Part shown: piece by piece, positions 1 to 64,000 of the stretch
How the letters are laid out: each line of letters begins with the position of its first letter
How positions within the stretch are numbered: position 1 is the first letter of the stretch
Source of the DNA: Escherichia coli
GTDB lineage: Bacteria; Pseudomonadota; Gammaproteobacteria; Enterobacterales; Enterobacteriaceae
Direction: 5' to 3' (one strand)
Assembly: GCF_003334355.1 (NCBI RefSeq)
Contig: NZ_QOWP01000007.1
Length of the DNA stretch: 64,000 nucleotides
Position numbers and translations under genes: made by a program
Notes under the pieces: generated by a model
Databases searched by the model: none
What the model was told of the DNA's origin: nothing
Seen by the model: only the letters and a program-made list of their open reading frames with translations

Positions 1-535
<535 letters not shown>

Positions 536-542
536 TTACCCC

Positions 543-2138
<1,596 letters not shown>

Positions 2139-2598
2139 TCATGTACGAGCTAAATGTTACTCCGTTAAAATAAATTAGTAACAAACGCCCTATAACGTAC
2201 TGAAAATTATGCCTGTGATCTAGCGCCAAAAATCAGTATTTCGGCGTGAACTCGCAAAATATTAACGATTCAGCCGTGATAGTGGGATAAACACCTTAGA
2301 ACGCCGGATAAAGACTGATAATTGTCTTCGACGGTCGGGTAAAACGAGACATCGCCCCGGCACGAATCACTACTTAACATTAAATTAACTTATACAATTC
2401 AGTTGCTTCAGTAGTAATGATGCTGATACGGCTGTTTTTTAAGCATAGACGGTCATTTGAGCAGGATTAAAATTGGCTTAAGGAATGTGATATGAAAAAT
2501 GACGCAGACAGTTACACCGTTTAAATGCAATAATCAGCCACGTTTCTCGTTAATAACAATACCAGTACCTGGTTTGCGCAAGGCGAAGGATTATTTTT

Positions 2599-3543
2599 AT
2601 GAAGCTTAAGAACACCCTCCTGGCGTCGGCACTGCTTTCTGCTACGGCATTCTCCGTTAACGCAGCAACAGAACTGACACCGGAGCAAGCGGCAGCGGTT
2701 AAACCTTTTGACCGTGTAGTGGTTACCGGTCGTTTTAATGCTATTGGCGAAGCGGTGAAAGCCGTTTCTCGTCGCGCAGATAAAGAAGGTGCCGCCTCTT
2801 TTTATGTTGTCGACACTTCTGATTTTGGTAACAGCGGTAACTGGCGTGTGGTCGCTGACCTCTATAAAGCCGATGCTGAAAAAGCAGAAGAAACAAGTAA
2901 TCGCGTAATTAACGGTGTTGTCGAACTGCCGAAAGATCAGGCTGTTCTGATTGAACCGTTTGACACGGTCACCGTCCAGGGCTTCTATCGTAGCCAGCCA
3001 GAAGTCAATGATGCCATCACCAAAGCGGCAAAAGCGAAAGGTGCCTACTCTTTCTACATCGTTCGTCAAATCGATGCCAACCAGGGCGGCAACCAGCGTA
3101 TTACTGCATTCATCTATAAAAAAGATGCTAAGAAACGTATCGTCCAGAGCCCGGATGTGATCCCGGCAGATTCCGAAGCAGGACGTGCAGCTCTGGCTGC
3201 CGGTGGCGAAGCCGCGAAGAAAGTTGAGATCCCGGGTGTTGCGACTACCGCATCACCAAGTTCTGAAGTCGGTCGCTTCTTTGAAACCCAGTCATCAAAA
3301 GGCGGGCGTTACACCGTCACGCTCCCGGATGGCACTAAAGTCGAAGAACTGAACAAAGCGACCGCAGCGATGATGGTCCCGTTCGACAGCATCAAATTCT
3401 CTGGCAACTACGGCAACATGACCGAAGTCTCCTATCAGGTTGCGAAACGTGCCGCGAAGAAAGGTGCTAAGTATTACCACATCACCCGCCAGTGGCAGGA
3501 ACGTGGTAATAACCTGACCGTCAGCGCAGATCTGTATAAATAA
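2599..3543 (+). CDS. ydgH: periplasmic DUF1471-family protein YdgH, signal peptide present
   Basis: ORF track 314 aa; N-terminal signal peptide MKLKNTLLASALLSATAFSVNA; matches E. coli YdgH. Confidence 0.9.
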   Translation: MKLKNTLLASALLSATAFSVNAATELTPEQAAAVKPFDRVVVTGRFNAIGEAVKAVSRRADKEGAASFYVVDTSDFGNSGNWRVVADLYKADAEKAEETSNRVINGVVELPKDQAVLIEPFDTVTVQGFYRSQPEVNDAITKAAKAKGAYSFYIVRQIDANQGGNQRITAFIYKKDAKKRIVQSPDVIPADSEAGRAALAAGGEAAKKVEIPGVATTASPSSEVGRFFETQSSKGGRYTVTLPDGTKVEELNKATAAMMVPFDSIKFSGNYGNMTEVSYQVAKRAAKKGAKYYHITRQWQERGNNLTVSADLYK

Positions 3544-3728
3544 CTATTCAGTTACTCCTATAAGGCGGCTTGATGCCGCCTTTCGCATTTTTAGTCACAA
3601 ATTTCCCCGCGACCATTGCATGCAGACACATCTCTTCGTAAAATCCCGCGCTTCAGTGGCAAACTCCATTTTTATGCGTTTTGCCCTAATATTTATTCTT
3701 CTTATCACGTTTTAATCACTGGATATCG

Positions 3729-5111
3729 ATGGAAAAGAAACTGGGACTGAGCGCACTCACCGCGCTGGTATTAAGCTCAATGCTGGGCGCGGGTGTTTTC
3801 AGTCTGCCGCAAAATATGGCGGCAGTTGCCAGCCCGGCAGCACTGCTCATCGGCTGGGGTATTACTGGCGCTGGCATTTTATTGCTGGCCTTTGCCATGC
3901 TGATCCTCACGCGCATTCGTCCCGAACTTGACGGCGGTATCTTTACCTATGCCCGCGAAGGGTTTGGCGAGCTAATCGGCTTTTGTTCCGCATGGGGATA
4001 CTGGCTGTGCGCAGTCATCGCCAACGTCTCCTATCTGGTGATCGTTTTTTCCGCGTTAAGCTTTTTTACGGACACGCCGGAATTGCGCCTGTTTGGCGAT
4101 GGTAATACCTGGCAATCGATAGTCGGTGCATCGGCTTTATTGTGGATTGTTCACTTTTTGATCCTGCGCGGGGTGCAAACCGCTGCCAGCATTAACCTGG
4201 TGGCGACACTGGCAAAATTGTTGCCGCTGGGTCTGTTTGTTGTGCTGGCGATGATGATGTTCAAACTGGATACCTTCAAGCTCGACTTCACCGGACTTGC
4301 ACTTGGCGTACCCGTTTGGGAACAGGTGAAAAACACCATGCTGATCACCCTGTGGGTTTTCATTGGTGTGGAAGGTGCCGTGGTTGTTTCTGCGCGTGCG
4401 CGTAATAAACGTGATGTTGGCAAAGCGACACTGCTGGCGGTTCTCTCCGCTCTGGGCGTTTACTTGCTGGTAACGCTGCTTTCGCTGGGTGTGGTGGCAC
4501 GTCCTGAACTGGCTGAAATTCGTAACCCGTCAATGGCCGGTCTGATGGTGGAAATGATGGGACCATGGGGCGAAATCATCATCGCTGCCGGTTTGATCGT
4601 TTCCGTTTGCGGCGCGTACTTAAGCTGGACCATCATGGCAGCAGAAGTACCGTTCCTGGCCGCCACTCATAAAGCATTCCCGCGCATTTTTGCGCGCCAG
4701 AACGCACAAGCTGCGCCATCCGCCTCACTGTGGTTGACCAACATCTGCGTGCAAATTTGTCTGGTACTCATCTGGCTGACCGGTTCCGATTACAACACGT
4801 TGCTGACCATCGCCTCAGAAATGATTCTGGTGCCCTATTTCCTGGTCGGCGCGTTCTTGCTGAAAATCGCAACCCGTCCACTGCATAAAGCGGTAGGTGT
4901 CGGTGCCTGCATTTATGGCTTATGGTTATTGTACGCCTCTGGTCCAATGCACTTGCTGTTATCCGTTGTTCTGTATGCACCGGGGCTGCTGGTTTTCCTG
5001 TACGCGCGCAAAACGCATACCCATGATAATGTACTGAACCGTCAGGAAATGGTGCTGATTGGCATGCTGTTAATTGCCTCAGTTCCGGCGACCTGGATGC
5101 TGGTGGGATAA
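3729..5111 (+). CDS. ydgI: APC-family putative arginine:ornithine antiporter (ArcD homolog)
   Basis: ORF track 460 aa; polytopic membrane protein matching E. coli YdgI. Confidence 0.9.
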   Translation: MEKKLGLSALTALVLSSMLGAGVFSLPQNMAAVASPAALLIGWGITGAGILLLAFAMLILTRIRPELDGGIFTYAREGFGELIGFCSAWGYWLCAVIANVSYLVIVFSALSFFTDTPELRLFGDGNTWQSIVGASALLWIVHFLILRGVQTAASINLVATLAKLLPLGLFVVLAMMMFKLDTFKLDFTGLALGVPVWEQVKNTMLITLWVFIGVEGAVVVSARARNKRDVGKATLLAVLSALGVYLLVTLLSLGVVARPELAEIRNPSMAGLMVEMMGPWGEIIIAAGLIVSVCGAYLSWTIMAAEVPFLAATHKAFPRIFARQNAQAAPSASLWLTNICVQICLVLIWLTGSDYNTLLTIASEMILVPYFLVGAFLLKIATRPLHKAVGVGACIYGLWLLYASGPMHLLLSVVLYAPGLLVFLYARKTHTHDNVLNRQEMVLIGMLLIASVPATWMLVG

Positions 5112-5147
5112 CGTTCATCCCATCGTTGGATAGCAAAGGAGATAACG

Positions 5148-5870
5148 ATGGGTAAAACCCAGCCCTTGCCAATATTAATTACTGGCGGAGGTCGTCGCAT
5201 CGGCCTCGCCCTCGCATGGCATTTCATTAATCAAAAGCAACCGGTGATTGTCAGCTATCGGACACACTATCCAGCCATTGATGGACTGATTAATGCAGGT
5301 GCGCAGTGTATTCAGGCTGATTTTTCGACCAACGACGGTGTGATGGCGTTTGCCGATGAAGTACTAAAAAGCACCCATGGTCTGCGTGCTATTTTGCATA
5401 ACGCCAGTGCGTGGATGGCGGAAAAACCGGGTGCGCCACTGGCCGACGTACTGGCTTGCATGATGCAGATCCACGTTAATACCCCATACCTGCTCAACCA
5501 TGCGCTGGAAAGATTACTGCGTGGGCACGGACACGCCGCCAGCGATATCATTCACTTTACCGATTATGTGGTGGAGCGCGGTAGCGACAAACATATTGCG
5601 TATGCTGCAAGCAAAGCGGCACTGGATAATATGACCCGCTCGTTTGCCCGCAAGCTGGCACCGGAAGTGAAAGTGAATTCTATTGCGCCATCGCTGATCC
5701 TGTTTAATGAACATGATGATGCCGAATATCGACAACAGGCGCTGAATAAATCACTGATGAAAACCGCGCCTGGCGAGAAAGAAGTGATCGACCTGGTCGA
5801 TTACTTACTTACCAGTTGCTTTGTCACCGGACGCAGTTTCCCACTTGATGGCGGTCGTCATCTGCGTTAA
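5148..5870 (+). CDS. folM: dihydromonapterin reductase / alternative dihydrofolate reductase (SDR family)
   Basis: ORF track 240 aa; N-terminal ILITGGGRRIG Rossmann motif; matches FolM. Confidence 0.93.
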   Translation: MGKTQPLPILITGGGRRIGLALAWHFINQKQPVIVSYRTHYPAIDGLINAGAQCIQADFSTNDGVMAFADEVLKSTHGLRAILHNASAWMAEKPGAPLADVLACMMQIHVNTPYLLNHALERLLRGHGHAASDIIHFTDYVVERGSDKHIAYAASKAALDNMTRSFARKLAPEVKVNSIAPSLILFNEHDDAEYRQQALNKSLMKTAPGEKEVIDLVDYLLTSCFVTGRSFPLDGGRHLR

Positions 5871-6202
5871 TGCAGCTTTATCCAGCATATAATCAACACC
5901 CATGCGCTTATCCCCCAACACGCAACAGAACCAACAAAAGCGGCGGGCAAGCGCATCATTCCGGTGAAATACCACAGCGACACCAGGTAAACAAAATAGG
6001 GAATAATCGACCACATACTAAAAATGATGGTTGCGCGTAAGGCTTCAATGCCGCGTTCGCTGGCAACAATATAATGCGCGATAAGCGCAAAGGTCGGGAA
6101 AAGTGGAATCAGCCCGGCGATATAATAATTTTTCGTTTTTGCTAAAACACCAATCAACAGCACTACCAGCGCACCGAGCGCGGCTTTGATTACCAGCCCC
6201 AT
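5867..6202 (-). CDS. ydgC: GlpM-family inner membrane protein
   Basis: ORF track 111 aa, hydrophobic; overlaps the folM stop by 4 nt on the opposite strand. Confidence 0.88.
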   Translation of the reverse strand: MGLVIKAALGALVVLLIGVLAKTKNYYIAGLIPLFPTFALIAHYIVASERGIEALRATIIFSMWSIIPYFVYLVSLWYFTGMMRLPAAFVGSVACWGISAWVLIICWIKLH

Positions 6203-6257
6203 CTTTTTACCTTAACACTTCCATAACAAGTCATCAGTAGAATACCTGATGAAAACT

Positions 6258-6274
6258 TGTTTAGAAACGATTGA
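6258..6274 (+). promoter_or_regulatory. possible PhoP box (TGTTTA-N5-GATTGA) upstream of rstA
   Basis: Direct-repeat-like motif tgtttagaaacgattga about 60 nt upstream of the rstA start; rstA is a known PhoP-activated gene; second half-site is a weak match. Confidence 0.35.
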
Positions 6275-6330
6275 TAGTAAGTAAAAACAGCGCGGTGTAT
6301 TGTGACGTTTTTATATCTACCGTGAATGTT

Positions 6331-7050
6331 ATGAACACTATCGTATTTGTGGAAGATGATGCGGAAGTCGGTTCACTGATTGCCGCGTACCTGGCAAAAC
6401 ATGATATGCAGGTTACCGTAGAGCCGCGCGGCGACCAGGCCGAAGAAACCATTTTGCGAGAAAATCCGGATTTGGTGTTACTCGACATCATGCTACCAGG
6501 CAAGGACGGCATGACCATTTGTCGTGATTTACGCGCAAAGTGGTCTGGACCGATTGTTCTTCTAACCTCTCTCGATAGCGATATGAACCACATCCTGGCA
6601 CTGGAAATGGGTGCCTGCGACTATATTCTCAAAACGACGCCCCCTGCTGTTTTGCTAGCGCGTTTACGTTTGCATTTGCGTCAGAATGAGCAAGCCACAC
6701 TGACCAAAGGTCTTCAGGAAACGTCTCTGACTCCCTACAAAGCCCTGCATTTCGGCACGTTGACCATCGATCCCATCAACCGCGTAGTCACCCTGGCTAA
6801 CACTGAAATCTCGCTCTCGACAGCTGATTTCGAATTATTGTGGGAATTAGCTACCCATGCCGGGCAAATCATGGACCGCGATGCATTGCTGAAAAATTTA
6901 CGCGGCGTCAGTTATGACGGACTGGATCGTAGCGTGGACGTGGCTATTTCGCGGTTAAGAAAAAAACTACTCGATAACGCCGCAGAACCTTATCGCATTA
7001 AAACCGTGCGTAACAAAGGCTATCTTTTTGCGCCTCATGCATGGGAATAA
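6331..7050 (+). CDS. rstA: two-component response regulator RstA (OmpR family)
   Basis: ORF track 6271..7050; recognised start MNTIVFVEDD is 20 codons in, giving 239 aa; receiver plus winged-helix domains. Confidence 0.95.
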   Translation: MNTIVFVEDDAEVGSLIAAYLAKHDMQVTVEPRGDQAEETILRENPDLVLLDIMLPGKDGMTICRDLRAKWSGPIVLLTSLDSDMNHILALEMGACDYILKTTPPAVLLARLRLHLRQNEQATLTKGLQETSLTPYKALHFGTLTIDPINRVVTLANTEISLSTADFELLWELATHAGQIMDRDALLKNLRGVSYDGLDRSVDVAISRLRKKLLDNAAEPYRIKTVRNKGYLFAPHAWE

Positions 7051-7053
7051 GCG

Positions 7054-8355
7054 ATGAAAAAATTGTTTATCCAGTTTTACCTGTTATTGTTTGTCTGCTT
7101 CCTTGTGATGTCTCTGCTGGTTGGGCTGGTGTACAAATTTACCGCCGAACGCGCGGGCAAACAGTCGCTGGATGATTTGATGAACAGTTCGCTGTATCTG
7201 ATGCGCAGCGAATTGCGTGAGATCCCCCCACACGACTGGGGTAAGACGCTGAAAGAGATGGATTTAAATCTCTCTTTCGATCTGCGTGTCGAGCCACTGA
7301 GTAAATACCATCTTGATGATATTTCCATGCACCGACTGCGTGGCGGCGAAATTGTCGCCCTGGACGATCAGTACACGTTTTTGCAGCGTATCCCGCGCAG
7401 CCACTACGTGCTGGCAGTTGGTCCTGTTCCTTATCTTTATTACCTCCATCAAATGCGATTGCTGGATATCGCCCTGATCGCTTTTATTGCTATTTCCCTC
7501 GCCTTTCCGGTGTTTATCTGGATGCGTCCGCACTGGCAGGATATGTTAAAACTGGAAGCAGCGGCGCAACGATTTGGCGATGGGCATCTCAATGAACGTA
7601 TCCACTTTGATGAGGGTTCGAGCTTTGAACGACTTGGCGTCGCATTTAACCAGATGGCGGACAATATCAACGCCTTAATTGCCAGCAAAAAACAGCTTAT
7701 TGACGGTATCGCTCACGAACTGCGAACACCGTTAGTGCGCCTGCGTTATCGACTGGAGATGAGCGATAACCTGAGCGCCGCCGAATCCCAGGCGTTGAAT
7801 CGTGATATCAGTCAACTTGAAGCTTTAATTGAAGAGCTGCTGACTTATGCCCGACTCGATCGCCCACAAAACGAGCTTCATCTTAGCGAACCAGACCTGC
7901 CGTTGTGGCTGTCAACGCATCTGGCAGATATTCAGGCAGTAACGCCCGATAAAACGGTACGGATAAAAACGCTCATGCAAGGCCATTATGCGGCGTTGGA
8001 TATGCGCTTAATGGAGCGCGTGCTGGATAATTTGCTCAATAACGCCCTGCGCTACTGCCATTCAACGGTTGAAACCAGCCTGCTACTGTCGGGGAATAAA
8101 GCGACATTAATTGTTGAGGATGATGGCTCAGGGATTGCCCCAGAAAACCGCGAACATATCTTTGAACCTTTTGTTCGCCTCGATCCCAGCCGGGGTCGCT
8201 CAACCGGCGGCTGCGGGCTGGGACTGGCAATTGTCCACTCTATAGCACTGGCAATGGGCGGTACGGTTAATTGTGGCACCAGCGAACTGGGTGGTGCCCG
8301 CTTCTCGTTTAGCTGGCCGTTATGGCATAACATCCCGCAATTTACCTCTGCTTGA
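7054..8355 (+). CDS. rstB: two-component sensor histidine kinase RstB
   Basis: ORF track 433 aa; H-box GIAHELRTPL and the HATPase G-boxes are present; 3 nt after rstA. Confidence 0.95.
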   Translation: MKKLFIQFYLLLFVCFLVMSLLVGLVYKFTAERAGKQSLDDLMNSSLYLMRSELREIPPHDWGKTLKEMDLNLSFDLRVEPLSKYHLDDISMHRLRGGEIVALDDQYTFLQRIPRSHYVLAVGPVPYLYYLHQMRLLDIALIAFIAISLAFPVFIWMRPHWQDMLKLEAAAQRFGDGHLNERIHFDEGSSFERLGVAFNQMADNINALIASKKQLIDGIAHELRTPLVRLRYRLEMSDNLSAAESQALNRDISQLEALIEELLTYARLDRPQNELHLSEPDLPLWLSTHLADIQAVTPDKTVRIKTLMQGHYAALDMRLMERVLDNLLNNALRYCHSTVETSLLLSGNKATLIVEDDGSGIAPENREHIFEPFVRLDPSRGRSTGGCGLGLAIVHSIALAMGGTVNCGTSELGGARFSFSWPLWHNIPQFTSA

Positions 8356-8397
8356 CACTACGCGCACGGTGGTCAAGTCACCACCACTGTGCTATAA

Positions 8398-10760
<2,363 letters not shown>

Positions 10761-10873
10761 GACCTGCTCCTCACCTGATTAATTTTTTCTTTCTGTTTTG
10801 CTTTCGTTAAGCAACTTTTAGCTCACTTATTATTTACCATTTGATAACAAATGTTTGGTCTTTCGTGCCATGT

Positions 10874-10902
10874 AAAAAAACCGCCCCGAAGGGCGGCTCT
10901 GT
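10874..10902 (-). terminator. rho-independent terminator downstream of fumA
   Basis: GC hairpin ccgccccgaagggcgg; on the minus strand it is followed by a run of 7 U. Confidence 0.7.
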
Positions 10903-12549
10903 TTATTTCACACAGCGGGTGCATTGTGTGAGTTGTATCTGCTGGAAGAAGTCATTTCCTTTATCATCCACAAGGATAAACGCCGGGAAATCTTCCACTT
11001 CAATTTTCCAGATGGCTTCCATTCCCAGTTCCGGATATTCAACACATTCCAGGCTCTTAATACTTCCCTGCGCCAATACAGCGGCCGGACCACCGATACT
11101 GCCAAGGTAGAAGCCGCCGTGTTTTTTACAGGCATCCGTCACCTGCTGGCTGCGGTTGCCTTTCGCCAGCATGATCATACTTCCGCCCTGCGCTTGCAGT
11201 TGATCGACATAAGAATCCATCCGTCCGGCGGTCGTTGGGCCAAGAGAACCGGAGGCATAACCTTCCGGCGTTTTGGCCGGACCCGCGTAGTAAATCGGAT
11301 GATCTTTGATGTACTGCGGCAGCCCTTCACCGTTATCCATCCGCTCTTTCAGTTTGGCGTGAGCAATATCACGACCGACGATAATCGTGCCGTTAAGCGA
11401 TAAGCGTGTAGAAACGGGATACTGCGACAACTGTGCGAGGATCTCTTTCATCGGACGGTTAAGGTCAACGCGCACCGCTTCGCCTTCTCCCGCTTTGCGC
11501 AGCTCTTCCGGGATATATTTGCCTGGATTATGTTCCAGTTTTTCGATCCAGATCCCCTGACGGTTGATCTTCGCTTTGATATTACGGTCAGCAGAGCAGG
11601 AGACGCCCATACCGACCGGGCAGGATGCGCCGTGACGTGGCAGGCGAATCACGCGGATGTCGTGAGCGAAGTATTTACCACCAAACTGCGCACCCAGACC
11701 AAGATTTTGCGCTTCGATCAGCAATTCTTTTTCCAGTTCCACATCGCGGAACGCCTGACCGTGCTCATTCCCTTCCGTTGGCAGTTCATCATAGTATTTC
11801 GCGGAAGCCAGTTTCACCGTTTTAAGGTTCATTTCTGCAGAAGTTCCACCAATAACGAACGCAATATGATACGGAGGACAGGCCGCCGTACCCAGCGTGC
11901 GCATCTTCTCAACCAGGTAATTTTTCAGTTTCCCCGGCGTCAGTAACGCTTTGGTTTCCTGATAGAGATACGTCTTGTTTGCCGAACCACCACCTTTGGC
12001 GATACAGAGGAATTTGTATTCGTCGCCATCAACGGCATAAAGATCGATCTGCGCTGGCAGATTGGTGCCGGTATTCACTTCTTTATACATATCCAGCGGC
12101 GCGTTTTGCGAGTAGCGCAGATTATCTTCGATATAAGTGTTATAGACACCGCGCGCCAGCGCCGCTTCATCACCACCACCGGTCCATACACGCTGCCCTT
12201 TTTTACCAACAATAATCGCGGTGCCGGTATCCTGACAGGTTGGCAGAACGCCTTTCGCCGCGATGTCGGAGTTACGCAGGAATTGCAGCGCCACATATTT
12301 ATCATTTTCGCTGGCCTCCGGGTCACGCAGAATGTCGGCCACCTGTTGTTGGTGCGCCGGACGCAGCATGAACGACGCATCATGAAACGCCTGGCGCGCC
12401 AACAGAGTTAACGCTTCGGGTGCGACTTTCAAAATCTCCTGCCCTTCAAATTCAGATACGCTAACGTGTTCGCTGGTTAGCAGGTAATACTCAGTATCAT
12501 CTTTTTTGAGTGGAAAAGGAGCCTGATAATGAAAGGGTTTGTTTGACAT
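10903..12549 (-). CDS. fumA: fumarate hydratase class I, Fe-S dependent (fumarase A)
   Basis: ORF track 548 aa; full-length match to FumA. Confidence 0.96.
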
Positions 12550-12747
12550 TGTTCTCTCACTTACTGCCTGGTTTGGTTATGCTCTGGGCGGGTGTTCCGT
12601 TGCCCTGTTAAAAGCGAGTAACAATATCCTACACACTTTTTTAACAAAAACTGAGACTAGTACGACTTTTTGCGGCTCCAGGTTACTTCCCGTAGGATTC
12701 TTGCTTTAATAGTGGGATTAATTTCCACATTAAAACAGGGATTGATC

Positions 12748-13923
12748 ATGCAAAAACTCATTAACTCAGTGCAAAACTATGCCTGGGGCAGCAAAACGGC
12801 GTTGACTGAACTTTATGGTATGGAAAATCCGTCCAGCCAGCCGATGGCCGAGCTGTGGATGGGCGCACATCCGAAAAGCAGTTCACGAGTGCAGAATGCC
12901 GCCGGAGATATCGTTTCACTGCGTGATGTGATTGAGAGTGATAAATCGACTCTGCTCGGAGAGGCCGTTGCCAAACGCTTTGGCGAACTGCCTTTCCTGT
13001 TCAAAGTATTATGCGCAGCACAGCCACTCTCCATTCAGGTTCATCCAAACAAACACAATTCTGAAATCGGTTTTGCCAAAGAAAATGCCGCAGGTATCCC
13101 GATGGATGCCGCCGAGCGTAACTATAAAGATCCTAACCACAAGCCGGAGCTGGTTTTTGCGCTGACGCCTTTCCTTGCGATGAACGCGTTTCGTGAATTT
13201 TCCGAGATTGTCTCCCTACTCCAGCCGGTCGCAGGTGCACATCCGGCGATTGCTCACTTTTTACAACAGCCTGATGCCGAACGTTTAAGCGAACTGTTCG
13301 CCAGCCTGTTGAATATGCAGGGTGAAGAAAAATCCCGCGCGCTGGCGATTTTAAAATCGGCCCTCGATAGCCAGCAGGGTGAACCGTGGCAAACGATTCG
13401 TTTAATTTCTGAATTTTACCCGGAAGACAGCGGTCTGTTCTCCCCGCTATTGCTGAATGTGGTGAAATTGAACCCTGGCGAAGCGATGTTCCTGTTCGCT
13501 GAAACACCGCACGCTTACCTGCAAGGCGTGGCGCTGGAAGTGATGGCAAACTCCGATAACGTGCTGCGTGCGGGTCTGACGCCTAAATACATTGATATTC
13601 CGGAACTGGTTGCCAATGTGAAATTCGAAGCCAAACCGGCTAACCAGTTGTTGACCCAGCCGGTGAAACAAGGTGCAGAACTGGACTTCCCGATTCCAGT
13701 GGATGATTTTGCCTTCTCGCTGCATGACCTTAGTGATAAAGAAACCACCATTAGCCAGCAGAGTGCCGCCATTTTGTTCTGCGTCGAAGGCGATGCAACG
13801 TTGTGGAAAGGTTCTCAGCAGTTACAGCTTAAACCGGGTGAATCAGCGTTTATTGCCGCCAACGAATCACCGGTGACTGTCAAAGGCCACGGCCGTTTAG
13901 CGCGTGTTTACAACAAGCTGTAA
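12748..13923 (+). CDS. manA: mannose-6-phosphate isomerase
   Basis: ORF track 12670..13923; recognised start MQKLINSVQNYAWGS is 26 codons in, giving 391 aa. Confidence 0.96.
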   Translation: MQKLINSVQNYAWGSKTALTELYGMENPSSQPMAELWMGAHPKSSSRVQNAAGDIVSLRDVIESDKSTLLGEAVAKRFGELPFLFKVLCAAQPLSIQVHPNKHNSEIGFAKENAAGIPMDAAERNYKDPNHKPELVFALTPFLAMNAFREFSEIVSLLQPVAGAHPAIAHFLQQPDAERLSELFASLLNMQGEEKSRALAILKSALDSQQGEPWQTIRLISEFYPEDSGLFSPLLLNVVKLNPGEAMFLFAETPHAYLQGVALEVMANSDNVLRAGLTPKYIDIPELVANVKFEAKPANQLLTQPVKQGAELDFPIPVDDFAFSLHDLSDKETTISQQSAAILFCVEGDATLWKGSQQLQLKPGESAFIAANESPVTVKGHGRLARVYNKL

Positions 13924-13981
13924 GAGCTTACTGAAAAAATTAACATCTCTTGCTAAGCTTATTAAAGGCTTATAACACCTT

Positions 13982-14010
13982 CAGGCGGCCAGTCCGCCTG
14001 ATTTCATTTT
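13982..14010 (+). terminator. putative rho-independent terminator after manA
   Basis: Hairpin caggcgg-ccagt-ccgcctg followed by the T-rich stretch atttcatttt. Confidence 0.5.
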
Positions 14011-14023
14011 ATGGATAATCATT

Positions 14024-15532
14024 ATGAATAAATCGCTGGTAGCGGTAGGCGTCATTGTTGCGCTAGGCGTAGTCTGGACAGGCGGCGCATGGTATACAGG
14101 CAAGAAGATTGAAACCCATCTCGAAGACATGGTCGCGCAGGCGAACGCGCAACTCAAACTGACAGCTCCTGAATCCAACCTGGAAGTGAGTTATCAAAAC
14201 TATCATCGCGGCGTATTCAGCAGCCAGTTGCAACTGTTGGTGAAACCCATTGCCGGGAAAGAAAATCCGTGGATTAAAAGCGGTCAGAGCGTCATCTTCA
14301 ACGAATCGGTTGATCATGGTCCCTTCCCGCTTGCCCAGCTTAAAAAACTGAACCTGATCCCGTCGATGGCATCAATTCAAACCACGCTGGTTAATAACGA
14401 AGTAAGCAAACCACTGTTTGATATGGCAAAAGGTGAAACGCCTTTTGAGATTAACTCGCGCATTGGTTACAGCGGTGATTCCAGTTCCGATATTTCGCTC
14501 AAGCCACTGAATTACGAGCAAAAGGATGAAAAAGTCGCCTTTAGCGGCGGCGAGTTCCAGTTAAATGCTGACAGAGACGGCAAAGCCATCTCCCTTTCCG
14601 GGGAGGCGCAAAGTGGTCGGATAGACGCAGTTAACGAATACAACCAGAAAGTGCAGTTGACCTTTAATAATCTGAAAACCGACGGTTCCAGCACGCTGGC
14701 AAGTTTTGGTGAGCGTGTAGGAAATCAAAAACTGTCACTGGAAAAAATGACCATTTCAGTGGAAGGCAAAGAACTGGCACTGCTGGAAGGCATGGAGATC
14801 AGCGGTAAATCGGATCTGGTCAATGACGGTAAAACGATCAATAGCCAACTGGATTACTCGCTAAACAGCCTGAAGGTACAGAATCAGGATCTGGGCAGCG
14901 GCAAGCTGACTTTAAAAGTCGGCCAGATTGATGGTGAAGCCTGGCATCAGTTTAGCCAGCAATATAACGCGCAAACTCAGGCGCTGCTGGCACAGCCAGA
15001 AATTGCCAACAACCCCGAACTTTATCAGGAGAAAGTGACGGAAGCCTTCTTTAGCGCCCTGCCGCTGATGCTGAAAGGCGATCCGGTGATTACTATCGCG
15101 CCGCTAAGCTGGAAAAACAGTCAGGGTGAAAGTGCCCTGAATCTGTCGCTGTTCCTGAAAGATCCGGCAACGACTAAAGAAGCGCCGCAAACGCTGGCGC
15201 AGGAAGTAGATCGTTCGGTTAAATCTCTGGATGCGAAACTGACCATTCCGGTGGATATGGCAACTGAGTTTATGACTCAGGTAGCGAAGCTGGAAGGTTA
15301 TCAGGAAGATCAAGCGAAAAAACTGGCGAAACAGCAAGTTGAAGGTGCATCAGCAATGGGGCAGATGTTCCGTCTGACCACCTTGCAGGACAATACCATC
15401 ACCACCAGCCTGCAATATGCTAACGGTCAGATAACGTTAAATGGGCAGAAAATGTCGTTAGAAGATTTTGTTGGCATGTTTGCGATGCCAGCTCTTAACG
15501 TTCCGGCTGTACCGGCAATTCCGCAGCAGTAA
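14024..15532 (+). CDS. ydgA: DUF945-family protein YdgA, N-terminal membrane anchor/signal
   Basis: ORF track 502 aa; matches E. coli YdgA. Confidence 0.9.
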   Translation: MNKSLVAVGVIVALGVVWTGGAWYTGKKIETHLEDMVAQANAQLKLTAPESNLEVSYQNYHRGVFSSQLQLLVKPIAGKENPWIKSGQSVIFNESVDHGPFPLAQLKKLNLIPSMASIQTTLVNNEVSKPLFDMAKGETPFEINSRIGYSGDSSSDISLKPLNYEQKDEKVAFSGGEFQLNADRDGKAISLSGEAQSGRIDAVNEYNQKVQLTFNNLKTDGSSTLASFGERVGNQKLSLEKMTISVEGKELALLEGMEISGKSDLVNDGKTINSQLDYSLNSLKVQNQDLGSGKLTLKVGQIDGEAWHQFSQQYNAQTQALLAQPEIANNPELYQEKVTEAFFSALPLMLKGDPVITIAPLSWKNSQGESALNLSLFLKDPATTKEAPQTLAQEVDRSVKSLDAKLTIPVDMATEFMTQVAKLEGYQEDQAKKLAKQQVEGASAMGQMFRLTTLQDNTITTSLQYANGQITLNGQKMSLEDFVGMFAMPALNVPAVPAIPQQ

Positions 15533-15543
15533 TTCACGGCCAA

Positions 15544-15573
15544 AACGCCGGAGAATTTTCACTCCGGCGTTTT
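15544..15573 (+). terminator. rho-independent terminator after ydgA
   Basis: Hairpin cgccggag-aattttca-ctccggcg followed by ttttc. Confidence 0.65.
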
Positions 15574-15596
15574 CATCTGAAAACAAACCAGAGATT

Positions 15597-15694
15597 GCCT
15601 GATGCGCTACGCTTATCAGGCCTACCTTTTCCTGCAACACTTTGAATTTATGAGTTTTTGTAGGCTGGATAAGGCGTTTACGCCGCATCCGGCA
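15597..15694. repeat. REP (repetitive extragenic palindromic) element pair
   Basis: Canonical REP units gcctgatgcgctacgcttatcaggcctac and gtaggctggataaggcgtttacgccgcatccggca in opposite orientation between ydgA and uidC. Confidence 0.85.
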
Positions 15695-15723
15695 TAAAAA
15701 ACGCGCACTTTGTCAACAATCTG

Positions 15724-15755
15724 AAACGCCGGAGGTTTTTCTCTCCGGCGTTATT
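15724..15755 (-). terminator. putative stem-loop terminator downstream of uidC
   Basis: Hairpin cgccggag-gtttttct-ctccggcg immediately 3' of uidC; the U-tract on the minus strand is short. Confidence 0.4.
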
Positions 15756-15757
15756 TC

Positions 15758-17023
15758 TTACTTCAGCATAAAGTCATATTGAATACTCATTTTCACATCC
15801 CAGTAATTCAGGCGATCGCCCAGCGCACTGCCATCGCGCTTTTCCCGCCCTTTATCGGCAGCAAGAAAGAAATTCATCCCTTGTAACGGCCCTTCGCTGA
15901 CCCGATAGTTCATACCACCTAAGATACCCGCGCCTTCAATCCGCACATCTCGTTTACTGGATTCATAGCCGCGAGTCACAATCGGTGCAAATGTCAGTGT
16001 AAATTGCGGCGTTAAACGATAGTTGACGCCCAATTGCCAGGACTGCATTCCTTCACGGTTACGATCAAGACTTAATGAAAAGGGATAGCCAATGTCGGTA
16101 TCCACCACGGCACCATTCATTGCATGGCGCAAATAACCACCACTGCCAAATACGCTTCCCCACGGCGCATTCCAGGTCAATTGTCCACTAACCAACGCCG
16201 TTTCATTGGGCTGGCTGGTATTACGACTTAAACCTTCGAGCTGCGCGTAAAAGCCGAGCAACTCCCCTTTCAACGTATAATTCGGGTCGAGCGGTATGCT
16301 TTTCTCGAGAATACTTTGTATCTGATTGGAAACATCTTTCTGTACCGATCCCCCCAGAGAATAGCGACTGGTATCATCATGCCAACTGGCGGCTAAAAAA
16401 GAACGTGCGCGATGTTTATCGTATTTTCCCGTCTGGCTGTTATACACCCCTTCATCACGAATACCGGTTGTTGAATCAGTCCATAAAAATACTCGTGAAC
16501 GCCACATTCCCCACAGATCAATATTTGGTGTTAAAGCCCAATAACCTAATGCTCCTTCAGAAACTGTCGGTAATGTACGTTGCGAACTGCCAGCCATTAA
16601 CGGAATACGATAAGGTAAGCTACCATAACTATAATACGTCCCGAAGCGACCTAATTTAAGCAGGCTATTTTCACTGGGTTTTATTTTTACTGCCCCCAGG
16701 GCAAAGCCAAAACTTTTATCACCATCAAGATACCACCGGGTACTCATATCAGCACGAGCACCTAATTTATAAACATAATACGCCCCGCCTTCAACGCCAA
16801 TAATATTGGAATAATAACCACTATTGAAATCGAGCAATCCTCCCTGTACCCATGCGTAAATATCTCTTCCCGCGCCAGCACTGGGCTTATCCGCCCTGCG
16901 CAATTCGTTTTTCAGTCTGATGCGTAGTCCCGCTTCATCGTCAGCCAGTTGCGCCGCATAAGCAGAGGTAAGGCCAGAGGCAGCTGTCAGGCAAATAACG
17001 GCCATGGCCACTATTTTTCTCAT
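15758..17023 (-). CDS. uidC: outer membrane protein for glucuronide uptake
   Basis: ORF track 421 aa; signal peptide and beta-barrel-like sequence matching UidC. Confidence 0.93.
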   Translation of the reverse strand: MRKIVAMAVICLTAASGLTSAYAAQLADDEAGLRIRLKNELRRADKPSAGAGRDIYAWVQGGLLDFNSGYYSNIIGVEGGAYYVYKLGARADMSTRWYLDGDKSFGFALGAVKIKPSENSLLKLGRFGTYYSYGSLPYRIPLMAGSSQRTLPTVSEGALGYWALTPNIDLWGMWRSRVFLWTDSTTGIRDEGVYNSQTGKYDKHRARSFLAASWHDDTSRYSLGGSVQKDVSNQIQSILEKSIPLDPNYTLKGELLGFYAQLEGLSRNTSQPNETALVSGQLTWNAPWGSVFGSGGYLRHAMNGAVVDTDIGYPFSLSLDRNREGMQSWQLGVNYRLTPQFTLTFAPIVTRGYESSKRDVRIEGAGILGGMNYRVSEGPLQGMNFFLAADKGREKRDGSALGDRLNYWDVKMSIQYDFMLK

Positions 17024-17061
17024 AGTTGCACCTTTGATGTTCTGATTATTTTTATTGAATA

Positions 17062-20633
<3,572 letters not shown>

Positions 20634-21224
20634 TCAGGATGCGGTTAAGATACCGCCAATCATCGCGCGTAATCCCTGAGCAAACGACGCTTCACGCGCC
20701 AGGTCTTCCGCTTCGATATCGGCCAGTACACCGTAGGTCAGATCCAGCAGTAAACGTGAAGTCATTGCCGTGTTGATGTCTGGGCTTATCTCGCCTTTTT
20801 GCTGGGCATCACGCATCCGCTGGGCAACAAATTCCGTGATCGTCATATGCTTATTTTTAAGCATGGCGGCGACCTGTGGGTTACGCATCCCTTCCGCCAT
20901 AATTTCAACCACCAGCGCCCGTTGTCCAAAGGCTTCATGGGTGAGAGAGACAATGGACTCGACCATATAGTCAACGAAATGAATCCCTTCAATCGGTTCC
21001 CGGAAACGGGCCAGCGCCCTCTCCTGGTCCTGTAAGATAATCGCCTGAATCAAGGCTTCTTTGGAGATGAAATGGTGATAGAGCGTCCCGGGACTAATGG
21101 CGCAAGATTTACAGATGGCTTTCATCGAGGCACTGTGAAATCCATTTTCTGAAAAAATCTCTCTGGCAGCATTGAGGATCCGGGTCCGTGTCGGTTGTGC
21201 TTCAGTCTGCATGTTATCCATCAT
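20634..21224 (-). CDS. uidR: TetR-family repressor of the uid operon
   Basis: ORF track 196 aa; N-terminal TetR helix-turn-helix; matches UidR. Confidence 0.94.
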   Translation of the reverse strand: MMDNMQTEAQPTRTRILNAAREIFSENGFHSASMKAICKSCAISPGTLYHHFISKEALIQAIILQDQERALARFREPIEGIHFVDYMVESIVSLTHEAFGQRALVVEIMAEGMRNPQVAAMLKNKHMTITEFVAQRMRDAQQKGEISPDINTAMTSRLLLDLTYGVLADIEAEDLAREASFAQGLRAMIGGILTAS

Positions 21225-21444
21225 TAAACCATTATAGTTAGCGTGAATAACTAGTTTACCGCGTTGTCAGGTGAGCGCCTATCATTGCTGTTGAATAGTG
21301 CGAAGGCACACTCTATTCGTATACTTTTCACTCTGAAATTGGTTAACCAATAGCCGTGATTTGGCTGCCAGTTATTTAGCAGAGACGTTGATGAGTTTAT
21401 CCCGGTAAACAACACGCACGGTTGTTTACCGGTCCGTTAGTGTA

Positions 21445-22212
21445 TTAATTGAGCTCCTGTACCCCACCACCGGAGACGGTGAGAATTTGTCCGCTTACCC
21501 AGCTCGCAGCAGGCGAGCAAAGGAACAGCGCTGCGTTAGCAATATCTTGCGGTTGGCCCAGACGTCTGATCGGCGTGTGCTGTAACATTTTTTGTTCAAT
21601 TTCTGGTGTAATAACGGATTTCAGGGCATCGGTTAATATTGCCCCCGGCGCAATGCCATTTACCCGAATATTTTTTTCACCCAGGTCAAACGCCATATTT
21701 CTGACCAGATGACTGGCCGCAGCTTTAGATGATGCATAGGAAGTCATGTTTATATTTTTATTTTCTGCCGCCATAGAAGTGATGGTCAGAATAACGCCAC
21801 CGCCATTTTTTTCCATTTCTGGCGCAACAAGTTGTGACAGATGGAAAAAAGAAAACACATTCAGTTCATAAGCACGGCGAAAATCCGCCATTGGCATATC
21901 AAACGGTTTAGGTCCACCGCCACCGGCGTTGTTAACCAGAATATCAACTTTACCCAGCTTACTGATAGCAAAGTCTGCCAGTGCAGAGAGTTCCTGTTCG
22001 GAAGTAATATCACAACGGCAGGCAAATGCCTGACCACCCAGTTGTTGAATTTCGTCTACAACATGGTTAGCTGCGTCGGCGTTAATATCACTGACCACCA
22101 CAGATGCGCCAGCTGTCGCGAATGTAATGGCGATTTCTTTACCAATACCTGCACCCGCACCTGTGATGATGGCGCATTTTCCGTCGAGTCTCAGGTTGTC
22201 AGAATTAAACAC
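21445..22212 (-). CDS. hdhA: 7-alpha-hydroxysteroid dehydrogenase (SDR family)
   Basis: ORF track 255 aa; TGAGAGIG cofactor motif and Y-x3-K catalytic pair. Confidence 0.94.
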   Translation of the reverse strand: MFNSDNLRLDGKCAIITGAGAGIGKEIAITFATAGASVVVSDINADAANHVVDEIQQLGGQAFACRCDITSEQELSALADFAISKLGKVDILVNNAGGGGPKPFDMPMADFRRAYELNVFSFFHLSQLVAPEMEKNGGGVILTITSMAAENKNINMTSYASSKAAASHLVRNMAFDLGEKNIRVNGIAPGAILTDALKSVITPEIEQKMLQHTPIRRLGQPQDIANAALFLCSPAASWVSGQILTVSGGGVQELN

Positions 22213-22323
22213 ATAAACCTCCTGTGAACTTCAGTAAAAATAAAAGGCACCGCCTGTGTGCCACATTTTTTATCATTAACCTTGAGGAAAGGACACTACC
22301 AGGTATAGCAGATAAAGAGAGGA

Positions 22324-23445
<1,122 letters not shown>

Positions 23446-23446
23446 A

Positions 23447-25119
<1,673 letters not shown>

Positions 25120-25128
25120 GGATAAGAT

Positions 25129-26301
25129 ATGTTCGATTTTTCAAAGGTCGTGGATCGTCATGGCACATGGTGTACACAGTGGGATTATGTCGCTGACCGT
25201 TTCGGCACTGCTGACCTGTTACCGTTCACGATTTCAGACATGGATTTTGCCACTGCCCCCTGCATTATCGAGGCGCTGAATCAGCGCCTGATGCACGGCG
25301 TATTTGGCTACAGCCGCTGGAAAAACGATGAGTTTCTCGCGGCTATTGCCCACTGGTTTTCCACCCAGCATTACACCGCCATCGATTCTCAGACGGTGGT
25401 GTATGGCCCTTCTGTCATCTATATGGTTTCAGAACTGATTCGTCAGTGGTCTGAAACAGGTGAAGGCGTGGTGATCCACACACCCGCCTATGACGCATTT
25501 TACAAGGCCATTGAAGGTAACCAGCGCACAGTAATGCCCGTTGCTTTAGAGAAGCAGGCTGATGGTTGGTTTTGCGATATGGGCAAGTTGGAAGCCGTGT
25601 TGGCGAAACCAGAATGTAAAATTATGCTCCTGTGTAGCCCACAGAATCCTACCGGGAAAGTGTGGACGTGCGATGAGCTGGAGATCATGGCTGACCTGTG
25701 CGAGCGTCATGGTGTGCGGGTTATTTCCGATGAAATCCATATGGATATGGTTTGGGGCGAGCAGCCGCATATTCCCTGGAGTAATGTGGCTCGCGGAGAC
25801 TGGGCGTTGCTAACGTCGGGCTCGAAAAGTTTCAATATTCCCGCCCTGACCGGTGCTTACGGGATTATAGAAAATAGCAGTAGCCGCGATGCCTATTTAT
25901 CGGCACTGAAAGGCCGTGATGGGCTTTCTTCCCCTTCGGTACTGGCGTTAACTGCCCATATCGCCGCCTATCAGCAAGGCGCGCCGTGGCTGGATGCCTT
26001 ACGCATCTATCTGAAAGATAACCTGACGTATATCGCAGATAAAATGAACGCCGCGTTTCCTGAACTCAACTGGCAGATCCCACAATCCACTTATCTGGCA
26101 TGGCTTGATTTACGTCCGTTGAATATTGACGACAACGCGTTGCAAAAAGCACTTATCGAACAAGAAAAAGTCGCGATCATGCCGGGGTATACCTACGGTG
26201 AAGAAGGTCGTGGTTTTGTCCGTCTCAATGCCGGCTGCCCACGTTCGAAACTGGAAAAAGGTGTGGCTGGATTAATTAACGCCATCCGCGCTGTTCGTTA
26301 A
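25129..26301 (+). CDS. malY: PLP-dependent cystathionine beta-lyase / maltose regulon modulator
   Basis: ORF track 390 aa; aminotransferase class I/II fold with the lysine motif SGSKSFNIP. Confidence 0.95.
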   Translation: MFDFSKVVDRHGTWCTQWDYVADRFGTADLLPFTISDMDFATAPCIIEALNQRLMHGVFGYSRWKNDEFLAAIAHWFSTQHYTAIDSQTVVYGPSVIYMVSELIRQWSETGEGVVIHTPAYDAFYKAIEGNQRTVMPVALEKQADGWFCDMGKLEAVLAKPECKIMLLCSPQNPTGKVWTCDELEIMADLCERHGVRVISDEIHMDMVWGEQPHIPWSNVARGDWALLTSGSKSFNIPALTGAYGIIENSSSRDAYLSALKGRDGLSSPSVLALTAHIAAYQQGAPWLDALRIYLKDNLTYIADKMNAAFPELNWQIPQSTYLAWLDLRPLNIDDNALQKALIEQEKVAIMPGYTYGEEGRGFVRLNAGCPRSKLEKGVAGLINAIRAVR

Positions 26302-26306
26302 CCCCA

Positions 26307-26345
26307 ATTGCGCAACGTAAAAAATCGTTGCGCAATCGTGGATTT
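26307..26345 (+). terminator. putative terminator after malY
   Basis: Hairpin ttgcgcaacg-taaaaaat-cgttgcgcaa followed by tcgtggattttta. Confidence 0.5.
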
Positions 26346-26404
26346 TTACCCTGCTTTGTTTTTATAATGGTGCGCACTTTTATATCCAGAAAAAGAGTGC
26401 GACC

Positions 26405-27406
26405 ATGATTGATACCACCCTGCCATTAACTGATATCCATCGCCACCTTGATGGCAACATTCGTCCCCAGACCATTCTTGAACTTGGCCGCCAGTATAAT
26501 ATCTCGCTTCCTGCACAATCCCTGGAAACACTGATTCCCCACGTTCAGGTCATTGCCAACGAACCCGATCTGGTGAGCTTTCTGACCAAACTTGACTGGG
26601 GCGTTAAAGTTCTCGCCTCTCTTGATGCCTGTCGCCGCGTGGCATTTGAAAACATTGAAGATGCAGCCCGTCACGGCCTGCACTATGTCGAGCTGCGTTT
26701 TTCACCAGGCTACATGGCAATGGCACATCAGCTGCCTGTAGCGGGTGTTGTCGAAGCGGTGATCGATGGCGTACGTGAAGGTTGCCGCACCTTTGGTGTG
26801 CAGGCGAAGCTTATCGGCATTATGAGCCGGACCTTCGGCGAAGCCGCCTGTCAGCAAGAGCTGGAGGCCTTTTTAGCCCACCGTGACCAGATTACCGCAC
26901 TTGATTTAGCCGGTGATGAACTTGGTTTCCCGGGAAGTCTGTTCCTTTCTCACTTCAACCGCGCGCGTGATGCGGGCTGGCATATTACCGTCCATGCAGG
27001 CGAAGCTGCCGGGCCGGAAAGCATCTGGCAGGCGATTCGTGAACTGGGTGCGGAGCGTATTGGACATGGCGTAAAAGCCATTGAAGATCGGGCGCTGATG
27101 GATTTTCTCGCCGAGCAACAAATTGGTATTGAATCCTGTCTGACCTCCAATATTCAGACCAGCACCGTAGCAGAGCTGGCTGCACATCCGCTGAAAACGT
27201 TCCTTGAGCATGGCATTCGTGCCAGCATTAACACTGACGATCCCGGCGTACAGGGAGTGGATATCATTCACGAATATACCGTTGCCGCGCCAGCTGCTGG
27301 GTTATCCCGCGAGCAAATCCGCCAGGCACAGATTAATGGTCTGGAAATGGCTTTCCTCAGCGCTGAGGAAAAACGCGCACTGCGAGAAAAAGTCGCCGCG
27401 AAGTAA
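26405..27406 (+). CDS. add: adenosine deaminase
   Basis: ORF track 333 aa; metal-binding HRHLDG motif near the N-terminus and SINTDDP near the C-terminus. Confidence 0.96.
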
Positions 27407-27407
27407 C

Positions 27408-27441
27408 AAAATGGATGGTGCAAATGCACCATCCATTTTTC
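27408..27441. terminator. bidirectional rho-independent terminator between convergent add and ydgJ
   Basis: aaaatggatggtgca-aa-tgcaccatccattttt: perfect 12-bp stem flanked by an A-tract and a T-tract. Confidence 0.7.
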
Positions 27442-28480
27442 ATGCAAGGCACAAAGTCGCGCGATGTTTGGCGGATTCGATGCCCAGCTCAATCAACTCC
27501 ATTACCTGGATTGCCTGGCTTGCCGGAACCGGATTTTCACCATCGCCATTTAACGCATCACGAATAGCCGCATAGTAAGCCGGATAATTCCCAGGCACCG
27601 TCAACAGCGTTTCTTCGACACGTTCCTCACCTTCCACGCGGGTAAGTACGCCATCACGCATATCGTAGCCCCAGTCTTCCTGCGGTAGACGCTCGCCATT
27701 TTTCAGACGTTCTTCCTGTGGATCGAGGCCATATTTCACATAACTGCCTCGGGATCCATGCACGATATACCGTGCTGACTCAGCGGCTGCCAGCATGGTA
27801 CCGTGTAAAATGACTCGCCGCTGTGGATAGGACAAGATGGCGTGGAAATAATCGGTCGACTGCGCTCCGGGCCGTAACTGTGCCAAATCTACCGTCATGC
27901 TGACCGGTAAACCAAAAAGCGTAATGGCCTGATCAAGAAGATGTGGTGCTAAATCGTACCAGATACCGCTGCCTGGGCCGCCCTGTTCACGCCAACGATC
28001 GCGCACCTGCGGACGGAAGCGGTCAAAATGAGACTCAAAGTAAGCAACTTCACCCAGCACGCCTTCCGCGAGTAAACCTTTTAGCGTCAAGAAATCGCTA
28101 TCCCAGCGACGGTTATGGAATACAGACAGCACACGCCCCAGGCTTTTTGCCAGCGCATCCAGCTCTCGCGCTTGTGACAGTGTCACGGTAAAGGGTTTAT
28201 CAACGACCACATGTTTACCCGCCTCAAGCGCCGCTTTGGCTAACGGGAAATGGGTATCGTTGGGTGTAGGAATGACAATCAGGTCTATGTTGGGATCGTT
28301 AAACAGATGCTTCGGCTCAGAGACAACCGTAACCGTTGGCCAGTCGGCTTTTACTTTTGTTTCATCACTGCTGGAGATTACCGCCAGTTCCAGCCCGGGC
28401 GTGCCCGCAATCAGGGGCGCATGGAAGGTTTTGCTCGCATAACCATACCCAATCAACCCAACACGGATGTTGTCGCTCAT
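27440..28480 (-). CDS. ydgJ: Gfo/Idh/MocA-family NAD(P)-dependent oxidoreductase
   Basis: ORF track 27440..28519; recognised start MSDNIRVGLIGYGYASKTFH is 13 codons in, giving 346 aa. Confidence 0.9.
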   Translation of the reverse strand: MSDNIRVGLIGYGYASKTFHAPLIAGTPGLELAVISSSDETKVKADWPTVTVVSEPKHLFNDPNIDLIVIPTPNDTHFPLAKAALEAGKHVVVDKPFTVTLSQARELDALAKSLGRVLSVFHNRRWDSDFLTLKGLLAEGVLGEVAYFESHFDRFRPQVRDRWREQGGPGSGIWYDLAPHLLDQAITLFGLPVSMTVDLAQLRPGAQSTDYFHAILSYPQRRVILHGTMLAAAESARYIVHGSRGSYVKYGLDPQEERLKNGERLPQEDWGYDMRDGVLTRVEGEERVEETLLTVPGNYPAYYAAIRDALNGDGENPVPASQAIQVMELIELGIESAKHRATLCLA

Positions 28481-28722
28481 GTCATTGCCTCTCATTGAAG
28501 TATGATGGCTATTTGACACTATCCTTTACCCACGCTCAACAGTTTAATAACCTGCCAGCAATAAGGGATGTTGTTTAACTTAAGTCAAAAAAATAGCGAA
28601 TTTTCCAACGACAAAAGCTAAATATCGCAAAAACCTCAGTAAAAATCTTGCTGGAGCTATTATTGCTAAGTAACATTTACCCCCTGAAGTTAATGGATCA
28701 ATCAAGAGAGATGTGGGCTGTA

Positions 28723-28848
28723 ATGAATCGTCTTATTGAATTAACAGGTTGGATCGTTCTTGTCGTTTCAGTCATTCTTCTTGGCGTGGCGAGTCACATT
28801 GACAACTATCAGCCACCTGAACAGAGTGCTTCGGTACAACACAAGTAA
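28723..28848 (+). CDS. blr: small membrane protein Blr (41 aa; beta-lactam resistance / divisome-associated)
   Basis: Within ORF track 28648..28848; MNRLIELTGWIVLVVSVILLGVASHIDNYQPPEQSASVQHK matches Blr; single transmembrane helix. Confidence 0.8.
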   Translation: MNRLIELTGWIVLVVSVILLGVASHIDNYQPPEQSASVQHK

Positions 28849-29120
28849 GCTCTGCACTTGTGGAGCGACATGCTGCCCGTCCGGGTGCATGTTTTCACTT
28901 GTCGGATATTAAACCAGGAATTTATTATCTTGTTCGATGTTGTTGGTGATTGTCAGGGATAGTAAAGCGCGTTACTCTTTTCAGAGCAGTTTTTCATCCC
29001 TGAATATTTGCCATCAGCGCATTCTTATTATTGTAATAACACAAGCGTTCACTTTTGGTGAAATTTTATCATCACTAATAATACCTACCCCTTTGGTATT
29101 AATTATTTTATGGACCTTTT

Positions 29121-29336
29121 ATGACTGTTCAGGACTACTTATTAAAATTTCGCAAAATCAGTTCACTCGAAAGTCTGGAAAAACTCTACGACCATCTTAA
29201 TTACACCCTGACGGACGATCAGGAACTGATCAATATGTATCGTGCTGCCGATCACCGTCGCGCAGAGCTGGTTTCTGGCGGGCGTTTGTTTGACCTCGGC
29301 CAGGTACCGAAGTCCGTCTGGCACTATGTCCAATAA
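29121..29336 (+). CDS. cnu: Hha/YmoA-family nucleoid-associated protein Cnu (YdgT)
   Basis: ORF track 71 aa; matches Cnu. Confidence 0.93.
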
Positions 29337-29421
29337 AGAAAGTAGCGATCGGTTATAAAAGCCTTATAATAACGCCCCTAAAATTAGATTTGCCTGTTTG
29401 CGTCGCTATTCTGGAGAACCT

Positions 29422-29862
29422 ATGACCACCACAACGCCACAACGTATTGGAGGCTGGTTGCTTGGCCCGTTGGCCTGGCTTTTAGTCGCTCTGTTGAGTA
29501 CGACGCTGGCGTTGTTGCTGTATACCGCTGCGTTATCTTCTCCGCAAACATTTCAAACGCTCGGCGGACAAGCACTGACGACACAAATCTTATGGGGCGT
29601 TTCTTTTATTACCGCTATCGCCTTGTGGTATTACACACTGTGGTTGACCATCGCTTTCTTTAAACGTCGGCGTTGTGTTCCTAAACACTATATTATCTGG
29701 CTGCTTATTTCCGTATTGCTGGCAGTAAAAGCATTCGCTTTTTCACCCGTGGAAGATGGCATAGCCGTTCGCCAGTTGCTGTTTACTTTGTTGGCAACCG
29801 CATTGATCGTCCCCTATTTCAAACGCTCGTCGCGGGTAAAAGCGACGTTTGTGAATCCGTAA
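29422..29862 (+). CDS. ydgK: DUF2569-type inner membrane protein YdgK
   Basis: ORF track 29398..29862; recognised start MTTTTPQRIGGW is 8 codons in, giving 146 aa; hydrophobic. Confidence 0.85.
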   Translation: MTTTTPQRIGGWLLGPLAWLLVALLSTTLALLLYTAALSSPQTFQTLGGQALTTQILWGVSFITAIALWYYTLWLTIAFFKRRRCVPKHYIIWLLISVLLAVKAFAFSPVEDGIAVRQLLFTLLATALIVPYFKRSSRVKATFVNP

Positions 29863-29938
29863 TAACCTTACAGTTAACCTGTTGTCGCCTGCTCTGGATT
29901 AACGGATAATAGGCGGCTTTTTTATTTCAGGCCGAAAA

Positions 29939-30519
29939 ATGACTGACTACCTGTTACTGTTTGTCGGAACTGTACTGGTCAATAACTTTGTACTGGTCAA
30001 GTTTCTCGGTCTCTGTCCGTTTATGGGGGTTTCCAAAAAACTGGAAACCGCGATGGGCATGGGGCTGGCAACAACGTTTGTGATGACGCTGGCGTCTATT
30101 TGCGCCTGGCTTATCGATACGTGGATTTTGATCCCACTTAATCTGATTTACCTGCGCACCCTGGCATTTATTCTGGTGATTGCTGTGGTCGTGCAGTTCA
30201 CCGAGATGGTGGTGCGCAAAACCAGCCCGGTGCTTTACCGTCTGCTGGGGATTTTTTTGCCGCTTATCACCACCAACTGTGCAGTGCTCGGCGTGGCGTT
30301 GCTGAATATCAATCTCGGGCACAATTTCTTGCAGTCGGCGCTGTACGGTTTTTCCGCCGCTGTCGGTTTCTCGCTGGTGATGGTGCTCTTCGCCGCCATC
30401 CGCGAACGCCTTGCTGTGGCTGATGTCCCGGCACCTTTTCGCGGTAATGCCATTGCGTTAATTACCGCAGGTCTTATGTCTCTGGCCTTTATGGGCTTTA
30501 GTGGTTTGGTGAAGTTGTA

Positions 30520-30520
<1 letters not shown>
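29939..30520 (+). CDS. rsxA: Rnf/Rsx ion-translocating oxidoreductase complex subunit A
   Basis: ORF track 193 aa, polytopic membrane protein; first gene of the rsxABCDGE operon. Confidence 0.95.
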
Positions 30521-33121
<2,601 letters not shown>

Positions 33122-34180
33122 ATGGTATTCAGAATAGCTAGCTCCCCTTATACCCATAACCAGCGCCAGACATCGCGCATTATGCTGTTGGTGTTGCTCG
33201 CAGCCGTGCCAGGAATCGCAGCGCAACTGTGGTTTTTTGGTTGGGGTACTCTCGTTCAGATCCTGTTGGCATCGGTTAGTGCTCTGTTAGCCGAAGCTCT
33301 CGTACTCAAACTACGCAAGCAGTCGGTAGCCGCAACGTTGAAAGATAACTCAGCATTGCTGACAGGCTTATTGCTGGCGGTAAGTATTCCCCCCCTCGCG
33401 CCATGGTGGATGGTCGTGCTGGGTACGGTGTTTGCGGTGATCATCGCTAAACAGTTGTATGGCGGTCTGGGACAAAACCCGTTTAATCCGGCAATGATTG
33501 GTTATGTGGTCTTACTGATCTCCTTCCCCGTGCAGATGACCAGCTGGTTACCGCCACATGAAATTGCGGTCAACATCCCTGGTTTTATCGACGCCATCCA
33601 GGTTATTTTTAGCGGTCATACCGCCAGTGGTGGTGATATGAACACACTACGCTTAGGTATTGATGGCATTAGTCAGGCGACACCGCTGGATACATTTAAA
33701 ACCTCTGTCCGTGCCGGTCATTCGGTTGAACAGATTATGCAATATCCGATCTACAGCGGTATTCTGGCGGGCGCTGGTTGGCAATGGGTAAATCTCGCCT
33801 GGCTGGCTGGCGGCGTATGGTTGCTATGGCAGAAAGCGATTCGCTGGCATATTCCCCTCAGCTTCTTAGTAACGCTGGCGTTATGCGCAATGTTGGGCTG
33901 GTTGTTCTCACCAGAAACACTGGCAGCACCGCAAATTCATCTGCTGTCTGGAGCGACCATGCTCGGCGCATTCTTTATTTTGACTGACCCGGTTACCGCT
34001 TCTACGACCAATCGTGGTCGTCTTATTTTCGGCGCGCTTGCGGGCTTATTAGTCTGGTTGATCCGCAGTTTCGGCGGCTATCCTGACGGCGTGGCTTTTG
34101 CCGTCCTGCTGGCGAACATCACGGTTCCTCTGATCGATTACTACACGCGTCCGCGCGTCTACGGCCATCGCAAAGGGTAA
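33122..34180 (+). CDS. rsxD: Rsx complex subunit D
   Basis: ORF track 352 aa, polytopic membrane protein. Confidence 0.95.
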
Positions 34181-34183
34181 ACC

Positions 34184-34804
34184 ATGCTGAAAACTATCCG
34201 AAAACACGGCATTACGTTGGCGCTATTTGCAGCGGGTTCAACAGGGTTAACTGCGGCCATCAACCAGATGACCAAAACGACGATTGCTGAACAGGCCAGT
34301 CTGCAACAAAAGGCGTTATTTGATCAGGTGCTGCCAGCCGAACGCTATAACAATGCGCTGGCACAGAGTTGCTATCTGGTAACTGCGCCAGAGTTAGGTA
34401 AAGGTGAGCATCGGGTTTACATCGCCAAACAGGATGACAAACCGGTAGCCGCCGTTCTGGAAGCAACCGCGCCAGATGGCTATTCCGGTGCGATTCAGCT
34501 GCTGGTGGGAGCCGATTTTAACGGCACGGTACTTGGCACGCGCGTGACAGAGCACCACGAAACGCCAGGGCTTGGCGATAAAATCGAACTGCGCCTTTCT
34601 GACTGGATCACCCATTTTGCGGGTAAAAAAATCAGTGGTGCAGATGATGCGCACTGGGCGGTGAAGAAAGATGGTGGTGATTTCGACCAGTTCACCGGCG
34701 CGACGATTACTCCCCGCGCGGTGGTTAATGCGGTAAAACGCGCCGGATTGTACGCTCAGACGTTACCGGCACAACTTTCTCAACTTCCTGCCTGTGGAGA
34801 ATAA
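34184..34804 (+). CDS. rsxG: Rsx complex subunit G (FMN-binding)
   Basis: ORF track 206 aa. Confidence 0.95.
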
Positions 34805-34807
34805 AGC

Positions 34808-35503
34808 GTGAGCGAAATTAAAGACGTTATTGTTCAGGGGTTGTGGAAAAACAACTCTGCGCTGGTCCAGTTGCTCGGCCTTTGTCCTCTGTTGGCGGTC
34901 ACGTCCACTGCCACTAACGCTCTGGGTTTAGGACTTGCGACTACGCTGGTACTGACGCTGACCAACCTGACCATTTCGACGCTGCGTCACTGGACGCCAG
35001 CCGAGATCCGCATTCCCATTTACGTGATGATCATCGCCTCGGTGGTCAGCGCTGTACAGATGCTGATCAACGCCTACGCCTTTGGCCTGTATCAATCATT
35101 AGGGATTTTTATTCCGCTGATTGTCACTAACTGTATCGTTGTGGGCCGCGCTGAAGCCTTCGCCGCCAAAAAAGGTCCGGCGCTTTCGGCACTGGACGGC
35201 TTTTCAATTGGTATGGGCGCAACCTGCGCCATGTTCGTGCTGGGTTCACTACGCGAAATTATCGGCAATGGCACATTGTTTGACGGTGCAGATGCGCTGT
35301 TAGGTAGCTGGGCAAAAGTATTACGCGTGGAGATTTTCCACACCGACTCCCCTTTCCTGCTGGCGATGCTGCCACCAGGTGCATTTATTGGCCTGGGACT
35401 GATGCTGGCAGGAAAATACCTGATTGATGAAAGAATGAAAAAGCGCCGTGCTGAAGCAGCTGCAGAACGTGCATTGCCAAACGGTGAAACAGGGAATGTC
35501 TGA
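34808..35503 (+). CDS. rsxE: Rsx complex subunit E
   Basis: ORF track 231 aa; apparent GTG start; paralogous to RsxA. Confidence 0.94.
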
Positions 35504-36138
35504 TGAATAAAGCAAAACGCCTGGAGATCCTCACTCGCCTGCGTGAGAACAATCCTCATCCCACCACCGAGCTTAATTTCAGTTCGCCTTTTGAATTGCT
35601 GATTGCCGTACTGCTTTCCGCTCAGGCGACCGATGTCAGTGTTAATAAGGCGACGGCGAAACTCTACCCGGTGGCGAATACGCCTGCAGCGATGCTTGAA
35701 CTGGGCGTTGAAGGGGTGAAAACCTATATCAAAACGATTGGGCTTTATAACAGCAAAGCAGAAAATATCATCAAAACCTGCCGTATCTTGCTGGAGCAGC
35801 ATAATGGCGAGGTTCCGGAAGATCGTGCTGCGCTTGAAGCCCTGCCCGGCGTAGGTCGTAAAACAGCCAACGTCGTATTAAACACTGCATTCGGCTGGCC
35901 GACTATTGCTGTCGACACGCACATTTTCCGCGTTTGTAATCGTACTCAATTTGCGCCGGGGAAAAACGTCGAACAGGTAGAAGAAAAGCTACTGAAAGTG
36001 GTTCCGGCAGAGTTTAAAGTCGACTGCCACCATTGGTTGATCCTGCACGGGCGTTATACCTGCATTGCCCGCAAGCCCCGCTGTGGCTCTTGTATTATTG
36101 AAGATCTTTGTGAATACAAAGAGAAAGTTGACATCTGA
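35503..36138 (+). CDS. nth: endonuclease III (DNA glycosylase/AP lyase, 4Fe-4S)
   Basis: ORF track 211 aa; C-terminal Cys cluster CIARKPRCGSC; start overlaps the rsxE stop by 1 nt. Confidence 0.96.
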   Translation: MNKAKRLEILTRLRENNPHPTTELNFSSPFELLIAVLLSAQATDVSVNKATAKLYPVANTPAAMLELGVEGVKTYIKTIGLYNSKAENIIKTCRILLEQHNGEVPEDRAALEALPGVGRKTANVVLNTAFGWPTIAVDTHIFRVCNRTQFAPGKNVEQVEEKLLKVVPAEFKVDCHHWLILHGRYTCIARKPRCGSCIIEDLCEYKEKVDI

Positions 36139-36144
36139 AGAAAA

Positions 36145-36175
36145 GGGGTAACACCGATTACCCCATTGATAACCT
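36145..36175 (+). terminator. putative terminator of the rsx-nth operon
   Basis: Hairpin ggggtaa-caccgat-tacccc immediately after the nth stop, followed by a moderately T-rich stretch. Confidence 0.45.
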
Positions 36176-36748
36176 TTCTTTATCCTCTTTTAAAACATCT
36201 TTTTAACGTCAATGATGCCATTGCTTAGCGTTATCATCAGGTAATCCGTTTGCGGATAACCAAAAATGCAGGTTAATTGTTTTTTTAATAGCGAAATTTT
36301 CTATTCATTCGTGATCAAGATCACGATGCTGTCGCAATGTAAAAACATTGCAAGAATCAGGTTAAAATCATTTAAATTTACACACGCAACAAATATTGAC
36401 CTACAAAACATTACACTGGCTATTTTTCAGAAACTGGACTATCTCACTAGTAAAAACGCTAAATAGCAGAACATATCGCCGTTAAGCCATCCCCCCCCTC
36501 TCAGTGCAGTGAAAAAATCTGCCGTTACGTTTTTTGAAAAATTTAACGCTGGATAACATTTCCCGGAATGGTTGAATTCCCCGCCTCAGTTATATGTAAC
36601 AGATTATTACAAAGGACTTGTCTGAAAGTGCAAGATAGTGAACATTACCTGCCGTTTCCCCTCCCACTATAACAATTGCGCGTATGTTTTTTATACATAA
36701 CGCGAGAAAGCACCCCCGTTAATATGGGATGTAAAAAAAGAGGTAAAA

Positions 36749-38251
36749 GTGTCCACTGCAAACCAAAAACCAACTGAAAGCGTCAGTTTGAACGCTTTCA
36801 AACAACCGAAGGCGTTCTATCTCATCTTCTCGATTGAGTTATGGGAACGTTTTGGTTATTACGGCCTACAAGGAATTATGGCTGTTTACCTGGTTAAACA
36901 ACTGGGTATGTCTGAAGCGGATTCAATCACCCTTTTCTCTTCCTTTAGTGCCCTGGTTTATGGTCTGGTCGCTATCGGCGGCTGGTTAGGTGACAAGGTA
37001 CTGGGTACTAAACGCGTAATTATGCTCGGCGCTATTGTGCTGGCGATTGGTTATGCTCTGGTTGCCTGGTCTGGTCACGACGCCGGTATCGTTTATATGG
37101 GTATGGCGGCTATTGCGGTCGGTAACGGCCTGTTTAAAGCTAACCCGTCTTCTCTGCTTTCTACATGCTATGAGAAAAACGACCCGCGTCTGGACGGTGC
37201 ATTCACCATGTACTACATGTCCGTCAACATCGGCTCTTTCTTCTCTATGATTGCTACGCCGTGGCTGGCCGCGAAATACGGCTGGAGTGTTGCGTTTGCG
37301 TTGAGCGTTGTAGGCCTGCTGATCACTATCGTTAACTTCGCCTTCTGCCAACGCTGGGTTAAACAGTACGGTTCAAAACCAGACTTCGAGCCTATCAACT
37401 ACCGTAACCTGCTGCTGACCATTATTGGTGTTGTGGCACTGATCGCTATCGCCACCTGGCTGCTGCACAATCAGGAAGTTGCGCGTATGGCGCTGGGCGT
37501 TGTTGCCTTCGGTATCGTGGTTATCTTCGGTAAAGAAGCCTTCGCGATGAAAGGTGCTGCGCGTCGTAAAATGATCGTTGCCTTCATCCTGATGCTCGAA
37601 GCCATTATCTTCTTCGTGCTGTACAGCCAGATGCCAACGTCACTGAACTTCTTTGCGATTCGTAACGTTGAGCACTCCATTCTGGGTCTGGCCGTAGAAC
37701 CTGAGCAGTATCAGGCACTGAACCCGTTCTGGATCATCATCGGTAGTCCGATTCTGGCCGCTATCTATAACAAGATGGGCGATACCCTGCCGATGCCAAC
37801 CAAGTTTGCAATCGGCATGGTGATGTGTTCTGGTGCGTTCCTGATTCTGCCGCTGGGTGCGAAATTCGCGTCTGACGCTGGTATCGTGTCTGTAAGCTGG
37901 CTGGTCGCAAGCTATGGCCTGCAGAGCATCGGGGAACTGATGATCTCTGGTCTGGGTCTGGCAATGGTTGCTCAACTCGTTCCGCAGCGTCTGATGGGCT
38001 TCATTATGGGTAGCTGGTTCCTGACCACTGCCGGTGCAAACCTGATTGGTGGTTATGTTGCGGGTATGATGGCTGTGCCGGATAACGTTACCGATCCGCT
38101 GATGTCACTGGAAGTCTATGGTCGCGTATTCTTGCAGATTGGTGTCGCTACTGCCGTTATTGCAGTACTGATGCTGCTGACCGCGCCGAAACTGCACCGC
38201 ATGACGCAGGATGACGCTGCAGACAAAGCGGCGAAAGCAGCCGTAGCGTAA
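36749..38251 (+). CDS. dtpA: proton-dependent di/tripeptide permease (POT family)
   Basis: ORF track 500 aa; apparent GTG start preceded by the RBS aaagagg; matches DtpA (TppB/YdgR). Confidence 0.95.
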
Positions 38252-38272
38252 AATTCAGGGAAACTCTTTTAC

Positions 38273-38306
38273 AAGCCGCTAACTTTTCGTTAGCGGCTTT
38301 TTTTTT
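38273..38306 (+). terminator. rho-independent terminator after dtpA
   Basis: Hairpin agccgctaac-ttttcg-ttagcggct followed by 9 T. Confidence 0.8.
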
Positions 38307-38356
38307 GTTCAGCAACGCACTACCATACTTTAAACCACAGACAAAAGGAGTTACCG

Positions 38357-38962
38357 ATGAAATTGTTCTACAAACCGGGTGCCTGCTCTCTCGCTTCCCA
38401 TATCACCCTGCGTGAGAGCGGAAAGGATTTTACCCTCGTCAGTGTGGATTTAATGAAAAAACGTCTCGAAAACGGTGACGATTACTTTGCCGTTAACCCT
38501 AAGGGGCAGGTGCCTGCATTGCTGCTGGATGACGGTACTTTGCTGACGGAAGGCGTAGCGATTATGCAGTATCTTGCCGACAGCGTCCCCGACCGCCAGT
38601 TGCTGGCACCGGTAAACAGTATTTCCCGCTATAAAACCATCGAATGGCTGAATTACATCGCCACCGAGCTGCATAAAGGTTTCACACCTCTGTTTCGCCC
38701 TGATACACCGGAAGAGTACAAACCGACAGTTCGCGCGCAGCTGGAGAAGAAGCTGCAATATGTGAACGAGGCACTGAAGGATGAGCACTGGATCTGCGGG
38801 CAAAGATTTACAATTGCTGATGCCTATCTGTTTACGGTTCTGCGCTGGGCATACGCGGTGAAACTGAATCTGGAAGGGTTAGAGCACATTGCAGCATTTA
38901 TGCAACGTATGGCTGAACGTCCGGAAGTACAAGACGCGCTGTCAGCGGAAGGCTTAAAGTAA
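38357..38962 (+). CDS. gstA: glutathione S-transferase
   Basis: ORF track 201 aa; matches GstA. Confidence 0.95.
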
Positions 38963-38967
38963 TAGCC

Positions 38968-38993
38968 ATCGGCCCACAGGTCGTTGTGGGCCG
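38968..38993. terminator. putative stem-loop between convergent gstA and pdxY
   Basis: Hairpin ggcccaca-ggtcgt-tgtgggcc; flanking U-tracts are weak on both strands. Confidence 0.35.
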
Positions 38994-39005
38994 AAATGAG
39001 ATATT

Positions 39006-39869
39006 TCAGAGCTTTGTTGCGCTGAAGTAATGTTCTGGTTTGGCAATACGATCCTGAGCAGCCACCACTTGCAGCTCATATTCCTGCATTGCTTTGGTGG
39101 TCACCATGATTTCGTAGACTGCAGCGGTCACATGTTCCAGCGCCTCCTGCAGCGTTGCCCCCTGAAGCAGTTTCACCAGCAGTAAACCGCTCGTCACATC
39201 ACCAACACCTACCGGCTGGCGCATACCAAAATCCACCAGCGGACGGCTGATATGCCAGGCTTCATCGGCGGTGACCAGCAGCATTTCAAAACGGTCACGG
39301 CTGTAGCCAGCTCGCGCCAGGTGTTTAACCAACACAATTTGTGGCCCTTGCGCAATGAGTTCGCGCGCTGCCAGAACCGCTTCTTCGACGTTATTTACCG
39401 CATGCTCACAGAGTATTTCCAGCTCAACCAGATTTGGCGCAATGATATCGCTGGCAGGCAAACCGTGCCGCACATGAAACTCTGCGACACCCGGTGCAAC
39501 GATACAGCCTTTTTCCGGATGCCCCATTACCGGATCGCAAAAATATTTCGCCTGCGGATTCGCGGCTTTCACCTGACGGACGATACCGAGGATATGTTCA
39601 CCCTGCTCCGCCGATCCCAGATAGCCACTTAATACGGCATCACAGGTGTGTAATTTATCAATGGCGGCAATGCCTTGCACAATTTCGGTTAAATGGCTGG
39701 GCGGCATCACGCAGCCAGTCCATTTGCCGTATTGGGTGTGATTAGAAAATTGAACGGTGTTCAGCGGCCAGACGTTCGCGCCCAGGCGGCGCATCGGAAA
39801 CTCTGCCGCACTGTTACCCGCATGACCATAAACAACGTGAGACTGGATAGCGAGAATATTTTTCATCAT
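39006..39869 (-). CDS. pdxY: pyridoxal kinase 2
   Basis: ORF track 287 aa; matches PdxY; last gene of the pdxH-tyrS-pdxY cluster. Confidence 0.95.
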
Positions 39870-39927
39870 GTTCCCTGTATAAAAACCAGGGGGAGTGATT
39901 TCTCACTCCCCCTTTCCACTTAATGCA

Positions 39928-41202
39928 TTATTTCCAGCAAATCAGACAGTAATTCTTTTTACCGCGACGCAGTAAGGTAAAACGACCAAATAGACGATCT
40001 TCTTCTTTAAAGAAGTATTCAGGATCGGACTGTTTTTCACCGTTAATGGTGATGGCATTGGAGGCGATAGTTTTACGTGCCTGACCACGGGAAGGTTGCA
40101 GTTCAGAATCGACCAGTGCCTGCATCAGGTCTGCGCCCTTTTCCATCTCAACCATCGGTACGCCGTCCTGCGCCAGCTGTTCGAAGTCCGCTTCACTCAG
40201 CGCACTCAAAGAACCGCTGAACAGGCATTCGGTAATACGTTTTGCCGCCTGTAAACCTTCTTCACCGTGAACCAGACGAGTCACCTGCTCCGCCAGTACA
40301 TACTGGGCGCGCGGTGCTTTACCGCTGTTTTTATCTTCTTCTTCCAGGGCGTTGATCTCTTCAATGCTCATAAAGGTGAAGAACTTCAGGAAGCGGTAAA
40401 CGTCGGCATCCGCAGTGTTGATCCAGAACTGGTAGAATTTGTACGGGCTGGTTTTCTTCGGATCCAACCAGACTGCGCCGCCTTCAGTTTTACCAAATTT
40501 GGTGCCATCTGCTTTAGTGATCAGCGGAACGGTCAGGCCAAACACCTGATTCTGATGCAGACGACGGGTCAGGTCGATACCAGAAGTGATGTTACCCCAC
40601 TGGTCAGAACCACCAATTTGCAGCACCACACCGTACTGTTTGTTCAGACAGGCGAAGTCATAACCCTGCAACAGGTTGTAGGAAAACTCAGTGAACGAAA
40701 TCCCCTGATCTTCACGGTTGAGACGCTGCTTAACCGCTTCTTTGTTGATCATCTGGTTAACGGAGAAGTGTTTGCCAATATCGCGCAGGAAGGTCAGCAC
40801 ATTCATATTGCCGAACCAGTCATAGTTGTTCGCCGCGATAGCAGAGTTTTCTCCACAGTCGAAATCGAGGAACGGGGCAACCTGCTTACGGATTTTGTCC
40901 ACCCACTCCTGAACAGTTTCTTCGGTGTTCAGCTTACGCTCGGCAGCTTTGAAGCTCGGGTCGCCAATCAGACCCGTCGCGCCGCCTACCAGCGCAACCG
41001 GCTTGTGGCCCGCCTGCTGGAAGCGTTTCAGGCATAACAATGGAACAAGATGCCCCAAATGCAAGCTGTCAGCGGTAGGATCGAAGCCGCAATAGAGCGC
41101 GATCGGGCCTTGCGCCAGTCGCTCTGCTAACGCTTCCTCGTCCGTCACCTGGGCTACCAGCCCCCGCTCTTGCAATTGTTTAATCAAGTTACTGCTTGCC
41201 AT
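39928..41202 (-). CDS. tyrS: tyrosine--tRNA ligase
   Basis: ORF track 39928..41214; recognised start [14 protein letters not shown] is 4 codons in, giving 424 aa; class I HLGH (HIGH-type) motif and KFGKT (KMSKS-type) motif. Confidence 0.97.
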
Positions 41203-41330
41203 CAAAATCTCCATGTATATAACGACTGCACCTTTGCCGGTACACGACTTTTCGCCAGATGCGAAAGAGACATAGAATAAAGTGCCAGAATCAGGAGTAC
41301 CAGCGATTAAAGCAAGATTTTTGCATCTTT

Positions 41331-41987
41331 TCAGGGTGCAAGACGATCAATCTTCCACGCATCATTTTCACGCTGGTACAAAAAGCGGTCATGCAGGCGA
41401 TGCTCACCACCCTGCCAGAACTCAATCTGTTCAAGGCTGACGCGAAAACCGCCCCAAAAGCTCGGCAATGGCACTTCGCCCTGTTGAAACTTCTGCTTCA
41501 GCTCCAGGAATTTACTTTCAAGGATACCGCGGGCAGAAATGCGACTGGACTGCTTCGAAACCCATGCACCAATCTGGCTATCACGCGGGCGGCTATGAAA
41601 ATATTTCATCACTTCGAGAGTCGAAAGTCGTTCTGCTTTACCGATCACCATCACCTGGCGCTCAAGGGTATGCCACGGGAACAGCAGGCTAACGCGCGGA
41701 TTATTTTCGATTTGATGTGCTTTACGGCTGCCGAGGTTGGTGTAAAACACCATGCCTTTTTCGTCGTAATGTTTGAGTAAAACGATGCGCTGATAAGGCT
41801 GACCATGTTCATCCACGGTAGCGACCACCATCGCGGTAGGGTCCGCCAGTTTGGCTTCACAAGCCTGAGAGAGCCAACGTTCAAAAAGGGTTAATGGATC
41901 GGCGGGAAGATCGCGGCGGCGTAACCCGCCTTTGGTGTATTCACGGCGCAGATGCGCGATTTGCTGCAATTCGTCGTTATCAGACAT
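41331..41987 (-). CDS. pdxH: pyridoxine/pyridoxamine 5'-phosphate oxidase
   Basis: ORF track 218 aa; matches PdxH. Confidence 0.96.
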
Positions 41988-42045
41988 GGTTTTCTTTACG
42001 GATTGTCAGTGGGTGACGCTATTGTGCGCCGCCCCTGGAAAAATC

Positions 42046-42375
42046 TCAACGCTGTGGATTTTGTAACTGACAGTTATTCAAGACGATGCGGTCGCGTTTA
42101 TAGACAGTCGCTTCATCGCCTTTCGACCAGAAAACATAGATTCCGTCAGTGTAACGCGCGCCAGAGGCTGAAATGCCCTGTTTGAGATGCAGTAGTTGAT
42201 TATCGTAAACAAAACTGACCTCCTGGCGCGGATTATTCAGTTTGACCGTCAACGGTTTTTCATCACACTGGTATTCCAGCGTATCGGTTTGCATGCGCTC
42301 AACCAGCTGATTAAAGGCGCTACAGCCGGAGAGAAGGACCGGCAAAATGATAATTAACAGTTTTTTCATAGTCAT
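42046..42375 (-). CDS. mliC: membrane-bound lysozyme inhibitor of C-type lysozyme (lipoprotein)
   Basis: ORF track 109 aa; lipobox LLSGCS; matches MliC (YdhA). Confidence 0.92.
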
Positions 42376-42472
42376 ATCCCGAAGACTTTCCTGGTCTGGA
42401 GGGCAATACGCCCTCCCTAACGTTCCAAGTGTAACGGCAGACGCGGTAAGAAAAATTCAGTTAACTCTGATA

Positions 42473-43582
42473 TCACGGGTTAGCGGGGAAAATAGCCCCC
42501 AGTACCGTCTCCTGGCTTGCGCCAGTGACGGAAGGCAGATTTCCTGGTAATCCCGCCAGCGTCCGCCAGGCAAGCCAGGCGAAAGCCAATGCTTCCATGT
42601 CATCGCCACTAATGCCAACGGCATCGGTGGTGGTGACTTCTGTGCCTGGCAGTAATGCCGCCAGACGCGCCATGAGTAGCGGATTACGACTACCTCCACC
42701 ACATACCATCAATCGTTCGCAGCCACCGCTCAACAAAACTTGTTCAGAAATGGTCACGGCGGTGAGTTCTGCCAGTGTCGCCTGCACATCTCGGGGATCA
42801 ACACCCGGAAAATGGCGCAAATGGCGCTCCAGCCAACCATAGTTAAAGTATTCGCGTCCGGTGCTTTTCGGTGCAGGTTGCGAGAAATACGGGTCGCTGA
42901 GCATATTTTGCAGCAGTGGGAGAATAACTTTACCCGCCCGTGCCCACTCGGCATCTTTATCGTAAGGTTTACCGGCCTGACGCCAGATCCAGGCATCCAT
43001 CAGCATGTTACCAGGACCGGTATCGTAGCCCCCAACCGGCTGCCCAGGAATGAGCAGTGACAGATTGGCGATGCCGCCAATATTGAGCACCATTCGTCGC
43101 TCGGTTGGGTGAGCCAGCAGCGCATGATGGAACGCAGGTACCAGCGGTGCGCCTTGTCCTCCCAAGGCAATATCGCGACGGCGAAAATCACCGACAACCG
43201 TAATTCCGGTGCGTGCCACAATTTGATTGTTATCGCCAATCTGTAAAGTGTGTGGTGCCACGCCCGTCGGTTCATGCCAGACGGTTTGACCGTGACAACC
43301 GATCGCAACTATATCTCTTGCCTGCAGATTTTGTTCCTTAAGCAAGGCATTGACCGCATCAGCAAAAAGTCGCCCGAGTTGAGTATCAAGCTGTCCAAAC
43401 TGCGAAAGTGTAAGCTGCTGGCCCTGGCAAATATCCAGTACAGCCTGTTTCAGAGATACCGGGATCGGCCAACTCAAACTTGCCAGCTGTGCGACCCGGT
43501 GTTCATCAATTGTCGCCAACACAACATCAACACCATCAAGGCTGGTGCCTGACATAACGCCAATAAAGCGGCCCGATTTCAT
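42473..43582 (-). CDS. anmK: anhydro-N-acetylmuramic acid kinase
   Basis: ORF track 369 aa; N-terminal [12 protein letters not shown] motif; matches AnmK. Confidence 0.95.
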
Positions 43583-43715
43583 AGTTCATCCTTTTTCAAT
43601 CTGACGTTTGCGCACCACTCAAACATAAACTTTTCGTGAATACCATGCGGAATGACCGATTTTTACCGTTGGTAGTAAAACATTATCTTCAAATCAATAA
43701 TCATCATGAATGTTT

Positions 43716-43732
43716 TGTTTATAATTGGTTGA
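43716..43732 (+). promoter_or_regulatory. probable PhoP box (TGTTTA-N5-GGTTGA) in the slyB promoter
   Basis: tgtttataattggttga about 125 nt upstream of the slyB start; slyB is a known PhoP-activated gene. Confidence 0.5.
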
Positions 43733-43855
43733 TCCTACTTTCATTATGATTTGCTCATATTTGGTAGAACATGTAACCATGGATTCACATATGCCATATA
43801 CTTTGACCATGAGGGATGCTTGCGTGGCGTTTCATGGTGAACAGGAGATTTTTCA

Positions 43856-44323
43856 ATGATTAAACGCGTATTGGTTGTTTCAATGGTAGGTCTGTCTCTT
43901 GTCGGTTGTGTTAATAACGACACCCTGTCAGGGGATGTTTATACCGCTTCTGAAGCGAAACAAGTACAGAATGTCAGCTATGGCACCATCGTTAACGTAC
44001 GTCCGGTACAGATTCAGGGCGGTGATGATTCCAACGTTATCGGTGCAATTGGCGGTGCTGTTCTTGGTGGTTTCCTGGGGAATACTGTTGGTGGCGGAAC
44101 CGGGCGTTCTCTGGCTACTGCAGCAGGCGCTGTTGCAGGTGGCGTAGCTGGTCAGGGCGTACAGAGTGCAATGAACAAAACGCAGGGTGTCGAGCTGGAA
44201 ATTCGTAAAGACGATGGTAATACCATCATGGTGGTACAGAAACAAGGCAACACTCGTTTCTCTCCGGGCCAACGTGTCGTACTGGCCAGCAATGGCAGTC
44301 AGGTGACCGTTTCTCCGCGCTAA
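43856..44323 (+). CDS. slyB: outer membrane lipoprotein SlyB (glycine-zipper)
   Basis: ORF track 155 aa; lipobox LVGC; Gly-rich segment. Confidence 0.95.
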   Translation: MIKRVLVVSMVGLSLVGCVNNDTLSGDVYTASEAKQVQNVSYGTIVNVRPVQIQGGDDSNVIGAIGGAVLGGFLGNTVGGGTGRSLATAAGAVAGGVAGQGVQSAMNKTQGVELEIRKDDGNTIMVVQKQGNTRFSPGQRVVLASNGSQVTVSPR

Positions 44324-44331
44324 ATAAGTTT

Positions 44332-44360
44332 GCGTGTGGTCAGGTTACTGACCACACGCC
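44332..44360. terminator. putative stem-loop between convergent slyB and slyA
   Basis: Hairpin gcgtgtggtcag-gttact-gaccacacgc; no strong U-tract on either strand. Confidence 0.4.
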
Positions 44361-44369
44361 CCCTTCATT

Positions 44370-44810
44370 TCACCCTTTGGCCTGTAACTCAATGATATTA
44401 TGCTCAAGTTTTGCGATGAGCGTAATCAGTTGCTCCAGTTCCTCTGCGGAGATGCCATGTAATATTTCCGCGCGGGTTTTGTTAATAACAGCTTCCATTT
44501 CGCTGATCAGCGGCTCTGCCTTTTCCGTCAGTTTAATACGTTTAGCCCGACGATCGCTGGCACAAGTTTGACGCGAAATTAACCCTTTTTCTTCCAGTTG
44601 GTCCAGAGTACGGACCAGTGATGGCTGCTCGATGCCAATCGCTTTTGCCAGTTGAATTTGCGACTGGTCTGGAGGTAACTGATGGATATTGTGTAACGTA
44701 ACCCAATGGGTTTGTGTTAACTCCAGCGGTTTCAGGCGATGGTCTATCAGAGCACGCCATATGCGCACCAACCGTGCCAGATCAGAACCTAGTGGCGATT
44801 CCAATTTCAT
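44370..44810 (-). CDS. slyA: MarR-family transcriptional regulator SlyA
   Basis: ORF track 146 aa from an ATG ([10 protein letters not shown]...); the start often given for this protein is 2 codons downstream (TTG), so the true start could be 44804. Confidence 0.93.
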
Positions 44811-45013
44811 CTCCTTATAATTAGCTTGCTAAGATATTATGCGGCTTTTAGAATAGTGTGCAGCAATTGTATTGCTAAAACAAATGTATTGCTGCATTTG
44901 GTTACCGTCAGACATATTTTTCAGAAATTGCGCGTAAATTTTTCGCACTTAAAGAATATTTATTAATCTAACGCAATATATTCGGTCGTAAAGGAATCTA
45001 CTTTGTAAAGTTT

Positions 45014-45241
45014 ATGCTCAATGCAACAGGATTGCCCTTACAAGATCTGGTGTTCGGTGCGTCCGTCTACTTTCCTCCGTTTTTCAAAGCCTTCGCGTTT
45101 GGATTCGTCATCTGGCTTGTCGTACACCGCCTGCTTCGTGGCTGGATCTACGCCGGTGACATCTGGCATCCCTTGTTAATGGATTTATCGCTGTTTGCGA
45201 TTTGCGTTTGCCTTGCTCTGGCAATACTGATTGCGTGGTAA
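45014..45241 (+). CDS. ydhI: DUF1656 small inner membrane protein (AaeX paralog)
   Basis: ORF track 75 aa; hydrophobic; start-codon choice is uncertain (I recall the annotated protein as slightly longer). Confidence 0.8.
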
Positions 45242-45243
45242 CT

Positions 45244-46101
45244 ATGTCAATTAAAACAATTAAGTATTTCTCAACAATCATTGTAGCGGTAGTTGCGGTT
45301 CTTGCCGGATGGTGGCTGTGGAATTATTACATGCAATCTCCGTGGACACGCGACGGGAAAATACGCGCAGAACAGGTTTCTATCACCCCACAGGTGTCGG
45401 GACGTATTGTTGAGCTGAATATAAAAGACAACCAGCTGGTTAACGCGGGGGATCTTCTGCTCACGATCGATAAAACGCCCTTTCAGATCGCCGAGCTGAA
45501 CGCACAGGCTCAGCTGGCGAAAGCGCAATCTGACCTCGCAAAAGCCAATAACGAAGCGAATCGTCGTCGTCATCTCTCACAAAATTTTATTTCTGCCGAA
45601 GAACTCGATACCGCTAACCTCAATGTTAAAGCGATGCAGGCCAGTGTTGATGCCGCACAGGCGACGCTGAAACAGGCACAATGGCAACTGGCGCAAACGG
45701 AAATTCGCGCTCCGGTGAGTGGATGGGTGACTAACCTTACTACCCGCATCGGCGATTACGCTGATACCGGGAAACCGCTGTTTGCCCTTGTCGACAGCCA
45801 CTCGTTTTACGTCATTGGTTATTTTGAAGAAACCAAGTTGCGCCATATCCGCGAAGGTGCACCAGCACAAATTACCCTCTATAGTGATAACAAAACGTTA
45901 CACGGTCACGTTTCCAGTATCGGTCGGGCGATTTATGATCAGAGCGTTGAAAGTGACTCAAGCCTTATTCCGGATGTTAAACCTAACGTCCCCTGGGTTC
46001 GACTCGCCCAACGCGTTCCCGTCCGCTTTGCGCTGGATAAAGTCCCAGGCGATGTCACGTTGGTGTCGGGCACCACCTGTAGCATTGCCGTAGGTCAATA
46101 A
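45244..46101 (+). CDS. ydhJ: HlyD-family membrane fusion protein (AaeA paralog)
   Basis: ORF track 45202..46101; recognised start [20 protein letters not shown] is 14 codons in, giving 285 aa; start lies 2 nt after the ydhI stop. Confidence 0.9.
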
Positions 46102-48113
46102 TGAACGCATCGTCATGGTCCTTGCGCAATTTGCCCTGGTTCAGGGCCACGCTGGCGCAATGGCGTTATGCGTTACGCAATACCATTGCCATGTGTCTGG
46201 CGCTGACGGTTGCCTATTATTTAAATCTGGATGAACCCTATTGGGCGATGACCTCGGCTGCAGTGGTTAGCTTTCCCACCGTTGGCGGTGTTATCAGCAA
46301 AAGCCTCGGACGCATCGCTGGCAGTTTGCTCGGAGCCATTGCGGCACTGCTTCTTGCCGGGCATACGCTCAATGAGCCGTGGTTTTTTCTATTGAGCATG
46401 TCGGCGTGGCTTGGCTTTTGTACCTGGGCCTGTGCGCACTTCACGAATAACGTCGCGTATGCATTTCAACTGGCGGGCTACACGGCTGCCATCATCGCCT
46501 TTCCGATGGTTAATATTACTGAGGCCAGCCAGCTGTGGGATATCGCTCAGGCGCGCGTTTGCGAGGTGATTGTCGGCATTTTGTGCGGCGGCATGATGAT
46601 GATGATCCTGCCTAGCAGTTCCGATGCTACAGCCCTTTTAACCGCATTGAAAAACATGCACGCCCGACTACTTGAACATGCCAGTTTACTCTGGCAGCCT
46701 GAAACAACCGATGCCATTCGTGCAGCACATGAAGGGGTGATTGGACAGATACTGACCATGAATTTGCTGCGTATCCAGGCTTTCTGGAGCCACTATCGTT
46801 TTCGCCAGCAAAACGCGCGCCTTAATGCGCTGCTCCACCAGCAATTACGTATGACCAGTGTCATCTCCAGCCTGCGACGTATGTTGCTCAACTGGCCCTC
46901 ACCGCCAGGTGCCACACGAGAAATTCTCGAACAGTTGCTGACGGCGCTCGCCAGTTCGCAAACAGATGTTTACACCGTCGCACGTATTATCGCCCCGCTA
47001 CGCCCGACCAACGTCGCCGACTATCGGCACGTCGCCTTCTGGCAGCGACTACGTTATTTTTGCCACCTTTATCTGCAAAGTAGTCAGGAATTACATCGTC
47101 TGCAAAGCGGTGTAGATGATCATACCAGACTCCCACGGACATCCGGCCTGGCTCGTCATACCGATAACGCCGAAGCTATGTGGAGCGGGCTGCGTACATT
47201 TTGTACGTTGATGATGATTGGCGCATGGAGTATTGCTTCGCAATGGGATGCCGGTGCCAATGCATTAACGCTGGCAGCAATTAGCTGCGTACTCTACTCC
47301 GCCGTCGCAGCACCGTTTAAGTCGTTGTCACTTCTGATGCGCACGCTGGTGTTACTTTCGCTATTCAGCTTTGTGGTCAAATTTGGTCTGATGGTCCAGA
47401 TTAGCGATCTGTGGCAATTTTTACTGTTTCTCTTTCCACTGCTGGCGACAATGCAGCTTCTTAAATTGCAGATGCCAAAATTTGCCGCATTGTGGGGGCA
47501 ACTGATTGTTTTTATGGGTTCTTTTATCGCTGTCACTAATCCCCCGGTGTATGATTTTGCTGATTTTCTTAACGATAATCTGGCAAAAATCGTTGGCGTC
47601 GCGTTGGCGTGGTTAGCGTTCGCCATTCTGCGTCCAGGATCGGATGCTCGTAAAAGCCGCCGCCATATTCGCGCGCTGCGCCGGGATTTTGTCGATCAGC
47701 TAAGCCGCCATCCAACACTGAGTGAAAGCGAATTTGAATCGCTCACTTATCATCACGTCAGTCAGTTGAGTAACAGCCAGGATGCGCTGGCTCGCCGTTG
47801 GTTATTACGCTGGGGTGTAGTGCTGCTGAACTGTTCTCATGTTGTCTGGCAATTGCGCGACTGGGAATCGCGTTCCGATCCGTTATCGCGAGTACGGGAT
47901 AACTGTATTTCACTGTTGCGGGGAGTGATGAGTGAGCGTGGCGTTCAGCAAAAATCACTGGCGGCCACACTTGAAGAATTACAGCGGATTTGCGACAGCC
48001 TTGCCCGTCATCATCAACCTGCCGCCCGTGAGCTGGCGGCAATTGTCTGGCGGCTGTACTGCTCGCTTTCGCAACTTGAGCAAGCACCACCGCAAGGTAC
48101 GCTGGCCTCTTAA
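46101..48113 (+). CDS. ydhK: FUSC/AaeB-family putative efflux transporter
   Basis: ORF track 670 aa; start overlaps the ydhJ stop; matches YdhK. Confidence 0.9.
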
Positions 48114-48635
48114 TTACTTAATTACACCACAGGCATAGCGTTCACCGCCACCGCCCAGCGGTTTAGGTTGATCGGACATATTATCGCCGCCAACGTGGAC
48201 CATCAGCGCTTTGTCTTTGATTTCATCCAGTGATTTCAGACGAGGCGCGATGACGGCATCGGTAGCTTTGCCGTCATTATTGACGACCAGTGCAGGCAGA
48301 TCGCCTAAATGCCCGGCACCTTCTGGCCCTTCATGTTTACCGGTATTTTGTGGATCAAGATGCCCGCCTGCGGATTCCGCGGCGCTGGCTTTGCCATCTT
48401 TGGTGGCTGGCTGGCAGCTTCCTTTGGCATGAATATGGAAGCCATGTTCACCGGGGGGTAATGCTTTCAGATCGGGCGAAAACTCCAGACCTTTATCGGT
48501 TTCAGTAATGGTGACGCTACCAATTGACTGCCCTACCCCTTGCGACGTGACGAGGTTCATCTCGACTTTTTCACTGGCAGCTTGTGCGCCGGTTGCAACA
48601 ACCAGCGCCAGAATAGCCAGACTAAAACGTTTCAT
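48114..48635 (-). CDS. sodC: periplasmic Cu/Zn superoxide dismutase
   Basis: ORF track 48114..48686; recognised start MKRFSLAILALVVATGAQA (signal peptide) is 17 codons in, giving 173 aa; Cu/Zn-SOD motif GGGGERYACGVI. Confidence 0.95.
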   Translation of the reverse strand: MKRFSLAILALVVATGAQAASEKVEMNLVTSQGVGQSIGSVTITETDKGLEFSPDLKALPPGEHGFHIHAKGSCQPATKDGKASAAESAGGHLDPQNTGKHEGPEGAGHLGDLPALVVNNDGKATDAVIAPRLKSLDEIKDKALMVHVGGDNMSDQPKPLGGGGERYACGVIK

Positions 48636-48715
48636 AGGACCTCCGTTCATTGTGCATTCCTGAATAAGTGTAAACCAGTGACACATTTTTGAACGGCGGC
48701 TATTCCTAAAAGTGC

Positions 48716-49612
48716 TTACGGTACGTCGTACCCCAGTGCCGCTTTACGGATACGAAACCATTGTTGACGGGTCATTTTCAGTGTTTCTGCTTCGACAGCT
48801 GCCCGTACGCGCTCAATTTTACCTGAACCGATAATTGGCAGCGGCTGCGATGGTAAACGTAATACCCAGGCGTAAACCACCTGTTCAATCGAGCCCGCGT
48901 TTAACTCCTCTGCCACCACAGCCAGTTCATCACGCAGCGGCTGGAAATAATCATCATTAAACAGACGACCACCACCAAGGCAGGACCACGCCATCGGACG
49001 AACACGCAGTTGTTGTAGTTGGTCGAGCGTGCCATCCAGCAGTAACGGCTGATGCACCGGGGATATTTCCACCTGATTAGTGGCAAGGGTAAACGGCAGA
49101 CGTGATTGCAACAGGGCAAATTGCGCAGGCGTAAAGTTCGATACGCCAAAATGACGCACTTTGCCGCTCTGATGCAGATGTTTGAACGCGTCCGCCACTT
49201 CATCGGCATCCATTAACGGGTCTGGTCGGTGGATTAACAGCAAATCCAGATGATCGGTCGCGAGATTAATTAGCGACTGTTCGGCGCTCTTAATGATGTG
49301 ATCGCGGTCAGTGATGTAATGACCAATGACGTTTTCTTCACGCGCGGTCGTCGCGATACCGCATTTACTGACGATTTCCATCCGTTCACGCAGGTGAGAT
49401 GCCAGTTTCAGTGCCTCGCCAAACGCCGCTTCGCACTGATAGCCACCATAAATATCAGCATGGTCCACGGTGGTCACGCCGAGATCCAGATGCTCTTCAA
49501 TAAAACTGACCAGCTGGCGGGCGGACATATTCCAGTCCATCAATCGCCAGTAGCCCATCACAAAACGGGAAAACTCCGGGCCTTGCGGCGCAATAGTAAT
49601 ACGCTGAACCAT
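48716..49612 (-). CDS. ydhF: aldo/keto reductase family oxidoreductase
   Basis: ORF track 298 aa; matches YdhF. Confidence 0.9.
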   Translation of the reverse strand: MVQRITIAPQGPEFSRFVMGYWRLMDWNMSARQLVSFIEEHLDLGVTTVDHADIYGGYQCEAAFGEALKLASHLRERMEIVSKCGIATTAREENVIGHYITDRDHIIKSAEQSLINLATDHLDLLLIHRPDPLMDADEVADAFKHLHQSGKVRHFGVSNFTPAQFALLQSRLPFTLATNQVEISPVHQPLLLDGTLDQLQQLRVRPMAWSCLGGGRLFNDDYFQPLRDELAVVAEELNAGSIEQVVYAWVLRLPSQPLPIIGSGKIERVRAAVEAETLKMTRQQWFRIRKAALGYDVP

Positions 49613-49660
49613 AATCGCTTCCTCTTATCAGATATGAGAGGAGTATACGCAAGATTAGGT

Positions 49661-49900
49661 TCAAAAGAGTGATGGTTGCTCCGGTTCGTCTGATGACGCT
49701 GGCTTATTTGCGCGTAATTTGCGCATTAATCGCTGCCGACAAAGGCGCAGCACCTCTTGTTTTTCGCCATCGCTCATTTTATTCCAGTTAAAACGCTCAT
49801 CACGACTACGAAAACAGCCGCGACAAAACCCGCGTTCGTCAGACTGGCAAATTCCCCGGCACGGGCTCTGGACGGGAAAGAACTCTAATTGCTCCGCCAC
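49661..49900 (-). CDS. ydhL: DUF1289 cysteine-rich small protein
   Basis: Within ORF track 49661..50071; apparent GTG start preceded by the RBS gaggagg, giving the 79-aa VAEQLEFFPVQSPCRGICQSDERGFCRGCFRSRDERFNW... Confidence 0.8.
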   Translation of the reverse strand: MAEQLEFFPVQSPCRGICQSDERGFCRGCFRSRDERFNWNKMSDGEKQEVLRLCRQRLMRKLRANKPASSDEPEQPSLF

Positions 49901-49972
49901 TTCGCCCTCCTCAGATAAGATTATTACCATTATTGAAGCTGTTAATGTCCAAAGTAGCAACTTTGCTTGCAC

Positions 49973-49988
49973 TAGACCGACTGGTCTA
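49973..49988. promoter_or_regulatory. NemR operator, perfect 16-bp palindrome
   Basis: TAGACCGACTGGTCTA about 15 nt upstream of the nemR start codon. Confidence 0.7.
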
Positions 49989-50002
49989 CTACACTCCAAC
50001 GC

Positions 50003-50602
50003 ATGAACAAACACACCGAACATGATACTCGCGAACATCTCCTGGCGACGGGCGAGCAACTTTGCCTGCAACGTGGATTCACCGGGATGGGGCTAAGCGA
50101 ATTACTAAAAACCGCTGAAGTGCCGAAAGGGTCCTTCTATCACTACTTTCGCTCTAAAGAAGCGTTTGGCGTTGCCATGCTTGAGCGTCATTACGCCGCA
50201 TATCACCAGCGACTGACTGAGTTGCTGCAATCTGGCGAAGGTAACTACCGCGACCGCATACTGGCTTATTACCAGCAAACACTGAACCAGTTTTGCCAAC
50301 ATGGAACCATCAGTGGTTGCCTGACAGTAAAACTCTCTGCCGAAGTGTGCGATCTGTCAGAAGATATGCGCAGCGCGATGGATAAAGGTGCTCGCGGCGT
50401 GATCGCCCTGCTCTCTCAGGCGCTGGAAAATGGCCGTGAGAACCATTGTTTAACCTTTTGTGGCGAACCGCTGCAACAGGCACAAGTGCTTTACGCACTG
50501 TGGCTTGGCGCGAATCTGCAGGCCAAAATTTCGCGCAGTTTCGAGCCACTGGAAAACGCGCTGGCCCATGTAAAAAACATTATTGCGACGCCTGCCGTTT
50601 AG
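50003..50602 (+). CDS. nemR: TetR-family electrophile-sensing repressor NemR
   Basis: ORF track 199 aa; matches NemR. Confidence 0.95.
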   Translation: MNKHTEHDTREHLLATGEQLCLQRGFTGMGLSELLKTAEVPKGSFYHYFRSKEAFGVAMLERHYAAYHQRLTELLQSGEGNYRDRILAYYQQTLNQFCQHGTISGCLTVKLSAEVCDLSEDMRSAMDKGARGVIALLSQALENGRENHCLTFCGEPLQQAQVLYALWLGANLQAKISRSFEPLENALAHVKNIIATPAV

Positions 50603-50638
50603 CAGGCATTTTTTATCACCAGACGACCGGGAGCCTTT

Positions 50639-51736
50639 ATGTCATCTGAAAAACTGTATTCCCCACTGAAAGTGGGCGCGATCACGGCGGCAAACCGTAT
50701 TTTTATGGCACCGCTGACGCGTCTGCGCAGTATTGAACCGGGTGACATTCCTACCCCGTTGATGGCGGAATACTATCGCCAACGTGCCAGTGCCGGTTTG
50801 ATTATTAGTGAAGCCACGCAAATTTCTGCCCAGGCAAAAGGATATGCAGGTGCGCCTGGCATCCATAGTCCGGAGCAAATTGCCGCATGGAAAAAAATCA
50901 CCGCTGGCGTTCATGCTGAAAATGGTCATATGGCCGTGCAGCTGTGGCACACCGGACGCATTTCTCACGCCAGCCTGCAACCTGGCGGTCAGGCACCGGT
51001 AGCGCCTTCAGCACTTAGCGCGGGAACACGTACTTCTCTGCGCGATGAAAATGGTCAGGCGATCCGTGTTGAAACATCCATGCCGCGTGCGCTTGAACTG
51101 GAAGAGATTCCAGGTATCGTCAATGATTTCCGTCAGGCCATTGCTAACGCGCGTGAAGCCGGTTTTGATCTGGTAGAGCTCCACTCTGCTCACGGTTATT
51201 TGCTGCATCAGTTCCTTTCTCCTTCTTCAAACCATCGTACCGATCAGTACGGCGGCAGCGTGGAAAATCGCGCACGTTTGGTACTGGAAGTGGTCGATGC
51301 CGGGATTGAAGAATGGGGTGCCGATCGCATTGGCATTCGCGTTTCGCCAATCGGTACTTTCCAGAACACAGATAACGGCCCGAATGAAGAAGCCGATGCA
51401 CTGTATCTGATTGAACAACTGGGTAAACGCGGCATTGCTTATCTGCATATGTCAGAACCAGATTGGGCGGGGGGTGAACCGTATACTGATGCGTTCCGCG
51501 AAAAAGTACGCGCCCGTTTCCACGGTCCGATTATCGGCGCAGGTGCATACACAGTAGAAAAAGCTGAAACGCTGATCGGCAAAGGGTTAATTGATGCGGT
51601 GGCATTTGGTCGTGACTGGATTGCGAACCCGGATCTGGTCGCCCGCTTGCAGCGCAAAGCTGAGCTTAACCCACAGCGTGCCGAAAGTTTCTACGGTGGC
51701 GGCGCGGAAGGCTATACCGATTACCCGACGTTGTAA
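50639..51736 (+). CDS. nemA: N-ethylmaleimide reductase (Old Yellow Enzyme family, FMN)
   Basis: ORF track 365 aa; matches NemA. Confidence 0.96.
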
Positions 51737-51816
51737 TCCAACATTGCGAGCGGCGTAAAGCCGCCGCTATACTAAAACAACATTTTGAATCTGTTAGCCA
51801 TTTTGAGGATAAAAAG

Positions 51817-52224
51817 ATGCGTCTTCTTCATACCATGCTGCGCGTTGGCGATTTGCAACGCTCCATCGATTTTTATACCAAAGTGCTGGGCATGAAACTG
51901 CTGCGTACCAGCGAAAACCCGGAATACAAATACTCACTGGCGTTTGTTGGCTACGGCCCGGAAACCGAAGAAGCGGTGATTGAACTGACCTACAACTGGG
52001 GCGTGGATAAATACGAACTCGGCACTGCTTATGGTCACATCGCGCTTAGCGTAGATAACGCCGCTGAAGCGTGCGAAAAAATCCGTCAAAACGGGGGTAA
52101 CGTGACCCGTGAAGCGGGTCCGGTAAAAGGCGGTACTACGGTTATCGCGTTTGTGGAAGATCCGGACGGTTACAAAATTGAGTTAATCGAAGAGAAAGAC
52201 GCCGGTCGCGGTCTGGGCAACTAA
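51817..52224 (+). CDS. gloA: glyoxalase I (lactoylglutathione lyase)
   Basis: ORF track 135 aa; [26 protein letters not shown] matches GloA. Confidence 0.97.
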
Positions 52225-52326
52225 TCTCCTGCCGGGCGTGAACTCATCGCGCCCGCATCTTTACTGCATCGACAAGTAATATTTGTCATAATGCGCGCTG
52301 CAATTTATCCGTATTAAGAGAATCAG

Positions 52327-52974
52327 ATGTCCGATAACGCTCAACTTACCGGTCTGTGCGACCGTTTTCGTGGTTTTTATCCTGTTGTGATCGATGTTGA
52401 AACAGCCGGATTTAACGCCAAAACCGATGCGCTGCTTGAGATTGCCGCCATCACCCTGAAAATGGATGAACAAGGCTGGCTGATGCCGGACACCACATTA
52501 CATTTCCACGTCGAACCATTTGTCGGCGCAAATTTGCAACCAGAAGCCCTCGCCTTCAACGGCATTGACCCGAACGATCCCGATCGCGGCGCGGTCAGCG
52601 AATACGAGGCGCTGCACGAAATTTTTAAAGTTGTACGTAAAGGTATTAAAGCGAGCGGCTGTAACCGCGCCATTATGGTGGCGCACAATGCCAATTTTGA
52701 TCACAGCTTTATGATGGCCGCCGCAGAACGCGCCTCACTGAAACGTAACCCGTTCCACCCTTTCGCCACTTTTGACACTGCTGCACTGGCCGGGCTGGCA
52801 CTCGGACAAACCGTATTGTCAAAGGCTTGCCAGACCGCTGGCATGGACTTCGACAGCACCCAGGCGCACTCCGCGCTGTACGACACCGAACGCACTGCTG
52901 TGCTGTTTTGTGAAATCGTCAACCGCTGGAAACGTCTGGGAGGCTGGCCGCTACCTGCCGCCGAAGAGGTGTAA
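52327..52974 (+). CDS. rnt: ribonuclease T (DEDDh 3'-5' exoribonuclease)
   Basis: ORF track 215 aa; DEDD motif region [10 protein letters not shown]. Confidence 0.96.
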
Positions 52975-53066
52975 TCGAGTCGATGCCTGATGACATGCAA
53001 TGATTAAGGCATCTATAGTGAGGCTATTCCACGCATCCTGCATGATATTCACGGGGAATAGCGTTA

Positions 53067-56000
53067 ATGGCAGATAATCCAGACCCTTCATCGCTCCTGC
53101 CGGACGTGTTTTCACCGGCGACCCGCGACTGGTTTCTTCGCGCCTTTAAACAGCCGACCGCTGTCCAGCCGCAAACCTGGCATGTGGCGGCGCGAAGCGA
53201 ACATGCGCTGGTGATTGCACCGACCGGCTCCGGGAAAACGCTGGCAGCATTTCTCTACGCCCTCGATCGGCTCTTCCGCGAAGGCGGCGAAGATACCCGC
53301 GAGGCGCATAAGCGTAAAACCTCACGCATCCTCTATATTTCACCGATAAAAGCCCTGGGCACCGACGTTCAGCGCAACTTGCAGATCCCGTTGAAGGGTA
53401 TTGCCGATGAACGGCGGCGGCGCGGCGAAACGGAAGTCAATCTTCGCGTAGGGATCCGTACTGGCGATACGCCTGCACAGGAACGCAGCAAACTCACCCG
53501 TAATCCGCCGGATATTCTGATCACCACACCCGAATCACTCTATCTGATGCTGACCTCCCGCGCGCGCGAAACGCTACGCGGCGTCGAAACGGTAATTATT
53601 GATGAAGTCCACGCGGTAGCGGGCAGTAAACGTGGTGCGCATCTGGCGTTAAGTCTGGAGCGGCTCGATGCGCTGCTCCACACCTCAGCACAGCGAATTG
53701 GCCTTTCTGCCACTGTGCGCTCAGCCAGCGATGTGGCAGCATTTCTTGGTGGCGATCGCCCGGTTACGGTAGTCAACCCGCCCGCAATGCGCCATCCGCA
53801 GATACGAATTGTCGTACCGGTCGCCAATATGGATGATGTCTCATCGGTCGCCAGCGGCACCGGCGAAGACAGCCATGCCGGCCGGGAAGGCTCCATCTGG
53901 CCATATATTGAAACGGGTATCCTTGATGAAGTGTTGCGCCATCGCTCGACCATTGTCTTTACTAATTCACGCGGGCTGGCGGAAAAACTGACGGCACGAT
54001 TAAATGAGCTTTACGCCGCACGCTTACAGCGTTCCCCGTCTATCGCCGTTGATGCGGCCCATTTCGAGTCGACCTCCGGCGCAACCTCTAACCGTGTACA
54101 AAGTAGCGACGTTTTTATTGCCCGCTCACACCACGGCTCCGTCTCTAAAGAACAACGAGCAATCACCGAACAGGCGCTGAAATCGGGTGAATTACGCTGC
54201 GTGGTCGCAACCTCCAGTCTTGAACTGGGGATTGATATGGGCGCGGTGGATCTGGTGATTCAGGTGGCAACGCCGCTTTCTGTTGCCAGTGGGTTACAAC
54301 GCATTGGTCGCGCCGGACATCAGGTTGGCGGTGTATCTAAAGGGCTGTTTTTCCCCCGTACCCGGCGTGATTTAGTCGATTCCGCAGTCATTGTAGAGTG
54401 TATGTTCGCAGGCAGGCTGGAAAACCTGACACCACCGCATAATCCTCTCGACGTCCTTGCGCAGCAAACCGTTGCCGCCGCGGCGATGGATGCATTACAG
54501 GTAGACGAATGGTACTCCCGCGTACGCCGTGCCGCACCGTGGAAAGATCTGCCAAGACGTGTTTTTGACGCCACGCTGGATATGCTTTCCGGGCGCTATC
54601 CCTCTGGCGATTTTTCTGCTTTTCGCCCCAAACTGGTCTGGAACAGGGAGACCGGGATATTGACCGCCCGACCTGGCGCTCAATTGTTGGCGGTTACCAG
54701 CGGCGGCACCATTCCGGATCGTGGCATGTATAGCGTGTTATTACCCGAAGGTGAAGAAAAGGCCGGTTCGCGGCGGGTGGGTGAACTGGATGAGGAGATG
54801 GTATATGAGTCGCGGGTGAACGACATTATCACTCTCGGCGCTACCTCATGGCGGATCCAGCAAATCACCCGCGATCAGGTGATTGTGACTCCTGCTCCGG
54901 GTCGTTCTGCCCGGCTCCCCTTCTGGCGTGGTGAAGGTAACGGACGTCCGGCTGAATTAGGCGAGATGATCGGCGATTTTCTTCATTTGCTGGCGGATGG
55001 CGCGTTCTTTTCCGGGACTATTCCCCCGTGGCTGGCAGAAGAAAATACGATCGCCAATATTCAGGGGTTGATTGAGGAGCAGCGCAACGCAACGGGCATC
55101 GTTCCGGGGAGTCGCCATCTGGTCCTCGAACAGTGCCGTGATGAAATTGGTGACTGGCGTATTATTTTGCACTCTCCCTATGGAAGACGGGTGCATGAAC
55201 CCTGGGCGCTGGCGATTGCCGGGCGAATACATGCGCTATGGGGCGCTGACGCGTCGGTGGTCGCCAGTGATGACGGCATTGTTGCACGTATTCCTGACAC
55301 CGATGGTAAATTGCCCGATGCCGCGATTTTTTTGTTTGAACCAGAAAAGTTGCTGCAAATTGTCCGCGAGGCGGTAGGCAGCTCGGCACTTTTCGCCGCC
55401 CGTTTTCGCGAATGCACCGCGCGGGCATTATTAATGCCGGGGCGCACTCCGGGCCATCGCACCCCGCTTTGGCAACAACGGCTGCGCGCCAGTCAGTTGC
55501 TGGAAATCGCTCAGGGATATCCGGATTTTCCGGTCATTCTCGAAACCCTACGCGAATGTCTGCAAGATGTTTATGATCTTCCCGCACTGGAACGTTTGAT
55601 GCGTCGCCTGAACGGTGGCGAAATTCAAATATCCGATGTAACGACCACTACGCCCTCGCCTTTCGCCACAAGTTTATTGTTCGGCTATGTCGCGGAATTT
55701 ATGTACCAGAGCGACGCCCCGCTGGCAGAGCGCCGGGCATCCGTACTGTCGCTGGACAGCGAGTTACTGCGCAATCTACTCGGACAGGTCGATCCGGGGG
55801 AATTACTCGACCCGCAGGTCATTCGCCAGGTGGAAGAAGAGTTGCAACGACTGGCTCCTGGCAGAAGAGCGAAAGGTGAAGAAGGATTGTTCGACCTGCT
55901 GCGCGAACTGGGGCCAATGACCGTTGAAGACCTGGCGCAACGGCATACAGGCAGCAGTGAAGAGGTTGCGTCGTATCTGGAAAATCTTCTTGCAGTAAAA

Positions 56001-57683
56001 CGAATCTTCCCAGCGATGATTAGCGGACAGGAGCGTCTTGCCTGTATGGATGATGCCGCCAGGCTGCGTGATGCCCTCGGCGTACGACTACCAGAGTCAT
56101 TGCCAGAGATTTATTTACATAGAGTCAGTTACCCGCTTCGCGACCTCTTTCTGCGCTATCTCCGGGCTCATGCTCTGGTCACGGCTGAACAACTGGCTCA
56201 TGAGTTTAGTCTCGGTATTGCCATTGTCGAAGAGCAGCTTCAGCAACTGCGTGAACAGGGTCTGGTGATGAATCTGCAACAAGACATCTGGGTGAGCGAT
56301 GAAGTATTTCGTCGTCTGCGTTTGCGCTCGCTGCAAGCCGCCAGAGAAGCGACGCGTCCCGTTGCAGCCACGACCTATGCGCGATTGCTGCTGGAACGTC
56401 AGGGCGTATTACCCGCCACCGATGGTAGCCCGGCGCTCTTTGCCTCAACATCGCCAGGCGTTTATGAGGGCGTAGATGGCGTGATGCGGGTGATCGAACA
56501 GCTTGCCGGAGTCGGTTTACCCGCCTCACTCTGGGAAAGCCAGATCCTGCCTGCCCGCGTACGCGACTATTCGTCAGAAATGCTCGATGAATTACTGGCA
56601 ACCGGTGCGGTTATCTGGTCGGGGCAAAAAAAACTGGGTGAAGATGACGGCCTGGTGGCACTGCATCTACAGGAATATGCTGCAGAATCGTTCACTCCCG
56701 CCGAAGCGGATCAGGCGAATCGTTCGGCGCTGCAACAAGCGATAGTCGCTGTTCTGGCTGACGGAGGAGCCTGGTTTGCACAACAAATCAGCCAACGGAT
56801 ACGCGACAAAATCGGCGAATCGGTTGATCTCTCTGCCCTGCAAGAGGCGTTATGGGCGCTGGTCTGGCAAGGCGTCATCACCAGCGACATTTGGGCACCG
56901 TTACGCGCCCTCACCCGCAGCAGTTCCAACGCACGCACCTCAACTCGCCGCAGTCACCGGGCTCGTCGTGGACGTCCTGTCTATGCGCAACCCGTCTCGC
57001 CGCGGGTATCTTACAACACACCAAATCTGGCTGGACGCTGGTCGTTATTGCAGGTGGAGCCACTAAACGATACCGAAAGGATGCTGGCGCTGGCGGAAAA
57101 TATGCTCGACCGCTACGGCATCATCAGTCGTCAGACGGTGATAGCCGAAAATATCCCTGGCGGGTTTCCATCGATGCAAACGCTTTGTCGAAGTATGGAA
57201 GACTCCGGGCGAATTATGCGAGGTCGTTTTGTAGAAGGTCTGGGTGGCGCGCAATTCGCTGAACGTCTGACTATTGACCGATTGCGCGATCTGGCGACAC
57301 AAGCTACGCAAACGCGCCACTATACACCAGTGGCGCTCTCTGCCAACGATCCGGCTAATGTGTGGGGAAATCTTCTGCCCTGGCCTGCACATCCGGCAAC
57401 GCTGGTTCCAACGCGTCGGGCGGGTGCGCTGGTGGTCGTTTCTGGCGGCAAATTGTTACTCTATCTGGCGCAAGGTGGCAAAAAAATGCTGGTCTGGCAG
57501 GAAAAAGAGGAATTACTCGCCCCAGAGGTTTTCCACGCGCTGACTACCGCACTGCGTCGCGAACCACGGCTGCGCTTTACGCTAACAGAAGTGAATGATC
57601 TACCGGTCCGGCAAACGCCGATGTTTACGCTGCTGCGTGAGGCGGGATTTTCAAGTTCGCCACAAGGGCTGGATTGGGGATAG
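53067..57683 (+). CDS. lhr: large ATP-dependent helicase Lhr (superfamily 2)
   Basis: ORF track 1538 aa; Walker A APTGSGKT, DEVH box and motif VI QRIGRAGH in the N-terminal half, followed by a long C-terminal extension. Confidence 0.96.
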   Translation: MADNPDPSSLLPDVFSPATRDWFLRAFKQPTAVQPQTWHVAARSEHALVIAPTGSGKTLAAFLYALDRLFREGGEDTREAHKRKTSRILYISPIKALGTDVQRNLQIPLKGIADERRRRGETEVNLRVGIRTGDTPAQERSKLTRNPPDILITTPESLYLMLTSRARETLRGVETVIIDEVHAVAGSKRGAHLALSLERLDALLHTSAQRIGLSATVRSASDVAAFLGGDRPVTVVNPPAMRHPQIRIVVPVANMDDVSSVASGTGEDSHAGREGSIWPYIETGILDEVLRHRSTIVFTNSRGLAEKLTARLNELYAARLQRSPSIAVDAAHFESTSGATSNRVQSSDVFIARSHHGSVSKEQRAITEQALKSGELRCVVATSSLELGIDMGAVDLVIQVATPLSVASGLQRIGRAGHQVGGVSKGLFFPRTRRDLVDSAVIVECMFAGRLENLTPPHNPLDVLAQQTVAAAAMDALQVDEWYSRVRRAAPWKDLPRRVFDATLDMLSGRYPSGDFSAFRPKLVWNRETGILTARPGAQLLAVTSGGTIPDRGMYSVLLPEGEEKAGSRRVGELDEEMVYESRVNDIITLGATSWRIQQITRDQVIVTPAPGRSARLPFWRGEGNGRPAELGEMIGDFLHLLADGAFFSGTIPPWLAEENTIANIQGLIEEQRNATGIVPGSRHLVLEQCRDEIGDWRIILHSPYGRRVHEPWALAIAGRIHALWGADASVVASDDGIVARIPDTDGKLPDAAIFLFEPEKLLQIVREAVGSSALFAARFRECTARALLMPGRTPGHRTPLWQQRLRASQLLEIAQGYPDFPVILETLRECLQDVYDLPALERLMRRLNGGEIQISDVTTTTPSPFATSLLFGYVAEFMYQSDAPLAERRASVLSLDSELLRNLLGQVDPGELLDPQVIRQVEEELQRLAPGRRAKGEEGLFDLLRELGPMTVEDLAQRHTGSSEEVASYLENLLAVKRIFPAMISGQERLACMDDAARLRDALGVRLPESLPEIYLHRVSYPLRDLFLRYLRAHALVTAEQLAHEFSLGIAIVEEQLQQLREQGLVMNLQQDIWVSDEVFRRLRLRSLQAAREATRPVAATTYARLLLERQGVLPATDGSPALFASTSPGVYEGVDGVMRVIEQLAGVGLPASLWESQILPARVRDYSSEMLDELLATGAVIWSGQKKLGEDDGLVALHLQEYAAESFTPAEADQANRSALQQAIVAVLADGGAWFAQQISQRIRDKIGESVDLSALQEALWALVWQGVITSDIWAPLRALTRSSSNARTSTRRSHRARRGRPVYAQPVSPRVSYNTPNLAGRWSLLQVEPLNDTERMLALAENMLDRYGIISRQTVIAENIPGGFPSMQTLCRSMEDSGRIMRGRFVEGLGGAQFAERLTIDRLRDLATQATQTRHYTPVALSANDPANVWGNLLPWPAHPATLVPTRRAGALVVVSGGKLLLYLAQGGKKMLVWQEKEELLAPEVFHALTTALRREPRLRFTLTEVNDLPVRQTPMFTLLREAGFSSSPQGLDWG

Positions 57684-57691
57684 AGAAAGGA

Positions 57692-57720
57692 CTGACGGAT
57701 GCCCGTTCGCATCCGTCAGT
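57692..57720. terminator. putative stem-loop between convergent lhr and grxD
   Basis: Hairpin actgacggatgc-ccgttc-gcatccgtcagt. Confidence 0.45.
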
Positions 57721-57733
57721 ATTGCAGGACGGA

Positions 57734-58081
57734 TTATTCCGCGTCCGGCTCTTCAGACTTGTATTTAGCGGCAGTTTCTTTGATCAGCTGCTGCAGTTCG
57801 CCACGCTGATACATTTCGATCACGATATCACAACCGCCGACCAGCTCGCCGTCAACCCACAGTTGCGGGAAGGTCGGCCAGTTAGCATATTTCGGCAGTT
57901 CCGCACGAATGTCCGGATTCTGCAGAATATCAACATAGGCAAAACGTTCGCCACATGCGGCAAGCGCCTGGACTGCCTGGGCAGAGAAACCGCAGCTCGG
58001 CAGTTTCGGTGAACCTTTCATGTACAGCAGAATCGGGTTTTCAGCAATCTGGCGTTGGATTTTTTCGATAGTGGTGCTCAT
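57734..58081 (-). CDS. grxD: monothiol glutaredoxin 4
   Basis: ORF track 115 aa; CGFS active site (KLPSCGFSAQ). Confidence 0.96.
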   Translation of the reverse strand: MSTTIEKIQRQIAENPILLYMKGSPKLPSCGFSAQAVQALAACGERFAYVDILQNPDIRAELPKYANWPTFPQLWVDGELVGGCDIVIEMYQRGELQQLIKETAAKYKSEEPDAE

Positions 58082-58414
58082 TGTCTTGCTTCCTCAAACT
58101 TCTTTACGGCAGTAATCTGACATTGTAGCGGGTCAGTGCGGCATCGGAAAATAACATTTTCATCACGCTTTTGCTATTTTATTCCTTTGCTCTATTTGTT
58201 GCATTTCAAATATTCGTTTCTTCTCTGATGCCGGCAAACTGGCGTATTTATAACCATTTTTAGCTTTCACTGCTGCATTTTTTTGCGCTCGCCAACGAAA
58301 CGTATTTTTTAACAATAAAAGCTATTAACTTTCTCTTCTTCTATGCATTAGAATCATCAAGTTTTGTAAATCAGACGCAGGCATGATAGACCTGCCTTAA
58401 CAGAGGGACGCTCA

Positions 58415-59230
58415 GTGGCGCGGATAAACCGTATTTCGATCACGCTCTGTGCTTTACTTTTTACCACCCTGCCTTTAACGCCTATGGCCCATGCTTCAAA
58501 GCAAGCCAGGGAGAGTTCTGCTACCACTCATATCACCAAAAAAGCAGATAAAAAGAAAAGCACGGCAACCACCAAAAAGACCCAGAAAACAGCGAAAAAA
58601 GCCGCCAGTAAAAGTACGACCAAAAGCAAAACCGCTTCTTCCGTTAAAAAATCTTCCATTACCGCTTCTAAAAACGCCAAAACTCGCAGCAAACACGCCG
58701 TCAATAAAACGGCCTCAGCCAGCTTTACCGAAAAGTGTACCAAACGTAAGGGCTATAAATCGCATTGTGTGAAAGTCAAAAATGCCGCGTCAGGAACTCT
58801 TGCCGACGCGCACAAAGCGAAGGTGCAAAAAGCTACGAAAGTGGCAATGAATAAACTGATGCAGCAAATTGGTAAGCCATATCGTTGGGGTGGCAGCTCA
58901 CCGCGTACCGGTTTTGATTGCAGCGGCCTGGTTTATTACGCTTATAAAGATTTGGTGAAAATTCGTATTCCGCGTACGGCGAATGAAATGTATCACCTGC
59001 GTGATGCAGCGCCAATCGAACGTAGTGAACTGAAAAACGGCGACCTGGTCTTTTTCCGTACTCAGGGACGCGGCACAGCCGATCATGTCGGCGTGTATGT
59101 CGGCAACGGCAAATTTATTCAGTCACCGCGCACAGGTCAGGAAATTCAAATCACTTCTCTCAGTGAAGACTACTGGCAGCGCCACTATGTTGGCGCTCGT
59201 CGGGTAATGACCCCAAAAACACTTCGCTAA
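58415..59230 (+). CDS. mepH: NlpC/P60-family peptidoglycan DD-endopeptidase MepH (YdhO)
   Basis: ORF track 271 aa; signal peptide, Lys/Ser/Thr-rich linker, and a C-terminal NlpC/P60 domain with catalytic Cys in GFDCSGLV. Confidence 0.93.
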   Translation: MARINRISITLCALLFTTLPLTPMAHASKQARESSATTHITKKADKKKSTATTKKTQKTAKKAASKSTTKSKTASSVKKSSITASKNAKTRSKHAVNKTASASFTEKCTKRKGYKSHCVKVKNAASGTLADAHKAKVQKATKVAMNKLMQQIGKPYRWGGSSPRTGFDCSGLVYYAYKDLVKIRIPRTANEMYHLRDAAPIERSELKNGDLVFFRTQGRGTADHVGVYVGNGKFIQSPRTGQEIQITSLSEDYWQRHYVGARRVMTPKTLR

Positions 59231-59233
59231 AAC

Positions 59234-59270
59234 TTTACCCTGTTGTTACGGCAACAGGGTAAGTTCATCT
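59234..59270 (+). terminator. putative rho-independent terminator after mepH
   Basis: Hairpin ttaccctgttg-ttacg-gcaacagggtaa followed by gttcatcttttgt. Confidence 0.55.
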
Positions 59271-59357
59271 TTTGTCTCACCTTTTAATTTGCTACCCTAT
59301 CCATACGCACAATAAGGCTATTGTACGTATGCAAATTAATAATAAAGGAGAGTAGCA

Positions 59358-59939
59358 ATGTCATTCGAATTACCTGCACTACCATATGCTAAAGATGCTC
59401 TGGCACCGCACATTTCTGCGGAAACCATCGAGTATCACTACGGCAAGCACCATCAGACTTATGTCACTAACCTGAACAACCTGATTAAAGGTACCGCGTT
59501 TGAAGGTAAATCACTGGAAGAGATTATTCGCAGCTCTGAAGGTGGCGTATTCAACAACGCAGCTCAGGTCTGGAACCATACTTTCTACTGGAACTGCCTG
59601 GCACCGAACGCCGGTGGCGAACCGACTGGAAAAGTCGCTGAAGCTATCGCCGCATCTTTTGGCAGCTTTGCCGATTTCAAAGCGCAGTTTACTGATGCAG
59701 CGATCAAAAACTTTGGTTCTGGCTGGACCTGGCTGGTGAAAAACAGCGATGGCAAACTGGCTATCGTTTCAACCTCTAACGCGGGTACTCCGCTGACCAC
59801 CGATGCGACTCCGCTGCTGACCGTTGATGTCTGGGAACACGCTTATTACATCGACTATCGCAATGCACGTCCTGGCTATCTGGAGCACTTCTGGGCGCTG
59901 GTGAACTGGGAATTCGTAGCGAAAAATCTCGCTGCATAA
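59358..59939 (+). CDS. sodB: iron superoxide dismutase
   Basis: ORF track 193 aa; [32 protein letters not shown] matches SodB. Confidence 0.97.
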
Positions 59940-59960
59940 TAACTGATGGCAAATGCAGCA

Positions 59961-60110
59961 TTGCCTGAAGCGCTACGCTTATCAGGCCTACGCGGATCAT
60001 CGATGTAGGTCGGATAAGGCACTCGCCGCATCCGACAAGCGCTGCATGATACGACGCCTAACGCGTCTTTTCATGTCAACGCGGATGAGTCGTTAACACC
60101 GCATCCGGCA
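59961..60110. repeat. cluster of three REP elements downstream of sodB
   Basis: REP units gcctgaagcgctacgcttatcaggcctac, gtaggtcggataaggcactcgccgcatccgaca and gcggatgagtcgttaacaccgcatccggca. Confidence 0.85.
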
Positions 60111-60138
60111 AGATAAATCGCACGTTGTCAGCAACTGT

Positions 60139-60172
60139 AACGCAGAAGGTTATCCTTCTGCGTTTTTGTTTA
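60139..60172 (+). terminator. putative terminator after the sodB-REP region
   Basis: Hairpin aacgcagaagg-ttatc-cttctgcgtt followed by tttgtttaatt. Confidence 0.55.
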
Positions 60173-60173
60173 A

Positions 60174-61343
60174 TTAGCTGTTAGCAACGCAAACTGTTTC
60201 AGGTTGTTTTCTGGCTGACATAAACACCAGCAATAATGCCAGTCCCGCGACAATCGCTCCCATCACCGGCACAAAGCTGTATCCCAGCCCAGCGGAAATT
60301 ACCGCACCACCAGCAGCTGCTCCCAGCGCATTTCCAAGATTAAAGGCACCAATATTGACTGATGAAGACAGACCCGGCGCTTCACTGGCGACACGCATCA
60401 CGCGCATCTGTAACGGCGGTACGACCGCAAAGGTTGCTGCGCCCCACACCACCATGCTAATAGCTGCGCCGAACTCATTGCGGGCCAGGAACGGGATTGC
60501 CAGCATAATCACCATCAGCAGCAACAAAAAGCCTTTCAACGTGCCGTTAACTGAACGATCTGCCAGTTTGCCGCCGAGATAGTTACCGATAGAGAATCCG
60601 ACACCAATCAGCACCAGCATTGCCGTGACGAACACCGGTGTTGCGTGGGTAATACTTTGCAGTACCGGAGAGATATAGGTGTAGAGAGTAAACATTGCAC
60701 CAGCTCCCAGTACCGTCGTCAGCAATGCAGACAGCACCTGCGGACGCATTAATACCGCCAGCTCTTTTTTCACTTCAGGTCGTGCCCCTGCACCACCTTT
60801 AGGTAATGAGAAGAACAGACTTACCATTGAAATCACTCCCAGCCCCGCCGTTGCCAGAAATGACATCCGCCAGCCGATGGTTTCACCCAACCAGGTCGCC
60901 GCCGGCACGCCACCGATATTTGCCAGGGTTAACCCCATAAACATAGTGGCAACTGCGCTGGCCTGTTTATGTTTTGGCACCACGCTTGCGGCCACGACTG
61001 AACCCAAACCAAAAAATGCTCCGTGATTCAGGCTGGTCAAAATGCGTGAAAGCATCAGGGTCATATAATCCGGCGCGATGGCGGAAAGAACGTTGCCTAG
61101 CGTGAAAATTGCCATCAGGAAAATCAACGCACTGCGGCGGGCACGATGAGAAAGTAGAAGCGTCATCAGCGGCGCGCCCACCATTACGCCAACTGCATAG
61201 GCACTGATTAACATTCCGGCAGCGGGAATCGAGACATCCACACCGCGCGCAATGACGGGCAACAAGCCCATTGGCGAGAACTCCGTTGTCCCGATACCAA
61301 ACGCGCCAATCGCCAGCGCCAGCAACGGATAGTTAATTTTCAT
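60174..61343 (-). CDS. ydhP: MFS-family transporter YdhP
   Basis: ORF track 389 aa; 12-TM-like hydrophobic profile; matches YdhP. Confidence 0.9.
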   Translation of the reverse strand: MKINYPLLALAIGAFGIGTTEFSPMGLLPVIARGVDVSIPAAGMLISAYAVGVMVGAPLMTLLLSHRARRSALIFLMAIFTLGNVLSAIAPDYMTLMLSRILTSLNHGAFFGLGSVVAASVVPKHKQASAVATMFMGLTLANIGGVPAATWLGETIGWRMSFLATAGLGVISMVSLFFSLPKGGAGARPEVKKELAVLMRPQVLSALLTTVLGAGAMFTLYTYISPVLQSITHATPVFVTAMLVLIGVGFSIGNYLGGKLADRSVNGTLKGFLLLLMVIMLAIPFLARNEFGAAISMVVWGAATFAVVPPLQMRVMRVASEAPGLSSSVNIGAFNLGNALGAAAGGAVISAGLGYSFVPVMGAIVAGLALLLVFMSARKQPETVCVANS

Positions 61344-61508
61344 GCCTTATCTCCACCTCTTCGCGTCATTACGCGATATTCATTAAAGTGGCGAAAGCAT
61401 GACAGCAATCACAAAAAAATGAAAATAACAAAAAGAGAAAACACTTTTGCCATTTTGCTAACAAACAGGAAGGAGATGCGAGGGAGAACGCGCTCCCTCG
61501 AGAGGAAA

Positions 61509-61598
61509 TCAGTGCAGCGCGGCAGTCAAACCCACGGCTACGATCAAACCGAGGACGATAATCGTTGTTACCAGTGAAAATTTAAGGTCGGTGCTCAT
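61509..61598 (-). CDS. ynhF: small membrane protein YnhF (29 aa)
   Basis: Not in the ORF track (too short); manual minus-strand translation gives MSTDLKFSLVTTIIVLGLIVAVGLTAALH, with RBS ggagaaaa upstream; matches YnhF. Confidence 0.7.
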   Translation of the reverse strand: MSTDLKFSLVTTIIVLGLIVAVGLTAALH

Positions 61599-61836
61599 CA
61601 AGTTTTCTCCTTTTTTATTACCACACAAAAAGTGATATTACGCATTTTTACACACTGTGATGAAAAAATCTCCCGTCATTTATAATGATAAGTGTTTTTA
61701 CCACTTCCCCTTTTCGTCAAGATCGGCCAAAATTCCACGCTTACACTATTTGCGTACTGGCCATTGACCCCTTCCTGACGCTCCGTGTCGTTTTTCCGGC
61801 GTACCGCAACACTTTTGTTGTGCGTAAGGTGTGTAA

Positions 61837-61852
61837 AGGCAAACGTTTACCT
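61837..61852. promoter_or_regulatory. PurR box (autoregulatory operator 1)
   Basis: aggCAAACGTTTacct matches the PurR consensus aCGCAAACGTTTgCGT, in the purR 5' untranslated region. Confidence 0.6.
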
Positions 61853-61896
61853 TGCGATTTTGCAGGAGCTGAAGTTAGGGTCTGGAGTGAAATGGA

Positions 61897-62922
61897 ATGG
61901 CAACAATAAAAGATGTAGCGAAACGAGCAAACGTTTCCACTACAACTGTGTCACACGTGATCAACAAAACACGTTTCGTCGCTGAAGAAACGCGCAACGC
62001 CGTGTGGGCAGCGATTAAAGAATTACACTACTCCCCTAGCGCGGTGGCGCGTAGCCTGAAGGTTAACCACACCAAGTCTATCGGTTTGCTGGCGACCAGC
62101 AGCGAAGCGGCCTATTTTGCCGAGATCATTGAAGCGGTTGAAAAAAATTGCTTCCAGAAAGGTTACACCCTGATTCTGGGTAATGCGTGGAACAATCTTG
62201 AGAAACAGCGGGCTTATCTGTCGATGATGGCGCAAAAACGCGTCGATGGTCTGCTGGTGATGTGTTCTGAGTACCCAGAGCCGTTGCTGGCGATGCTGGA
62301 AGAGTATCGCCATATCCCAATGGTGGTGATGGACTGGGGTGAAGCAAAAGCTGACTTCACCGATGCGGTCATTGATAACGCGTTTGAAGGCGGCTACATG
62401 GCCGGGCGTTATCTGATTGAACGCGGTCACCGCGAAATCGGCGTTATCCCCGGCCCGCTGGAACGTAACACTGGCGCAGGCCGCCTTGCCGGTTTTATGA
62501 AGGCGATGGAAGAAGCAATGATCAAGGTGCCGGAAAGCTGGATTGTGCAGGGTGATTTTGAACCTGAATCCGGTTATCGCGCCATGCAGCAAATCCTGTC
62601 GCAGCCGCATCGCCCTACTGCCGTCTTCTGTGGTGGCGATATCATGGCAATGGGCGCACTTTGTGCTGCTGATGAAATGGGCCTGCGCGTCCCGCAGGAT
62701 GTTTCGCTGATCGGTTATGATAACGTGCGCAACGCCCGCTATTTTACGCCGGCGCTGACCACGATCCATCAGCCAAAAGACTCGCTGGGTGAAACAGCGT
62801 TCAACATGCTGTTGGATCGTATCGTCAACAAACGTGAAGAACCGCAGTCCATTGAAGTGCATCCGCGCTTGATTGAACGCCGCTCCGTGGCTGACGGCCC
62901 GTTCCGCGACTATCGTCGTTAA
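61897..62922 (+). CDS. purR: purine repressor (LacI family)
   Basis: ORF track 341 aa; [33 protein letters not shown] matches PurR. Confidence 0.97.
61925..61940. promoter_or_regulatory. PurR box (autoregulatory operator 2, inside the purR coding sequence)
   Basis: gagCAAACGTTTccac about 30 nt into the purR ORF; purR is known to be autoregulated from operators downstream of its promoter. Confidence 0.55.
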
Positions 62923-63851
62923 TCACCCGTTGCGGGAGTCTCTTCCGGCTCCCGCAGCCACTCCTTATTCAGCGTCTCACTATCGCCGAGATACTCAAGC
63001 AACCAGGTTAACGCAGGCGACATATCATTTTGCTGCCATGTCAGACAACATGCCGAATCCGGAAAGGGGTTTTCCAGTTCTAATGCTACCCACTTCCCCT
63101 CATTAAGCCACGGTTTGGCGAAATGTGTTGGCACCATCCCTATGCATAATCCTGCCGAGATACAGGTTGCCGATGATTCCCAGTCAGGCACGACAAGTCT
63201 TTTTTGGTTATCCAGCAACCAGGTAATACGCTTAGGTAGCGTTCGCGAGGTGTCTTCGCGCACCAACGACGGCCAGTTGCGCAACGTATCATCGCTGAAT
63301 GGGCCATCCATCAACGCCAGCGGGTGGTGGCTGGCAACAACGCAACTCCAGCTTAGCATCCCCATATCCCGGAAGGCATAACGACCGCCTACCGGAATCG
63401 CGCGTGTTGCGCCAATCGCCAGTTCCACGCGCCCGTCGGAAAGCGCATCCCAGACACCGTTGAACACTTCCTGAAAGACAAGAAGTTCGACATCATCAAA
63501 ATGGCGATAAAAATCAACGATCATCTGCCGTGTACGTTCTGGCCTGACAATATTATCCACTGCGATAGCTAACTGACCGCGCCAGCCGTTCGCTATCTGC
63601 TGACATTGCTGGCGGGTGATCTGCATTTTTTTGACAACAGAGCGCCCTTCTTTGAGAAACCACGCTCCAGCAGCGGTCAGCTCCACATCACGGTGCCGTC
63701 GTTCAAAGAGCGGCACCGCCAGCCACTCTTCCAGCTGACGCACGGTATAGCTGACCGCAGAAGGAACGCGATGCAGCTCCTGTGCCGCAGCGCTAAAACT
63801 ACCATTACGCGCTACCGCATCAACAACTTCGAGTGAATATTCTGACCACAT
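62919..63851 (-). CDS. punR: LysR-family transcriptional regulator PunR (YdhB)
   Basis: ORF track 310 aa; N-terminal LysR HTH; 3' end overlaps the purR stop by 4 nt. Confidence 0.92.
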
Positions 63852-63963
63852 AGTCTGCCTACAAAATTTTTGAAACCAGTCATCAAATATTACCGTTTCA
63901 CAACACTAATTTCACTCCCTACACTTTGCGGCGGTGTTTAATTGAGAGATTTAGAGAATATAC

Positions 63964-64000
63964 ATGCAACCTGGGAAAAGATTTTTAGTCTGGCTGGCGG
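63964..64000 (+). CDS. punC: MFS transporter PunC (YdhC), first 12 codons only; continues past the window end
   Basis: ATG at ~63964 followed by MQPGKRFLVWLA; divergent from punR as expected. Confidence 0.6.
   Translation, partial: MQPGKRFLVWLA

Follow-up and report, generated by a model that had tools for sequence, protein, structure and literature searches.

To begin with, the convergent genes purR and punR raise the question of whether their shared stop codons reflect a coupling of two regulators or arise as a by-product of how the junction is built, and of where the two transcripts end. The window, that is, the whole stretch of 64,000 nt of Escherichia coli DNA analysed here, was 100% identical to E. 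coli genomes with RefSeq-annotated purR, punR and punC, which bears out the gene names given in a preliminary description of this DNA. The same description placed both stops within 4 nt, and the letters at 62910-62929 (ctatcgtcgT TAA tcacccg) matched this exactly, as the ORF list gave the purR stop TAA at 62920-62922 and read the punR stop TAA from the complementary strand of 62919-62921. Both frames are real protein-coding genes according to their RefSeq annotation, their homologues in 78 or more species and the expected Pfam domains (HTH_1 and LysR_substrate on the punR homologues), and experiments have characterised PunR (Rodionova et al. 2021, PMC8376909). The regulator had been described as acting on purine-nucleoside export, a point to be corrected, since PunC is described as an uptake transporter of purine nucleosides and not an exporter (PMC8376909). 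Moreover, the junction was the same base for base in K-12 MG1655 by alignment, where purR (1737844..1738869) and punR (1738866..1739798) present the identical 4-nt overlap in RefSeq. The arrangement is thus a known one, already included in the standard K-12 annotation. The features of the junction are collected in Table 1.

Table 1. Coordinates of the features at the purR/punR junction, in positions of the window.
Feature	Position	Strand	Description and basis
purR CDS	61897..62922	+	341 aa, LacI-family purine repressor; ORF list and RefSeq
punR (ydhB) CDS	62919..63851	-	310 aa, LysR-family activator of punC; ORF list and RefSeq
Tetramer TTAA with both stop codons inside	62919..62922	.	Read off the sequence
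PunR 7-codon C-terminal extension	62922..62942	-	Residues 304-310, ETPATGD; reads through the loop and 5′ arm of the hairpin
purR 3′ UTR, 38-39 nt	62923..62961	+	purR stop and mapped end; fully antisense to the end of the punR CDS
Conserved hairpin	62929..62958	+ (purR sense)	Inverted repeat and folding; inside punR codons 298-308
C-rich, G-poor stretch, possible Rho loading region	62959..63058	+	C/G 1.67
Published steady-state purR mRNA 3′ end	62960..62961	+	Term-seq; 2-3 nt past the last paired base, 62958

The absence of an intervening terminator, as previously claimed, holds in the sense that zero intergenic DNA separates the two genes. However, the statement is misleading, as a conserved terminator-type hairpin embedded in punR had been overlooked. 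This hairpin starts 7 nt past the purR stop and presents a stem of 12 bp, including two G.U pairs, in which the 5′ arm (62929-62940) and the 3′ arm (62947-62958) enclose the loop UCUUCC (62941-62946) around a perfect 8-bp core (62931-62938 / 62949-62956). Its folding energy was -23.2 kcal/mol compared to -10.9 ± 2.3 for shuffled sequences (z = -5.3), with none of 200 shuffles being equally stable, while in the punR sense the folding downstream of the punR stop was not above that of shuffles (z of -0.1 and -0.6). In E. coli, the tail following the stem (CACUCCUU) had U at 3 of its 8 nt, which does not form a U-tract; the median over 79 sequences was 2 in either direction, with a value of 1 in Klebsiella and Enterobacter. 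A simple terminator pattern scan, which otherwise performed at chance level (4 calls vs. 3.2 expected), left the hairpin uncalled owing to its U-tract rule. Furthermore, C exceeded G in the 100 nt past the hairpin in the purR sense, compared to a C/G of 0.87 in the 100 nt past the punR stop in the punR sense; the medians over the 78 species were 1.22 and 0.90, respectively.

Published transcription data place the purR 3′ end at the foot of this hairpin. Two Term-seq ends, 1738907 and 1738908 (+), are listed as ‘primary purR, antisense ydhB’ (Adams et al. 2021, PMC7815308, supplementary file 1), and they were carried over to the window through the MG1655 alignment. The end is sharp and was reproduced in two Term-seq conditions (PMC7815308). 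As it lies 38-39 nt past the stop, the final 13 codons of punR are covered in antisense by the purR 3′ UTR. Thus, of the mutual 3′ UTR antisense that had been proposed, the half running from purR into punR is confirmed by Term-seq, while the reverse half, punR transcripts reading into purR, is only suggested by antisense counts (antisense vs. sense RPM of 10.5 vs. 31.4 for purR and 2.0 vs. 28.3 for ydhB; Huang et al. 2020, PMC7373196, Table S1c). The outcome that had been proposed as a refutation, in which each transcript would end right at its own stop codon, is not a realistic expectation and is contradicted for purR by the mapped end. Expression of the two genes is weak (about 30 RPM). The Term-seq lists of Adams et al. 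2021 (PMC7815308) hold no punR 3′ end, the TERMITe supplements hold no purR entry, and no Rho-termination region appears within 17384xx-17391xx (Adams et al., supplementary file 2), where low expression may hide one.

The hairpin was found in all the 78 Enterobacteriaceae species compared, appearing 1-15 nt past the purR stop in 77 of the 78 species genomes with folding energies from -15.7 to -27. It ranked in the best 1% of the 45-nt windows of purR and punR in 53 of the 78 loci and in the best 5% in 75. MAFFT and RNAalifold applied to all 78 junctions together did not find a consensus structure, since the axis of the hairpin is not the same in every lineage but slides along the sequence, with the stem retained and rebuilt in six registers. 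Covariation was then run on sequences grouped by hairpin axis in a fixed ungapped frame. In alignment A3, 90% of the cells were paired compared to 32-52% when the frame was slid, with double changes at 5 of 10 pairs and a score reached by none of 500 shuffles; in alignment A4, the proportions were 84% and 33-49%, with double changes at 5 of 12 pairs. The mean folding energies over the 78 species were -20.8 and -20.5 kcal/mol in the purR and punR senses, respectively, so that folding energy alone is uninformative on which strand matters. On the other hand, the internal pairs comprised 35 G.U in the purR sense vs. 9 A.C (equivalent to G.U in the punR sense), a bias in the sequences which suggests that the purR-sense RNA would be the selected form, although it may rest on few independent events given the equal energies in both senses.

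The position of the punR stop varied among the same species. When each gene was scanned from its start, 27 species showed the 4-nt overlap, 5 a gap of 1-5 nt, and 46 a punR stop within the hairpin loop with a gap of 14-45 nt. In these 46 species, Klebsiella and Enterobacter being examples, the stop occupies the position of E. coli codon 304 (62940-62942) and PunR ends in ‘...EWLREPE*’ at 303 aa, while in the other 32 the protein reaches 307-310 aa with variable tails. Such tails are dictated by the arm complementarity, their T/A/V-P-A motif resulting from translation of the arm that pairs with CGGGAG. The loop stop is absent from Escherichia, most Citrobacter, Salmonella and some others, which carry a sense codon there. 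Relatives therefore show both stop states, as expected for stop displacement in the YTAR class of overlaps; both occur within Enterobacteriaceae and also among outgroups, and the loop stop may have been either lost or gained. The tail-to-tail order itself is conserved across Enterobacterales (also PMC8376909). Among the outgroups, Serratia (CTAG, 314 aa) and Erwinia (CTAA, 304 aa) each show an independent recurrence of the overlap, while in Pantoea a 72-nt spacer separates the genes and purR is followed by a clear terminator with a U-tract.

The tetramer shared by the 27 overlap species was TTAA in 22 and CTAA in 5, and it follows almost automatically from the composition of the junction. In the species compared, purR invariably ends in CGY-TAA/TAG, so the opposite strand carries a stop in one frame, and all 27 species keep the same 35-nt spacing, which places punR in the frame that reads it. 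Stop-sharing tetramers of this kind (CTAA, TTAA, CTAG or TTAG) form a known over-represented class (Lillo & Krakauer 2007, PMC2174442), and 4-nt convergent overlaps have been attributed to stop-codon mutation (PMC2174442). The sharing of stops by tus and fumC, which the preliminary description had also pointed out, was recovered here (tus ends at 9360 and fumC at 9357, with TTAA at 9357..9360), and a third pair that it had missed, folM/ydgC, shares TTAA at 5867..5870. Stop tetramers were thus common to 3 of the 10 convergent pairs of the window, which makes the arrangement an ordinary one. Rho-termination regions lay inside the partner gene in all three other tight convergent pairs of the window.

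The explanation considered probable is that of a compressed tail-to-tail junction of two weakly expressed regulators, in which a GC-rich stem-loop would be the functional element, defining the stable 3′ end of the purR mRNA, and the overlap a by-product. As no intergenic DNA is left, the 3′ arm of the hairpin is built from conserved punR codons (W-L-R-E-P), and the 5′ arm is whatever comes after them. Where the loop stop is missing, the ribosome reads seven extra codons and stops on the complement of the purR CGT-TAA; the punR stop is then the next in-frame stop, and hence the 4-nt overlap would not be a device. Transcription of purR probably runs beyond the hairpin into punR antisense and would be stopped diffusely, by Rho on the C-rich untranslated RNA or occasionally by oncoming polymerases, after which 3′ exonucleases may trim the RNA back to the hairpin, which would protect the message. 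Transcripts of punR would have to cross this palindrome as well, to end at some point within purR antisense. From these data, we infer both this mode of termination and a lack of regulatory consequence.

Alternatively, the hairpin might be an ordinary Rho-independent terminator of purR, with release in the CACUCCUUAUUC tail and subsequent loss of a few bases by trimming, a reading that is possible but rather doubtful. The stem is stable, GC-rich and close to the stop, as in canonical intrinsic terminators, but the expected U-tract of about 7-8 nt is missing: some U appears 4-11 nt past the stem in E. coli and Citrobacter, yet only at 3 of the first 8 nt in the former and with the low median given above. 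Likewise, the purR end is sharp in both Term-seq conditions, but it falls 2-3 nt past the stem instead of 7-9 nt. Neither does the pattern scan give a call, while the lack of a reported Rho-termination region at the junction would agree with intrinsic release. A total of 19 out of 58 E. coli convergent overlaps hold a predicted Rho-independent terminator of one gene inside its partner (PMC2174442), and the terminator of Pantoea shows that a U-tract can follow purR; however, the hairpin is conserved without a U-rich tail, so its conserved function needs no U-tract. Given that the U-tract is absent in both directions, a canonical intrinsic terminator is less likely than a stem-loop protecting the 3′ end or causing pausing. 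With the moderately U-rich tail CACUCCUUAUUC of E. coli and Citrobacter, it is possible that intrinsic termination takes place in part and that trimming follows.

It appears unlikely that the palindrome acts as an overlapping bidirectional terminator, in which pausing and head-on or trailing collisions of polymerases would end both transcripts. Overlapping bidirectional terminators between convergent genes were reportedly revealed by SEnd-seq in 2019 by Ju, Li and Liu. The class differs from intrinsic terminators and is Rho-independent (Wang et al. 2022, bioRxiv 10.1101/2022.10.23.513370). The purR/punR palindrome is shared by convergent genes, folds equally in both transcripts and is devoid of a U-tract both ways, all of which agree with this class. 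Nevertheless, its 3′ base in the punR sense is 62929 in E. coli, upstream of the punR stop (62921-62919), and release at or near the hairpin would thus yield punR messages without a stop. Furthermore, collisions should be rare between genes expressed at about 30 RPM, no punR 3′ end is among the Term-seq ends of Adams et al., and the excess of G.U over A.C (35 to 9) favours the purR sense.

The coupling put forward in the preliminary description, in which the overlap would link the two regulators reciprocally through transcriptional interference or antisense 3′ ends, is very improbable. The purR 3′ UTR is indeed antisense to 38-39 nt of punR, antisense reads over purR amount to about one third of the sense reads, some p19-captured dsRNA was found over purR (13-85 RPM; PMC7373196), and 3′ ends overlap in 276 of 370 E. 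coli convergent operons (PMC4161252). However, the dsRNA density obtained with p19 is 38-fold lower at convergent than at divergent overlaps genome-wide, and PurR protein was unchanged in rnc-14 compared to the wild type (1.03-fold; adjusted P-values of 0.07, 0.87 and 0.16; PMC7373196, Table S2). Moreover, the tail-to-tail order is conserved across Enterobacterales, in favour of a coupling, but the overlap is absent in 46 of the 78 species and replaced by a 72-nt spacer in Pantoea, so it is dispensable. The same geometry appears in the functionally unrelated pairs tus/fumC and folM/ydgC. Both promoters are weak, and transcriptional interference of any consequence is unlikely at such low expression.

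A lineage-specific form of coupling is conceivable but highly doubtful. In the overlap lineages (E. coli, Citrobacter and Salmonella), the hairpin lies 8 nt upstream of the punR stop and not around it, so that punR messages ending at the hairpin or trimmed to it would lack a stop and might enter tmRNA and non-stop decay. If this were true, the output of PunR would depend on 3′-end processing and on transcription of the purR strand, resulting in a real coupling of the purine repressor with the activator of nucleoside uptake. Finally, it is scarcely credible that the palindrome has no role as RNA structure and arose by chance in the punR coding sequence, or serves as a site for protein binding or at the DNA level. 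Its 3′ arm does code conserved PunR residues and it had zero Rfam matches, but this reading already appears largely refuted by covariation, as the arms stay complementary through changes of sequence (GGGAGCC, GGCGCCGG, GGACGCC, GGACACCC, GGTGCCGG and others), contrary to what a site recognised by a protein would show. In addition, six registers of the rebuilt stem occur, the mRNA 3′ end lies at the hairpin foot, and the z-score against shuffles is -5.3. Two specific elements were also discarded, a REP element (the sequence does not resemble one and is present in a single copy) and a PurR operator (the only PurR-box-like site appears at 61837-61852, upstream of purR).

The broad importance of the junction is little, as the overlap is annotated, the literature covers its class and origin, and a published table already lists the purR 3′ end. 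In practice, since the purR terminator region is embedded in punR, engineering either gene alters the 3′ end of the other, which affects deletions, C-terminal tags on PunR or PurR and codon changes. Compared across species, the junction also illustrates cleanly how the same bases can encode both a stem-loop in the RNA and the tail of a protein, while the stop codon shifts between the loop of the hairpin and the stop of the neighbouring gene.

Regarding known systems, the junction resembles canonical intrinsic terminators in its GC-rich hairpin soon after the purR stop and its sharp 3′ end, and differs from them in the lack of a U run and in an end 2-3 rather than 7-9 nt past the stem. With bidirectional terminators, it shares the convergent genes and a U-tract-less palindrome folding on both strands, but only one 3′ end is mapped (purR), the hairpin precedes the punR stop in E. 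coli and expression is low. As in excludons, neighbouring transcripts of opposite strands overlap; however, the overlap shown spans only 38-39 nt, most relatives lack the arrangement and an effect of RNase III was not seen (PurR 1.03-fold in rnc-14). A likeness is also found with the U-less stem-loops that guard Rho-dependent 3′ ends, some of them inside downstream genes (Dar & Sorek 2018, PMC6061677), as the purR stem-loop is stable, GC-rich and U-less, has the 3′ end directly after it and C over G downstream, and lies inside the neighbouring gene; the difference is that Rho dependence and trimming are presumed for purR and that the list of Adams et al. includes no Rho region there. Nothing essential differs from the class of Lillo & Krakauer: two real genes on opposite strands have stops sharing TTAA, a termination signal of purR lies within the punR coding sequence, and the origin fits a stop displaced to the next in-frame stop. 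To this class, purR/punR adds comparative detail, namely an alternative stop in the hairpin loop and a protein extension that reads through the hairpin arm.

The junction between purR and punR was found to be identical at every base to that of E. coli K-12 MG1655 (NC_000913.3 position = window x + 1,675,947). Moreover, the surrounding 2.2 kb matched several RefSeq E. coli genomes with 100% identity and were present at an identity of at least 95% in 5,425 of 5,426 complete genomes, where the annotation reads purR, punR, punC. The preliminary description had placed the stop codons of both genes, and likewise those of tus and fumC, within the same 4 nt, and both statements were confirmed from the gene coordinates. 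In particular, the RefSeq annotation of MG1655 carries the identical purR/punR overlap (purR 1737844..1738869, punR 1738866..1739798), which is ordinary and already annotated. A 279-aa open frame antisense to most of purR shows no sign of being a gene; because of it, a punR frame that bypassed the common TTAA would meet no stop for hundreds of nucleotides.

Window coordinates of the features considered, with outgroup loci (L084 to L087) numbered separately
Feature	Position	Strand	Remark
purR ORF	61897..62922	+	stop TAA 62920-62922
punR (formerly ydhB) ORF	63851..62919	-	stop TAA, complement of 62919-62921
Shared TTAA	62919..62922		holds purR and punR stops
Hairpin	62929..62958	+ (purR strand)	starts 7 nt past purR stop
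PurR-box-like AGGCAAACGTTTACCT	61837..61852	+	45 nt upstream of purR start
Weak terminator-like site, CGCTGTTTCACCCAGCG then AGTCTTTTGG	62783..62799	-	in purR, 120 nt beyond punR stop
279-aa open frame	62023..62862	-	antisense to purR
folM	5148..5870	+	shared TTAA 5867..5870
ydgC	5867..6202	-	shared TTAA 5867..5870
tus / fumC	ends 9360 / 9357		shared TTAA
fumC-sense hairpin	about 9302..9347	-	inside tus 3' end, 12-57 nt past fumC stop
ydhK	46101..48113	+	stop abuts sodC stop (48113/48114), 0-nt spacer
sodC	48114..48686	-
Rho-termination region antisense to folM	roughly 5280 (MG1655 1681110)	-	585 nt beyond ydgC stop
Rho-termination region antisense to tus	roughly 9070 (MG1655 1684895)	-	290 nt beyond fumC stop
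Rho-termination region antisense to ydhK	roughly 47900 (MG1655 1723937)	-	197 nt beyond sodC stop
Serratia plymuthica	L084 3442..3445		4-nt overlap CTAG; PunR 314 aa
Erwinia sp. 9145	L085 3412..3415		4-nt overlap CTAA; PunR 304 aa
Yersinia pseudotuberculosis record	L086 3494..3631		138-nt overlap with purR; 376-aa PunR called
Pantoea sp.	L087 3413..3484		72-nt spacer, U-tract terminator

The shared-stop arrangement is not unusual: a stop tetramer was shared in 3 of the 10 convergent gene pairs of the MG1655 stretch matching the window, including folM/ydgC, which the preliminary description had not listed. A total of 58 convergent overlaps have been counted in E. coli and ascribed to stop-codon mutation, and in 19 of them the predicted Rho-independent terminator of one gene must fall within the coding sequence of its partner (Lillo & Krakauer 2007, PMC2174442). 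In all three other tight pairs of the window, transcription of the minus-strand gene continues into the partner gene until Rho stops it (Adams et al. 2021, PMC7815308, supplementary file 2). Furthermore, a strong 14-bp fumC-sense hairpin was found inside tus (90-nt fold of -36 kcal/mol, z -3.5), while folding the tus-sense side of that junction gave no structure (z +0.6); this layout, with a hairpin within the partner's coding sequence, is that of purR/punR.

The claim that no terminator intervenes between purR and punR did not hold, as a strong terminator-type hairpin lies on the purR-sense strand, entirely within punR codons 298-308. Its 12-bp stem contains a perfect 8-bp core (TGCGGGAG/CTCCCGCA) as well as two G.U pairs and is closed by the loop UCUUCC. 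The folding energy was -23.2 kcal/mol, whereas dinucleotide shuffles gave -10.9 +/- 2.3 (z -5.3), none of 200 being equally stable. No Rfam match was found for the hairpin, and punR-sense folding 3' of the punR stop gave nothing above chance (z -0.1 and -0.6).

A curated Term-seq 3' end, labelled 'primary: purR; antisense: ydhB', maps to 1738907 (+) and 1738908 (+), in one growth condition each (Adams et al. 2021, PMC7815308, supplementary file 1). Converted to the window, it falls at 62960/62961, in agreement with the printed flanking sequence, that is, 2-3 nt beyond the last paired base and 38-39 nt beyond the purR stop. Therefore, the purR mRNA carries a short 3' UTR that ends in the hairpin and must be antisense to the final 13 punR codons. 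Of the mutual 3' UTR antisense proposed earlier, the purR half is thereby supported, while the punR half only fits read counts given per gene and not localised: in the wild type, purR had 31.4 RPM sense and 10.5 RPM antisense, and ydhB 28.3 and 2.0, respectively (Huang et al. 2020, PMC7373196, Table S1c), values which fit an efficient ending of purR and some punR read-through into purR. Between 17384xx and 17391xx, the tables of Adams et al. contain neither a punR 3' end nor a Rho-termination region. The weak terminator-like site within purR was the only punR 3'-end candidate of the pattern scan, in which the number of such sites was at chance level. Two additional purR-strand 3' ends (PMC7815308) lie 11 nt ahead of the start codon (MG1655 1737833, window about 61886) and 108 nt inside purR (MG1655 1737952, window about 62005). 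Upstream of purR there is also a PurR-box-like sequence, whose 3-mismatch match is at chance level window-wide.

A scan with PunR, taking one genome per species, yielded 80 Enterobacteriaceae loci, 78 of which reached far enough past punR, and purR was convergent and directly downstream in all 78. The 4-nt overlap appeared in 27 species (TTAA in 22, CTAA in 5) with a PunR of 310 aa, while 5 species had a gap of 1-5 nt (307-309 aa), 45 a gap of 14-22 nt and one a gap of 45 nt (both 303 aa). The 303-aa proteins end in '...EWLREPE*', with the stop codon within the hairpin loop. The 3' arm encodes the conserved PunR codons W-L-R-E-P, and the 5' arm corresponds to a variable tail or to spacer; PunR ends in the loop when codon 304 is a stop, and translation goes on through the 5' arm when it is a sense codon, as in E. 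coli (GAG, 62940-62942). In every species purR ends in CGY-TAA or CGY-TAG, and therefore the opposite strand has TAA or TAG in one frame; the 35-nt spacing placing punR in that frame was found in all 27 overlap species. Conservation of the seven extra residues is poor (ETPATGD, DEAPAQQA, EEVPAGEA, ETPAPGRD and others), and their recurring T/A/V-P-A merely results from translating the arm that pairs with CGGGAG, which argues that the tail is shaped by the RNA stem rather than by protein function.

All 78 species had the hairpin, the energies of the 45-nt windows ranging between -15.7 and -27 kcal/mol, and in 77 of them it started 1-15 nt past the purR stop. Compared with all 45-nt windows of purR and punR, it fell within the best 1% in 53 of the 78 loci and within the best 5% in 75. 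Moreover, stems varied while complementarity was kept (GGGAGCC/GGCTCCC, GGCGCCGG/CCGGCGCC, GGACGCC/GGCGTCC, GGACACCC/GGGTGTCC and GGTGCCGG/CCGGCACC), and the symmetry axis slid across six registers relative to fixed punR codons. Covariation was counted in the two largest register groups, each aligned without gaps. In the first (A3, 31 sequences), 90% of cells were paired vs. 32-52% with the partner slid, and double changes affected 5 of 10 pairs (25 cells); in the group of E. coli (A4, 22 sequences), 84% were paired vs. 33-49%, with double changes in 5 of 12 pairs. The covariation score was reached by none of 500 shuffles in either group. Within stems, 35 purR-sense G.U were found vs. 9 A.C (G.U in the punR sense), events which are not independent; this bias points to purR-sense RNA as the probable selected form, although mean folding energies were equal for the two senses (-20.8 kcal/mol for purR and -20.5 kcal/mol for punR).

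Among the outgroups, Serratia and Erwinia also showed 4-nt overlaps, but their tails are unrelated and their hairpins lie at different places; therefore, the overlap arose more than once. In the Yersinia pseudotuberculosis record, the last ~46 PunR codons run antisense through the purR 3' end, which is due either to a genuine stop loss in the wrong frame or to an artefact of annotation or assembly.

A designed interference mechanism between purR and punR found no support. Of 370 convergent E. coli operons, 276 have overlapping 3' ends, the overlap averaging 286 nt (Conway et al. 2014, PMC4161252), and dsRNA is genome-wide far scarcer at convergent than at divergent overlaps. The rnc-14 mutation of RNase III left PurR protein unaltered (median 1.03-fold; PMC7373196, Table S2), and the majority of relatives have no purR/punR overlap. 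Nor was punR borne out as a regulator of purine-nucleoside export, since PunC, which PunR activates, is reported as an uptake transporter (Rodionova et al. 2021, PMC8376909). The locus is rather a tidy case of a conserved 3' stem-loop encoded in the final codons of a neighbour, whose stop shifts between the hairpin loop and the shared tetramer across species.

As to how the hairpin works, the favoured reading is that purR transcription would read past it into punR antisense, end there by Rho-dependent or otherwise inefficient termination, and the RNA would be trimmed back to the hairpin; it is favoured because Rho-termination regions lie inside the partner gene in the three other tight pairs. 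That the hairpin is a weak intrinsic terminator of purR seems unlikely. A collision-driven bidirectional terminator, of the class of Ju et al. and Wang et al., is more doubtful still, given the low expression of both genes and the position of the E. coli hairpin before the punR stop codon. A canonical intrinsic terminator is ruled against by the missing U-tract, U making up 3 of the 8 nt that follow the stem in E. coli and a median of 2 over 79 sequences in either direction, and by the mapped end, 2-3 nt and not 7-9 nt from the stem. Read-through followed by trimming has precedents in Rho-dependent mRNAs, whose precise steady-state ends lie right after stable stem-loops lacking a U-tract, sometimes inside the downstream gene; such transcripts terminate diffusely at more distal positions and are then trimmed by PNPase/RNase II, and the sequence beyond the stem-loop holds more C than G (Dar & Sorek 2018, PMC6061677). 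The purR hairpin resembles these stem-loops in its missing U-tract, in the end right after the stem, in its location within the neighbouring gene and in the excess of C over G, with a C/G ratio of 1.67 in the 100 nt past the hairpin vs. 0.87 in the other direction.
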